DNA of 51,458 bases from an uncultured Dehalococcoidales bacterium. GTDB lineage: Bacteria > Chloroflexota > Dehalococcoidia > Dehalococcoidales > UBA2162. The position numbers and the translations under genes were made by a program. Below the pieces are notes generated by a model, which saw nothing but the letters and a program-made list of their open reading frames with translations, was not told the origin of the DNA and did no database searches. The stretch is taken from contig CAYNFT010000002.1 in assembly GCA_964396535.1 (NCBI GenBank), positions 1 to 51,458 of the forward strand, given 5' to 3'. Shown here in pieces: positions 1 through 51,458 of the stretch. Position 1 is the first letter of the stretch. Every line of letters starts with the position of its first letter.

Positions 1-258
1 GCCACTCTTCTTCTTAGTCTTCGCGATTTTAGTTAGTACGTTATTTTGATGTTCATCCATTTCAGCTAAGTCGCGTTTTAGCCATCTCCCGCTATAGGCA
101 TAATTATAAACCATATAAATAGCATCCTGTGTACGCCCTAGAGATTTGGCAAGGTTTCTTACATTAGTGTGTGTCGGAACTAAGCTAAGAATCAGGTCTA
201 CCTCCTGTTGTGAATAACGTTCAAAAGCTCTCGCAACACCGTCACTCTTTTTCTTCAC
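1..258 (-). CDS. hypothetical small protein, N-terminal part only (ORF runs off the left edge)
   Basis: Not in the ORF track. My own minus-strand translation finds GGAGG, 5 nt, then GTG at 258. It reads VKKKSDGVARAFERYSQQEVDLILSLVPTHTNVRNLAKSLGRTQDAIYMVYNYAYSGRWLKRDL... with no stop down to position 1. Confidence 0.4.
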   Translation of the reverse strand, partial: MKKKSDGVARAFERYSQQEVDLILSLVPTHTNVRNLAKSLGRTQDAIYMVYNYAYSGRWLKRDLAEMDEHQNNVLTKIAKTKKKSG

Positions 259-282
259 AATGCCCTCCTAGAGATTTATTTT

Positions 283-404
283 ACCCCATCCCCCTGTATC
301 CCCCTTCCCCTTGTTAAGGGGAAGGGGATGTTTTTCTGAAGAGGGGCTAACGCCCCTCTTCAACTCCCCGTTATTTATATGACTTCGTCCCTCTTGAACT
401 CCCT
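283..404. repeat. modular intergenic palindromic repeat, copy R1 (M1 hairpin + 2 M2 modules)
   Basis: ACCCCATCCCCCTGTATCC precedes hairpin CCCCTTCCCCTT-gtt-AAGGGGAAGGGG (301-327). Hairpin GAAGAGGGGC-taac-GCCCCTCTTC followed by AACTCCCC comes next, then a degenerate second M2 (GACTTCGTCCCTCTTGAACTCCCT). Confidence 0.85.
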
Positions 405-540
405 ATATGTTAAGGTCTTTACCCATTTTAGTCCACATTAGAACAGGCCTGCTCCACGCTCCTCGAGGCTTCGCCGGTTACCGCAGAGGTTTTTTAGTAA
501 GATTCCACCTCCATAAAGGGAATAACACGGCGGCATTACA

Positions 541-602
541 GCCCTTTTTGAAATCTCCCCCTCTCCTTGTTAAGGAGAGGGGGATTAAGGGGGTGAGGTT
601 AA
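541..602. repeat. modular intergenic repeat, copy R2 (inverted orientation, M1 variant only)
   Basis: Hairpin TCCCCCTCTCCTT-gtt-AAGGAGAGGGGGA (556-584) is followed by TTAAGGGGGTGAGGTTA, the reverse complement of the ACCCCATCCCC-type arm. It lies just 3' of the rubrerythrin stop. Confidence 0.75.
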
Positions 603-608
603 GAAACT

Positions 609-1115
609 CTAGTCTATTCGCTTAAAAGACCTGGCGGGTGCGCCGCAGACGGGACATTTTTCGGGGGCTTCACCGGGCACGGTATTACCGCAGACCTGGC
701 AGACAAAATACGGCTCTTCCTTTAGCTGCCTGTCCTCGTTAAGGGCTTTAAGCGCCTCCTCAAAGTGGAGGTAATGAACTTGCTCCACCTCGTTAGCATA
801 TTCAAAGGTACGCTTTGCTCTTTCATTTTGTTCCTGCTCCGCCTGGTCAATAAAAACAGGATACATCCTGGTGAACTCATAGTGTTCACCAACGGAAGCA
901 GCCATCACGTTCTCCTTGGTCGCACCAATAGCATCCATAGCGTTAAAATGATTTCGGGCGTGAACCGTCTCCGCCTCAGCAGCAGCCCGGAACAGCCTGG
1001 CTACCTGGGGATGGCCTTCCTTCTCTGCTTTGTCAGCAAAAAACAGGTAGCGCCGATTAGCCTGACTCTCCCCGGCAAAGGCTTCCTGTAGATTTTGTTC
1101 TGTCTTGTACTCCAT
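609..1115 (-). CDS. rbr: rubrerythrin
   Basis: 168 aa. It has a ferritin-like diiron domain (EAFAGESQANRRYLFFA, ETVHARNH, EHYE) and a C-terminal rubredoxin-type CxxC...CxxC (CQVCG...CPVCG). Confidence 0.9.
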   Translation of the reverse strand: MEYKTEQNLQEAFAGESQANRRYLFFADKAEKEGHPQVARLFRAAAEAETVHARNHFNAMDAIGATKENVMAASVGEHYEFTRMYPVFIDQAEQEQNERAKRTFEYANEVEQVHYLHFEEALKALNEDRQLKEEPYFVCQVCGNTVPGEAPEKCPVCGAPARSFKRID

Positions 1116-1146
1116 TTTATGCCCCCCTTAACAGATAATATTTATT

Positions 1147-1309
1147 AACCCCATCCCCCTTTATCCCCCTTCCCCTTATCAAGGGGAAAGGTAAAGTTTT
1201 AGGAAGAGGGGTTCCGCCCCTCTTAGACGCCCCTTTCCCCTCCTGTTGAAAGGACTTCGTCCCTCTTAAACTCCCTATTGTTTTGGGGCTTCGCCCCTTT
1301 TTAGTCCCC
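1147..1309. repeat. modular intergenic repeat, copy R3 (M1 + 3 M2 modules)
   Basis: AACCCCATCCCCCTTTATCC is followed by CCCTTCCCCTT-atc-AAGGGGAAAGG. Three M2-type units follow: AAGAGGGGttccGCCCCTCTTAGACGCCCC, GACTTCGTCCCTCTTAAACTCCCT and GGGGCTTCGCCCCTTTTTAGTCCCC. Confidence 0.85.
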
Positions 1310-1332
1310 TGTAATCCAGTATAGTTTATCTA

Positions 1333-2196
1333 TTATATCTCTTCTATATCAGCCAGTGTCTCCGTCAGATAAGGTTCTAGCCCCTGATTTTGCAGGAGAA
1401 CGCATAGCGCCTCAGCCTTATCTTTGTCTTTTACCATAGTGAACAAAGCCGGACCTGAACCAGCCAGGTGAACATCGGCGGCACCCATTTTGACAAAGTG
1501 CGACCTTGATACGTCCAGCCCCGAAAAGCGGTAAAAGGCAACATTCTCAAAGGTATTGAACAAAAGGGAAGACGTAAATTCCCTGCCCGTCTTTAATTCC
1601 TCTACCAGCCTCTGAGTAATCTGCCCGTCTGTATAATGGTTGGCTCCAAGGCTCTCGTAGAGCTGCTTTGTCTTGCCCGGTAGCCTTGGTACGGGGGGTA
1701 TCGCCAGGACAACCCGCATATGGGGTAATGGTGGCAGGGGGGTTACTAGTTCACCTCTGCCCTCAATCAAAGCCGTGCCGCCATAGAGAAAAAAGGATAC
1801 ATCCGAACCTAACTGCCTGGCAAGCTCAAGCAATTTCTCCAGCGATAAATTCAATCCCCAGAGCTGGTTTAACCCGCGCAGAACAGCCGCCGCATCACTG
1901 CTATCTCCACCCAGCCCTGAAAGTATAGGGATATGTTTTTTAACCTCGACAGTCACCCCTTCAGAACAACCGGCAGCCTGCTGAAGCAAGGTAACTGCCC
2001 TGGATACCAGGCTTTCGTCGGCAATCCAGTCCGGCATATCGGACTTAAAAGTGATATTCTGGCTCGACTGAAAACTGAGGCTATCACACAGGTTTATTGT
2101 CTGAATAACGCTACGGATTTCATGAAATCTGTCCTGGCGCTCAGCCAGTACCTCAAGGGTTAAATTTATCTTTGCCGGCGCTAAAACGGTCACCAT
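1333..2196 (-). CDS. ispE: 4-diphosphocytidyl-2-C-methyl-D-erythritol kinase
   Basis: 287 aa. The N-terminus APAKINLTLEVL and the GHMP-kinase motif PILSGLGGDSSDAAA support the call. It abuts the rsmA stop. Confidence 0.9.
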   Translation of the reverse strand: MVTVLAPAKINLTLEVLAERQDRFHEIRSVIQTINLCDSLSFQSSQNITFKSDMPDWIADESLVSRAVTLLQQAAGCSEGVTVEVKKHIPILSGLGGDSSDAAAVLRGLNQLWGLNLSLEKLLELARQLGSDVSFFLYGGTALIEGRGELVTPLPPLPHMRVVLAIPPVPRLPGKTKQLYESLGANHYTDGQITQRLVEELKTGREFTSSLLFNTFENVAFYRFSGLDVSRSHFVKMGAADVHLAGSGPALFTMVKDKDKAEALCVLLQNQGLEPYLTETLADIEEI

Positions 2197-3108
2197 CTAT
2201 TTTCCCCCCACCCCGGTATATACCCGCCAGAGATGTGCCCAATCCTCAAGGCTCAGGGTCTCAGCCCGCCGCTGCGGGGCTATCTTAGCCTTCTCCAGCA
2301 AGTTTAACGATTCTACCTTTGATATTCCCAGACCCTGAGCCAGGGAATTTGCTATCTGCTTGCGTGAAGCGCTAAAACCGGCCCGCACCAGGGCAAAAAA
2401 GCTCTCCCTGTCGGTCATCTCGACCACTGGCTGAGAATATGGCGCCACCCTCAGCAGGGCTGAGTCAACCTCTGGCACCGGATAAAAACAACGGGCTGGC
2501 ACATAGCCCGCTATCGTCGGCTCACCGTAAAGCTGCACGCTGACACTAAGCAGGCTCATCCGACCGGGTTTAGCAGCAATTTCCTCGGCTACCTCCTTCT
2601 GCACCATCACCACCATAAGCTCAGGTCTAACTCCAGCCTCAAGAAAGTGGCGCAGGACGGGAGAAGTAATATAATAGGGGAGATTGGCTACCACCTTGTA
2701 GGTTGGGGAGGGTTTTTCAACCTTTACTTCATTAAGTAAAGCCACCGGCTCCACCTTCAGCACATCCTCATTAATAATGGTAACATTCTTGAAAGAAGAC
2801 AGGCTCTGTTTCAACATGTCTGCAAGCTTGTTATCCAGCTCAACGGCAATCACCCGACCAGCCTGTTTGGCTAGCTCCCCGGTCAGCACCCCCAGACCGG
2901 GACCCACCTCCACGACAACATCGTCAGGATTAAGCTGAGCGGTCGAGAGAATAAGCCCAAGCACTTCTTCATCAATGAGAAAATGCTGTCCCAGCCCCTT
3001 CCTCGCCCGAAGGCCAAAACGGCGCAGCAGCTTCTTAGTCTGGTCTAAAAGCGCCTCTGTCTCTGGATAACGCCGACTATGAACTTTCCCCGTCGGTTTT
3101 ACTCCCAC
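2197..3108 (-). CDS. rsmA: 16S rRNA (adenine1518/1519-N6)-dimethyltransferase
   Basis: 303 aa with GQHFLIDEEVL and the SAM motif VVEVGPGLGVLT. The rsmA-ispE pairing is a common conserved neighbourhood. Confidence 0.9.
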   Translation of the reverse strand: MGVKPTGKVHSRRYPETEALLDQTKKLLRRFGLRARKGLGQHFLIDEEVLGLILSTAQLNPDDVVVEVGPGLGVLTGELAKQAGRVIAVELDNKLADMLKQSLSSFKNVTIINEDVLKVEPVALLNEVKVEKPSPTYKVVANLPYYITSPVLRHFLEAGVRPELMVVMVQKEVAEEIAAKPGRMSLLSVSVQLYGEPTIAGYVPARCFYPVPEVDSALLRVAPYSQPVVEMTDRESFFALVRAGFSASRKQIANSLAQGLGISKVESLNLLEKAKIAPQRRAETLSLEDWAHLWRVYTGVGGK

Positions 3109-4712
3109 AGTTCCTCAATGTCTTTTTCAGCCTGTTTTTGAATATCAGCCTCATCAACGGAGATGAAGTCTTTATAGGAATCGGCCGAACCATACTCCCG
3201 TGTCCTGACCACCACCGGCATCGGCACCGCATGACCGAAGATAAGCGCCTGCTGCTTTGATTCTAGCTTGGCTAACACCGATTTAAGCTCACTCCGACCT
3301 GATACGCCAGCCAGCACGCTATCAATATCACGTTCGTTGTCCAACAGGCAGGTTATCTTGGTACCTATCTGCGACATAACCTCCTCATCAATACCACTGG
3401 GGCGCTGGTCAATGACCAGCAGGGTAGCATTATACTTGCGCATCTCACGGGCAATGGTGCCGAAGATGGTCTGGCTGGCTAGTCCGGGATTAAGGAAGCG
3501 ATGTGCCTCCTCAATGGTGATAACCAGGGGATGAGGCGGGGCGCTATCCTCGGCTATCGCCTTCTCCATCCTTTCCCGGTACTGGGCATGGATGCGGCGG
3601 GTGAGCAGGTTTGCCACCAGGATATAGGCGGTAATATCGGTATACCTGCCAAACTCCAGGACTACATTTATGCCACGGTCGAGATATTCCAGGATGCGCT
3701 GCACTACATTATCGGGAGAACGAGAGACGAGAAAGGGAAGCCTCCCGATAGTCGCCAGCCCGCGCTTTAAATTATTCAGGGTACCTTCGTGTATGGTCAA
3801 GCCCTCGGGTAATTCCTCGGTATCTTTTATATCAAGGGTGCTCTGCAGCCAGTTTCTGCCAAATCTTCGGGATAGCTGGTATACCGCTTCAACGGCAAGC
3901 TCGGTAAGGTTTAACGTCTGGCGCAGCAAGGCAATATCCTCCGGCTCTATCTCGTCATAGCCTATCCTGACAACAAAGTCGGTGCTTACTCGCCGGCGCT
4001 TTGAATTTTCCTCATCTAAAGTAAAAACAGCCACCTTCTCCGGGAAAAGCTGCTTCAAGGCTTTAACCTTCCGTCCCTCCTCACTCCGGCTCTCCCAGCC
4101 GTATTCACTGTGCATATCAAAGACCAGATTTACCGCCGCCGATTTTTGCAGCATGCCGATGAGAAGCAAGCGGGTAAGAAAGGTCTTGCCGGTGCCGCTC
4201 TTGCCGAAGATACCATTCGACCGCTTGACCAGTTCCGGGAGGTCAAGGCAAATCTTGGTCTCCATATCCAGCGGGGTGCCAATATAGAACTTCCTGGCAT
4301 CCTCCCCGCCAAAGACCAGCTCCACATCCTGCTGCGATGCCAGTTTTACCTCCGAGAAGTGACCGGGAACGGTCTTAACCGGCTGGGGTCCCTCGATTAA
4401 GCTGGTCACATCACCTCCAATAGTAAGATATGGGGTCACGTGGAGGGTTCCGTAGGTGCTGGTTCCAGTCAGGACTTCAGCCACAAAGGGGTCGGAGACA
4501 TCGGGCGGGGTCTGGATAAGTTTCTGGTCGGTTACCCCCAGGCTGATATCATCTATCATGCCAAAGAACCGCCGCTTCTCTCCTTCGATGGTTACATAGC
4601 GCCCCACCACCATCTCCTCAATCGAAGCCGAGCTGTCCAGCCGAACCTCCACCCCCCTGGTCAACGAGCCAGAAACGACAATACCCAACTTTTCAGCGTC
4701 TTCACCGGTCAT
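3099..4712 (-). CDS. herA: HerA-like (DUF87/FtsK-HerA superfamily) ATPase with N-terminal HAS-barrel
   Basis: 537 aa. It has an N-terminal barrel-like segment (GIVVSGSLTRGVEVRLD...GRYVTIEG...FGMIDDISL), Walker A GIFGKSGTGKTF and a Walker B-like LLVIDQRPS. Confidence 0.75.
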   Translation of the reverse strand: MTGEDAEKLGIVVSGSLTRGVEVRLDSSASIEEMVVGRYVTIEGEKRRFFGMIDDISLGVTDQKLIQTPPDVSDPFVAEVLTGTSTYGTLHVTPYLTIGGDVTSLIEGPQPVKTVPGHFSEVKLASQQDVELVFGGEDARKFYIGTPLDMETKICLDLPELVKRSNGIFGKSGTGKTFLTRLLLIGMLQKSAAVNLVFDMHSEYGWESRSEEGRKVKALKQLFPEKVAVFTLDEENSKRRRVSTDFVVRIGYDEIEPEDIALLRQTLNLTELAVEAVYQLSRRFGRNWLQSTLDIKDTEELPEGLTIHEGTLNNLKRGLATIGRLPFLVSRSPDNVVQRILEYLDRGINVVLEFGRYTDITAYILVANLLTRRIHAQYRERMEKAIAEDSAPPHPLVITIEEAHRFLNPGLASQTIFGTIAREMRKYNATLLVIDQRPSGIDEEVMSQIGTKITCLLDNERDIDSVLAGVSGRSELKSVLAKLESKQQALIFGHAVPMPVVVRTREYGSADSYKDFISVDEADIQKQAEKDIEELWE

Positions 4713-4715
4713 TAC

Positions 4716-5201
4716 TCAATTCTCCTCATACAGTAGCGATTCTTCCAGGTCCCACCTGTACCGACACTTCTGTCTATCGCCGTTCCGATACATATCTGTA
4801 TTTTCCGGCAGGTCAACAATTTCAACAAGCTCACAGCCTAAAATCTCGCAGGTTCGACGTGACGGGTAATTATCCGGATTACAGGTTATCCACAATGTCT
4901 TGAGACCATAGTCAATAGCAACACGCTTTATGAGATTACAGGCTTTTGCCGCATACCGATTGCCCCGATATTTTTCGTTTATCCCATATCCTATATGACC
5001 ACCATACATTATGAGGTGTCTGGTATTCCCAATGCGCAAATCGATTTGCCCGATTGGCTCGGGGCTACCCGACAGAAGTATGTCAAACCTGTACACGGGC
5101 ACATACTCTATTTCCGGCTTTGCTGGCCGTCTCTCTCTGACAACGACCCCTATTTCGCCGTCAGTGAACGTCCCGTAGTCATTAAACTTGAAGTCCGTCA
5201 T
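4716..5201 (-). CDS. GNAT family N-acetyltransferase
   Basis: The tracked ORF (to 5336) is trimmed to ATG 5201 (MTDFKFNDYG...) because its upstream part overlaps the end of the neighbouring gene. The acetyl-CoA-site-like segment is INEKYRGNRYAAKACNLI. It sits 3 nt upstream of the herA-like start. Confidence 0.7.
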   Translation of the reverse strand: MTDFKFNDYGTFTDGEIGVVVRERRPAKPEIEYVPVYRFDILLSGSPEPIGQIDLRIGNTRHLIMYGGHIGYGINEKYRGNRYAAKACNLIKRVAIDYGLKTLWITCNPDNYPSRRTCEILGCELVEIVDLPENTDMYRNGDRQKCRYRWDLEESLLYEEN

Positions 5202-5232
5202 TATTTGTATTTGCCTGACTTTTTCTGAATTA

Positions 5233-5826
5233 CTACCTGATTTTGCCCAGAATAGCCTTAAGGCGGTTAAACTCGCCGCCGAGTAATATGGCAAGCTCCT
5301 TACCCGCCGCCACCAGAAACTTCTGGCGGTCTTCATATACCTGGCTCATCTGGCGCAGCGAGGCAGCCACAATCTCCTCAACAGAAACCAGCAGATGGGC
5401 GTTAATCAGTATATTGAGAAAGTCAAAAGACCGGCTGAACTCTCTTACCTCTTCGGGCTGACATTGATAGATGAAGCTGTGGATTCGGGCTGGCCTGGAG
5501 GGCAGGTAGTGAAAGAGTTTTTCCTTCTCCCTGTATCCGACCACCAAAGCGCTAAACTCGGTACGCAGCAGCTTTAGTAATTGCGGACTCGAGCGATAGA
5601 TTTCCTCCTCGTCGGCTTCGTCCTTGCCCCTGGCAATCGGACGCCGTCCCGGCTCAATACTGGCGGTGGTAGCATTATAGACGATGCCGTATTGCTCCAC
5701 CGATTCATCGGTGGTCTTCACCAGGCTGCCCAGAGGCGGCGACTGGTAGAGCTCGTAGCACTGCGCCACAAGTTCGGCGGTGCTGGCTTCAATCACCTCA
5801 CCCACTCTTTCTGATAATTCAGCCAT
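5233..5826 (-). CDS. hypothetical protein with HAS-barrel-like N-terminus (possible HerA partner)
   Basis: The tracked ORF (to 5934) is trimmed to ATG 5826 (GGGGGAGAAATA ATG; MAELSERVGEVIEAST...). The first 36 tracked codons merely translate repeat R4. GEVIEASTAELVAQCY...LGSLVKT...YGIVYNATTASIE resembles a HAS barrel. Confidence 0.6.
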   Translation of the reverse strand: MAELSERVGEVIEASTAELVAQCYELYQSPPLGSLVKTTDESVEQYGIVYNATTASIEPGRRPIARGKDEADEEEIYRSSPQLLKLLRTEFSALVVGYREKEKLFHYLPSRPARIHSFIYQCQPEEVREFSRSFDFLNILINAHLLVSVEEIVAASLRQMSQVYEDRQKFLVAAGKELAILLGGEFNRLKAILGKIR

Positions 5827-5851
5827 TATTTCTCCCCCGATTTCCGTTACT

Positions 5852-5937
5852 AACCCCATCCCCCCGTATTCCCCTTCCCCTTGGTAAGGGGAAGGGGAAT
5901 TTTTAGGAAGAGGGGCTTCGCCCCTCTTAGACACCCC
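5852..5937. repeat. modular intergenic repeat, copy R4 (M1 + M2)
   Basis: The sequence is AACCCCATCCCCCCGTATTCC, CCCTTCCCCTT-ggt-AAGGGGAAGGGG, then GGAAGAGGGGC-ttc-GCCCCTCTTAGACACCCC. Confidence 0.85.
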
Positions 5938-5949
5938 GTAATTATAACC

Positions 5950-6027
5950 CTATTTCTTCTTTGCTTCCTGCTTCTTACCCTTCTGCTGCTTGGGCTTCTT
6001 CACATTCTTTCTTCCCTTACTACCCAT
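5950..6027 (-). CDS. possible 25-aa lysine-rich peptide (unannotated small ORF)
   Basis: My own reading finds GGGAGG, 8 nt, then ATG at 6027. It encodes MGSKGRKNVKKPKQQKGKKQEAKKK ending in TAG. There is no homology evidence. Confidence 0.25.
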   Translation of the reverse strand: MGSKGRKNVKKPKQQKGKKQEAKKK

Positions 6028-6063
6028 TGCTTTTGCCTCCCTTGCATATTAACAAATTATCTA

Positions 6064-6162
6064 TCACCCTATCTGCCCCGAGACGAAGCCGTATATAAGA
6101 CCGCCGATAAGCATGACCAGTCCCAAAGCCAGCAAGGCCCAGTACCACCACTTTATTCCCAT
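6064..6162 (-). CDS. possible 32-aa single-TM peptide (unannotated small ORF)
   Basis: My own reading finds AAGGAGG, 6 nt, then ATG at 6162. It encodes MGIKWWYWALLALGLVMLIGGLIYGFVSGQIG ending in TGA, one hydrophobic helix. Confidence 0.3.
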   Translation of the reverse strand: MGIKWWYWALLALGLVMLIGGLIYGFVSGQIG

Positions 6163-6182
6163 TTGAGCCTCCTTACCCCAAC

Positions 6183-6267
6183 AGGGATTTTAAGAGGGCG
6201 ATAGCCCTCTTTTATTTCTCTCCCCCTCTCTTTAAAAGGAGAGGGGGACAAAAGGGATGAGGTTATT
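6183..6267. repeat. modular intergenic repeat, copy R5 (inverted orientation, M2 + M1 variant)
   Basis: The sequence is AAGAGGGC-gat-AGCCCTCTT, then TCTCCCCCTCTCTTT-aaa-AGGAGAGGGGGA, then CAAAAGGGATGAGGTTATTA. Confidence 0.8.
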
Positions 6268-6299
6268 ACATATTATATTATATCCACCCCATCCTACGG

Positions 6300-6704
6300 C
6301 TAAATGAGATTTTTGCTGGAATCCTTATTGGCGCCGATGTAGTAGATTTCATCCACCTTGACCACCACCACTGCTTTGGGATTAAACGGGAACTTCTTTT
6401 CCTGGGCACGATGGTTCGCCTCGTTAAGAAGTTCCCCGGATGTCTCCACCCTGGCTTTGCCCTTGAACTGGTACCCATATCCATCTTCCATGGTCCAAAA
6501 GGTAACCGCAGCCACCGGGTTTTCATCCAGGTTCTGCCGGGTCTTATGCATAAAATTATCCACCAGCATGACTTCATCATCCGAGATTATTCTAACCATG
6601 CCGATGGGAACTCCGTTCGGTTTGCCATCCTTGCTGGCTGTAGCCAGTATGAAAGGTCTTGCCTTTGCCGCAATATCTTTCATATCCTGTGATATCTTTG
6701 CCAT
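6300..6704 (-). CDS. pyridoxamine 5'-phosphate oxidase-family FMN-binding protein
   Basis: 134 aa with a split-barrel pattern (ILATASKDGKPNGVPIGMVRIISDDEVMLVDNFMHKTRQNLDENPVAAVTFW). Confidence 0.7.
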   Translation of the reverse strand: MAKISQDMKDIAAKARPFILATASKDGKPNGVPIGMVRIISDDEVMLVDNFMHKTRQNLDENPVAAVTFWTMEDGYGYQFKGKARVETSGELLNEANHRAQEKKFPFNPKAVVVVKVDEIYYIGANKDSSKNLI

Positions 6705-6731
6705 ATTGGCTCCTTCCCTTCATTAATTTAT

Positions 6732-7934
6732 TTAAACCCACCTTGTCCTTTTACTACGGCTCTTGCCGGAGGTGGGAGTGGGCATATGCTCCTCCACCAA
6801 GGAAGACTCCACCAGAGCCCAAAAATTCTCTCTATCGGCCATAGTTACCACCGCCTGCTCGTGGGCTTCAGATATTGCTACCGGGTAGCCGTGTCCCCGC
6901 TGGCACTGGTCCAGGACAAGACTATGGGTAAGGTTAAGTAAATTTTCGTCCCTGGCCACCCACTGCGGAACTTCAACCCTGGCTATTTCGTCCTCCAATC
7001 TGAGGTAGAAGAAATAGACCCAGTGCTCTCCATAGTGCTTCCGAACCACCGAAGACTGGCTCGTAAACAGCGCCGACCTCTCCCCCTGATTTAACAGGCT
7101 AGAGAAAAGCTCCCTGTCCTGAACACCAGCCACGGCATCGCATTCCCTTTTTTCACACTGCTGGCAGTGGCGGTCAGTGTCAAGGGGGTCATTGGGACAA
7201 ATAGCCACCCGCAGGGTATTGACCACGTCAGCGCTGCGAGGGAGGCTGATATAGCTGGCAAGGGCAAGCATTTTATCTTTGTTCTGTTTTCTGAGCTGGC
7301 TAAGATAGTTCAAAAAACCGTTTTTCAGCAGCATTTCACTGACAAACTCCGGGTAATCAGCCCCTAGCCCCCAGAGAATGAGAGTGCCGTCAAGCAGAGC
7401 CAGATTTGAGCTATCCGGCGGCAGCTCAGCCGCCAGCTCAACCAAGCGCCGGCACTCGTCCACACTGCGCTTGATACCTAAAAGAGCACCTTCTACCGGC
7501 TGTCCACGACCCTTGGTGCCAGCCGGAGCGATAACCAGGTCTTCATCCCCAGCATAAAGGCTGGGAAAACTATCAAGTATGGCATCTGGGCTGTCACCAT
7601 AACGAAGAACGACGCTCCCGATGTTTATCAGGTAGCACCTTGCTGAGCGGTGGCGGTCAACATCAATATGGGAGCCATCGGTAGCAATTACGGTGAATTC
7701 GGCAGGGAGGGGCGGTGCTTTATAGTGCTGGTCAAGCCCCTCAACTATATCAGCCACCAGCCAGGTAGTCCTGCTGGAAGCAATCTTCCTTTTCAGATTA
7801 TCAATGTCGTCAGCCTGGCTACGCAGGGTATCCAGAGCGTACTGAAGACGCTCCTGCCTCTCGTTGAGACCGGCTTTCAGCCTGGTAAGCATTTCCCCTA
7901 CCTGCGAAGCCACCTTGGTTAAATCTAACGACAT
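6732..7934 (-). CDS. nurA: NurA-domain nuclease-like protein
   Basis: 400 aa with NurA-type motifs VIATDGSHIDVDRH, LALLDGTLILWGL and a C-terminal YPVAISEAHEQAVV. Confidence 0.7.
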   Translation of the reverse strand: MSLDLTKVASQVGEMLTRLKAGLNERQERLQYALDTLRSQADDIDNLKRKIASSRTTWLVADIVEGLDQHYKAPPLPAEFTVIATDGSHIDVDRHRSARCYLINIGSVVLRYGDSPDAILDSFPSLYAGDEDLVIAPAGTKGRGQPVEGALLGIKRSVDECRRLVELAAELPPDSSNLALLDGTLILWGLGADYPEFVSEMLLKNGFLNYLSQLRKQNKDKMLALASYISLPRSADVVNTLRVAICPNDPLDTDRHCQQCEKRECDAVAGVQDRELFSSLLNQGERSALFTSQSSVVRKHYGEHWVYFFYLRLEDEIARVEVPQWVARDENLLNLTHSLVLDQCQRGHGYPVAISEAHEQAVVTMADRENFWALVESSLVEEHMPTPTSGKSRSKRTRWV

Positions 7935-7960
7935 CTCCCTGGCACCATTTATGATTTAAA

Positions 7961-8917
7961 CTATCTCAGGATGCCCCTGACGATAACATCCACCGCCTCG
8001 CTCTCATCCAGCCCTCTTGCCATCAGTGTTTCTACCTGTCTCCGGTCAATACTACCTATGGCTGCCTCATGCGTTACCTTTGCCATCCCATTAGTTACCG
8101 AGACAATAGGTATTGCCCTGGCTACTGCCTCTGTCCCGTTAACCAGCTCCATACAATCAACATGCCCTCTGGCATAGGGAGCATTACCATAGGTTTCTCC
8201 CTTAACTTCAGCCTTAGCCCTATCGCTTAGCACCAGGCGGCTTTTAGCCATACCTCTGGCTCCCTCTCCATTGAGATAGATTTTCTCCCATATTTTTATA
8301 TCATCTTGCCCTTTCCCGTATGCCTTTACCACAAGTTCGGCAACAGCCTTCTCCTGACAGACTACCTCGAAATCGTAGTCCAGTTTACCAACCAGTCCCT
8401 GGCTTAAGGCGAAGGTGCTCTGCCAAACTCCGCCCTTGCCAACCTTAATCCTCGCCTTTGGAATTACCTCAATACCACCAGCCTCCCCATGATAATGGGT
8501 TTCCCTATAATCAAACCTGGCATTATTTCCAATCTCAATATCGGCGTCCATCTTGTGTATTACTTTGACGGCGTTGGGGAAGATACAGTGGGCAATTACA
8601 CTTACCTCGCTATTATCCTGAGCATTCACTTTCAAGATGATTTCCTGCAATCCTTCTTGAGGGAGAACGCCAAAACAAAGGTGGACGGGATGTTCTATCT
8701 TCGCTCCTTCTTCTACCAGTAAACGGACGTTAACACCGGTTTCCATCTCCTCTGTCTCGATTTTTAGCCCGCTAACTCCGTCAGCACCGAGAACTTTGTT
8801 CTCATGAATAACCAGCTTGGCTATATCCTTACTTACTAAAGAATTCCTGTCGCCGCCGGCCTTTTCATAGGCATCAACCATTCCCTCATATTCTTTCTCA
8901 ATTGAGCGACTAATCAT
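7961..8917 (-). CDS. SufB/SufD-family Fe-S cluster assembly protein (short form)
   Basis: 318 aa. The C-terminal beta-helix region has GHVDCMELV...AIPIVSVTNGMAKVTHEAAIGSIDRRQVETLMARGLDESEAVDVIVRG. It overlaps the sufC stop by 4 nt. Confidence 0.85.
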   Translation of the reverse strand: MISRSIEKEYEGMVDAYEKAGGDRNSLVSKDIAKLVIHENKVLGADGVSGLKIETEEMETGVNVRLLVEEGAKIEHPVHLCFGVLPQEGLQEIILKVNAQDNSEVSVIAHCIFPNAVKVIHKMDADIEIGNNARFDYRETHYHGEAGGIEVIPKARIKVGKGGVWQSTFALSQGLVGKLDYDFEVVCQEKAVAELVVKAYGKGQDDIKIWEKIYLNGEGARGMAKSRLVLSDRAKAEVKGETYGNAPYARGHVDCMELVNGTEAVARAIPIVSVTNGMAKVTHEAAIGSIDRRQVETLMARGLDESEAVDVIVRGILR

Positions 8918-9669
8918 GATTTCTCACCCTTCTCTATCAATTCACTAAGGTTTTCATATATTGGTTTATTAATATGAGCACAGCTCTTACAATTCTCCTT
9001 GAACCACAAGCAGGTCTCTGCCGCTTCCCCGGTCGTCAGTATTGCGCCGGCGCACAGTACAGAAACCCTGTGAGCTATTTCCACCACCTGCTCACTATGG
9101 GTAATCAACAGCACCGATGTCCCCTGCTTATTCATCTCTACTATACCGTCTAGAATAGAGGGTAATGACACAATATCTATGCCGGAATCAGGCTCATCCA
9201 GTATAGCCAGTTTGGGTTGCATAGCTATAATAGAAGCCAGCTCTATCCTCTTTCTTTCACCACCACTCAGGGTATTATCAATGTCTCTATCCAAATACCG
9301 TTGAGGCTCCATCCCCACCATACGCAAACAATCATTAATGCGCTTAATCCCCGGATTATTACCGCTTAAGTCGAGGTAGTCCCGAACTGTCAACCCCTCA
9401 ATCCTGGCCGGCTCCTGCCAGGCCAGACTTATCCCCTTCTTTGCCCTTTGGGATACGGAGAGCCCGCTAATATCCTCACCCTCAAAAATAATCCTTCCCT
9501 CACTTGCCTTGTAGTTGTTTGACCCCATTACGAGGTAAGCAAGAGTGGTCTTTCCGGTGCCATTCTCCCCCAGCACCCCGTGTATTTCGCCCTTTTCAAC
9601 ATTTAAATTCAGACCATTTATTATTGGCTTGCCATTCAGCCTCAAAAAGAGATTCTCCACCTGTAGCAC
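8914..9669 (-). CDS. sufC: Fe-S cluster assembly ATPase SufC
   Basis: Walker A GENGTGKTT, signature LSGGERKR and Walker B LAILDEPDSGID are present. The start is moved to GTG 9669 (GGAGGTGATAGC GTG) from the tracked TTG 9690. Confidence 0.9.
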   Translation of the reverse strand: MLQVENLFLRLNGKPIINGLNLNVEKGEIHGVLGENGTGKTTLAYLVMGSNNYKASEGRIIFEGEDISGLSVSQRAKKGISLAWQEPARIEGLTVRDYLDLSGNNPGIKRINDCLRMVGMEPQRYLDRDIDNTLSGGERKRIELASIIAMQPKLAILDEPDSGIDIVSLPSILDGIVEMNKQGTSVLLITHSEQVVEIAHRVSVLCAGAILTTGEAAETCLWFKENCKSCAHINKPIYENLSELIEKGEKS

Positions 9670-9791
9670 GCTATCACCTCCAATCTCCAAACTGGGGAGC
9701 CACCCGGTTTTTCAGAATAATACAGGTCACCCTACCTTCAAGTATAATGAATCGAACCAATGAACTCAAGCAATACCCAAAGATTCTTATT

Positions 9792-9874
9792 AACCCAAAC
9801 CCCTTAGTCCCCCTCTCCTTAAAAGGAGAGGGGGAAGAGTTTGTAAGAGAGGCTTCGCCTCTCTTTAACTCTCC
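9792..9874. repeat. modular intergenic repeat, copy R6 (M1 variant + M2 variant)
   Basis: The sequence is AACCCAAACCCCTTAGTCC, CCCTCTCCTT-aaa-AGGAGAGGGGG, then AAGAGAGGC-ttc-GCCTCTCTTTAACTCTCC. Confidence 0.8.
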
Positions 9875-9911
9875 TTAGACTGGTATGTTACAATCTAATG
9901 GAGGTGCGCCT

Positions 9912-10523
9912 GTGCTCCCCATTCTGGCAAGCGTGTTTGTAATTTCACTATCAGGGGTAATGATACCCGGCCCGATGTTTGCCGTGACGGTGGCTAAAAG
10001 CTATCGGTCACCATGGGCCAGCACTCAGTTAGCTATCGGTCATGCCGTAATAGAAATTCCCCTGATATTGCTAATATACTTCGGCTTTGCTCGATTCTTT
10101 GAAAATAACACCGTGCAGCTAGTACTGAGCTTGCTCGGCGGCGCTATGATTATATGGATGGGTATAGCTATGTTTCGAGCCAGGGCTGAGGTTGTTCAGA
10201 GAGGCAATGATTTACCCTATAACGCCTTTGTTGCCGGTATCCTCACCAGCGGGCTCAACCCCTACTTCCTGCTGTGGTGGGCGGCCGTCGGCAGTATGCT
10301 GTTGATGAAATTCCTAGACTTCGGCACAACAGGATTAATCGCGTTTATTCTTGTCCACTGGATGTGCGACCTGGCCTGGCTTTCGGTAGTTTCGCTCCTG
10401 ATTCATAAAACTCAGACGCTCTGGGGAAGGAAAGCGCAAGAGGGAATATTCATTATCTGCAGCCTGTTGCTCATCGGCTTTGGCGGCTGGTTTCTGGTAT
10501 CAGGTATCCGGATTATGATATAG
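9912..10523 (+). CDS. LysE/RhtB family amino-acid exporter
   Basis: It is a multi-TM protein with an N-terminal ...SGVMIPGPMFAVT motif. The start is moved to GTG 9912 (GGAGGTG cgcct GTG) from the tracked ATG 9885. Confidence 0.75.
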   Translation: MLPILASVFVISLSGVMIPGPMFAVTVAKSYRSPWASTQLAIGHAVIEIPLILLIYFGFARFFENNTVQLVLSLLGGAMIIWMGIAMFRARAEVVQRGNDLPYNAFVAGILTSGLNPYFLLWWAAVGSMLLMKFLDFGTTGLIAFILVHWMCDLAWLSVVSLLIHKTQTLWGRKAQEGIFIICSLLLIGFGGWFLVSGIRIMI

Positions 10524-10610
10524 GTAGCTGTTATTCAGTATCAGTCTTTTGTCGACCAGATGTCACATTTATACGAAGGCTGCAAGCGGAAACAAGACAT
10601 TGCTCACACT

Positions 10611-11471
10611 CTATGTTGAAGGTTCAACATGAATAGTTACACTGGAATTAGCTAGCCTGCTTTTTATATCATCCTCCAAATGGTCGCATATCTGGTGCGC
10701 CTCTTCCAAACTGGCATTCCTGGGCAGCGTTAAGTGAAGGTCAATGAAGCGCTGACTTCCCGCCTTACGGGTACGTAATTTATGGAAACCGGCTAGCTGT
10801 GCAGTGTGCTCCCTGATGATAGCGACTATTTCATCCTCCTCTTCCTTGGGTAATCTCGTGTCCATCAGACCAGTAAATGACTTCCTAATCGTAAGGTAGG
10901 CAGTTCTGGCAATTATTGCAGATACTAAAAGAGCAACGATGGGATCAAGTATACTAATCCCTGTCAGCCTTACTAGAATTAGCCCGACCAGGACTGCGAC
11001 TGAGCTAAATACATCGGCAGACATGTCACGAGCAGTTGCTTCCAAAGCTACAGAATCAGTAGCACGGGATACTCTTAATGCATGCCAAGAAACAACCGTA
11101 TTTACCACAATTGCCGCTGCCGTTACATAAATCCCTACCGTAACTAATTCTACAGTTCCCCCGGTAATCAGCTTTCTTATTGCCTGATAAAAAATTGTGC
11201 CGGCGGCAATAAATATCAAGCCCGCTATGATACCGCTGGCGATATTCTCCGCCTTACCATGTCCGAAGGCATGCTCCTCATCAGCCGGTCTACCTGCAAC
11301 CTTGATGCCAATATAACCGATAACTACCCCCGATAGGTCAATAACACTATGAACGGCATCAGCCACGATAGCTATGCTCCCCGTAATGATACCGGCAACC
11401 ACTTTCATGGCAATCAACACGCAAATAGCCAGAATAGACAGTTTAGCAACGCTCTCTTTAGTAGATAACAT
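10611..11471 (-). CDS. cation diffusion facilitator (CDF) family metal efflux transporter
   Basis: 286 aa with 6 predicted TM helices. TM2 and TM5 have HSVIDL / SADVFSS-type metal-site residues. The C-terminal cytoplasmic domain reads FHKLRTRKAGSQRFIDLHL. Confidence 0.85.
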   Translation of the reverse strand: MLSTKESVAKLSILAICVLIAMKVVAGIITGSIAIVADAVHSVIDLSGVVIGYIGIKVAGRPADEEHAFGHGKAENIASGIIAGLIFIAAGTIFYQAIRKLITGGTVELVTVGIYVTAAAIVVNTVVSWHALRVSRATDSVALEATARDMSADVFSSVAVLVGLILVRLTGISILDPIVALLVSAIIARTAYLTIRKSFTGLMDTRLPKEEEDEIVAIIREHTAQLAGFHKLRTRKAGSQRFIDLHLTLPRNASLEEAHQICDHLEDDIKSRLANSSVTIHVEPST

Positions 11472-11483
11472 GATTTATGCCCT

Positions 11484-12404
11484 TTAGCTTTGGCGCTTGA
11501 CAACAGTAGCCCACGGAATAAATCTGCCCCATCCTCCCTTTCTCCAGACCACCAGCAGCGAAGGAGCGATAAAGAGCGAGCTATAGGTTCCGGCAATGAT
11601 GCCAATCAATAGAACTACGGCGAAATTCTGAATTGCTGTCCCAACAAAGAGCAACAGGGCTAATACGACAAATAATGTGGTTAAGCTCGTATTCAAGGAA
11701 CGACTCATGGTCTCAACCAGACTATTATTAACCACAACCTCAAAGTCAGCCCTTGTATCCCTGGTCAAATTCTCGCGTATTCTATCAAAAACAACTACGG
11801 TATTATTCACACTATAACCAATGACAGCCAGTATACCTATAACAAACTTCAAATCAATTTCCCAGCCAAATAAACCGCCGAGAATGGAAAAGACACCTAA
11901 TGCTACCAGAGTATCGTGGAGCAGGGCTATTACGGCACAGGTACCATAATGGAAGGGGTTCGGCATCCTACGAAACGCCCAGGCAATATAAAGCAGTATG
12001 CCGACAGCAGCCACAGCTACAGCAATAGCCGCATTCCGTGTTGTTTCAGCAGCCACCATTTCACTAACGTCGTCAAATTCCCTAACGTTGAGAGTCTCGA
12101 AAGTAGAGGTCAGGTCAGCCTCTAACTCAGTCTTGTCCTTAGAACTCAACCTTGGTAAACGAACTAAGAACTCGTCTTCTCCGACACGTTGAATAATGAC
12201 ATTGGCATAGCCCAAACTAGCCAGTTCCTCTTCCAGCTCACCTTTATCTACTTTCTTTTCGAAGCCAACCGTCATTACCGAACCACTACTGAATTCAACC
12301 CCCGCTTTGAGGCCAAAGACCGCCAGAGAGATAACACAAACGAGTATCACCACACCGGCAATAATAAAGAACCAGAGCCTTTTGCCAATTATATTAAACA
12401 TCAT
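11484..12404 (-). CDS. secF: protein translocase subunit SecF
   Basis: SecF pattern: FNIIGKRLWFF..., GYSVNNTVVVFDRIREN. The start is set at ATG 12404, which overlaps the secD TGA as ATGA. The tracked ORF extends to 12434. Confidence 0.9.
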   Translation of the reverse strand: MMFNIIGKRLWFFIIAGVVILVCVISLAVFGLKAGVEFSSGSVMTVGFEKKVDKGELEEELASLGYANVIIQRVGEDEFLVRLPRLSSKDKTELEADLTSTFETLNVREFDDVSEMVAAETTRNAAIAVAVAAVGILLYIAWAFRRMPNPFHYGTCAVIALLHDTLVALGVFSILGGLFGWEIDLKFVIGILAVIGYSVNNTVVVFDRIRENLTRDTRADFEVVVNNSLVETMSRSLNTSLTTLFVVLALLLFVGTAIQNFAVVLLIGIIAGTYSSLFIAPSLLVVWRKGGWGRFIPWATVVKRQS

Positions 12405-13747
12405 TTCTTTCCCAGATGAGGGCTGAACAGCCACGTTCGCTGCGCCAAGGGACCACCTATGAATAGGCGCAGCAATGTTCGAGTAACTACAATAGCAGTA
12501 AACATGCTTACCACCACACCGATGGCTAGGGTAAGAGCAAAACCCTGTACCGGAGCACTGGCGACAATGCTACTGCCTAACCAAAAGAGAATAAAACAGA
12601 CAATAAGGGTAGTTACATTGCCATCACGAATCGCTGTCCAGGCACGATTAAAACCAGCCTCAATAGCTGCCCCTAACGTTCGCCCCTCTCTAAGTTCTTC
12701 CTTCATCCGCTCAAAGATGAGCACATTGGCATCTACCGCCATACCTATGGACAGGATAAAGCCACCCAGCCCAGCCAGAGTAAGGGTGAAACCCGGCCAT
12801 AATTTGAATATTGCCAATACCAGCACCCCGTAAAAAATCAACGCCAGGCTGGCTAAAAATCCAGACAGGCGGTAGTAGAAAACTATAAACAGCATGACTA
12901 TTACTATGCCAATCAGCCCTGCCTTAACACTCATTCCAACGAAATCAGAGCCCAGTATGGGCGATACTGTTTGGTCATAAATTATTTCCAGGGGCACCGG
13001 CAAACGACCAAAGTTCAATTGCCCGGATAACCGGGTAGCATCATTCAAGGTCAATCCCGTAATTACACCCCTATCTACAATTGTCGACTGAACAGTGGGA
13101 GCAACAGGCCTGCCATCATCCCCTCGCAGAGCATCATCACCGTCAAAAATAGCCAGCGGCTCACCAATGAGCCGACTGGTAATTTCTTCAGATAACTGGC
13201 TCCCTTCCTTATCCCATTCAAAGTGAAGCTCTATTCTGCCATAATCGTCTCTGCCCACCTGTGTGTTTGTCTTGAAGTAGCGGCTGGTCAGTTCCTTTTC
13301 CTCGCCGCTAATGTTAGCGGTAGCTGGCTTCCATTTGCCCAGCTCATTCTCCCACCTGGCCATTTCATTATCGGTGGTCAGTTCCCCAAACTCAAGTATG
13401 TCAACACGAGCAAGCCTCTCCTTTTCCTTATCGGTAATGTCGACTCCTGGCAGTTCAACCACAATTCTATCGTCACCCTGTATCTGGATAACTGGCTCGG
13501 TTACCCCCAGTGGGTTAACCCGGTTCTCCAGCACTGCCTTCGCCCCCTCCAGAGCACTATCCCGGTCACCCGGCTCAATTGAAGACAGGTCAGCCTGATA
13601 AACGACATGAATGCCACCCTGCAAATCCAATCCCAGCCTTACTCCTCTCTTTCCCAGTATCCCCTCTTCAATAGGCAAAACTACCAGTGTGGCCAGGGTG
13701 AAAATTATCAATACTATTATGAAAAGCAGCGTATTTCTTCTAATCAT
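12401..13747 (-). CDS. secD: protein translocase subunit SecD
   Basis: 448 aa with LGLDLQGGIHVVYQAD, a periplasmic domain, and the C-terminal TM bundle GMAVDANVLIFERMKEE. Confidence 0.9.
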   Translation of the reverse strand: MIRRNTLLFIIVLIIFTLATLVVLPIEEGILGKRGVRLGLDLQGGIHVVYQADLSSIEPGDRDSALEGAKAVLENRVNPLGVTEPVIQIQGDDRIVVELPGVDITDKEKERLARVDILEFGELTTDNEMARWENELGKWKPATANISGEEKELTSRYFKTNTQVGRDDYGRIELHFEWDKEGSQLSEEITSRLIGEPLAIFDGDDALRGDDGRPVAPTVQSTIVDRGVITGLTLNDATRLSGQLNFGRLPVPLEIIYDQTVSPILGSDFVGMSVKAGLIGIVIVMLFIVFYYRLSGFLASLALIFYGVLVLAIFKLWPGFTLTLAGLGGFILSIGMAVDANVLIFERMKEELREGRTLGAAIEAGFNRAWTAIRDGNVTTLIVCFILFWLGSSIVASAPVQGFALTLAIGVVVSMFTAIVVTRTLLRLFIGGPLAQRTWLFSPHLGKK

Positions 13748-13795
13748 ACTTTCCCTACTCTATCAAAGGAAATTCGAATGGCTCCGCCCACCCTT

Positions 13796-15358
13796 TCAAT
13801 TCTGTCCCTTCCCTTCTTTTAAGGAACGAAGCGAGGCCACTAATCTATCAATAAAGGACAGTACCTCCTCTCTGGTAGCTACCTCCCCTGAGGCTTGGGC
13901 TTCACGCACCGCCTCCAGCACTTCTCCAACTTCGGGTCCCGGACTCATACCAAAGATACTGATTATATCATATCCGTCAACCAGCTTGGGAGGGTGAACT
14001 ATATTTTCTTGCTCAAAATGCTGTCTGATTACATAATCGACCTTTTGAGCGTGCTTCCGCCAGCTAGCCATATCCAGGTTGGGACCTCTTGTGGCCAGGT
14101 GGTCAGCCAGGCTCAGGAAAAGTATATCAAGACCAGCCTCCCCGGTATCACGAAAATATCGGTAAATAGCCCTATGAGTTGGAATTTCATCATCATTACT
14201 CATCTGTCCCGGCCGAAGGTGATACTTCACTTCAGTCTCTACCAGCTTTACCTCTTTAGCGCTAAACCTCAGCCTTTCCAGCATATTCGCTGCTATGGCT
14301 GCCCCTTCATTAGCATGTCCTAAAAAACGCATCCGTCCACCAGCCTCAATAGCTTTAGTTTGAGGTTTACTAACGTCATGAAGGAGCGCCGCCAGTTTAA
14401 GCAGTAACCTTCTGTTGCTACCACTATTAACCTCCTGACCAAAGTGCTTAGCCAATACTACTGACCATGGAACGGCAGCCAGGACCTCTCCACTAGCATA
14501 CTCCCAGTCCCCATGCCTGAGCAAAAAGTCGACAGCAATCACCGTCTTAAGAGAGTGTTCAAAAACATTCCAGAAGTGCTCTTTGGGTTGCTCAACGCCC
14601 TTTGTCTCGCCTAATTCTGGAAACAAAGCCGTCAGTAAGCTCAGTTCATCAAGGTAGGCTAAAAATTGTCTATCACCAGGAACGTTCAGCAACCGCAGAA
14701 GCTCTTCTCTTACTCGCTCACCAGCTACATTAGCTATAAGGTGAGAATAGTGCCGAATTAGAGCCTCAGTCTTCTTATCAATACTGAAACCAAGCTCGGC
14801 AGCCAGACGCACTGCCCGCAATAAGCGCACCGCATCCGAAGCGAAGGCTTTCTCAGCAACTACCCGAATTATACCATGACGAAGGTCATCCCAGCCATTC
14901 AAAGGGTCTATAAGCTGGACATCAGAAAAAACCTTAACCACTTGGGTAAGGTTAACTGCCATAGCATCTATAGTGAAATCACGCCTTGCCAGGTCCTGCT
15001 CAATGCTACCTGTAAATGTGGAGAAATCAATCACACCTTGAATGCCGGGTGAAGGTGCTTCCCTATCAACCAGAACCACCCTGCCCACCCTATTTACCCT
15101 ATCCAATAGAACATACTTACCACCAAGAGCAGTGGCTACCTCGGGGGCAACTTCTAGGGCATTCTGCGCTACGGCAATATCAATATCAGCCGTATCCCGC
15201 CCCAGCAACACATCGCGCACAAAGCCACCAACGACATATGACTCAATCTCTTGGCTGACAAGAAAATTTCCTACCTTGCTTAGTAGTAACCAGACTTCTG
15301 ACTTCATTAGTCTGCGGAAAGAGTCTTCCAGGTCCACTTCAGCAAAGCTCATTCTCAT
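13796..15358 (-). CDS. cca: CCA-adding tRNA nucleotidyltransferase / poly(A) polymerase family with HD domain
   Basis: 520 aa with the head-domain motif VVGGFVRDVLLGRDTADIDIAV, the RRDFTIDAMA motif and the HD region LLHDVSKP. Confidence 0.85.
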   Translation of the reverse strand: MRMSFAEVDLEDSFRRLMKSEVWLLLSKVGNFLVSQEIESYVVGGFVRDVLLGRDTADIDIAVAQNALEVAPEVATALGGKYVLLDRVNRVGRVVLVDREAPSPGIQGVIDFSTFTGSIEQDLARRDFTIDAMAVNLTQVVKVFSDVQLIDPLNGWDDLRHGIIRVVAEKAFASDAVRLLRAVRLAAELGFSIDKKTEALIRHYSHLIANVAGERVREELLRLLNVPGDRQFLAYLDELSLLTALFPELGETKGVEQPKEHFWNVFEHSLKTVIAVDFLLRHGDWEYASGEVLAAVPWSVVLAKHFGQEVNSGSNRRLLLKLAALLHDVSKPQTKAIEAGGRMRFLGHANEGAAIAANMLERLRFSAKEVKLVETEVKYHLRPGQMSNDDEIPTHRAIYRYFRDTGEAGLDILFLSLADHLATRGPNLDMASWRKHAQKVDYVIRQHFEQENIVHPPKLVDGYDIISIFGMSPGPEVGEVLEAVREAQASGEVATREEVLSFIDRLVASLRSLKEGKGQN

Positions 15359-15430
15359 AACCCTCGACTTTTATCTCCACGCAAAAACTATACTACCGCT
15401 GAATTAATTTATCAAGGGAAACTAAAGTAC

Positions 15431-15459
15431 TTGACAAATGGCATATTTATCGCTATAAT
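15431..15459 (+). promoter_or_regulatory. sigma70-type consensus promoter (TTGACA-17 nt-TATAAT)
   Basis: TTGACA at 15431-15436, a 17-nt spacer, and TATAAT at 15454-15459. It lies 31 nt upstream of ATG 15490. Confidence 0.6.
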
Positions 15460-15489
15460 TTTGCCATAAGTCATCGCAGAGGCATTGCT

Positions 15490-15933
15490 ATGATAGTGAG
15501 AACAAGGATTTTTGAGTTTTGCAATGGCTACTATAAAAACCTTTCTGAATTGGCCACAGCTATGGAAATATCGGTAAGTCAGATTTACCGTGTGCGGGAA
15601 GGTAAGCGCCAAATCAACCAAAAATTCATTGTCGGAGCGATGAAAGCCTTTCCCAATCACAAGCTTGATGATCTGTTTTACCTCACCCCTGAATTGCCAA
15701 CTGTCACCAAAAACTATCACCGCCAGCACTCAGCAACACATTCCACAGATAAACCAACCGACAAAGAGAAGCAAATAACAAAGAGGTTTATTTCAGCTAC
15801 CGAGGAGTATGGTCAGCACCTCAAGAACCACAATAGCGCCACCACAAGCCTCCGTGATACATCTCGAGAAATGAAAAGGTGTACAGAGATAGCAAATAAG
15901 GCTCTGTTTTATCTAACAAGTTCGCACAATTAG
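15490..15933 (+). CDS. helix-turn-helix DNA-binding protein, hypothetical regulator
   Basis: 147 aa. The N-terminal segment LSELATAMEISVSQIYRVREGKRQIN is HTH-like. The C-terminal half is low-complexity (T/S/K/H rich). Confidence 0.6.
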   Translation: MIVRTRIFEFCNGYYKNLSELATAMEISVSQIYRVREGKRQINQKFIVGAMKAFPNHKLDDLFYLTPELPTVTKNYHRQHSATHSTDKPTDKEKQITKRFISATEEYGQHLKNHNSATTSLRDTSREMKRCTEIANKALFYLTSSHN

Positions 15934-15969
15934 ACCGCCGAGAAATGGCGTTTTCAGCGGAAGTAAAAA

Positions 15970-16007
15970 CAAGGTGGGTGAAATCACTTCACCCCCTTGT
16001 TTTTTTA
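15970..16007 (+). terminator. rho-independent terminator
   Basis: CAAGGTGGGTGAA-atc-ACTTCACCCCCTTG followed by TTTTTTT. The stem has a GGGTGAA/TTCACCC core plus a CAAGG/CCTTG extension with one bulge. Confidence 0.7.
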
Positions 16008-16025
16008 AAATTTAGATGGTATACT
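15997..16025 (+). promoter_or_regulatory. candidate nuo operon promoter (extended -10)
   Basis: TGgTATACT at 16017-16025, with the weak -35 TTGTTT at 15997-16002. GGAGGA at 16050-16055 precedes the TTG start at 16062. Confidence 0.35.
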
Positions 16026-16061
16026 GATAACCGCTATTGTTTAAGTCACGGAGGATGATAG

Positions 16062-16433
16062 TTGCTAGCTGATTTTGGCTATGTTGGTTTATTTATCATC
16101 TTTACTGTTCTTTTTTGTCTTTTAATTATTATAATCCCCGTAATTCTCAGATTTTTAAAAGTTGTCCCCCACAATCCCAATCCTATCAAAAATGCTACCT
16201 TCGAGTGTGGAATGGAAACCATAGGCAAGACGTGGGTGCAATTTAACTTCCGTTACTATTTTTATGCCCTGGTGTTTTTAGCTCTCGATGTACTGGTTGT
16301 CTTCCTGTATCCATGGGCGGTTGACCTCAAAGAACTGGGCTATACTGGTCTCGTCGGAGTACTTATTCTGCTATTCATTGTTGTCGTCGGGTATCTCTAT
16401 GCCTGGCGGAAGAAGGTTCTGGAATGGAAGTAG
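16062..16433 (+). CDS. nuoA: NADH-quinone oxidoreductase subunit A
   Basis: 123 aa with 3 TM helices and the ND3-type motif FECG...F.F.YY.YAL.FL.LDV. It is first in the conserved nuo gene order. Confidence 0.9.
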
Positions 16434-17026
16434 ACAGAGCGAGGGATTATATCTATGCTGATACAGAGCTTGACCAGGTTGAAGGTCAGGTTATTGAGGA
16501 AGTGAAGGCGAACAGCCAGGAGGTAATCCCTGACCCTGACCAGTGGTTGGACGAGGAACTGGAGCAGAATATCCTGCTAACCACGGTAGATTGGGTGATT
16601 AACTGGGGACGGCGTTCTTCACCATGGGTATCGTTATGTTTCCCGGCTTGTTGCGCCTTCGAGTTTATTGCTGCTATGGGTCCTCGCTTTGACATCTCAC
16701 GTTTTGGCATGGAAATCCTCCGTGCCTCACCTCGCCAGGCAGACCTGATGATTACCGCCGGTACCCTGACGTGGAAGATGGCACCCAATATAAGACGAAT
16801 ATATAACCAGATGGCTGAGCCAAAATGGGTAATAGCCATGGGGGCGTGTGCTATCAGCGGCGGTATTTTCCGTTCGTCTTATAACGTAGTCCCGGGATAT
16901 AATCACATAATACCGGTTGATGTATATGTGCCCGGATGCCCGCCTCGCCCGGAAGGCTTAATTTACGGTATCCAGATGCTGCAAAAAAAGATAGCTCAAA
17001 GAAGGAACTTTGCACAGAAAGGTTAA
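16424..17026 (+). CDS. nuoB: NADH-quinone oxidoreductase subunit B
   Basis: Cluster N2 ligand motifs [15 protein letters not shown] and VPGCPPRPE are present. Confidence 0.9.
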
Positions 17027-17033
17027 GTAAGGG

Positions 17034-17474
17034 ATGACTATCGCTCTTTCCGGTAAAGAAGTAGCCGCCAAACTGGAGCAACAATTTCCGACAAGCATTA
17101 TCGAATCAAGTGAAGATAGCTTCCTTGTCAAGAGCGAATCTCTATTCGATATAATATCATTTCTAAAAACCACGCCTGAGCTTGAATTCAATTACCTTAG
17201 CTGTATTACCGCTGTCGATTATCTCGACTATTTTGAGGTAGTTTATTTTCTTACATCAATGGAGCGTAACCACAGCCTGGTGGTAAAGACCCGCTGTTAT
17301 GGTCGGGAGAATCTCGTAGTCCCCTCAATAGTAAGTTTATACGAGGCAGCTAACCCTCAGGAGCGAGAAATCTACGACCTTATGGGCATTAGCTTTGAAG
17401 GCCACCCCAATATGAAGCGCATATTTCTCTGGGAGGGTTTTCAAGGGCACCCATTACGCAAGGATTATCTGTAA
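17034..17474 (+). CDS. nuoC: NADH-quinone oxidoreductase subunit C
   Basis: 30-kDa subunit motif EREIYDLMGISFEGHPNMKRIFL...HPLRKDY. Confidence 0.9.
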   Translation: MTIALSGKEVAAKLEQQFPTSIIESSEDSFLVKSESLFDIISFLKTTPELEFNYLSCITAVDYLDYFEVVYFLTSMERNHSLVVKTRCYGRENLVVPSIVSLYEAANPQEREIYDLMGISFEGHPNMKRIFLWEGFQGHPLRKDYL

Positions 17475-17549
17475 AGCCACTGAACAACTTGATTCTTCAA
17501 TATGTCAGGGCTGATTACCGGAAAGTGGAGGGTTACGGAGACTAAAAAG

Positions 17550-18653
17550 ATGGCAATCAGGACTGAACCGTTTGTACTTAACATGGGACCGGTGCATCCC
17601 AGCACTCACGGGGTGTACCGAATGAGGGTAACCCTTGACGGGGAAGTTGTTGTTAATCTGGAGCCGGTTGTTGGCTATCTGCACCGTGGAATAGAGAAGC
17701 TGGCTGAGGAACGGACCTATACGGGAGTTATTCCCCTGACTGACCGGCTGGACTATATATCCTCAATGAGCAATAACCTGGCATATGTCCTGGCCGTGGA
17801 AAAGCTGGCCGGAATAGAGGTCCCGGAACGAGCCGAATACCTGCGGGTCATCATGGCTGAGCTACAACGTATTGCCAACCACCTGATAGCTACCGGCTCC
17901 TTCTTTAATGATTGTGGCGCTTACTTTACTCCCTTTTTGCATATGTATCGGGAAAGAGAGAAGATAATAGACCTTTTTGAGATGGTCAGCGGTCAGCGTC
18001 TCACCTATAATTACATGCGGATTGGCGGTGTCAGCCAAGATATTCCCGAGGAATTTTTACCGGCTCTGGGCATGCTCTTAGAGCAAATGCCTCGCGCTGT
18101 TGATGAATTTGACCGGTTTCTAAAGGAAAACGAGATATTGCTGGCACGCGCTAAGGGCGTTGGCATTCTAACCAGAGAAAAGGCAATAAATTGCTCAATC
18201 ACCGGCCCGGTACTTCGCGCCAGCGGGGTCAAGTGGGACCTGCGTAAGGCAGACCCTTACTCCATTTATGACCGATTTGATTTTGATATACCCACCGGTA
18301 GTGCCGGTGACTGCTACGACCGCTACCGGATGAGAATCGAGGAAATGAGGCAGAGCCTGCGCATCCTTGGTCAAGCAGTAAAACAGCTACCATCCGGACC
18401 GGTAATAGCTGAGGTACCTCACCTGATTCACCCCCCGGTAGGAGAAGCTTACGCACATATTGAGTCACCCAAAGGCGAGCTCGCCTTTTACGTGGTATCG
18501 GATAATTCCATTGCACCTTACCGCTGCCATATCCGCCCAACCAGCCTGCTAAACCTGTCGGCTCTACGCGATATGGTAATCGGGTGGAAGATAGCCGACC
18601 TTATAATCATTTTCGGAAGCATTGATATCTGTTTAGGTGAGGTTGATAGATAG
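17550..18653 (+). CDS. nuoD: NADH-quinone oxidoreductase subunit D
   Basis: LNMGPVHPSTHGVYRM, HRGIEKL and RIGGV are present. I prefer ATG 17550 (GGAG upstream, MAIRTEPF...) over the tracked ATG 17502, which has no RBS. Confidence 0.9.
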   Translation: MAIRTEPFVLNMGPVHPSTHGVYRMRVTLDGEVVVNLEPVVGYLHRGIEKLAEERTYTGVIPLTDRLDYISSMSNNLAYVLAVEKLAGIEVPERAEYLRVIMAELQRIANHLIATGSFFNDCGAYFTPFLHMYREREKIIDLFEMVSGQRLTYNYMRIGGVSQDIPEEFLPALGMLLEQMPRAVDEFDRFLKENEILLARAKGVGILTREKAINCSITGPVLRASGVKWDLRKADPYSIYDRFDFDIPTGSAGDCYDRYRMRIEEMRQSLRILGQAVKQLPSGPVIAEVPHLIHPPVGEAYAHIESPKGELAFYVVSDNSIAPYRCHIRPTSLLNLSALRDMVIGWKIADLIIIFGSIDICLGEVDR

Positions 18654-19774
18654 TGTCTATAACTAATCCCGGCGTGAACGTGGCCACTTTGCAAACCCTG
18701 CCTCCTGACTGGCCAGGGGGGTTCTGGTGGCACTGGGTGCTTTTTACAATAATTATTATCGCCGTCGTTATAGTTATGGTCATGGCATACATATACATGG
18801 CGCGCCGACAAATTGGGCGGATGCAATCGCGCGTTGGACCCAACCGGACTGGCCCCTTTGGATTACTCCAGCCAATAGCTGACGTGTTGAAGGTACTGCT
18901 CAAAGAGGGTATTACGCCAGCTAATGTTGACAAGCCTGTCTACTGGCTGGCGCCAGTTGTTGCCCTTGTGCCGGTATTTCTAATCTTTGCGGTGGTGCCA
19001 TTTACCAATGGAGGAATGCTGGCTGACCTGAATGTTGGTATCCTCTACGTAGTGGCTATCAGCTCAATATCAACAGTAGGAATGTTTATGGCCGGGTGGG
19101 GCTCAAGTAATAAATTTTCCCTCATTAGCGCCATGCGCGTTGTTGCCGCAGTGATAAGCTATGAGTTTCCAGTGCTAATATCAATTGCTGGCGTGTTACT
19201 GCTGGCCGGTTCGCTATCTATGAACGATATAGTACTGGCTCAAAGAGATATCCCTTTCATTTTGTTGCAGCCGCTGGGCTTCATTATCTTTTTCATTGCC
19301 GGCCTGGCTGAGATTAGCCGCAGTCCCTTTGACCTCCTGGAAGCGGATTCGGAGATTGTCGCCGGTTTTCACATCGAATATTCCGGCATAAAATTTGCCT
19401 TGTTCTACCTGGTAGAATACGGTGAAGCCTTTATTTTGTCATGCTTGATTACCACTCTCTTCCTGGGCGGCTGGAGCGGACCGTGGCTACCTGAGTGGCT
19501 CTGGTTCATCGTTAAGGGTGTTATGGTGTGGTTTGTTATGATCTGGCTATGGGCGACGCTGCCCCGGGTTCGAATAGACCAGATGATGGCACTCGCCTGG
19601 AAGTTCCTCCTCCCCTTAGCCTTGATTAACCTGATTATCACCGCCATACAGGTACTAGCCTTACCGGAGGACTCGCTTTGGATAATGATACCGATTAATT
19701 TTGCCATAACGGCAGTACTGATACTGCTATGGTCTAAACGCTTTAAGTTAGGATGGGGTAGAGTTGAAGTTTGA
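18653..19774 (+). CDS. nuoH: NADH-quinone oxidoreductase subunit H
   Basis: ND1 family with RRQIGRMQSRVGPNRTGPFGLLQPIAD and AGFHIEYSG. It is a multi-TM protein. Confidence 0.9.
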   Translation: MSITNPGVNVATLQTLPPDWPGGFWWHWVLFTIIIIAVVIVMVMAYIYMARRQIGRMQSRVGPNRTGPFGLLQPIADVLKVLLKEGITPANVDKPVYWLAPVVALVPVFLIFAVVPFTNGGMLADLNVGILYVVAISSISTVGMFMAGWGSSNKFSLISAMRVVAAVISYEFPVLISIAGVLLLAGSLSMNDIVLAQRDIPFILLQPLGFIIFFIAGLAEISRSPFDLLEADSEIVAGFHIEYSGIKFALFYLVEYGEAFILSCLITTLFLGGWSGPWLPEWLWFIVKGVMVWFVMIWLWATLPRVRIDQMMALAWKFLLPLALINLIITAIQVLALPEDSLWIMIPINFAITAVLILLWSKRFKLGWGRVEV

Positions 19775-20270
19775 ACGGTACGGACTCGGCATAGCCAAAG
19801 GACTGTCGGTAACCCTGAAGCATATGTTTCGTCATCCGACAATATCGCAGTATCCGGAGCAGAGGCTGCATACCTCTCGCCGGATTCGAGGCAATGAGCT
19901 TGTCTGGGACCGGCAGAAGTGCACCGGTTGTGGCACCTGCGCCAAGACCTGCCCCCAGGGCGTGATTGAGATTGTTACCTCAACCAACCTGGTAGAAAAT
20001 AAATATGAGGTCGAGAAGTATCAGGTAGATACCGGCTACTGCATTCAGTGCGGCTTATGCGTTGAGGCTTGCCCCTATGGAGCGTTATTCATGGGTTATG
20101 CTTATGAGCGGGCAAAATACCGTCGCAGTGAGCTGGTACAGAATAAAGAAGACATGATGCTGGAATCAGGCGAAAAGCAGCCCAGCGGCTACTTCTACCC
20201 TGAAATTGCCGCCAAATTACCAAAACAAACACTGCTTCTGGAGAAGATTGTGGAGGTAGAGGAAGAGTAA
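19764..20270 (+). CDS. nuoI: NADH-quinone oxidoreductase subunit I
   Basis: Two 4Fe-4S motifs, CTGCGTCAKTCP and CIQCGLCVEACP. TTG start. Confidence 0.9.
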   Translation: MKFERYGLGIAKGLSVTLKHMFRHPTISQYPEQRLHTSRRIRGNELVWDRQKCTGCGTCAKTCPQGVIEIVTSTNLVENKYEVEKYQVDTGYCIQCGLCVEACPYGALFMGYAYERAKYRRSELVQNKEDMMLESGEKQPSGYFYPEIAAKLPKQTLLLEKIVEVEEE

Positions 20271-20758
20271 TGGGACTGGACATTGCCTTCTGGATGTTAG
20301 CTATAGTTGGCGTAGGTGCTGCTCTAACAGTGGTTCTGCTTCGAAATGTCTTCCGGGCAGCCCTGGCTTTGATTCTGTGTTTCTTGACCGTCGCCGGAAT
20401 CTATGTCACCCTTAGTGCTGACTTTCTGGCAGCGGCACAGATTCTGATTTACGTTGGCGGTATATCGATATTAATTATATTGGGAATCATGCTGACCAGA
20501 GAAGTTCAGCAGGGTAGCCCTTCCAATAAACTACGAATTCCAGCTTTTATAGTGGCTGCTATATTCCTGGGGGTAATGATTTTTGCTCTGGTTAATAACC
20601 CGTGGCAGGTGTCTACCGCACCACCCCTTGAGCCTACTACTTCAGCCCTGGCAGGCAAGCTGCTGGGTGAAGGAGGTTTCATCTTAGCCGTAGAGATTGC
20701 CGCTACCCTCTTGTTAGCCGCTATATTGGGAGCTATCGTTTTGGTGAGGGAGAAATGA
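20270..20758 (+). CDS. nuoJ: NADH-quinone oxidoreductase subunit J
   Basis: ND6-like, 162 aa, 5 TM helices, in the expected position in the operon. Confidence 0.85.
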   Translation: MGLDIAFWMLAIVGVGAALTVVLLRNVFRAALALILCFLTVAGIYVTLSADFLAAAQILIYVGGISILIILGIMLTREVQQGSPSNKLRIPAFIVAAIFLGVMIFALVNNPWQVSTAPPLEPTTSALAGKLLGEGGFILAVEIAATLLLAAILGAIVLVREK

Positions 20759-20838
20759 TCAGTTTGAGAAACTATCGTCTTAGCGAGAGCGAAAAACTGG
20801 TTTTAGGAACTATCGTCTTGCTGAGGGAGCAAAAATAG
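20726..20838 (+). repeat. 38-39 nt tandem triplication of the nuoJ 3' end
   Basis: The CTATCGT cores lie at 20733, 20772 and 20810. The units are ..GGGAGCTATCGTTTTGGTGAGGGAGAAATGA, ..GAGAAACTATCGTCTTAGCGAGAGCGAAAAA and ..TAGGAACTATCGTCTTGCTGAGGGAGCAAAAATAG. Confidence 0.8.
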
Positions 20839-21149
20839 TGTCTATAGGTTTGGAACATTACTTAATACTGTCAGCCGTTCTATTTTCTATCGGGCTATTT
20901 GGAGCATTGACTAAACGCAATACTGTAGTTATCCTAATGTGCGTTGAAATTATGCTCAATGCGGTTAATATCACCATGGTTGCTTTCTCACGCTTTATTG
21001 CACCAACACTGCTGACAGGGCAGATTTTCACTATTTTCATTATGGTTGTCGCCGCCGCTGAGGCAGCCGTTGGCTTAGCCATAATAATCGCCATCTATCG
21101 TAGCCGTGAAACTATCGAAAGCACCGATATTGACTTAATGAAAGGGTAG
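20838..21149 (+). CDS. nuoK: NADH-quinone oxidoreductase subunit K
   Basis: ND4L-like, 103 aa, 3 TM helices, GTG start. Confidence 0.9.
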   Translation: MSIGLEHYLILSAVLFSIGLFGALTKRNTVVILMCVEIMLNAVNITMVAFSRFIAPTLLTGQIFTIFIMVVAAAEAAVGLAIIIAIYRSRETIESTDIDLMKG

Positions 21150-21268
21150 GGAGGCTTAAAGGGGCAAAGCCTCCATAATAACAGGGAGTCAAAGAGGGGC
21201 GAAGCTCCTCTCAAGAAGAATCTTCCCCTTCCCCTTGGCAAGAGGAAGGGGATACAGGGGATAAGAGT
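21148..21268. repeat. modular intergenic repeat, copy R7 (inverted orientation; 2 M2-like + M1)
   Basis: The sequence is GGAGGCTT-aaaggggca-AAGCCTCC, then GGGAGTCAAAGAGGGGC-gaa-GCTCCTCTC, then CTTCCCCTTCCCCTT-ggc-AAGAGGAAGGGGATACAGGGGATAAG. Confidence 0.8.
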
Positions 21269-21302
21269 TAAAAAAATCAGGGGAGAGATAGAACAGAATA
21301 GA

Positions 21303-21497
21303 ATGTGGGTAGAGATAAAAAAAACGAAAAATCTGATGATAGCTGAGACGTGGAAGGAACTCTTCGAGGGTGAAGGGATACCTACCCGTATATTGCCGGC
21401 TTCTGGAGAGCCGATGGGGCAGGAATTAGCCACCTATCGTATCCTAGTGCCGGAAGATAAAAAACATGTTATTGAAGAGGTGTTAAGGAAACTATAA
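21303..21497 (+). CDS. small DUF2007-like (putative signal-transducing, ferredoxin-fold) protein inserted in the nuo operon
   Basis: 64 aa. AETWKELFEGEGIPTRIL...YRILVPEDKKHVIEEVL follows the DUF2007 pattern as I remember it. Its stop overlaps the nuoL ATG (TAATG). Confidence 0.55.
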   Translation: MWVEIKKTKNLMIAETWKELFEGEGIPTRILPASGEPMGQELATYRILVPEDKKHVIEEVLRKL

Positions 21498-23434
21498 TGC
21501 CAAGTCAAGTAATCTGGCTTATATTTCTACTGCCGGTCTTCTCCTTCTTAATAATCTCCTTGTTCGTCAGACCCTTCGTGAAGCAGGAGTCAAGAGTGGC
21601 TGGTTATATCACCATCGCCGCTCTTACCGGCTCATTAGCACTATCGATCTGGTTACTGACAGCAACGATGGGAGACCCTCATCACGAACTCACAGTCCCA
21701 GATATTAGCTGGGTAGCTGTTGGCAATCTTAATATTCATCTCGGAGTTATGGTAGATTCGCTCACAGCGGTAATGGTAGTAGTAGTTACCGTAGTCAGCC
21801 TGATGGTGCAGATTTATTCACAGGGCTATATGGAGGGAGACCCCGGTTACCACCGATACTACGCCTTCATGTCATTATTTACAGCTTCAATGCTGGGCGT
21901 GGTAATGTCGGACAGTCTACTCCTGATATTCGTCTTCTGGGAAGGAGTTGGTTTATGCTCCTACCTTCTCATCGGCTTCTGGTTCCATCGCCCATCGGCA
22001 GCCAATGCAGCCAAAAAGGCTTTTATCGTTACCCGGTTTGGCGACTTCGGCTTCCTGGCTGCTATCCTGCTTATATTTGCCAAGACGGGAACTTTTGATA
22101 TTGCTGAACTGCACGGAATGGCGGTAACCGGGGCCTTAGCTGGCACCGTTCTTACCTGGGCAGCTATCGGCATCTTTTCCGGTGCGGTGGGCAAGTCTGC
22201 TCAATTCCCGCTCCATGTGTGGCTACCCGACGCTATGGAGGGTCCGACGCCGGTCAGCGCCTTAATTCATTCCGCTACCATGGTCTCCGCCGGCGTCTTT
22301 CTGGTCGCCCGCACCTTCCCCCTCTTCGCCCATTCGATAGAAGCAGTAACAACGGTAGCCATTATCGGTGGGGTTACCGCCATCTTTGCCGCTTCTATGG
22401 GGTTGGTGATGACTGATATTAAGCGGGTTCTTGCCTACTCTACCATCAGCCAGCTTGGCTACATGATGCTGGGGTTAGGAGCCGCAGGCATCGGTATAGC
22501 TAATGGAGGCAATGCTACTTTGGAGGCTGCTAAAGCAGCCGCAGCTATCGGTATATTCCACCTGTTTAATCACGCTTTCTTCAAGGCACTGCTGTTTCTT
22601 GGAGCCGGCAGCGTAAACCACGCCACCGGCACCTTTGACATGCGCCTGATGGGTGGATTGCGCAAGATAATGCCCTGGACCTTCATCACATTCATTATCG
22701 CCTCACTTAGTCTGGCTGGTATCTGGCCGCTATCTGGATTCTGGAGCAAGGACGAGATTCTGGCTATTTCTCTGGAAAACCAGCCCGCCCTGTTTGCTCT
22801 AGTCCTGATAACCGTATTTATGACCGCCTTCTATATGTTCCGGGTAATATTCCTTACCTTTGGCGGGGAGTACCGGGGAGGTGACCCTGAAGCTCACGGG
22901 CATCCCCATGAATCGTCTCTGGTAATGGTGGTGCCTATGGTAATTCTGGCTGTCCTGGCCGTTATCTCCGGCTTCTGGAATACCGGTGGGGGATTTGCCG
23001 AATTTATGGGAGAGCATCATGCTCATGCCCCCGGCTTTTTCGGTATTCTGGGACAGGGCTTGCCCTGGCTCTCACTGATACTGGCCGGGTTGGGCATCCT
23101 CGTAGCTTATGCTATGTACAGCAAAAAGTGGCTTTCTGCTGAGCGAATAGGCAGTATGTTCAAGCCCCTCTACACCCTGTTTCTCCACAAATACTGGCTT
23201 GACGAGCTATACGAGAATCTCATTGTAAGAAAGGCTTTAATTGGTGGATTCTTTGCCGGCCTGGAGCAAATTGATACCGGTGGTGTGGATGGTGTTGTAA
23301 ACGCAGTGGCCGAGGGAGCCTATACTGAAGGTGGACTCATCAGAAAGATGCAGACCGGCCAGCTACAGCTCTACGGCTTATTTATTGGAATTGGTATTGT
23401 AGCTATCGTTCTTGTCCTGTATATCTTTGGTTGA
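21497..23434 (+). CDS. nuoL: NADH-quinone oxidoreductase subunit L
   Basis: ND5 family, 645 aa, with SQGYMEGDPGYHRYYAF, WEGVGLCSYLLIGFW and a long C-terminal extension. Confidence 0.9.
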   Translation: MPSQVIWLIFLLPVFSFLIISLFVRPFVKQESRVAGYITIAALTGSLALSIWLLTATMGDPHHELTVPDISWVAVGNLNIHLGVMVDSLTAVMVVVVTVVSLMVQIYSQGYMEGDPGYHRYYAFMSLFTASMLGVVMSDSLLLIFVFWEGVGLCSYLLIGFWFHRPSAANAAKKAFIVTRFGDFGFLAAILLIFAKTGTFDIAELHGMAVTGALAGTVLTWAAIGIFSGAVGKSAQFPLHVWLPDAMEGPTPVSALIHSATMVSAGVFLVARTFPLFAHSIEAVTTVAIIGGVTAIFAASMGLVMTDIKRVLAYSTISQLGYMMLGLGAAGIGIANGGNATLEAAKAAAAIGIFHLFNHAFFKALLFLGAGSVNHATGTFDMRLMGGLRKIMPWTFITFIIASLSLAGIWPLSGFWSKDEILAISLENQPALFALVLITVFMTAFYMFRVIFLTFGGEYRGGDPEAHGHPHESSLVMVVPMVILAVLAVISGFWNTGGGFAEFMGEHHAHAPGFFGILGQGLPWLSLILAGLGILVAYAMYSKKWLSAERIGSMFKPLYTLFLHKYWLDELYENLIVRKALIGGFFAGLEQIDTGGVDGVVNAVAEGAYTEGGLIRKMQTGQLQLYGLFIGIGIVAIVLVLYIFG

Positions 23435-23450
23435 AAAGGAGTCAGCATAA

Positions 23451-24929
23451 TTGGACTGTAATTACCTGACCTGGATAGTTTTTCTGCCGCTGGCAGGGGC
23501 AATCCTTATTGCCCTTTTCGGCGGTGGCCGGGAAAAACTGACTAAATACCTGGCGGCTATTTTTACCATTGTGCCTCTGATTTTAGCCATTGTTGCCTTT
23601 GCCAGCTTCGACAGGTCAGCAGGGGCGGAAGTATTTCAGTTTCAGACAAAGGTCTCCTGGATTTCAGCCATTAATGCTAACTTCCATCTGGGTGTTGATG
23701 GGTTGAGCTTACCGCTGGTGGTGCTGACCGCTTTTCTGGGTCTGGTGGTAGTGCTTCTATCCTGGAAGGAACACCTCAGAGTGCGTGAATATTTCGTCTG
23801 GCTCCTGCTCCTCGAAACGAGTATCCTGGGGGTGTTCTGCTCCCTCGACCTGCTGCTGTTCTTCGTCTTCTGGGAGATAGAGATTATCCCTATGTATTTC
23901 CTCATCTCTATCTGGGGTTCAGGCAGGAAAGAATACTCAGCGATAAAGTACGTTGTTTACACTTTATTCGGCAGTGCTCTGATGCTGGCCGGCATTCTCA
24001 GCCTCTACTTCACTACCGGTAGTTTGAATATGGTGGAGATAGCCCGGGGTGGACTGGCTATGGTGCAATCGGTTATGCCCGCAGCAGCCATCTTCCTCTT
24101 GCTGATTGTCGGCTTTGCTGTCAAGCTGCCCGTCGTTCCACTGCATACCTGGCTACCAGATGCCCATACCGATGCCCCGACGGCAGGAAGCGTGATGCTG
24201 GCCGGGGCACTAATCAAGATGGGCGGCTACGGGATGATTCGAGTCTGCGTAAGCATCTTCCCAGAGGTTGCCCGAGATTATGCCCCCGTACTGCTGACAC
24301 TGGCGGTGATTAGCGTGCTCTACGGAGCCGCCATAACCTTGAGGCAGAATGACCTCAAGAGACTAATCGCTTACAGTAGTGTTAGCCATATGGGGCTGGT
24401 GCTGCTTGGCGTCTTTGCTCTGGGAGAGGTGAGCCTGACCGGAGCTGCCCTGCAGATGGTCAGCCATGGTCTCCTCACTGGCCTGCTCTTTGCTATGGCA
24501 GGTCTGACCATACACAACGTCGAGGAGCGCGACCTTAGAAAGCTCGGCGGTCTGGCACGGCAGATGCCGATTATCGCTGTTATTTTCTCAATAGCCGGAC
24601 TGGGTTCTCTCGGGCTGCCGACTACCAGCGGCTTTGCCGCCGAGTTTATAACCTTTACCGGCAGCTTTTCCAGCGGCGCTCAGGTATACACCATTCTGGC
24701 AGTTATCGGCGTGGTTCTGGCTGCTGGCTATACCCTCTGGATGCTGCAACGGACATTCTACGGTCCGGTACTGGAGCAGTACGATGGTGTCAAGGATGCA
24801 GATACTCTGGAAAGGGTCTATATGTTTGCCTTCGTAGCTTTGATTATGCTGGTCGGTATTTATCCGGCAATCCTGACCGATATTATCAAGCTTGGTATTT
24901 CGCCCATAGCGGGCTTAATAGGTGGTTAA
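23451..24929 (+). CDS. nuoM: NADH-quinone oxidoreductase subunit M
   Basis: ND4 family, 492 aa, with FFVFWEIEIIPMYFLI and HTWLPDAHTDAPTAGSV. TTG start. Confidence 0.9.
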   Translation: MDCNYLTWIVFLPLAGAILIALFGGGREKLTKYLAAIFTIVPLILAIVAFASFDRSAGAEVFQFQTKVSWISAINANFHLGVDGLSLPLVVLTAFLGLVVVLLSWKEHLRVREYFVWLLLLETSILGVFCSLDLLLFFVFWEIEIIPMYFLISIWGSGRKEYSAIKYVVYTLFGSALMLAGILSLYFTTGSLNMVEIARGGLAMVQSVMPAAAIFLLLIVGFAVKLPVVPLHTWLPDAHTDAPTAGSVMLAGALIKMGGYGMIRVCVSIFPEVARDYAPVLLTLAVISVLYGAAITLRQNDLKRLIAYSSVSHMGLVLLGVFALGEVSLTGAALQMVSHGLLTGLLFAMAGLTIHNVEERDLRKLGGLARQMPIIAVIFSIAGLGSLGLPTTSGFAAEFITFTGSFSSGAQVYTILAVIGVVLAAGYTLWMLQRTFYGPVLEQYDGVKDADTLERVYMFAFVALIMLVGIYPAILTDIIKLGISPIAGLIGG

Positions 24930-24986
24930 AGCGGGTTCCCAGAAAAATCTCCGATTTTTCTGGGTGCTTAAAATAAGGAGTAGATA

Positions 24987-26444
24987 TTGAATCTTGGGCT
25001 CTTCATACCAGAGATAAGTCTGGCTGCCTTCGCTGTAGTCGTAATCCTGCTTGACCTTTTTATCGAGCGAAAGGGAGCGTTAGCGGTAATCAGCCTGATT
25101 GGCCTGGTGGTAGCCGCTGGCTTCACCATAGCCATGCGGGGTACTTTTGAGGGCATCTTTAACAATATGCTGGCGGTGGATGGCTTTGCCATCTTCTTTA
25201 AGTTGCTATTCCTGGGCATTGCTGGTCTGGTTATTCTAGCCTCGACTGATTATGTATCAAAGTTTGCCCGCTTTCGGGGTGAATACTATGCTCTGGTGCT
25301 TTTATCGGCACTGGGGATGATGCTGATGGCAGCCACCAAGGAGCTAATCTCCATCTATATCGCTCTGGAGCTAACCAGTATCTCGCTCTATGTTCTGGCT
25401 GGCTTTCTGAAAGACCAGAAATCAACTGAATCCTCACTTAAATACCTGCTGCTGGGCGCTATATCCTCGGCGGTACTGCTCTACGGCATGGCGCTGGTCT
25501 TCGGCTCCACCGGTGAGACGCAACTGGGTAAGATTGCCGAGGCTATCCAGGGGATGTCTCTGGCAACTGTTTCAGCCAGTCCGGCACTTATCGTGGGTAT
25601 AGTGCTGATGGTAGCTGGCTTCGGCTTCAAGATTGCCGCCGTCCCCTTCCACATGTGGGTGCCCGATGTCTATGAGGGAGCACCAACACCGATAGTTGCC
25701 TATCTCTCCGTAGGCAGCAAGGCGGCCGGCTTTGCCATTATCCTTCGGGTCTTTTCCTCCGCCTTCGGACTCCCTGACTGGCTTAGCTTGAACTGGGGTA
25801 TAATCTTTGCCGTTCTTGCCGCTATCGGTATGTTCCTGGGTAATTTAACCGCCCTTCCCCAGACCAACATCAAGCGTATGCTGGGCTACTCCAGCATAGC
25901 TCAGGCCGGCTACCTTATGGTGGGGCTGGCTACGATGGGAGTTTCCCCATCCGCCGATATTATGGGGCAGAGCGGCGTTCTCTTCTTCCTGGCTGGCTAC
26001 GCACTTGCCAACCTGGGAGCCTTTACCGCTATTATCGCTATTTCAAATAAGCTTGGCAGTGACCTAATTGCGGATTTCTCAGGTATGATTAAGCGGGCAC
26101 CGCTGCTGGCTTTAGCCCTGAGCCTGTGCCTCATTTCTCTTATTGGCATGCCGCCAGCCGTCGGCTTCATGGCTAAGTTCTATATCTTCAGAGGTGCCGT
26201 GCAGAATGGCTTGCTGTGGCTGGTGATTATTGCCGTGCTAAACAGCGTAATCTCCGCCTATTACTATCTGCGGGTGGTGAAAGTGATGTGGTTTGGCGAG
26301 CCAGCCTCTAAAGAAAAGGTGCCCTCTTCCGGAGCTCTAAGGTTGGCCCTGGCCGTCTCTTGCCTGGGTGTCCTGCTTCTGGGCATTATCCCCGGCTACA
26401 TAATGAACCTGGCCGAATCAGCCACCAGACTGTTCACTTCTTAA
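24987..26444 (+). CDS. nuoN: NADH-quinone oxidoreductase subunit N
   Basis: ND2 family, 485 aa, with FHMWVPDVYEGAPTP. TTG start after AAGGAG. Confidence 0.9.
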   Translation: MNLGLFIPEISLAAFAVVVILLDLFIERKGALAVISLIGLVVAAGFTIAMRGTFEGIFNNMLAVDGFAIFFKLLFLGIAGLVILASTDYVSKFARFRGEYYALVLLSALGMMLMAATKELISIYIALELTSISLYVLAGFLKDQKSTESSLKYLLLGAISSAVLLYGMALVFGSTGETQLGKIAEAIQGMSLATVSASPALIVGIVLMVAGFGFKIAAVPFHMWVPDVYEGAPTPIVAYLSVGSKAAGFAIILRVFSSAFGLPDWLSLNWGIIFAVLAAIGMFLGNLTALPQTNIKRMLGYSSIAQAGYLMVGLATMGVSPSADIMGQSGVLFFLAGYALANLGAFTAIIAISNKLGSDLIADFSGMIKRAPLLALALSLCLISLIGMPPAVGFMAKFYIFRGAVQNGLLWLVIIAVLNSVISAYYYLRVVKVMWFGEPASKEKVPSSGALRLALAVSCLGVLLLGIIPGYIMNLAESATRLFTS

Positions 26445-26575
26445 CCACCTGCTTAGGCAACACCCACCCTCAAAAATTCTTTCCTGTTTCCCACCTGATT
26501 AGAGCTACTAGCAGGGCTATTACTGCCCAGTCACTAGCTCCGGTCCCCTCCTAAGCTTACTTGGCTCTCTGTCCG

Positions 26576-27136
26576 TCACATAGTCGGGTTACTGAGTTTA
26601 ACAGCCGTGCCGTAGGCTAAAAACTCAGCAGCACTACCGATGACACTGGTAGTCATGAAACGGACGTTAATAATTGCGTCAGCCCCCAACTCCTCAGCCT
26701 GGGCTATCATTCGATTAGCAGCCACTTCACGGGCCCGCCCCATCATCTCCGTGTACTCAATCAGCTCGCCACCAAGAATCAGACGCACTATAGCAGAGAG
26801 GTCTCTTCCGACCCAGATAGCAAAGATAGTGTGCCCCTGAACCAAACCCAAAATCTCGGTAACCTCTCGCCCCGGGACTTCTGTAGAATTCTGGAGCACC
26901 ACCTGAGAACGGGACTCACCGGTCGGGAGTTCCTCTCCCCGGGCTCTGCCCTGCCGCTGTTCTATGGCTATTGTCAGTAAGACCAGCAGAATACCACCTA
27001 TCACCCCAAAAAGCGCAATCTTGAACCACAGGGGCAAACCCGGATAGTTATAGATGTACCATGGCATCCCGGCAAAGATTAGGGTGAACAGCCCAAGTAC
27101 GACGGCTGTAGAACCGACCAGACGAAGTATCTTCAT
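26576..27136 (-). CDS. YbjQ/UPF0145-family protein with two N-terminal TM helices
   Basis: 186 aa. The C-terminal ~105 aa match the UPF0145 pattern (GLVQG...RLILGGELIEYTEMMGRAREVAANRMIAQAEELGADAIINVRF...AYGTAVKL). The N-terminus is hydrophobic (VVLGLFTLIFAG..., IALFGVIGGILLVLLTIAI). Confidence 0.75.
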   Translation of the reverse strand: MKILRLVGSTAVVLGLFTLIFAGMPWYIYNYPGLPLWFKIALFGVIGGILLVLLTIAIEQRQGRARGEELPTGESRSQVVLQNSTEVPGREVTEILGLVQGHTIFAIWVGRDLSAIVRLILGGELIEYTEMMGRAREVAANRMIAQAEELGADAIINVRFMTTSVIGSAAEFLAYGTAVKLSNPTM

Positions 27137-27259
27137 AATCCCTCCTTTTGCAATTATTAAGAATCACAACCTAAAATGCCAGTGAACAACTAAATTTCCA
27201 ATTATCTGGCATAATATAATACGCAGACGAGCCCTGTCAACAAAAGGAGAGGAATATCA

Positions 27260-27282
27260 AAAGAGGGGCAATGCCCCTCTTT
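27260..27282 (-). terminator. isolated M2-type hairpin (copy R8), probable terminator of the lipoprotein gene
   Basis: AAAGAGGGGC-aat-GCCCCTCTTT. On the minus strand the 3' arm runs into TTTT. Confidence 0.5.
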
Positions 27283-27366
27283 AAGTTCTATGGTTGGTTT
27301 TTAGAGCTAAATAAGTTTAGGCTAGCTAACCGCCTATCTTAGACTTTCCTCCAATTGAGCTTCTGG

Positions 27367-28338
27367 TTATGGCTCAAAAGTTTCCATCAGCTCCTCTATC
27401 TCTGATAGAGTTATAGCATAGTTTATGATTACCCAAGAATCGGCAATCTCCACTTCTATCTTATCCAGCAGCTCCTTTATCTGCTGGTCCGGGCTCATAG
27501 CTCCGAAGAAGCCTATGGTACTGCTGAGGGTATCCCCAGCATCCTCAGCAGATTCTGCACTCAGGAAATGCAAGTCTATCCGGGCGGTTATCGTCTCCAT
27601 CTCTTTGCCGAGAGCAAAGCCAACTGTTTCGACATCGGCAAAAGACTCCATAGATATCGGCATGTCACCCGGCATAGGCTCTTCAGTTATTGATTCTCTG
27701 GTCTCTTCGGGGACTTTCAAAGCAAGCTTAATTAGCGCATCACCGAACCGATTATAGGTATCAAGTACTACGCCGCTAGCCCCCGCCTTCTCGCCTTTAC
27801 TGACATCAATGGCATCCTTGACCGCTTGCGTCGTGCCGAGAAGAACCATCTCGTCACTTAAAAATGTAAAGGCAAATCCTTCATCCTGGTCTATGTATAA
27901 TTCATAACCCTTATAGTCGCTAACGGTGAAATCCAGCCCCCACTCTTCTTCGATTTGGTCAATAAGCTCGTTTTTATCGAAGGTCGCCTCAACAATAATC
28001 CCCAGATACTCTGCCTCCTCTATGGAGGTCATGTCGGCAAACACTACCGCCTCAGAAATATCGCGCGGGTCAATTCCTGTCTCCTCAATGACATTGTCCA
28101 GCGCCTCCTCGAATGTTTGAGGTTGCCCCTCTTCTATCTCGGCTCTGTTGTACGCATCTCTTAAATCTTGGTCATTCAGGATTTTACTCACCTGAATACT
28201 GACAATCATATTGGCATTCCGGGGTATAAGCTCCATAGCGGTTAGCTCTGGTGCCCCCCCACATCCTGCTGCCGTTATCAGCACAAGAACCAGTATTAGG
28301 AAACAAGAAAGTAACCTCTTCAAGCCCATAGCCTTCAC
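27367..28338 (-). CDS. acidic putative lipoprotein, unknown function
   Basis: 323 aa. The signal peptide MKAMGLKRLLSCFLILVLVLITAAGCGG has a lipobox-like AAGC. The mature part is very D/E-rich. Confidence 0.6.
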   Translation of the reverse strand: MKAMGLKRLLSCFLILVLVLITAAGCGGAPELTAMELIPRNANMIVSIQVSKILNDQDLRDAYNRAEIEEGQPQTFEEALDNVIEETGIDPRDISEAVVFADMTSIEEAEYLGIIVEATFDKNELIDQIEEEWGLDFTVSDYKGYELYIDQDEGFAFTFLSDEMVLLGTTQAVKDAIDVSKGEKAGASGVVLDTYNRFGDALIKLALKVPEETRESITEEPMPGDMPISMESFADVETVGFALGKEMETITARIDLHFLSAESAEDAGDTLSSTIGFFGAMSPDQQIKELLDKIEVEIADSWVIINYAITLSEIEELMETFEP

Positions 28339-28422
28339 CTCCCTTTCCGCCTATTTTGACCAGTATACCACGCAGACCAGCACTATTAGAAGAGTTGAGC
28401 CTGTTTTACTCTACCCCACCCC

Positions 28423-29034
28423 CTAAATTTTTATAACCCTATAAAGTTTATGCTTTTTTATGTATTCGGCTACTGGCTCGGGAACGAGATGGTCAATAGA
28501 TAGACCTTCAGCAACCCGCTTCCTGATTTCCGTGGCACCTATGTCTATCTCTGGCTTATCCAGAATTATCAAGCTCTGGGATAAGCCAGGGACAGCAGTT
28601 TCCAGGGAGTTCAGGTCCGGGAGTGAATAGCCTGGCCTAGGAACTGCCACCAGACGACACATCTGAATTATCCGGGATGGCTCCTTCCATCGGGAAAACT
28701 GGGCCAGACTATCCCAACCTACGATAAAAAATAGCTCGTTCTCAGCACCAAGCTTATCTCGCAACCCGGCAACAGTATCAACAGTATAGGAAGTACCAGC
28801 CCTGTCTATCTCTATATTGGACAGTTTGAAGAAAGGATAATCAGCAATGGCCAGGCATACCATCTGGACACGGTGCTCTGCGGCTGAAATGGAGCTATCT
28901 ACTTTTAGCGGTGTCTGAGCAGCAGGTACAAAAAGAACCTCAGCCAGTTCAAGCCGAGCTCTTGCTTCCTCAGCCACCATGATATGCCCCCTGTGCACAG
29001 GGTCAAAAGTTCCACCCAGCACGCCTATGTTCAA
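28423..29034 (-). CDS. nadD: nicotinate-nucleotide adenylyltransferase
   Basis: IGVLGGTFDPVHRGH is present. The start is set at TTG 29034 (GAGGAGG tcgaaa TTG); the tracked ORF extends to TTG 29088. Confidence 0.85.
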   Translation of the reverse strand: MNIGVLGGTFDPVHRGHIMVAEEARARLELAEVLFVPAAQTPLKVDSSISAAEHRVQMVCLAIADYPFFKLSNIEIDRAGTSYTVDTVAGLRDKLGAENELFFIVGWDSLAQFSRWKEPSRIIQMCRLVAVPRPGYSLPDLNSLETAVPGLSQSLIILDKPEIDIGATEIRKRVAEGLSIDHLVPEPVAEYIKKHKLYRVIKI

Positions 29035-29112
29035 TTTCGACCTCCTCAACATTGTTTCTCTACAGTGATTTAGCCAGACCCCGGACAACCTATTTTACTT
29101 TAAGAGCATCGA

Positions 29113-30387
29113 TCACCACTCCCACTCATAGTCGCCACAACGAACTTTATCTCCCGGTTTAATCCCGGCCTTTTCTAAAACCTTTTGAACTCCCAGTCTA
29201 CCCAGTTGCCTCTGGACCTGCTGACGTACCTCAGGGCTAGTCATATCCACTCTGGCAACAATACGTTCCAGCTCAGGTGCCTTCACAATAAAGGTATCCC
29301 CATCCTTATGCACACTGGGCCCAACATCCTTGGGCTGAGGACGAAAGACCCTTTTTTGAATCTTCTTGCCCTCTCCTCCCTCAGCATCAACCTGAGTAAG
29401 CATCTTCATAGCTTCAGCCATAAGCTCGGAAACGCCATCCCCCCTAGCTGCTGAAATAAAAAGAACACGAGTTCCGGCATCCTTAAAAGCATTTCCGATT
29501 TCAGCTAATTGAGCCTGCACCTGGGGTAAATCAATCTTGTTTATCACTACAAGCTGCGACTTTTGAGCTAACTCTAGCTCAAAAGCACTGAGTTCAGCAT
29601 TCACCCGAACCATATCTTCTACTGGGGATGCCGAGGCACCATCTATCATGTGAATTAGTATTTTAGTGCGCATAATATGACGTAGAAAATCGTGCCCCAG
29701 ACCTCGACCAAGATGGGCGCCATCAATTAGCCCTGGAATCTCCGCAATAACAAAACTCTTCAGTCCCACCTCAACTACGCCTAAAACAGGCTCGAGTGTA
29801 GTGAACGGATAGCTGGCTATTTTAGGCTTGGCTGCTGAAGCAGCAGCCAATAAAGTGGACTTACCTACATTGGGAAAACCAATAATGCCTACATCAGCAA
29901 TAAGTCTCATTTCCAATATCAGGGAGAGCTCCTCCCCAACCTCCCCCTTTTGTGCAATGCGTGGAGCTTGATTGGTCGACGAAGTAAAGCGTGTATTGCC
30001 CAGTCCTCCCCTACCACCCCTAGCTACCACTGCTTGCTGGCCGGCTTGAGCACAGTCTGCAACGAGAGCCTCATCACTGCTTCTCTCTTTATCCAAAACA
30101 ATGGTCCCCGCTGGAACCTTCAACACTAGGTCTTCCCCACTCTTACCATGCTTTTTCTTACCCTTACCGCCTTCACCCTTACTCGCCCGGTAAACCCTCT
30201 TTCGCTTGAACATACGCAGACTGGTGACACTCAGGTCAGCTAATATAACCACATTACCACCATCTCCACCATCTCCACCATCAGGGCCACCAAACGGAAC
30301 ATGTTTCTCCCGACGAAAACTTACCGCTCCATCCCCCCCATCCCCAGCTCTTATCACAATTTCTACTCTATCAAACACAATTAGCAT
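29113..30387 (-). CDS. obg: GTPase Obg/CgtA
   Basis: 424 aa with the glycine-rich Obg fold (GGDGGDGGNVV, GGRGGLGN), the G domain GFPNVGKSTLL and a C-terminal OCT-like domain. Confidence 0.9.
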   Translation of the reverse strand: MLIVFDRVEIVIRAGDGGDGAVSFRREKHVPFGGPDGGDGGDGGNVVILADLSVTSLRMFKRKRVYRASKGEGGKGKKKHGKSGEDLVLKVPAGTIVLDKERSSDEALVADCAQAGQQAVVARGGRGGLGNTRFTSSTNQAPRIAQKGEVGEELSLILEMRLIADVGIIGFPNVGKSTLLAAASAAKPKIASYPFTTLEPVLGVVEVGLKSFVIAEIPGLIDGAHLGRGLGHDFLRHIMRTKILIHMIDGASASPVEDMVRVNAELSAFELELAQKSQLVVINKIDLPQVQAQLAEIGNAFKDAGTRVLFISAARGDGVSELMAEAMKMLTQVDAEGGEGKKIQKRVFRPQPKDVGPSVHKDGDTFIVKAPELERIVARVDMTSPEVRQQVQRQLGRLGVQKVLEKAGIKPGDKVRCGDYEWEW

Positions 30388-30572
30388 CCCTTAGCTTTTT
30401 TTATTATCTGACAGTAGATATATACTATTATTAATAATACTAGCACGTATTGGTACAGGTTAAAATTGGAGGTGGGGGTAGGTAAGATTTGGTGAAGTTG
30501 AGGCTGCTTTGTTTGAGGTTATGAAACGGTTGCCAGGTCTGTTAAAAATTAGGTAGAAGTTGTCCAAAACTT

Positions 30573-31943
30573 TCACAGGTCTTGTTGGATGCCGTTCTTC
30601 AATGTGGAGTGGATTTCTTGTTGGATATCGAATATTTTGCGTCTTAAGGAAGGGTCGTTATTGATATCGCTGGCGATTTTTTGATAAGCATGGCTGACAG
30701 TTGCCGGGGTTCTGCCTCCTAACTCCTGACCGATTTCAGCCAGTGAGCAGTCGGTTTCCTGTCTGGTAAGATACATTGCTACATGCCGGGCTAGAGCGGT
30801 TATCTCGTCTCTTTTCCGACTTTTGAGGTCGGAGGGAGTTAGCTGGAAGCTGTTGACCACTGCTTCCATTATTAGGTGGGGTGAAGCAGGAGCAGTAGGA
30901 GACTCGTTTCCGGAGATATCCTTAAGTGCTTGAGCAGCTAACTCAGGGGTAATCATGGCTCTAATTAGCTTGGCGTAGGCAATAACCCGGTTTAGGGAAC
31001 CCTCCAGCGCTCTGATGCTTTGCTGAATCTGGAGGGCAATGAGTTCTAGGACGTCGGCAGTAATTTCTATTCCTTTTTGTTTAGCCTTGGCCTGTAGAAT
31101 AGCCAGGCGTGTTTCAAAATCGGGCGCTTGAATGTCAGTAACTAACCCCCATTCAAAACGAGACCGCAGTCGTCCTTGCAGGAAAGATATGGCTTTAGGG
31201 GGACGGTCGCTGGTAATAGCAATTTGATGGTTGGCGTTGTGAAGTTCATCGAAAGTATGGAAGAAATTTTCTTCTGTCTGCGTCTTGCCACTGAAAAACT
31301 GGACGTCATCGACCAGAAGCATATCAGCACTTCGGTATTTATTACGGAATTCATCGGATTTTTTCTCTCGGAGCGCCTTTATCATTTGGTTGGTGTACTC
31401 TTCAGCGCGAACGTACAGTACCTTAATGTTGCTGGCTAGGGCTCTATGACCGATAGCTTGTAAAAGATGTGTCTTGCCTAACCCTGCCCCGCCATAGATA
31501 AATAAGGGGTTGTAGCTATTTCCCGGGTTTTGAGCGACCCCTAGAGCGGCGGCATAGGCTAACTGATTGGAATTACCAACGATAAAAGAACCAAAGGTAT
31601 ACTTGGGATTAAACAATGGGAGGCTTGATTGTTGAACCGGGGCGGATTTCCCCCGGCTCCTGTAGCTTGGTAGTGTGCTTTGCTGGTCGGCATCTACCTG
31701 GAATTGTACCTGGACCTCTTGATGGGTAATGCCAGTGAGCACTTTTTCAATTAAGGAACGTTGATTCTTATCCAGGTATTCGGCAACGAAGGTGTTGGGA
31801 ACACCGATGACAAACTTACTATCTTGATAACCAAGCCCACTAGTCTTTGCCAGCCAGGTGCGGTAGTTTGGCTTATTGACTTGGATTTGCAACTCACCCA
31901 GGGCAGTGTCCCAGATTTGCTGCGCTGGCCTAGCTTCTATCAA
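30573..31943 (-). CDS. dnaA: chromosomal replication initiator protein DnaA
   Basis: 456 aa with the AAA+ motifs GGAGLGKTHLL and LLVDDVQF. The C-terminal domain IV reads LAEIGQELGGRTPATVSHAYQKI. Confidence 0.9.
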   Translation of the reverse strand: MIEARPAQQIWDTALGELQIQVNKPNYRTWLAKTSGLGYQDSKFVIGVPNTFVAEYLDKNQRSLIEKVLTGITHQEVQVQFQVDADQQSTLPSYRSRGKSAPVQQSSLPLFNPKYTFGSFIVGNSNQLAYAAALGVAQNPGNSYNPLFIYGGAGLGKTHLLQAIGHRALASNIKVLYVRAEEYTNQMIKALREKKSDEFRNKYRSADMLLVDDVQFFSGKTQTEENFFHTFDELHNANHQIAITSDRPPKAISFLQGRLRSRFEWGLVTDIQAPDFETRLAILQAKAKQKGIEITADVLELIALQIQQSIRALEGSLNRVIAYAKLIRAMITPELAAQALKDISGNESPTAPASPHLIMEAVVNSFQLTPSDLKSRKRDEITALARHVAMYLTRQETDCSLAEIGQELGGRTPATVSHAYQKIASDINNDPSLRRKIFDIQQEIHSTLKNGIQQDL

Positions 31944-32259
31944 ACTCTTCTCCCCTTAGTTTAACTCTTAAAGTTAACCCTCAAAAACTGAGGTACTATT
32001 TCGCCTTGGTTAGGGGTTGTAAGCCAATTTCGCAGGGACTGGAGACGAAATATTCAGGTAGAAACAGTTAAAATAATACCAGACCAGCATTCTTGGCTGG
32101 CAAGGTTTTTAATGGTGGTTGATGGCCAGTTTCAAAGGCTGTGTTCTCTTGCGAGGTCTGTCAGGCTTCCTTTTTTGCCTAATTCCCCACCGATAGGTAT
32201 GAAGTGTTAAGTTGTTATTAAAAATTTTCGATGATACAATTATTGGCGGGAGGTCTAGG

Positions 32260-33201
32260 TTGCGAGTTGTTTTTTTGGGCACCCCTGAATTCGCCGTTCC
32301 CTCTCTGGAGTGCCTTCTTTGCAATCAATATCAAGTGGTGGCTGTTTATACTCAGCCCGATAGGGCGGCGGGCAGAGGGCGCTCTCTCGTTTCTTCTCCA
32401 GTGAAGATGGCGGCGATGGAGTGGGGGTTGACAGTGGTGCAGCCGGTCAGTTTCAGGGAAGCTGAGGCGGTAGCACAACTGGCTAGCTTTCAGCCTGATG
32501 TTATCGTGGTGGCTGCCTTTGGCCAGATTCTACCACAGTCGGTCCTGGATATTCCTGCCCTCAGGTGTATTAATATTCACCCCTCTCTGCTACCCAAGCA
32601 CAGAGGGGCTTCGCCAGTGTCAGCGGCTATTCTGTCTGGAGATGAGTTTACTGGAGTTAGCATTATGCTGATGGACAAGGGACTAGATACCGGTCCTGTA
32701 TTAGCCCAGGCGCAGGTACCTATTTCGGCACAGGATACCACGGGCTCACTTACGGCAAAGTTATCATTGATAGCAGCGCAGTTGCTACTGGAAGTTTTAC
32801 CCCGTTGGACTAGGGGCGAAATTACTCCCAGACCTCAGAACGAGACTGAAGCTAGCTATTCCGGCGAGTTCTCAAAGAAAGACGGTGGGATTGACTGGCA
32901 TCTCCCGGCGATAGATATATGGCGGCGAGTACGTGCTTTCCACCCTTGGCCGGGGTGTTACACCGAGTGGCAGGGAAAGCATCTCAAGGTTATGGAGGCG
33001 GTACCTTTACCGGCAGAAAAGAAACTTGAGGTAGGGCGGGTAGTAGCTCTGAATAAAAAAGGCGTGGTATTTGGAGTGAACACTGGGGATGGGATTTTAG
33101 GTATCTTAGAGGTTCAGCTTGAGGGAAAACGCGCCATGTCTGCTGCCGAATTCCTGCGAGGGCAGAGGCAGTTAATCGGGGCGATATTGCCATCGAATTA
33201 A
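32260..33201 (+). CDS. fmt: methionyl-tRNA formyltransferase
   Basis: RVVFLGTPEFAVPSL and HPSLLPKHRGASP are present. The start is set at TTG 32260 (GGGAGG 7 nt upstream); the tracked ATG 32212 adds 16 atypical residues. Confidence 0.85.
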   Translation: MRVVFLGTPEFAVPSLECLLCNQYQVVAVYTQPDRAAGRGRSLVSSPVKMAAMEWGLTVVQPVSFREAEAVAQLASFQPDVIVVAAFGQILPQSVLDIPALRCINIHPSLLPKHRGASPVSAAILSGDEFTGVSIMLMDKGLDTGPVLAQAQVPISAQDTTGSLTAKLSLIAAQLLLEVLPRWTRGEITPRPQNETEASYSGEFSKKDGGIDWHLPAIDIWRRVRAFHPWPGCYTEWQGKHLKVMEAVPLPAEKKLEVGRVVALNKKGVVFGVNTGDGILGILEVQLEGKRAMSAAEFLRGQRQLIGAILPSN

Positions 33202-33223
33202 ATGATGTTGTAAGGAGGTTGTT

Positions 33224-34000
33224 TTGTCTTTACCGAAGAACCTGAACCGCTTTAAAACTCTGGTGGAAATTATCGCCAGGCTGCGGGCACCTGATGGCTG
33301 TCCCTGGGACAGAAAGCAGACCCATTCTTCCCTGCGGGAAAACCTGCTAGAGGAGTGCTACGAGTTGCTCGAGGCTCTGGATGAAGGTGATTCGGGCAAG
33401 ATTTGTGAAGAGCTGGGTGACCTGATGATGCAGGTCGTCCTTCACACCCAGATTGCCACTGAAGCCGAGGAATTTGAGCTTGGGGATGTGATGAATAGCA
33501 TTAATGCCAAGCTGATTCATCGGCACCCTCATATCTTTGGCTCGCAAAAGGTAAAGGATGCCGAGGAGGTGGCACATAACTGGGAAATTCTCAAGCAGGA
33601 AGAGCGTGGTACTGATACTTCGATACTGTCTAGCGTGCCCAAGCAGATGCCAGCCCTGGGTTACAGCCAGGAAATTCAGCGCCGGGTGGCGCAGCTTGGC
33701 TTTGACTGGGAAGATATTGAGGGTGTCATTGAAAAACTGGCTGAGGAGGTTGGTGAATTTAAGGAAAGCAATGAGGCAGAGAGGGCATGGGAGTTTGGTG
33801 ACCTGCTCTTTACTCTGGTCAATATTGCTCGACGGCTGGGAATTGACTCGGAGGCAGCGCTGAGGGAGGCGAACACTAGATTTTACCGCCGCTTCTCCTG
33901 TATGGAGGAGCTCTGCCGCCAGCGTGGGATAAACTTTGCCGACCTCTCCTTCGATGAGCAAAACGCCCTGTGGGAAGAGGCGAAGAGAGTTAAAGGATAA
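33224..34000 (+). CDS. mazG: nucleoside triphosphate pyrophosphohydrolase MazG
   Basis: 258 aa with tandem MazG domains (CPWDRKQTHSSLRENLLEECYELLEA..., EEVGEF...E.GDLLF). Confidence 0.85.
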   Translation: MSLPKNLNRFKTLVEIIARLRAPDGCPWDRKQTHSSLRENLLEECYELLEALDEGDSGKICEELGDLMMQVVLHTQIATEAEEFELGDVMNSINAKLIHRHPHIFGSQKVKDAEEVAHNWEILKQEERGTDTSILSSVPKQMPALGYSQEIQRRVAQLGFDWEDIEGVIEKLAEEVGEFKESNEAERAWEFGDLLFTLVNIARRLGIDSEAALREANTRFYRRFSCMEELCRQRGINFADLSFDEQNALWEEAKRVKG

Positions 34001-34076
34001 GAGGTTTTTGTAGGCGTATGGCATTATGTTATAATATTAAATTACCTTTGTTTGAAAGTCAGATGGGAGGTGTAAG

Positions 34077-34484
34077 ATGCCTGAAATCCTTTTAGAGCCG
34101 CGAGTCGTTGCTTTGTTAGTAGCTCAAGATGCGTTTCAAGATGACCGTAGTAGAACCCATGTACACGGGATTTTTGATAATATAACTGCTCCGAAGTTTC
34201 CAATAGTTATTAGCTTTATGGTATTTGTTGCCTTTAAAGGTACGAAACAAGGAACTTACCAAGCAATGATTAAGCTTCTTGATTCGCTAGGGAATATAGT
34301 AATTCAAACTGAACAAGTAACTTTTGAGGTAACTGAGTATAAGGGACATACATGGTTTGCAAATTTGGGCGTACGCTTTCCTACTCCTCAGATGTATAGA
34401 ATTGAACTGATTGTTGACGGAATTCCGCGGATCGAGGTGCCGCTAATGGTTCGCCAAGCGGAAATCACTCCCCCGCAAGCATGA
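34077..34484 (+). CDS. hypothetical protein (AT-rich, accessory)
   Basis: 135 aa. It has a GGGAGG RBS and an upstream TGTTATAAT extended -10. I recognise no family. Confidence 0.55.
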   Translation: MPEILLEPRVVALLVAQDAFQDDRSRTHVHGIFDNITAPKFPIVISFMVFVAFKGTKQGTYQAMIKLLDSLGNIVIQTEQVTFEVTEYKGHTWFANLGVRFPTPQMYRIELIVDGIPRIEVPLMVRQAEITPPQA

Positions 34485-34494
34485 GGGGGTTTTT
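34470..34494 (+). terminator. weak rho-independent terminator candidate
   Basis: CCCCC-gcaagcatga-GGGGG followed by TTTTT. The stop codon lies inside the loop. Confidence 0.4.
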
Positions 34495-34524
34495 GATGCT
34501 AGAAATAGGATTTAGAGGTGCAAA

Positions 34525-34773
34525 ATGTATGCAGTCATAGATATAGATTATGAACAGATAAGTTCACCAGCAAAATATATTTTCGTATATGACCCAAATT
34601 TCTTTAATGAACGAATACAAGAAGATGGCACACTTCAAGCTGGATTAGAGGATTTGTCGATATTACTTGAGTTTCTTGAAGATGAAGAAGATATACGAGA
34701 GGGATTGAAAGGTTTGGCTGAGGAGGAGGGCACTATAACCTGGGAGCAGTATCAGCACCAAAGGAAAGAATAG
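34525..34773 (+). CDS. putative antitoxin partner of the RelE/ParE toxin
   Basis: 82 aa, acidic, ending 10 nt before the toxin start. The call rests on position and size only. Confidence 0.5.
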   Translation: MYAVIDIDYEQISSPAKYIFVYDPNFFNERIQEDGTLQAGLEDLSILLEFLEDEEDIREGLKGLAEEEGTITWEQYQHQRKE

Positions 34774-34783
34774 AGGCTTCTAG

Positions 34784-35083
<300 letters not shown>

Positions 35084-35127
35084 GGAGCAGATAAATACTC
35101 CCTGCCCTGTGTAAAGACCATCCTCCC

Positions 35128-36259
35128 TTATCTCCAAGGGTCTACTTCTACCATGCTCTTCAGGCTAAAATCCCCGCCTGCTACGAAGTAAATCATACCT
35201 TCTCCAGCTATTATAATATTGATTTGTGAGGGAGAGCGAAACCGTTTTATCACAGTGTTGCCAGACATTGATAGACGCTCCCGTACAGCCTTCTGAGCCT
35301 GCTGACCTTCCTGAGTCGGAGGGGAAAGTTCAAGGTGCGGTATAGTGAAAGTCTGTACCATATCACTATCCAGCCATTCCTGAACTGTCATACTGCTATT
35401 CTCATAAACAAATTGCCTGAATTGCTCCTTGGTAGTAAAACCGAAGTCTTCCTCGAGCATTTTCGCAGAAAGAGGAGTCAGGAGCACCAGGGCACCACCT
35501 TCGGGTTCTGCATTATCCAGTACCTTCAGGGTGAAATCGGCCACGTTGTAGCCGCACCGCTGACGCAAGCCCCTTCCTTCCCATATGCTGACCACACTGT
35601 CTTCTCGGTTAAAGCCCTTCTCTACATGAAAAGGCTCCCAGGGTATCATAGGGTTATCCACATTCTCGGCAAAGGTCAGACTGTTGTACTGCAGGTTATT
35701 GCCCCAATCACCCATTATCGTGATACCAGGAATTGCGTAGCACAAACAGCGCCCCATCAGTTGCCAGGCCCGTCCAATAGTGGCGTTGGCATGATTGTAA
35801 GGACCCATACAGCCATATCCGGATTCCATACCTATCTCTTTTGCTATTGGTCCGTGAACGACTGCCGCACCGGTGAATGATTGTGCTGAGCTGAAATACG
35901 GGGGTCCTTTCGAGGCCAGACCAAGGAGTACCGGGAGATACTCAGGCTTACACCCCGCCATCACGGTGATAGTGGCAACCTTCTCCACGGTAATATTCTG
36001 TCCCTCACGCTGACCATTGTCTGTCATACCCATCCTGAAGGCTTCTGCCACTATCTCGTCAGGGCGATGGCTGGTTCCTGTCAACATCCTCTTAACATTT
36101 TCCTCCGTGGGAATTACTATTGGTAAGCCGTCAGTCATTTTGTTGTCGAGGAAGTACTGCTGTACTTCATCGTAGGTACCTGGCCATGGGGTTCAGTACA
36201 TTTGTGTAGACCCTTTCTTTCTCAGCGACTGTTGGATTGTAGGAGTTTTTTGATTTCAT
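35128..36259 (-). pseudogene. conserved-looking hypothetical gene with a single-nucleotide frameshift near 36187-36192
   Basis: The tracked ORF 35128-36138 (MTDGLPIVIPTEENV...) stays open upstream as TPWPGTYDEVQQYFLDNK. A well-initiated ORF (GGAGGAGAAAAG ATG at 36259: MKSKNSYNPTVAEKERVYTNVLNP...) runs into it in another frame at the run AACCCCATGG. Confidence 0.55.
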
Positions 36260-36289
36260 CTTTTCTCCTCCTTTTTGACTAAAATATAT

Positions 36290-36311
36290 GCCCCGCAGCT
36301 TGCTGCGGGGC
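36290..36311 (-). terminator. GC-rich hairpin terminator
   Basis: GCCCCGCAGC-tt-GCTGCGGGGC, a 10-bp perfect stem. On the minus strand it is followed by ATATATTTT. Confidence 0.6.
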
Positions 36312-36325
36312 ACCGCTGACCGGCC

Positions 36326-36595
36326 CTACTCAAACATTATCACATTGCGTAGTGCTTCTCCCTTTTCTGTAGACTCAATTGCCTCGTTAATGCGTTCCAG
36401 AGGATAGCGACCAGTGATAAGCTCATCCAACTTGAGGCGTCCCTCCCGGTAAAGCTCCACAAGATGGGGAATATCTATATTCAGCCGGGGTGACCCTCCG
36501 CCACAACTAGTAAGTACTCTCTCACCCCCAACGAAGTCAAACGCTGAAAAGCTTATACTCTCTTTGATTGGTACCAGGCCGATTATGACTGTCAC
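36326..36595 (-). pseudogene. C-terminal remnant of a zinc-type (MDR) alcohol dehydrogenase
   Basis: Only about 89 codons remain: VIIGLVP...FDFVGGERVLTSCGGGSPRLNIDIPHLVELYREGRLKLDELITGRYPLERINEAIESTEKGEALRNVIMFE. This matches the ADH C-terminal consensus. The catalytic and Rossmann domains are absent. Confidence 0.65.
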
Positions 36596-36598
36596 TAT

Positions 36599-36618
36599 TA
36601 AACGAACATCGGGATGTC
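36599..36618. repeat. direct repeat DR1 flanking the catalase segment
   Basis: TAAACGAACATCGGGATGTC, 19/20 identical to 38380-38399 in the same orientation. Confidence 0.8.
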
Positions 36619-36750
36619 TGTCCAGTCATGAGTATAAATATTCGATACCGTTCGGATTTTCAGTTCAATTAAGGTAATTACTGACTTTCTCTATATTTAT
36701 GCGGTAATAAAAACGTATCTCTTGCCGTGCTTTATTAATTTAATTCCGGT

Positions 36751-38259
36751 TTAAGTCGTAGCCTTAGCTCTCTCCTCCTGAGACATATTGGCCAGCTTCT
36801 CCACCTCTTTTACGCTAAGACCGAGACCTTCGACGACGTGGCTACCGTATTCTTTGTCCGCTTTATAGAATATTGCTGCTTGGCGAAGCTGAATCCGTTT
36901 CTGAGCATTGCAGAGATGAGTTGTGATATTACCAATTAGATGTTCTCTGTCTTCATCGGTCATGACCCTACGGTATAGCTCTCCTGCCTGGAAGAAATCG
37001 TCGTTGGGATGGTTGTAAGGCTGACGAGCCGCCTGTCCTGAGACATCAAACGAGGGTTCGGCAACATCGGGTGTTGGTTCTGGGCCGCCGAAGCTATTGG
37101 GGTAATAGTTCGGGCCGTCTCCGCTGTTGTCGTCGAGAGCCATGGAACCATCACGCTGGTAGTAGTTCACGCTGGCGGCCTTCGCCCTGTTTATTGGCAG
37201 CAGGTGGTAATTGGGTCCCAGGCGATGAATGTGGGTATCGTGGTAGGAGAAAAGCCTGCCCTGTAATAGTTTATCCGGCGATGCAGCGATTCCGGGGACA
37301 AAATTGGCAGGAGAAAACGCAGCCTGCTCCACTTCCGCAAAGTAATTCTTAGGATTCTTATTAAGCACCATACGACCGATTGTCATCGGCGGATAGTCAG
37401 CGTGGAACCAGACTTTGGTAATATCAAAGGGGTCAAAGCGGTATTTACCAGCTTCCTCTGGGGTCATAATCTGGACTTCAACGCGCCAGGACGGGTAATC
37501 ACCTTTTTCGATGGTATCGTGGAGGTCCCTTGTAGCGTGGTCCGGGTCCTTCCCCTTCATTTCGGTAGCTTCATCACGTGTCAGATTCTGAATACCCTGC
37601 TCCGTCTTGAAGTGATACTGCACCCAGTAGTATTCGCCTTTTTCATTGTACCACTTAAATGTATGACTGCTGTAGCCGTTCATATGGCGAAATGTTCTGG
37701 GTATCCCACGATCAGAAAAGAGAATAGTGACCTGGTGGACAGATTCTGGGGTAAGAGACAGAAAGTCCCAGAACATGTCTGCATCTTTCAGGTTGGTGCC
37801 CGGGTGACGTTTCTGAGTATGAATGAAATCAGGGAATTTCAGCGGGTCACGAATGAAAAAGACGGGGGTATTGTTTCCAGTCATGTCGTAATTACCTTCT
37901 TCAGTATAGAACTTGACTGCGAATCCGCGAGGGTCTCTCTCCGCGTCCGCCGATCCCTTCTCGCCACCCACAGTAGAAAAGCGTACGAAGACATCCGTAC
38001 GTTTACCGATCTCTGATAGGAACTGGGCTCTGGTGAACTTCGTTACATCGGCAGTAACCTCAAAGTATCCGTGTGCACCGGCACCTTTGGCGTGAACCAC
38101 ACGTTCCGGGATGCGTTCCCGGTCGAAATGGCCGAGTTTTTCCAGCAAATGGGTATCCTGCATTAGGATAGGGCCAGGGATTCCAGCGGTTTTGCTGTTC
38201 TGGTCATTATCGACTGGTGCTCCGAAACCGGTTGTATAGGGTTTCTTTTTCTGCGGCAT
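36751..38259 (-). CDS. katA: monofunctional heme catalase (small-subunit type)
   Basis: 502 aa with [22 protein letters not shown] (active-site His) and [17 protein letters not shown] (proximal Tyr signature). GGAGGA RBS. Confidence 0.92.
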
Positions 38260-38349
38260 TTCAATCCTCCTTTTCAGGGAATTTTTATCTGAAGTAAGGT
38301 GTTCGGGTATTTTGGGAGGACAATAGTGTATTATATTAACATTGTATTG

Positions 38350-38532
38350 TCAATAATGAATCGAGTAGCAAGCTACCACTAAACGAACATGGGGATGTCG
38401 ACATGACCTTAAGAGTGAAAAGATATTCTTCTCATTCGAAATCAATTTCACATTCTGAGTAATCGTTACCTTCATCGGGCAAGCTTTGTGACCAACTCCC
38501 CGGTGGAAATTAGATTTACCATCAGATTCCAT
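38350..38532 (-). pseudogene. possible internal remnant of the same or a related alcohol dehydrogenase (weak)
   Basis: 60 codons. SDGKSNFHRGVGH...VTITQNVKLIS loosely resembles the DG.SRF...H...YTVV.E..V.KI segment of class III-like ADHs. It ends in ...RHPHVRLVV, encoded by DR2; compare RHPDVRLIV, encoded by DR1. Confidence 0.25.
38380..38399. repeat. direct repeat DR2 flanking the catalase segment
   Basis: TAAACGAACATGGGGATGTC, partner of 36599-36618, 1781 nt apart. Confidence 0.8.
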
Positions 38533-38618
38533 AGTTTTGACAATTAGCCTATGATGGTCTTCCCCTTTCTTGGATGATTCGTCTAAAAGTAGGGTTTTTT
38601 CTTACACTCCCATGTCGT

Positions 38619-39296
38619 TTACGCAATCTCCTCCCGCTGTTTCAGAAAAATCTCAAGACGTGGATTGACTGCCAGCATGTGTTGCCGAACCCTAGACAAT
38701 AGGCTCTTCTTGTCATGCATCTTGTAGATGTGTTCGGGAAACGGCCAATTTACAAAGTCCGTTGCGCCGCTTTTTCGGATAAGTTCTTTCCATGCTGGGG
38801 CCTCATCTGTAACAGATGCTACACGCTTCCGAACGGACTCCGGCGGATCGCCGCGTCTCTCACAGTTCTCTTTTGTCTTTTCCTGTAACTCAGCCCAATT
38901 CTCCATCTCGGTGATGCGGCGTAGCGTAGGATTGAGGACTATAATTTCCGTTTCGCCAAAAGCTGTCGCTACATCTGCAACTGCAAGGGAAGAAAGAAGG
39001 ATGGGTGCGTACACCTCAGTCTTAGCGAGATCGCCTTGAAGACCACTGAAGATAATGCCTTGCCATTCTCCGCGCACAGTGAAGAAGAGTACCTTTCCTT
39101 TGGGGGACCATTCGACTCGTTCTTTCCAGTAGCAGGGGATTTCTTGAACTGTATCTCCGAGCGTACGAAGCATAGATTGAAGATCGTCGCGAAATTTAGG
39201 CGGAGCATACAGCTTATCATCATGGTCGCGAGGGCCGTCTTCGCGCAAACGGTAGGAATCAAGTTTTACCAAGTCGTCCCTCAGTAGGGCAGACAA
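38619..39296 (-). CDS. hypothetical protein (start uncertain, possibly truncated)
   Basis: 225 aa. The tracked start is a TTG directly after an in-frame TGA, with no visible RBS. I recognise no motif. Confidence 0.45.
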   Translation of the reverse strand: MSALLRDDLVKLDSYRLREDGPRDHDDKLYAPPKFRDDLQSMLRTLGDTVQEIPCYWKERVEWSPKGKVLFFTVRGEWQGIIFSGLQGDLAKTEVYAPILLSSLAVADVATAFGETEIIVLNPTLRRITEMENWAELQEKTKENCERRGDPPESVRKRVASVTDEAPAWKELIRKSGATDFVNWPFPEHIYKMHDKKSLLSRVRQHMLAVNPRLEIFLKQREEIA

Positions 39297-39404
39297 AGGG
39301 CTTCATTGACATTGAGTTAGCCCAATTCTAAAATGAACACTAGAGGAGGCAAGAGTGTTAGCGCTATGAGGCACAGGGGCAAATATGATTCGAGATATTG
39401 AAGA

Positions 39405-39482
39405 TGGTCGGGGTGAGAGGACTTGAACCTCCGAACCTCTGCGTCCCGAACGCAGCGCTCTACCCAACTGAGCTACACCCCG
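39405..39482 (-). tRNA. tRNA-Pro (anticodon CGG), CCA encoded
   Basis: The minus strand reads CGGGGTG TA GCTC AGTTGGGTA GAGC G CTGCG TTCGGGA CGCAG AGGTTC GGAGG TTCAAGT CCTCT CACCCCG ACCA. The C1-G72 pair and GGAGG/CCTCT T stem are as in bacterial tRNA-Pro. The variable loop appears to be 6 nt. Confidence 0.85.
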
Positions 39483-39527
39483 ATTATTAAATTATTGGCT
39501 TGAATTTTTATTCCATAATATCAACTT

Positions 39528-39571
39528 CAGTGTCCCGAACGTGGCGCGCTACCCAACTGCGCTACGCCCCG
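39528..39571 (-). pseudogene. truncated tRNA-Pro(CGG) 5' piece, copy B
   Basis: CGGGGCG TA GCGC AGTTGGGTA GCGC G CCACG TTCGGGA CACTG, then non-tRNA sequence AAGTTGATATTATGG. The anticodon stem is degenerate. Confidence 0.75.
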
Positions 39572-39595
39572 ACTTTTATGCTATAATATCAACCG

Positions 39596-39639
39596 CAGCG
39601 TCCCGAACGCTGCGCGCTATCCAACTGCGCTACGCCCCG
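39596..39639 (-). pseudogene. truncated tRNA-Pro(CGG) 5' piece, copy A
   Basis: CGGGGCG TA GCGC AGTTGGATA GCGC G CAGCG TTCGGGA CGCTG, then CGGTTGATATTATAG. It sits 68 nt from copy B. Confidence 0.8.
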
Positions 39640-39681
39640 CTGGCGATATTATAAACGGATTTCACCTCTTCAGCAAGGATA

Positions 39682-39908
39682 GGGAGAGTTATGGAGAGGC
39701 GTAGCTTCTAAATAAGTAGTTCTCCTCGTCAGTTGCAGGAGAGACCTAAAAAGGGGAGTGAAAGAGGGGCGAAGTTTCTCAAGTAATGGGGAGTTACAGA
39801 GAGGTGAAACCTATCTAGCAATGGGGAGTTGAAGAGGTGCTTAGCCCCTCTTTCAAAAACTCCTTCCCCTTCCCCTTATTAAGGGGAAGGGGATACAGGG
39901 GATGGGGT
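39682..39908. repeat. modular intergenic repeat, copy R9 (largest composite: about 4 M2-type modules + M1)
   Basis: M2-type units are GGGAGAGTTATGGAGAGGC.., GGGGAGTGAAAGAGGGGCgaaG.., GGGGAGTTACAGAGAGGT.. and GGGGAGTTGAAGAGGTGCttaGCCCCTCTTTC. Then comes CTTCCCCTTCCCCTT-att-AAGGGGAAGGGGATACAGGGGATGGGGT. It ends 12 nt before ATG 39921. Confidence 0.85.
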
Positions 39909-39920
39909 TTTATAGATAAG

Positions 39921-41111
39921 ATGAAATACTGTGTTGTTATTATGGATGGTGCTTCTGGTTTGCCGCTGCCTGAGCGTGGTGGGAAGACCTGTCTGGAACT
40001 GGCGCGCACTCCAAACCTGGATGCTATGGCGCAGGAGGGTATTCTGGGGATGGTGCGCACCATACCTCCGGGGATGGAGCCTTCAAGTGCCAATGCCTGT
40101 ATGTCTTTGCTGGGTTATGACCCGCAGGTCCACCGTTTAGGTCGGGCTGCCATTGAGGCTAGGAGTATGAATATACCAATAGGTGATGGGGAGGTTGTTT
40201 TTCGCTGCAATCTGGTTAATACCGAGGGTGGCATTATGAAAGATTACAGTGGTGGGCATATAAGTCAGCAGGAGGCTCAAGCAAATATTGAAGCCCTTAA
40301 TGAGCACTTGGGTAGTGAAATGGTGGAGTTCTACCCCGGTGTCAGTTATCGGCACATACTAAAGATAAGAGGTAATAAAAATGTCCTTGGAGCAAAATGC
40401 ACCCCACCCCATGATATCGCCGAAAAACCTATTAATGAATATTTGCCTCACGGTGACGGGAGTGAGTTGATACTCGACCTGATGAGGCGCTCAGAGGAAG
40501 TCATTAAGGGACTTCAGGTTAACAAAGACCGTACGGTTCGTGGTGAGATTGCTCCTACCGGTATCTGGCTCTTCTGGGGTAGTGGCAAGGGGGCTGATAT
40601 ACCTGCCTTCAAGCAGGTCTACGGACTTGATGCGGTGGTAACATCGGCGGTGGATGTTATTCGGGGCTTAGCTCGTATGATGGGGATGGGTGTGCTGGAG
40701 ATACCTGGTGTGACGGATGGTCTGGATAATGATTTTGCCGGACAAGCCACCGGCGCTCTGACAGCACTTGAAGAGCATGATTTAGTAGTCATTCATATTG
40801 AGGCGACGGATGAGGTGGCTCATGCTGGTTCGATTGATGAGAAGGTAGATGCTATCCAGAGAACAGATAGCGAGGCTGTCAGCCGGCTGAGCGCCTGGAG
40901 AGGAGATGCCTTGCGGGTGCTGGTTATGCCCGACCACCCCACACCAATTGCAATCCGGACCCACAGCCCCGACCCTGTTCCCTTTGTGCTATGGGGGGAG
41001 GGATTTACTTCTAACGGGGCTATGAGGTTCACCGAAGCCGGGGCAGCCAAAACTGGCTTGTATATTGACCCTGGTTATAATATTATGGGTAGATTGGTAG
41101 GAAGAGGATAG
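39921..41111 (+). CDS. apgM: cofactor-independent phosphoglycerate mutase family protein, archaeal ApgM type (family also proposed as a non-canonical homoserine kinase)
   Basis: MKYCVVIMDGASGLP...TPNLDAMA, and a metal-site region HIEATDEVAHAG...MPDHPTP. The start is trimmed from the tracked 39837 because the first 28 codons translate repeat R9. Confidence 0.8.
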   Translation: MKYCVVIMDGASGLPLPERGGKTCLELARTPNLDAMAQEGILGMVRTIPPGMEPSSANACMSLLGYDPQVHRLGRAAIEARSMNIPIGDGEVVFRCNLVNTEGGIMKDYSGGHISQQEAQANIEALNEHLGSEMVEFYPGVSYRHILKIRGNKNVLGAKCTPPHDIAEKPINEYLPHGDGSELILDLMRRSEEVIKGLQVNKDRTVRGEIAPTGIWLFWGSGKGADIPAFKQVYGLDAVVTSAVDVIRGLARMMGMGVLEIPGVTDGLDNDFAGQATGALTALEEHDLVVIHIEATDEVAHAGSIDEKVDAIQRTDSEAVSRLSAWRGDALRVLVMPDHPTPIAIRTHSPDPVPFVLWGEGFTSNGAMRFTEAGAAKTGLYIDPGYNIMGRLVGRG

Positions 41112-41114
41112 TAA

Positions 41115-42335
41115 ATGGCTTTAATAGTACAGAAGTACGGTGGTTCGTCGGTAGCGGATGCTGATAAGATTAAGAACGTGGCCCTGCGGATAGCGGCTAC
41201 CAAGGATAAGGGTAATCAGGTGGTGGTGGTCGTCTCGGCGATGGGTAATACCACCGACGAGCTAATCAAGCTGGCTTACCGGGTTTCCGAGCAGCCTGAT
41301 GGCCGTGAACTGGATGCTCTGGTATCCACGGGCGAGGTTGTCTCCAGCACCCTGCTGGCTATGGCGCTTGAAGCCATGGGCTGCGAAGCAATAAGCCTTA
41401 GCGGCGCCCAGGCAGGGATAAGAACGGATGCTACTTATCGTCAGGCGCGTATCCTGAAGGTTGAATCAAGGCGGGTGGTCAAGGAACTGGAGAAAGGGAA
41501 TATCGTCATTGTGGCTGGTTTCCAGGGTATTACCGAGGAGATGGATGTAACCACCCTGGGCAGGGGGGCTTCTGATACCAGCGCGGTGGCTCTGGCTGCC
41601 AGCCTGGGAGCGGAGGTATGCCAGATTTACACCGATGTTAAAGGCGTCTATACCGCTGACCCGCGCCTTGTTCCTGAGGCGCAACGGCTATCTGAGATTG
41701 GCTATGAGGAGATGCTGGAACTGGCCAGCTATGGAGCCAAGGTGATGCACTCCCGGGCAGTTGAGCTGGGAGAACTGTTTAATATTCCTATTCTGGTAGC
41801 CTCCAGCTTCACTGATAGCCCGGGAACATTAATTCATGGAGGGGCATCTATGGAAGTGCGAAATAAGGTGAAGAGTATAGCCCACGACCTGGATGTGGCT
41901 AAGATAACGGTAGTTGGCGTTCCTGACCGGCCAGGTATTGCCGCAGCTATCTTTGAACCATTGGCCAAGGCGAATATTAGTGTCGATACTATTGTTCAGA
42001 ACGCCAGTATCGAGAATATTACCGATTTAACCTTTACTGTGGCTAAAAGCCAAGTAACAAGGGCACTGGACGTAGTAAAACCTATCAGCGAATCAATCGA
42101 CGCCAGGGAATGTGTCAGTGACTCCAAACTGGGCAAGGTTAGTATCATCGGCACCGGGATGCAGAATGCTCCCGGCTATGCGGCCCGGATGTTCAGGACA
42201 CTCAGTGAGCAGGGCATAAATATTCAGCTTATCTCCACCTCGGAGATAAGAATAACCTGCATTATTGATGAGTCCAGGATTAAAGATGCGGTTCGTGCTT
42301 TACATCGGGCATTTGAGCTGGATATGGAGGGATAG
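41115..42335 (+). CDS. lysC: aspartate kinase
   Basis: 406 aa with IVQKYGGSSVADADKIKNVA, VVVSAMGNTTDELI and two C-terminal ACT domains. Confidence 0.9.
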   Translation: MALIVQKYGGSSVADADKIKNVALRIAATKDKGNQVVVVVSAMGNTTDELIKLAYRVSEQPDGRELDALVSTGEVVSSTLLAMALEAMGCEAISLSGAQAGIRTDATYRQARILKVESRRVVKELEKGNIVIVAGFQGITEEMDVTTLGRGASDTSAVALAASLGAEVCQIYTDVKGVYTADPRLVPEAQRLSEIGYEEMLELASYGAKVMHSRAVELGELFNIPILVASSFTDSPGTLIHGGASMEVRNKVKSIAHDLDVAKITVVGVPDRPGIAAAIFEPLAKANISVDTIVQNASIENITDLTFTVAKSQVTRALDVVKPISESIDARECVSDSKLGKVSIIGTGMQNAPGYAARMFRTLSEQGINIQLISTSEIRITCIIDESRIKDAVRALHRAFELDMEG

Positions 42336-42491
42336 GGCAGCAGGCCAAAGTGGATAGTGTATTCATCTCCCCGTATTTTGAAGGCTTCCCTTCAACTTTC
42401 TTCGGGAAGATAATTTCGTTAGCAGGGTTTAGCCCCGTTAAATTTTCTAAAAAATTTTTAATAACTAGGGGTTTTTGCCCTTCTAAAAACA

Positions 42492-42520
42492 TTGACTTTT
42501 TACACCGTTTTTACTAGAGT
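42492..42520 (+). promoter_or_regulatory. candidate promoter for the TPR-gyrA unit
   Basis: TTGACT at 42492-42497, a 17-nt spacer, and TAGAGT at 42515-42520. Confidence 0.3.
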
Positions 42521-42559
42521 ACCATACTGGTTAGGACTAATTACAAAGGGGAGTGCGGG

Positions 42560-43387
42560 ATGTCATATCGTGAAGAGGAACGAACAAGACTAAGACGGCA
42601 GTCGAGCAAGCAGGCTATTGCCTTAGCTATGGAGGGTCGGTGGAGGGAAGCGGTAGCGGCTAATAAGAGCCTAATAGAGAGCTTCCCCAATGATGTTGAT
42701 GCCTATAACCGTTTGGGTAGAGCCCATATGGAACTGGGGGAGTATTCTCTGTCAAGGGAAGCCTACGAAAAAGCTATAGAACTTGACCCTTATAATACCA
42801 TTGCCAGTAAGAATCTTAATCGCTTATCCCATTTGGGAGAGACGGTGGTTAGTTCAGAGGACGGTTTTTATAAAGTGGAGCCACAGCAGTTTATTGAGGA
42901 AGTGGGTAAGGCGGGGGTGGTTGAACTTCATCGCCTGGCGCCACCAGAGATACTGGCCAGAACGGTGGCTGGAGGCAGGGTAAATCTTAGGGTAGAGGGT
43001 CCGCGTTTGATAGCGGAGAACAGCCGTAGGGAGTATCTGGGCTACGTCGAGCCTAAGCATGGACAGCGGCTTATTAAGTTAATGGAGGGAGGTAATAAAT
43101 ATACGGCGGCTATCGTCAGCTCAACGGAAGAGGCAGTAACTGTCATCATTAGAGAAGTATATCAGCACCCCAGTCAGGCAGGACGACCTTCCTTTCCCTC
43201 AAGGGGCCCTGAGGGTTTTCAGCCTTATGTTGCTGATAGAATAGGCGATAGAATAATTAGGCGTAAGCTTGAGTATGAGGAGGCATTGCCCGAAGAATCT
43301 GGCTATGCTATAGTAGGCGGAGAGGATATAGAGTTATTGTCTGATGAATCTGATGATATTGATGATGAGGATGATATTGGCGAATAG
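42560..43387 (+). CDS. TPR-repeat protein with acidic C-terminal tail
   Basis: 275 aa. TPR-like helices appear in AIALAMEGRWREAVAANKSLIESFPNDVDAYNRLGRAHMELGEYSLSREAYEKAIELDPYN. The tail reads SDESDDIDDEDDIGE. Confidence 0.65.
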   Translation: MSYREEERTRLRRQSSKQAIALAMEGRWREAVAANKSLIESFPNDVDAYNRLGRAHMELGEYSLSREAYEKAIELDPYNTIASKNLNRLSHLGETVVSSEDGFYKVEPQQFIEEVGKAGVVELHRLAPPEILARTVAGGRVNLRVEGPRLIAENSRREYLGYVEPKHGQRLIKLMEGGNKYTAAIVSSTEEAVTVIIREVYQHPSQAGRPSFPSRGPEGFQPYVADRIGDRIIRRKLEYEEALPEESGYAIVGGEDIELLSDESDDIDDEDDIGE

Positions 43388-43402
43388 GAGGTTCAGCCGA
43401 GT

Positions 43403-45847
43403 ATGGTTTTAGGGAAGACCAAACCCGTAAACATCGAAGATGAAATGCGGAGCTCTTATCTTGACTACGCGATGAGTGTCATCGTTTCCCGTGCTCTGCC
43501 TGATGTGCGGGATGGCTTGAAGCCGGTACAGCGACGCATTCTCTATGCTATGGGTGACATGGGGATTAACCATACTGGCTCTCATAAGAAGAGTGCCCGC
43601 ATTGTTGGCGAGGTGTTAGGTAAGTATCATCCTCATGGTGACAGCTCTGTTTATGATGCGATGGTGCGCATGGCGCAGGATTTCTCAATGCGATATGTTC
43701 TGGTTGACGGACAGGGTAATTTTGGCAGCGTGGATAATGACCCCCCGGCAGCAATGCGTTATACCGAGGCTCGCCTAACCGAGCTTGCTGGACAGATGTT
43801 AGCTGACATTGACAAGGAGACTGTCAACTTCGTGCCCAACTTTGATGATAGCCTTCAGGAACCCTCAGTCCTACCCACTCAGTTGCCCAATTTGCTGCTT
43901 AATGGTAGTTCTGGGATTGCGGTGGGGATGGCGACCAATATTCCCCCCCATAACCTAGGTGAGGTATGTGATGCTATCTCCTATCTCATTGATAACTCGG
44001 GAGCTACGGTTGATGAGCTTACCCAGTTTATCAAGGGACCCGATTTCCCTACCGCTGGTATTATATTAGGCCAGGAGGGAATTAAGAGTGCCTATGCTAC
44101 CGGGCATGGCAGGATAGTGGTTCAGGCTAAGGATTATATTACAGAGGCTTCCGAGACTGGACGTAGCCAGATAGTGGTTGTCGAGCTTCCTTATCAGACT
44201 AATAAGGCGGCTCTGGTGGAGAGAATAGCTGACCTGGTTGCCAGCAAGAAAATCACGGGCATCAGTGAGCTTCGGGATGAGTCGGACCGTCAGGGTATGC
44301 GTATTGTTATTGAACTAAAGAGGGAAGCTCAACCCCAGCAGGTGCGGAACAGCCTGTATAAACATACTGCCATGAAGTCGGCTTTCTTTGTTAACATGCT
44401 GGCACTGGTTGATGGCCAGCCCCGGGTGATTGGCCTTAAAGAGGCGCTTCAGCATTATATAGATTTCCGTCGTGAGGTGATTACTCGGCGCTCCAGGTTT
44501 GAGCTGAAAGGGGCTAAAGCTAGGGCTCATATCCTGGAAGGATTAAGAATCGCACTGGACCAGATAGATAAGGTGATTGCTACTATCCGCAAATCCGAAA
44601 CTGCCGAGAAGGCTCGCCAGAGCCTGATGACGGACTTTGGCTTGACCCAGATTCAGGCGCAGGCAATTCTTGATATGCAGTTGCGCCGGCTGGCTAACCT
44701 TGAGCGGCAAAAGGTGTTTGACGAGTATACCGAGGTTTTGAAAAGCATTTCTTACCTGGAAGACCTTCTGGCTAATCCCAGAAGAGTGCTTCTTCTGATA
44801 AGGGATGAAGTGAAGGAATTAAAGTCTAAGTATGGTGACCCCAGGCGAACCGAAATAAGTGCGCAGGGAGAGGTGGTCTTCCAAGAGGAAGACCTTATCC
44901 CCCATCAACGAGTGGTGGTGACGCTCAGTAATAGGGGATTTGTTAAAAGGGTGCCATCCCAACTCTACACGTTGCAGCATCGTGGTGGGAAGGGTATCAC
45001 TGCTTTTCCAACCAGGGAGAATGATGCGGCCAGGCTTCTGGTAGTGGCTGATACTCATGATAGCCTCCTCTTCTTCACCAACAGGGGCAGGGTTTTCCGT
45101 CTCAAATGTTATGAAATCCCCGCTGGTAGCTCAAGAACGGCTAAAGGGCTGGCGGTGATTAATCTTCTCCCTGTTGTTGAGGATGAGAGGGTAACTGATA
45201 TAGTATCCGTGACCGATTTTACGCCGGATACCTACCTGCTGCTGGCGACTCGCCGCGGTGAGATAAAAAAGACGGCTTCAGACAAGTTTGTTGTGGTGCG
45301 CAGTAGCGGGCTTATCGCTATGGATGTGGAGGAAGGAGATGAGCTGGTGGAAGCACGGTTAGCTACCGACAAGGACGATGTGATGATGATAACTCAAAAA
45401 GGGCAGTCAATCCGGTTTGCTGTATCCAGTCTACGGGCTAGCTTAAGAACCAGCGGTGGAGTAAGTGGGATTCGGCTGGCCTCAGATGACCAGGTAATTG
45501 GCATGGAAGTTGCCTATCCCAAGGACTTCCTTTTAGTTGTTACTGCCAACGGCTTTGGTAAGCTCACTCCAATCAGTAGCTACCCCCGTCAAAAACGCGC
45601 TGGCAGTGGGGTCAGGACTTTTAAGCTTACTGAGAAGACGGATAAAGTGGCTGCTGCCAAGCTTACTTCTCTATCTCAGCAGGTTATGATTATCTCTGCT
45701 GATGGCATTGTTATCCGCACTCCAGCCAAAGAGAAAGACCCCACGAAGGGGATTACCATACAGGGCAGGAGCACCCAGGGGGTGAAACTGATGAAGCTTG
45801 GTGAGGGGGATAGTGTGGTTGCCCTCACCTGCTTTGACGCAACTTAA
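43403..45847 (+). CDS. gyrA: DNA gyrase subunit A
   Basis: 814 aa with [30 protein letters not shown], the catalytic Tyr region [10 protein letters not shown] and C-terminal beta-pinwheel repeats. Confidence 0.95.
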
Positions 45848-45874
45848 TTTAGCTTCTAGTTTATACGTGCAAGC

Positions 45875-47464
45875 CTAATGATAGTCGAGTTTACATTCGG
45901 TAGTGGCGCGTGGGTCAAACTCTAGGCCAAGTGCATCATGAAAAACTGTTTTAGCCGCTTTGTTGACCGCTTTGCGATACTCAAGGTCAGGTACATAGAA
46001 GACATGCCCCTTCAACTTGTTTGCCTCATAGGTATCAAGCCATTTTCCATACGGAAAGAATTCTCTAAGAGGAACAAGCCATTCCGTGCCTATGTCTATC
46101 CAGCAGGGTTCTACATCTTTGTCAATATTCGGTGGCTTAGGTAAGTCAACCCAGAGGTCGTGAAAAGAGGTACGATATTTTTTCGGCAGTTCATCCCAGA
46201 TAAATTGTCGCAGCTCATTTGTTTGCTCCTGTCTTGCACGCTTTGGATATTCAGCGCTCAGCGTGAACAGGTCATGCAGCCTTAGTTCAGGGTCTTCTAC
46301 AGTGTAATTGGCTGTTAGGACTAAGCACCGCTTCAGCAGGTCCCTATTGAGTAACCTTTTGAATAGGGGAGCCAACTCACTGTCAGAGAGACCAAGTGAG
46401 AAAAAGTCGAACTCGTTTATCTTCAAGAAGTCGGGGATTCTGTCAAATCGAAGCCGTTTGTCTCTTCCTTTCTTATCAGGGTTAGTCCAAATGACTTCCA
46501 ATATCGCCTTGACCATGCATTCCAGTGCCCGAACTTTGTGATGATGGTAGATAGCCGGGAACAGTAGTATTTTATTGAGGACTATCTGCTCCAAGTTACT
46601 GGCGCCTGAGCTCTTCATAATAAGATTTCGGTTAGGGAAAACCTTCGGTTCTTGTACAAACCGCTTTTCTTGTTCAATCCGCCTTTGAAAACCCTTAAAC
46701 TTTTTGGGGTCCAGAATCACAGATGAAATAATCACCCTATCCACATCGGCATCAGCCCTGATACCAGTAAAGCGGCAGTCTCGGATTAAGTAATCTAGCT
46801 TGTCTGCGTCGAAGGGTCCGCTAATAATATCGCCCAGGTAGGCAAACTGTCTTAGCTCTCTCGGCTTGCCAATCACAAGACGGGTAACCATCTCTATGCT
46901 CACCTTTTTGTTGTAATAGTTTAAGACATCCTGTAGCAGTCTTTGGAAACGAGGGCTGTCGATAATCAAGTAGGACAGGATTTCACCTGGCTCACGGTCG
47001 TGGAAAAGGTCAATTTCCTTTATACTTTCAAAAGTGTCCTGGAATTTGACCGCTATTAAGTTTTCAGAGAGGTGGGAAAGAAATGAATGCCCCACGTCAT
47101 GCAGTAGGGCGGCAAGGCGTAGCTCTTCTATCTGTGGCTGCTCTTCGCCTAAAGAATGACCTATGTCATCTGCTATTTTAGCTACGCCGAGGCTATGGTC
47201 AAACCTTGTATGGTTCGCTGTTGGGTAGACCAAGTAGGCGAGGGCTGTTTGGTGTATATACCTGAGGCGTTGCACAATGGGCGAATCAAGCAAGAGGTAT
47301 TCGTGAGGTTTCAGTACCTGGTAACCTGAGACAGCTTCTCTGATTACTTTTTCATCATCGGGGGAGGGGTATCTATTTGGATAGTCAGCAGGTATTATAT
47401 CCTCTACCCACTCATTAATTTCCTCTGCCAAGGCATGTAGAGCAGTTTCACCTTCAGTAGGCAC
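45875..47464 (-). CDS. SAMHD1-like HD-domain phosphohydrolase (predicted dNTP triphosphohydrolase-like) with long uncharacterised C-terminal half
   Basis: 529 aa with VQRLRYIHQT...NHTRFDHSLGV, AALLHDVGHSFLSH, FDADKLDYLIRDCRFTG and IYHHHKVRALE. These are the SAMHD1/EF1143-type motifs. The GTG start lies 3 nt after the stop of the 140-aa gene. Confidence 0.75.
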   Translation of the reverse strand: MPTEGETALHALAEEINEWVEDIIPADYPNRYPSPDDEKVIREAVSGYQVLKPHEYLLLDSPIVQRLRYIHQTALAYLVYPTANHTRFDHSLGVAKIADDIGHSLGEEQPQIEELRLAALLHDVGHSFLSHLSENLIAVKFQDTFESIKEIDLFHDREPGEILSYLIIDSPRFQRLLQDVLNYYNKKVSIEMVTRLVIGKPRELRQFAYLGDIISGPFDADKLDYLIRDCRFTGIRADADVDRVIISSVILDPKKFKGFQRRIEQEKRFVQEPKVFPNRNLIMKSSGASNLEQIVLNKILLFPAIYHHHKVRALECMVKAILEVIWTNPDKKGRDKRLRFDRIPDFLKINEFDFFSLGLSDSELAPLFKRLLNRDLLKRCLVLTANYTVEDPELRLHDLFTLSAEYPKRARQEQTNELRQFIWDELPKKYRTSFHDLWVDLPKPPNIDKDVEPCWIDIGTEWLVPLREFFPYGKWLDTYEANKLKGHVFYVPDLEYRKAVNKAAKTVFHDALGLEFDPRATTECKLDYH

Positions 47465-47467
47465 CTG

Positions 47468-47890
47468 TCACGCTACCTTAAGTCTATCTTTTAAGAGCTG
47501 GCTAATATCTTGCAGTTCTTTTTGGTACGGGCCGAGTCTTTCTGCCTCTCGTTTCTTAATCAGGTCTCTATTCTCTTTGCTCATGTTTATGGTCGGATAG
47601 TCCGGGTTTGGCAAACTGACTTCCCTTGAATTGGCCAGCAACTTTATTAGCTGGTCTACCTGCTCACTTTGAGGTGGCATGGGCTCTCGGAAGGTAAAAT
47701 ATATCCACTTCAGTTGAGGAACGCGGTCTCGGTATTTTTGGCAGATTTCATATATCACTCGATGCCATTTATCGGGGTTGCTGTCAAATTTATCTTCTTC
47801 AGTAAGGGCTAGTGCATAGGTCAGAGCATTCTCGTAGGTAGAGAAGGAGGACCTAAACTTCTCGTATTTTTGCAGCTTTTTCTTATCCAT
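47468..47890 (-). CDS. hypothetical 140-aa protein, translationally coupled to the HD gene
   Basis: GGAGGT RBS. The predicted protein is helical and charged (MDKKKLQKYEKFRSSFSTYENALTYALALTEEDKF...). I recognise no family. Confidence 0.6.
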   Translation of the reverse strand: MDKKKLQKYEKFRSSFSTYENALTYALALTEEDKFDSNPDKWHRVIYEICQKYRDRVPQLKWIYFTFREPMPPQSEQVDQLIKLLANSREVSLPNPDYPTINMSKENRDLIKKREAERLGPYQKELQDISQLLKDRLKVA

Positions 47891-47966
47891 AATTAACCTC
47901 CGGTGGGGGCTTATATTTTAATACTTATTCTTCTCATCTGCAACAAGGAATTGTCTTATTAGTTAA

Positions 47967-48009
47967 ATTGTATCATTAAATTGACATATTGTCAATTTAA
48001 TCTTATTAT
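47967..48009. promoter_or_regulatory. back-to-back divergent promoters sharing the palindrome
   Basis: Plus strand: TTGACA 47981-47986, 17 nt, TATTAT 48004-48009. ATG 48019 has no SD, so the transcript is near-leaderless. Minus strand: TTGACA (complement of 47990-47995), 17 nt, TACAAT (complement of 47967-47972), driving the 140-aa/HD operon. Confidence 0.6.
47976..48000. promoter_or_regulatory. 25-bp perfect palindromic operator
   Basis: TTAAATTGACA-tat-TGTCAATTTAA. Extra half-site-like copies lie at TTAAATTG 47963-47970 and TTGTCAA 48009-48015. Confidence 0.7.
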
Positions 48010-48018
48010 TGTCAAGCC

Positions 48019-48345
48019 ATGTCAAAGCGGAAGGGCTCTTCAAGGAAAGACCGACCCAGTGAGATTGGGAAATACCTGACTACCATAAGGGTGAGTCAGG
48101 GGAAAACTCAGCAAGAAATTGCCGATAGAATCGGAAGGGATAAAAGTTGTATCTGCAGAATAGAAAGGGGTCAAAGGGTGCGCCAGTGCCTTCGTGGTCT
48201 CAAACTGTATCAGCTAGCCAAAGCATATGGTGCTCCCATTGATGAAGTTCTGAAAAAGGCAAACTGGCCACAGCTTCTTCTACTGGATACCAGTGAGGAA
48301 GAGAGACAAGAACTAATACGTTTCCTTAAAGAAAGTTTACAGTAA
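48019..48345 (+). CDS. XRE-family helix-turn-helix transcriptional regulator
   Basis: 108 aa with the Cro/C1-type HTH pattern GKYLTTIRVSQGKTQQEIADRIGRDKSCICRIERGQR. Confidence 0.8.
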   Translation: MSKRKGSSRKDRPSEIGKYLTTIRVSQGKTQQEIADRIGRDKSCICRIERGQRVRQCLRGLKLYQLAKAYGAPIDEVLKKANWPQLLLLDTSEEERQELIRFLKESLQ

Positions 48346-48382
48346 AATTGTAGTTAAGGCACACAGATTAAGGGATCTTGAG

Positions 48383-50212
48383 CTACTGGTGCTTTTGCTG
48401 GCAGGCTGGCTGCCAGCGTTCCAGTCCGCAGGCGTTACAGGCTTCAGTACGGCAGTCAGGGGTTTCTCTACCCACCAGTGAACGCCGGTATTCTCGCTTC
48501 AAGAAGTCACTGGTTACGCCAGTATCAATATGAGCCCAGGGGAGCAGCTCGTCCAGGGAGCGCTGCCGCCGGGCGTAGAAGTCGGGCTCAATGCCAGCCT
48601 CTTCAAAGGCGTGTAACCAGTTTTCGTAGTTAAAGTGTTCGTCCCAGGAATCAAAGGTGCAGCCCAGCTTCCAGGCACGATGGATGACCTGACCCAGTCG
48701 CCTATCTCCTCGTGATAGTGCTGCCTCAAGCAGGCTGGCTTTAGGGTCTGCCCAGGACAACTTGACTCCCTTTCGGCGCAACCCCTGCTTAAGAAGTTCA
48801 TGTTTAGCGCTTAGCCCCTGTTCACTTTCCTGGGCTACCCATTGAAAAGGAGTGTGCGGCTTGGGCACAAAGGTAGACAGGTTGACCCTTATCTGGGGTG
48901 TCCTGCCCTTAGTCATTCTGCCGACTGAACGAACCCTGTTTACCAGATTGACAATATCCTCTATATCACTCATAGTTTCCCCGGGCAAGCCGAGCATAAA
49001 ATATAGCTTAAGGCCTGTCCAGCCCCTATTAAATGCGGCGGTTGCCGTTTTCATGAGTTCCTCTTCAGAGATATTCTTATTGATGGTTCGCCGCAGTCTC
49101 TCGCTTCCCGCCTCAGGGGCGAAGGTTAGCCCTGTCCTCTTACGGGAGGATAGAGAGTCCATCAACTCCACCGAGAAGCTATCAATGTACAGGCTGGGTA
49201 GCGACAGGGCAAGATTAGGGTAGCCGCGGGACAGGCTGGCTAATAGTTCATCAATATTGGGGTAGTCAGTGGTGCTCAGCGAAACCAGCGAGACCTCGCT
49301 GTAGCCGCAGTTGGCAATAAGCTCCCCTATCGCCTGTAGCACCTCCTGCTGGGAGCGCTCACGTACCGGGCGATAGATAATCCCTGCCTGGCAAAAACGG
49401 CAGCCGTGACTGCAACCCCGCTGAATCTCTACTGCTCCGCGGTCGTGAATCACTTCAATGTAGGGAACTACCGGTTTGGTGACCGGGGGAGGCAGCTTGC
49501 TCACTATCCGCCGCTGAATGGTGGGATTGGCTTCAGGCACGGTAGGTGTAATACTTTTAACCAGTCCATCAGGCTGGTAGTCCACCTGATACAGGCTGGG
49601 TACATAGATGCCAGGGATGGTTGCCACCTGGCGAAGTAGTTGTTCTTTAGGGGCTACCCTGCCCTGCCCTTTCCAGTTTCGGAAGCTGTCAAGCAGTTCA
49701 AGCAGTACCTCTTCACCATCCCCGATGACAAAGAAGTCAATAAAGTCAGCCATGGGTTCCGGATTGAGGGCACAGCCACCACCAGCTATTACGAGCGGGT
49801 GGGAATCGTTTCTGTCCGAGGCTAGAACCGGAATTTGAGCCAGGTCAAGCATATTTAAGACATTGGTATAGGTGAGTTCGTAGCCCAGGGAAAAGCCAAT
49901 AATATCAAATTCCTTTAGCGGGCGTCTGGATTCAAGGCTGAAGAGGGGGATACCCTCTGCCCGCATTAGCGCCTCCATATCCGGCCAGGGCGAAAAAGCC
50001 CTTTCGGCAAGGACATCCGGCTGGTTATTGAGCAGCTCGTAGAGGATGGAAAGAGCCATATTGGACATGCCTATTTCATATAAATCAGGGTAGCTGATGG
50101 AAACCCGGAGGGGCGTTTTATCCCAGTCCTTGACTATGCTATTCCACTCCCCGCCGGTATAGCGCGCCGGTCTTTTAACCTGATGCAGTATCTTATCGAG
50201 ATTGGGTAACAA
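48383..50212 (-). CDS. B12-binding-domain radical SAM protein (TIGR03960-like)
   Basis: VKRPARYTGGEWNS and the CxxxCxxC motif in GCSHGCRFCQAG. The start is set at TTG 50212 (AGGGGG cata TTG); the tracked ATG 50299 would overlap the upstream gene by 41 nt. Confidence 0.8.
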   Translation of the reverse strand: MLPNLDKILHQVKRPARYTGGEWNSIVKDWDKTPLRVSISYPDLYEIGMSNMALSILYELLNNQPDVLAERAFSPWPDMEALMRAEGIPLFSLESRRPLKEFDIIGFSLGYELTYTNVLNMLDLAQIPVLASDRNDSHPLVIAGGGCALNPEPMADFIDFFVIGDGEEVLLELLDSFRNWKGQGRVAPKEQLLRQVATIPGIYVPSLYQVDYQPDGLVKSITPTVPEANPTIQRRIVSKLPPPVTKPVVPYIEVIHDRGAVEIQRGCSHGCRFCQAGIIYRPVRERSQQEVLQAIGELIANCGYSEVSLVSLSTTDYPNIDELLASLSRGYPNLALSLPSLYIDSFSVELMDSLSSRKRTGLTFAPEAGSERLRRTINKNISEEELMKTATAAFNRGWTGLKLYFMLGLPGETMSDIEDIVNLVNRVRSVGRMTKGRTPQIRVNLSTFVPKPHTPFQWVAQESEQGLSAKHELLKQGLRRKGVKLSWADPKASLLEAALSRGDRRLGQVIHRAWKLGCTFDSWDEHFNYENWLHAFEEAGIEPDFYARRQRSLDELLPWAHIDTGVTSDFLKREYRRSLVGRETPDCRTEACNACGLERWQPACQQKHQ

Positions 50213-50258
50213 TATGCCCCCTGTGCCATTATACTTGAATCTGGGGGAACAAGACACC

Positions 50259-51203
50259 CTACTGTTGCGTTGAGAGTAATGGTTCGGAAAGTAAATCACC
50301 TACGAATAACTCCAGATTAGCAGTGATTCTAACAATTTCTTCACGTGTCGGCTGGGGAACATAGCCATGAACCAATTTGCTCCTCAATTTATAGCATGTG
50401 GTGAAGAACTCGTATGGTTTCTGTCCACCGTATTTACGATTGGCAAGACGCTTCGCAAGTTTTCGGCCTGCTTGTCCAATCGATTCTTTGTCTAGTGATT
50501 GAAGTGAACCGATGAGCGAATCCTTCTCCTTAGATGAAAGTACGGAAGACGCTTTAGTGAGATGAATTAATTCTTTAAGATGCTCCAGAACTATTTCTGA
50601 CCGTGAAGCTGGCTCTAAGAGTGTTTCCACGGCCATCATGAGCATTACGAAATGAGCATCGATTGACTTTTGAAAAAAAGATGTGCCAAAAAGGTCGAAA
50701 GCAAGGCGCTGTTGGTCAGATAAACTAGGATTATGATCAAGTGCAAGCCCTACCGCTTGAATAAATCGCTCTTTATTCTTAATTACGCTAGGTTTTGCTT
50801 GAACGGAAACAAATTTTATGGGTGGTTCGTTCTCAAATATCATCAACCCATGGACGTCATTAAGAATATGTACTCCCGTTCGCTTTCCAAGCATTTCTAA
50901 ACCAGCAGTTGTAATAGCACTCCGAGGTGCACGTTCTCCAAAGTCAGCTCCAATGTGGAGCCGCGCAAAAGCTAAAATCAAAACATCTTTACAGTGAAGT
51001 CCTGCATTCCAAGCCTCTTCTGGTGATGCATAATTATCACCACGAAGAATTAGTTCATGGGCTTTTTCAATTGGAGTATCTACTTGATTTGACTTAAGAG
51101 CAATATCGGATCCCATATATTTCCCAATTGTTAACTCAGACGAGGTAATCCCGATGGAATACTCATCCGGAAGGTGGAATCGAATTCTAAAACTGAAGGA
51201 CAT
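50259..51203 (-). CDS. hypothetical protein with C-terminal HEPN-like domain (Rx4H motif)
   Basis: 314 aa and AT-rich. The C-terminal helical domain contains CYKLRSKLVHGY (R-x4-H). It is preceded by helices (RLAFDLFGTSFF...AHFVMLMMAVETLLE) and followed by ITANLELFVGDLL. Confidence 0.6.
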   Translation of the reverse strand: MSFSFRIRFHLPDEYSIGITSSELTIGKYMGSDIALKSNQVDTPIEKAHELILRGDNYASPEEAWNAGLHCKDVLILAFARLHIGADFGERAPRSAITTAGLEMLGKRTGVHILNDVHGLMIFENEPPIKFVSVQAKPSVIKNKERFIQAVGLALDHNPSLSDQQRLAFDLFGTSFFQKSIDAHFVMLMMAVETLLEPASRSEIVLEHLKELIHLTKASSVLSSKEKDSLIGSLQSLDKESIGQAGRKLAKRLANRKYGGQKPYEFFTTCYKLRSKLVHGYVPQPTREEIVRITANLELFVGDLLSEPLLSTQQ

Positions 51204-51226
51204 AAAAAATTACCTTCAATTTAAAA

Positions 51227-51458
51227 TTAATCCTGGGTATTATCCAGCGTTGCCAGGTCAAACTTCATGCCGTCGCGGGCGGCGATTACCTTGACCCCGG
51301 TTTTTTCGGTCAGCTTCTCGGCTATCTGCCAGGGTTTTGCCCGCCATATGCTCATCCCAAAATGGGTCAGGATAGCTACCTTTGGTTTTAGTTCTCCAAT
51401 AATTTGCTCGGCATCAGGCACTGCCAGGTGGTCGGTTGGCGTCAGCGGGTTGTCATTG
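51227..51458 (-). CDS. MBL-fold metallo-hydrolase, C-terminal part (ORF continues past the right edge)
   Basis: The frame stays open upstream of the tracked GTG to the window end (NDNPLTPTDHLAVPDAEQIIGELKPKVAILTHFG...). LTHF is typical of the last metal-binding motif of MBL-fold proteins. Confidence 0.6.
   Translation of the reverse strand, partial: NDNPLTPTDHLAVPDAEQIIGELKPKVAILTHFGMSIWRAKPWQIAEKLTEKTGVKVIAARDGMKFDLATLDNTQD

Follow-up and report, generated by a model that had tools for sequence, protein, structure and literature searches.

A SAMHD1-type HD protein with a small partner: a candidate regulated dNTPase module for genetic conflict

Depletion of dNTPs by dNTP triphosphohydrolases (dNTPases) is an established antiviral strategy, used by SAMHD1 in humans and by defence dGTPases and Clover in bacteria, and the ways in which cells protect themselves from such enzymes are understood in few cases only. 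A 51,458-nt stretch of DNA from an uncultured Dehalococcoidales bacterium, analyzed here at its full length and referred to as the window, carries a gene for a SAMHD1-like HD protein that is preceded by a small gene and accompanied by a divergent regulator. This arrangement raises the question of what the enzyme does in the cell and what keeps it in check. Judged from sequence comparison and structure prediction, the module is most likely of the switchable nucleotide-depletion kind used against phages, and we assign a probability of roughly 0.5 to its being a three-part, toxin-antitoxin-like, regulated dNTPase module for genetic conflict.

Architecture and regulation of the locus

In the window, the HD gene (positions 45875–47464, minus strand, 529 aa, GTG start) converges on gyrA (43403–45847, plus strand), and the two stops are separated by a spacer of 27 nt (45848–45874), as originally noted. 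No terminator-like hairpin was found within this spacer; the nearest minus-strand terminator-like site (45753–45738) falls within the 3′ end of gyrA. The HD gene is immediately preceded, on the same strand, by the gene of a 140-aa protein belonging to an unnamed family (47468–47890; hereafter the small protein). The TGA-CAG-GTG junction noted earlier is present at 47462–47470 (minus strand): the stop of the small gene precedes the start of the HD gene by 3 nt, in the same frame. Two relatives (L001 and L006) share this junction, in L008, L009 and L091 the genes abut, and in other lineages they overlap out of frame; at most loci the two ORFs abut or overlap. By its layout, the junction is a translational-coupling arrangement. 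A single read-through gene, conceivable with the in-frame junction of the window, was considered and rejected: the out-of-frame overlap in other lineages indicates two separate proteins, and two separate folds were modelled.

A shared control region of 128 nt (47891–48018) separates the small gene from a divergently transcribed gene for a 108-aa XRE-family helix-turn-helix (HTH) regulator (48019–48345, plus strand), beyond which lies a radical SAM gene (48383–50299, minus strand). The GC content of the module (0.41–0.47) is lower than that of gyrA (0.50–0.51) and of the radical SAM gene (0.52–0.55), as had been noted from spot counts. The same region of the window also holds other variable inserts, namely a catalase accompanied by tRNA-Pro and an AT-rich ORF that weakly matches HEPN_AbiU2; tRNA-Pro was the sole match in an Rfam scan of the window.

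The XRE protein matches the Pfam families HTH_31 (PF13560; E 2e-7, 31.6 bits against a cut-off of 27) and HTH_3 (PF01381; E 2.7e-6, 27.7 bits against a cut-off of 23), and its PHROG match is annotated as transcriptional repressors. The palindromic control region noted earlier was likewise recovered: the perfect palindrome AATTGACA-TAT-TGTCAATT (47979–47997), a putative XRE operator, has a single match in the window where chance would give 0.01, and its core, TTGACA-N3-TGTCAA, is invariant in L001, L002 and L004. It overlaps back-to-back sigma-70-like promoter-like sites on the two strands, each scoring 11/12, and spans both of their −35 boxes (47981, plus; 47995, minus). The control region additionally contains direct and inverted half-site repeats, and in relatives it retains conserved blocks together with a GGAGGT ribosome-binding site. 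The XRE protein presumably binds the palindrome, and through this predicted operator it would probably repress both promoters. The XRE regulator, the proposed dedicated repressor, is confined to the close clade, where orthologues are found (L001–L004 and L006), and across lineages the upstream regulator varies (XRE, MerR-like or excisionase-like). The conserved unit therefore consists of two genes plus a swappable regulator.

The HD protein and its relatives

The four SAMHD1/dNTPase motifs originally reported for the HD protein were all found and coincide with invariant columns across 65 homologues. The protein matches Pfam HD (E 3.4e-10) and HD_assoc_2 (E 5.5e-8) and, among PDB sequences, Aquifex 2hek (E 8.8e-26) and SAMHD1 (E 1e-21). 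AF2 modeling gave a structure of high confidence (pLDDT 94.8, pTM 0.93), for which Foldseek retrieved SAMHD1, Enterococcus faecalis EF1143 (2o6i) and fungal SAMHD1 (9mr6) at E values of about 1e-16, with TM scores of 0.58–0.74 over 500–550 aligned columns (about 520). About 250 residues had initially been left unrecognised; since the full-length fold is of the SAMHD1/EF1143 type, they are the remainder of that fold, and the possibility of a new C-terminal domain was discarded on the basis of this superposition. Neither Pfam nor the AF2 model revealed an added nuclease domain in the window protein.

The metal-binding and catalytic residues H90, H122, D123, H131 and D221, which make up the H...HD...D motif, are invariant in the 65 homologues, where K39 and Q65 likewise do not vary and D60 and R68 show conservation of 90% or more. 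A HMMER alignment to SAMHD1 places the latter four residues on guanine-nucleotide allosteric site 1, corresponding to K116/D137/Q142/R145 in SAMHD1 numbering. Since both the catalytic residues and the allosteric site are kept, the HD protein, a predicted SAMHD1-type dNTP triphosphohydrolase, probably forms an active oligomer that hydrolyses dNTPs. It thus resembles SAMHD1, EF1143 and the COG1078-type Aquifex enzyme 2HEK in fold over all 529 residues, in the H..HD..D metal site and in the residues of the substrate pocket and of the guanine-specific allosteric site. The differences are the small partner gene and the dedicated divergent repressor, neither of which is known for those enzymes, and the lack of a SAM domain.

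With the stand-alone anti-phage dGTPase, reportedly described by Tal et al. in 2022, the HD protein shares membership of the HD superfamily of (d)NTP triphosphohydrolases and the same proposed dNTP depletion, whereas the dGTPase is a single gene from another clade and the module described here comprises two obligately paired genes and a regulator. Against the PADLOC dGTPase model (PDLC02374), the HD protein scored 29 bits over positions 72–124 of 395, a 53-residue match to the HD motif instead of a full-length one, and against NCBIfam NF041026 it scored 14 bits, with a cut-off of 400. Seven relatives gave the same outcome with these models, with no full-length match. Apart from this HD-motif match, PADLOC v2 does not cover the family.

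The small protein and its association with the HD gene

The 140-aa ORF proved to be a genuine gene, as had been assumed. It has 47 close homologues, differs from its relatives mainly at third codon positions, and belongs to a family that, in a set of 1.84 billion proteins, has 519 representatives (E≤1e-3; clustering at 50% identity). Searches of Pfam, PADLOC, NCBIfam, PHROGs and PDB sequences yielded no usable match, with nothing in Pfam, NCBIfam or PADLOC at E≤1. Folding of the protein resulted in a confident AF2 model (pLDDT 85.5, pTM 0.78), but a Foldseek search of PDB and BFVD with this model returned nothing below E=1. The family alignment reveals a conserved core, F..(W.G)P.P.S..L..L...[NSD]P.[YF], in which the terminal loop, according to motif counts, is [N/S/D]P.[Y/F] and not strictly NP.Y.

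To assess how stably the two genes are associated, the neighbourhoods of their homologues were compared. A gene of the small family sits immediately ahead of the HD gene at all 10 distant genome loci and at 53 of the 64 evaluable metagenome loci, and also in L001, L006, L008, L009, L090, L091, L165, L167 and L169. Plasmid relatives were found through the HD gene only, not through the small gene; in 4/4 examined, an ORF of 134–144 aa with the small-family motif is situated 2–46 nt upstream of the HD gene, and these ORFs align with the small family at an hhalign probability of 58.6% (E 9.5e-5). The pair spans at least five phyla, and about 70 shorter HD homologues, mostly archaeal, have no such small partner. 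The two proteins diverge together, as illustrated by L008, where identity to the window proteins falls to 39% for the small protein and 52% for the HD protein. In one genome, GCA_042575855, the HD gene (L007) is located away from the small gene (L004), both being present. On this comparative evidence, the pairing is a defining feature of a widespread family, of which literature searches retrieved no description.

The small gene also occurs without an HD gene, in the phage-like contigs L005 and L089. No HD remnants were found in L004 and L005, and their small genes are therefore regarded as true orphans. In addition, an orphan subfamily is present among housekeeping genes in CPR/DPANN-like contigs, so the fold of the small protein is not exclusively that of an HD partner. 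The orphans in phage-like contigs would fit antitoxin-type counter-defence, for which DarTG1 provides a precedent (PMC11825919). Two scans of IMG/VR with subfamily alignments identified no viral contig, and a tblastn search of GenBank phages and PLSDB plasmids with a family member produced no match; these negative results, like the orphan subfamily, weigh against the conflict reading.

Function of the module and alternative explanations

The genomic context of the family was examined for mobile and defence genes and for genes of the replication neighbourhood. Some members are accompanied by Septu PtuA/PtuB (E 9e-174 and 2e-111), NucC with WYL, type I or type III-like restriction-modification, a methyltransferase with ResIII, a solo Cas1, integrases, transposases, PIN or AAA_21. 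Many other copies abut gyrA, gyrB, dnaN or dnaA. In the window and in L007, the HD gene faces gyrA convergently, and in L008, L012 and L018 (Planctomycetota) it faces gyrB in this way; dnaN is directly upstream in L138 and L141–L143 and directly downstream in L014. Altogether, the module abuts gyrA, gyrB or dnaN in three phyla, and among 140 neighbouring ORFs there were 2 matches each to DNA_gyraseB and DNA_pol3_beta. In Chloroflexota, the module remains among origin-proximal housekeeping genes at HD identities as low as 39%, and at every level sampled (39–87%) the pair is no more than a few kb away from dnaA, obg, nadD, mazG, gyrB or gyrA. This persistence looks like long vertical retention, which is unusual for defence systems.

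Origin-proximal persistence and the abutment on gyrA, gyrB and dnaN make a replication-linked housekeeping role a live alternative and the main one, although on balance we consider it less likely than the conflict module. According to this explanation, the dNTPase and its small regulator would control the dNTP pool in step with replication, keeping dNTPs low in slow-growing, non-replicating bacteria, as SAMHD1 does in non-cycling cells, with the small protein adjusting the enzyme to the state of replication; the absence of a PADLOC match is consistent with it. However, the three-gene block occupies different slots among close relatives, so synteny is not fixed, and the region of the window that contains it holds the other variable inserts mentioned above. 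The many members on plasmids or beside Septu, NucC, restriction-modification, integrase and transposase genes likewise argue against housekeeping, as do the small size of the family in relation to the 1.84 billion proteins and the dedicated but swappable HTH regulators, which are typical of accessory modules.

Returning to a regulated dNTPase module for genetic conflict, we infer that the translationally coupled small protein is a dedicated partner that binds the HD protein, probably through the [N/S/D]P-x-[Y/F] loop, and that it would hold the enzyme inactive in uninfected cells. Loss or displacement of the partner through phage-induced shut-off, proteolysis or trigger binding would free the HD protein, whose presumed dNTPase activity would deplete dNTPs and stop replication of the invader’s DNA, giving the module its proposed role in defence. 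The layout is reminiscent of three-component type II toxin-antitoxin systems: the first gene is small and coupled to that of a larger effector (through TGA-CAG-GTG here, through abutting or overlapping ORFs at most loci), an XRE gene diverges from a palindromic region, the regulator is swapped between lineages, and orphan first genes occur in phage-like DNA. In contrast to those systems, neither the small nor the HD protein matches a known toxin-antitoxin family. A more specific and tentative version, to which we give distinctly lower weight, is that a small protein of new fold gates a SAMHD1-clade dNTPase through this loop, that the phage orphans serve counter-defence, and that the placement next to gyrA, gyrB or dnaN couples the switch to replication or DNA-topology stress. 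If true, it would represent a prokaryotic counterpart of SAMHD1 cell-cycle control. The association with gyrase and dnaN could tie dNTP control to replication status. In at least five phyla and on plasmids, the bacterial enzymes most closely related to SAMHD1 are combined with a dedicated small protein; if that protein is indeed a gate, the module would offer a tractable bacterial model for the protein regulation of SAMHD1-type enzymes.

The nearest conceptual relatives of the module are the stand-alone defence dGTPase and Clover. In the latter, the dNTPase CloA, an octamer related to the Dgt-type defence dGTPase, is toxic alone and is restrained by its partner CloB, a Pol-beta-type nucleotidyltransferase that makes the inhibitory nucleotide p3diT and whose gene was cloned downstream of that of CloA (PMC12265719). 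Both systems would combine two genes, a potentially toxic dNTPase and a restraining partner, but the partner proposed here is a 140-aa protein without an enzymatic motif or known fold and is encoded upstream; Pfam, NCBIfam, PADLOC and Foldseek gave no indication of a Pol-beta-superfamily nucleotidyltransferase. The architecture had initially not been recognised from described defence systems. This stands for the pair itself, of which PADLOC v2 and the literature searches gave no description, but a partner-restrained toxic dNTPase is no longer unprecedented, because Clover works in this way (PMC12265719). Should the small protein act as a protein gate, it would constitute a second solution to dNTPase toxicity, mechanistically unlike the nucleotide signal of Clover. 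A small protein that binds and blocks a dNTP triphosphohydrolase is also known from phage T7, where Gp1.2 targets E. coli Dgt; it serves the phage as a counter-measure and is encoded apart from the enzyme. The proposed binding of the HD protein by the small protein would be analogous, with no homology to Gp1.2 detected (no PHROG family and no viral structure match).

The direction of the effect could also be the reverse, with the small protein acting as a sensor or activator that switches the dNTPase on at a phage cue. We regard this as improbable. Strict pairing and co-divergence would suit any obligate subunit, the HD protein keeps its own nucleotide allosteric site and may therefore need no protein inhibitor, and the separation of the two genes in GCA_042575855 is evidently tolerated. 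Nevertheless, that genome still carries the small gene, the gene order and coupling are like those of antitoxin–toxin pairs, and orphan small genes in phage-like L005 and L089 are hard to square with an activator of host defence.

It appears very doubtful that the small protein is a DNA-binding regulator of the winged-helix type, or a nucleoid-type protein, that shares a transcript with the enzyme but does not contact it. The order of helices and strands in the model resembles a winged helix, the top non-significant Foldseek matches are winged-helix proteins (SarA, MarR-like proteins, BusR and a forkhead domain), the copy in the window has a basic pI of 9.06, and orphan genes exist among housekeeping genes. 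On the other hand, every fold match has E≥1.3 and a probability ≤0.18, and a separate HTH regulator is already present at most loci. Most family members are acidic (median pI 5.75), which favours protein binding over DNA binding, and a stoichiometric partner is indicated by the way in which, in different phyla, the small gene keeps strictly next to that of one HD subfamily and abuts or overlaps it. Equally hard to sustain is an HD enzyme with a substrate other than dNTPs, for example a nuclease or a hydrolase of NTPs or signalling nucleotides: the HD superfamily is catalytically diverse, but the dNTPases SAMHD1 and EF1143 align with the HD protein over the whole fold and at the residues of its substrate and allosteric pockets, and no nuclease domain is added to the protein of the window. 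Such an addition may exist in the plasmid relatives, whose HD proteins carry about 250 extra C-terminal residues with a D..ExK-like motif at the end, a hint that this branch may cleave nucleic acids.

Gene arrangement and the divergent control region

The open reading frame map agrees with the three-gene arrangement of the original prediction. The HD gene (45875–47464, minus strand), encoding a 529-aa protein from a GTG start, is preceded by the small gene (47468–47890, minus strand, 140 aa), and the XRE regulator gene (48019–48345, plus strand, 108 aa) is divergent from the latter; gyrA (43403–45847, plus strand) and a radical SAM gene (48383–50299, minus strand) flank the block. On the coding strand, the small/HD junction reads TGA-CAG-GTG, as had been claimed, so that the stop of the small gene and the HD start are in frame and 3 nt apart. 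The HD and gyrA stop codons are likewise separated by the expected 27 nt (45848–45874). No terminator-like hairpin was found between these stops in the window; the nearest minus-strand one (45753–45738) lies within gyrA, and the HD and gyrA transcripts may therefore overlap in antisense. The module is indeed more AT-rich than its surroundings, with a GC content of 0.41–0.47 versus ~0.50 for gyrA and 0.52–0.55 for the radical SAM gene.

The divergent region between the XRE and small genes spans 128 nt and contains the anticipated palindrome, a perfect AATTGACA-TAT-TGTCAATT at 47979–47997, for which the window has a single match versus 0.01 expected. It spans both -35 boxes of a back-to-back pair of promoter-like sites (each 11/12), and its core is unchanged in three related loci. 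Orthologues of this XRE protein are confined to a close clade of related loci (L001–L004 and L006); the one in L006 is present, though it had not previously been called as a gene, and the entire three-gene block there occupies another slot, between mazG and apgM. Elsewhere the regulator is another one: L165 has a divergent HTH_3 protein distinct from this XRE protein; L008, L009 and L012 carry an excisionase-like HTH gene of 80 aa, encoded on the same strand; L016 has an XRE-like divergent gene; and L018, L171 and L173 have MerR-like genes. The regulator of the module is thus swappable between lineages.

The mazG and apgM genes are adjacent in L001, and L006 and L165 have an XRE/small/HD block between them. 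In the window, this slot (34000–39800) is filled by a catalase gene (36751–38259), two ORFs without a family match (35128–36138 and 38619–39296) and a tRNA-Pro gene (39405–39482), and comparison with the adjacent genes of L001 shows that the region is plastic. The slot is a hotspot for variable insertions close to the replication-origin gene cluster.

The SAMHD1-like enzyme

The HD protein carries the Pfam domains HD and HD_assoc_2. Its closest solved structure by sequence is Aquifex 2HEK (E 8.8e-26; 6.9e-46 by profile search), and SAMHD1 itself is matched at E 1e-21. A structure model built on an alignment of 65 homologues is of very high confidence (pLDDT 94.8, pTM 0.93); it superposes on the SAMHD1 structures of human, mouse and a fungus, as well as on EF1143 of E. 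faecalis, across 500–550 columns (E ~1e-16, TM 0.58–0.74). Because the superposition is full-length, the ~250 residues initially left unrecognised are not something beyond the known fold; they complete that of SAMHD1. The metal/catalytic residues H90, H122, D123, H131 and D221 are invariant in the 65 homologues, and K39, D60, Q65 and R68 fall on SAMHD1 K116, D137, Q142 and R145, the guanine-specific allosteric site, in the sequence alignment. By every feature testable here, the protein belongs to the SAMHD1/EF1143 family.

Neither the HD protein nor the module belongs to the known defence dGTPase family (stand-alone anti-phage enzymes): just 53 of the 395 positions of the PADLOC model match, and NCBIfam NF041026 gives 14 bits where its cut-off is 400.

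The HD protein (45875–47464, minus strand) also matches the PHROG family phrog_35128 (E 5.8e-21), to which no function is assigned there, which means that certain phages have SAMHD1-like HD proteins as well. Plasmid-borne relatives are longer, at 656–829 aa (L170, 4953–7373; L171, 4830–7319; L173, 3935–6412; L172, 3956–5926). In L170 and L171, their extra C-terminal part, in which no Pfam domain was found, ends in GGE.DL...(V/L)IENK, a PD-(D/E)xK-nuclease-like motif.

The small protein and its pairing with the HD gene

The small ORF proved to be a real gene, with 47 close homologues (66–94% identity), all of ~140 aa, and with substitutions relative to its relatives mainly at third codon positions (e.g., 27, 21 and 76 at the first, second and third positions relative to locus L004). 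Searching 1.84 billion representatives with a profile recovered 519 small-family proteins at E ≤ 1e-3, the best 150 of which are 70–219 aa long; none of the members has a Pfam domain or a name. No match to the small protein was obtained in PADLOC, NCBIfam, PHROG or PDB, and a Foldseek search of its confident model (pLDDT 85.5, pTM 0.78) against PDB and BFVD returned no significant neighbour; the weak matches tend to winged-helix proteins, at E ≥ 1.3. Across the family, the median pI is 5.75. The conserved core comprises a strand, a helix and a loop, F..(W.G)P.P.S..L..L...[N/S/D]P.[Y/F], of which the [N/S/D]P.[Y/F] loop is the least confident region when the protein is folded alone.

HD relatives at 82%, 52% and 50% identity each have a small-family gene directly upstream, and the small protein of L008 is 39% identical to that of the window (E 2e-35). 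All 10 of 10 more distant genome loci (HD identity 29–50%) carry the small gene; they come from Dehalococcoidia, Terriglobia/Acidobacteriaceae, Planctomycetota, Fimbriimonadaceae and two records whose titles read Proteobacteria and delta proteobacterium. Starting from the small protein, 72 metagenome loci were found, and in 53 of the 64 with enough downstream sequence the HD gene comes next. On four plasmids found via the HD gene, Sphingobium pCFD-2-1 and Rhizobium pRheCIAT894c among them, a 134–144-aa ORF lies 2–46 nt upstream of it and bears the small-family loop motif (PNPSY, PNPTY, DDPEY), with an hhalign probability of 58.6% (E 9.5e-5). The partner is absent from ~70 shorter HD homologues, mainly archaeal. 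The pairing of the two genes is the conserved feature of the module; the proposed conflict system is supported in part, and its scope widens to a two-gene family that is broad and unnamed. No description of the pair was found in the literature searched, and a 2026 review goes no further than speculating that bacteria may have unidentified SAMHD1-like proteins (PMC13276650).

Several loci depart from this pattern. In L100, what comes after the small gene is an insert bearing a resolvase. Orphan small genes occur on two phage-like contigs, L005 (10001–10423; with RecT, an integrase and DUF5131) and L089 (4257–4652; with phrog_1499 at E 9e-77 and a transposase-type PHROG); DNA similarity between L005 and the window is confined to the small gene (window 47901–47472). 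In the Chloroflexota assembly GCA_042575855.1, genes for a tyrosine integrase and a Fic protein, among others, come after the XRE and small genes (L004, 10001–11536), and the HD gene (L007, 5250–6854) lies on another contig beside gyrA with no small gene upstream, which reflects either a pair split by a mobile element or an assembly/binning artefact. A divergent orphan subfamily adjoins ftsZ, uvrB, rpsO/pnp and ribosomal genes in CPR/DPANN-like contigs. In this subfamily (L151–L164; e.g., L152, 792–1205; L155, 6953–7363; L160, 339–788), the FDWDGPYP core is kept, the loop motif is degenerate and there is no HD gene.

Genomic context and candidate function

The context of the module mixes conflict-type neighbours with a replication-origin neighbourhood. 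Septu PtuA/PtuB (E 9e-174 and 2e-111) lie nearby on a Sphingobium plasmid, NucC, a WYL protein and a nucleotidyltransferase on a Desulfosarcina plasmid, and IS elements on a Mycobacterium plasmid. Elsewhere, L010 neighbours a complete type I restriction-modification system, L090 a methyltransferase, a ResIII protein and a large helicase, and L091 a solo Cas1; the 140 neighbour ORFs at 18 loci include three integrases, two PIN and two AAA_21 proteins.

The evidence best fits a three-part, toxin-antitoxin-like module, with predicted binding, inhibitory direction, enzyme activity and phage phenotype. We hypothesize that the XRE repressor would act at the palindrome, that the small partner would bind and restrain the dNTPase, and that the SAMHD1-type dNTPase, once released, would deplete dNTPs. 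Gene order and coupling, strict pairing and co-divergence argue for this reading, as do swappable regulators, block relocation, lower GC, defence neighbours and orphan copies in phage-like DNA. Precedent comes from Clover, a two-gene dNTPase defence system in which CloA is toxic on its own and is restrained by its partner (PMC12265719). The module is not Clover itself, given that its partner is not a nucleotidyltransferase and is encoded upstream, and that its enzyme belongs to a different clade. We class it among nucleotide-depletion modules with a putatively restraining partner.

The main rival, replication-coupled dNTP homeostasis, draws on the origin-proximal pattern. The module converges on gyrA in the window and L007, and in L001 across one intervening gene; it converges on gyrB in L008, L012 and the Planctomycetota locus L018; dnaN is directly upstream in L138 and L141–L143 and directly downstream in L014, and six loci have dnaA within ~6 kb. 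Abutment on gyrA, gyrB or dnaN, often convergent and with 0–28 nt between genes, is seen in Chloroflexota, Acidobacteriota-like contigs and Planctomycetota. Within Chloroflexota, the origin neighbourhood holds across 39–87% HD identity and the exact slot shifts. As lesser alternatives, the small protein may serve as a sensor or activator or may only bind DNA, and the HD substrate may be something other than dNTPs.

Close to the module, a 314-aa ORF (50259–51203, minus strand) shares 41 nt with the start of the radical SAM gene and is AT-rich (GC 0.39–0.43). PADLOC gave no match to it, and Pfam gave a weak, sub-threshold one to HEPN_AbiU2 (E 7.5e-4, 19.5 bits versus a cut-off of 26.8); the ORF may represent another accessory or abortive-infection-like gene.
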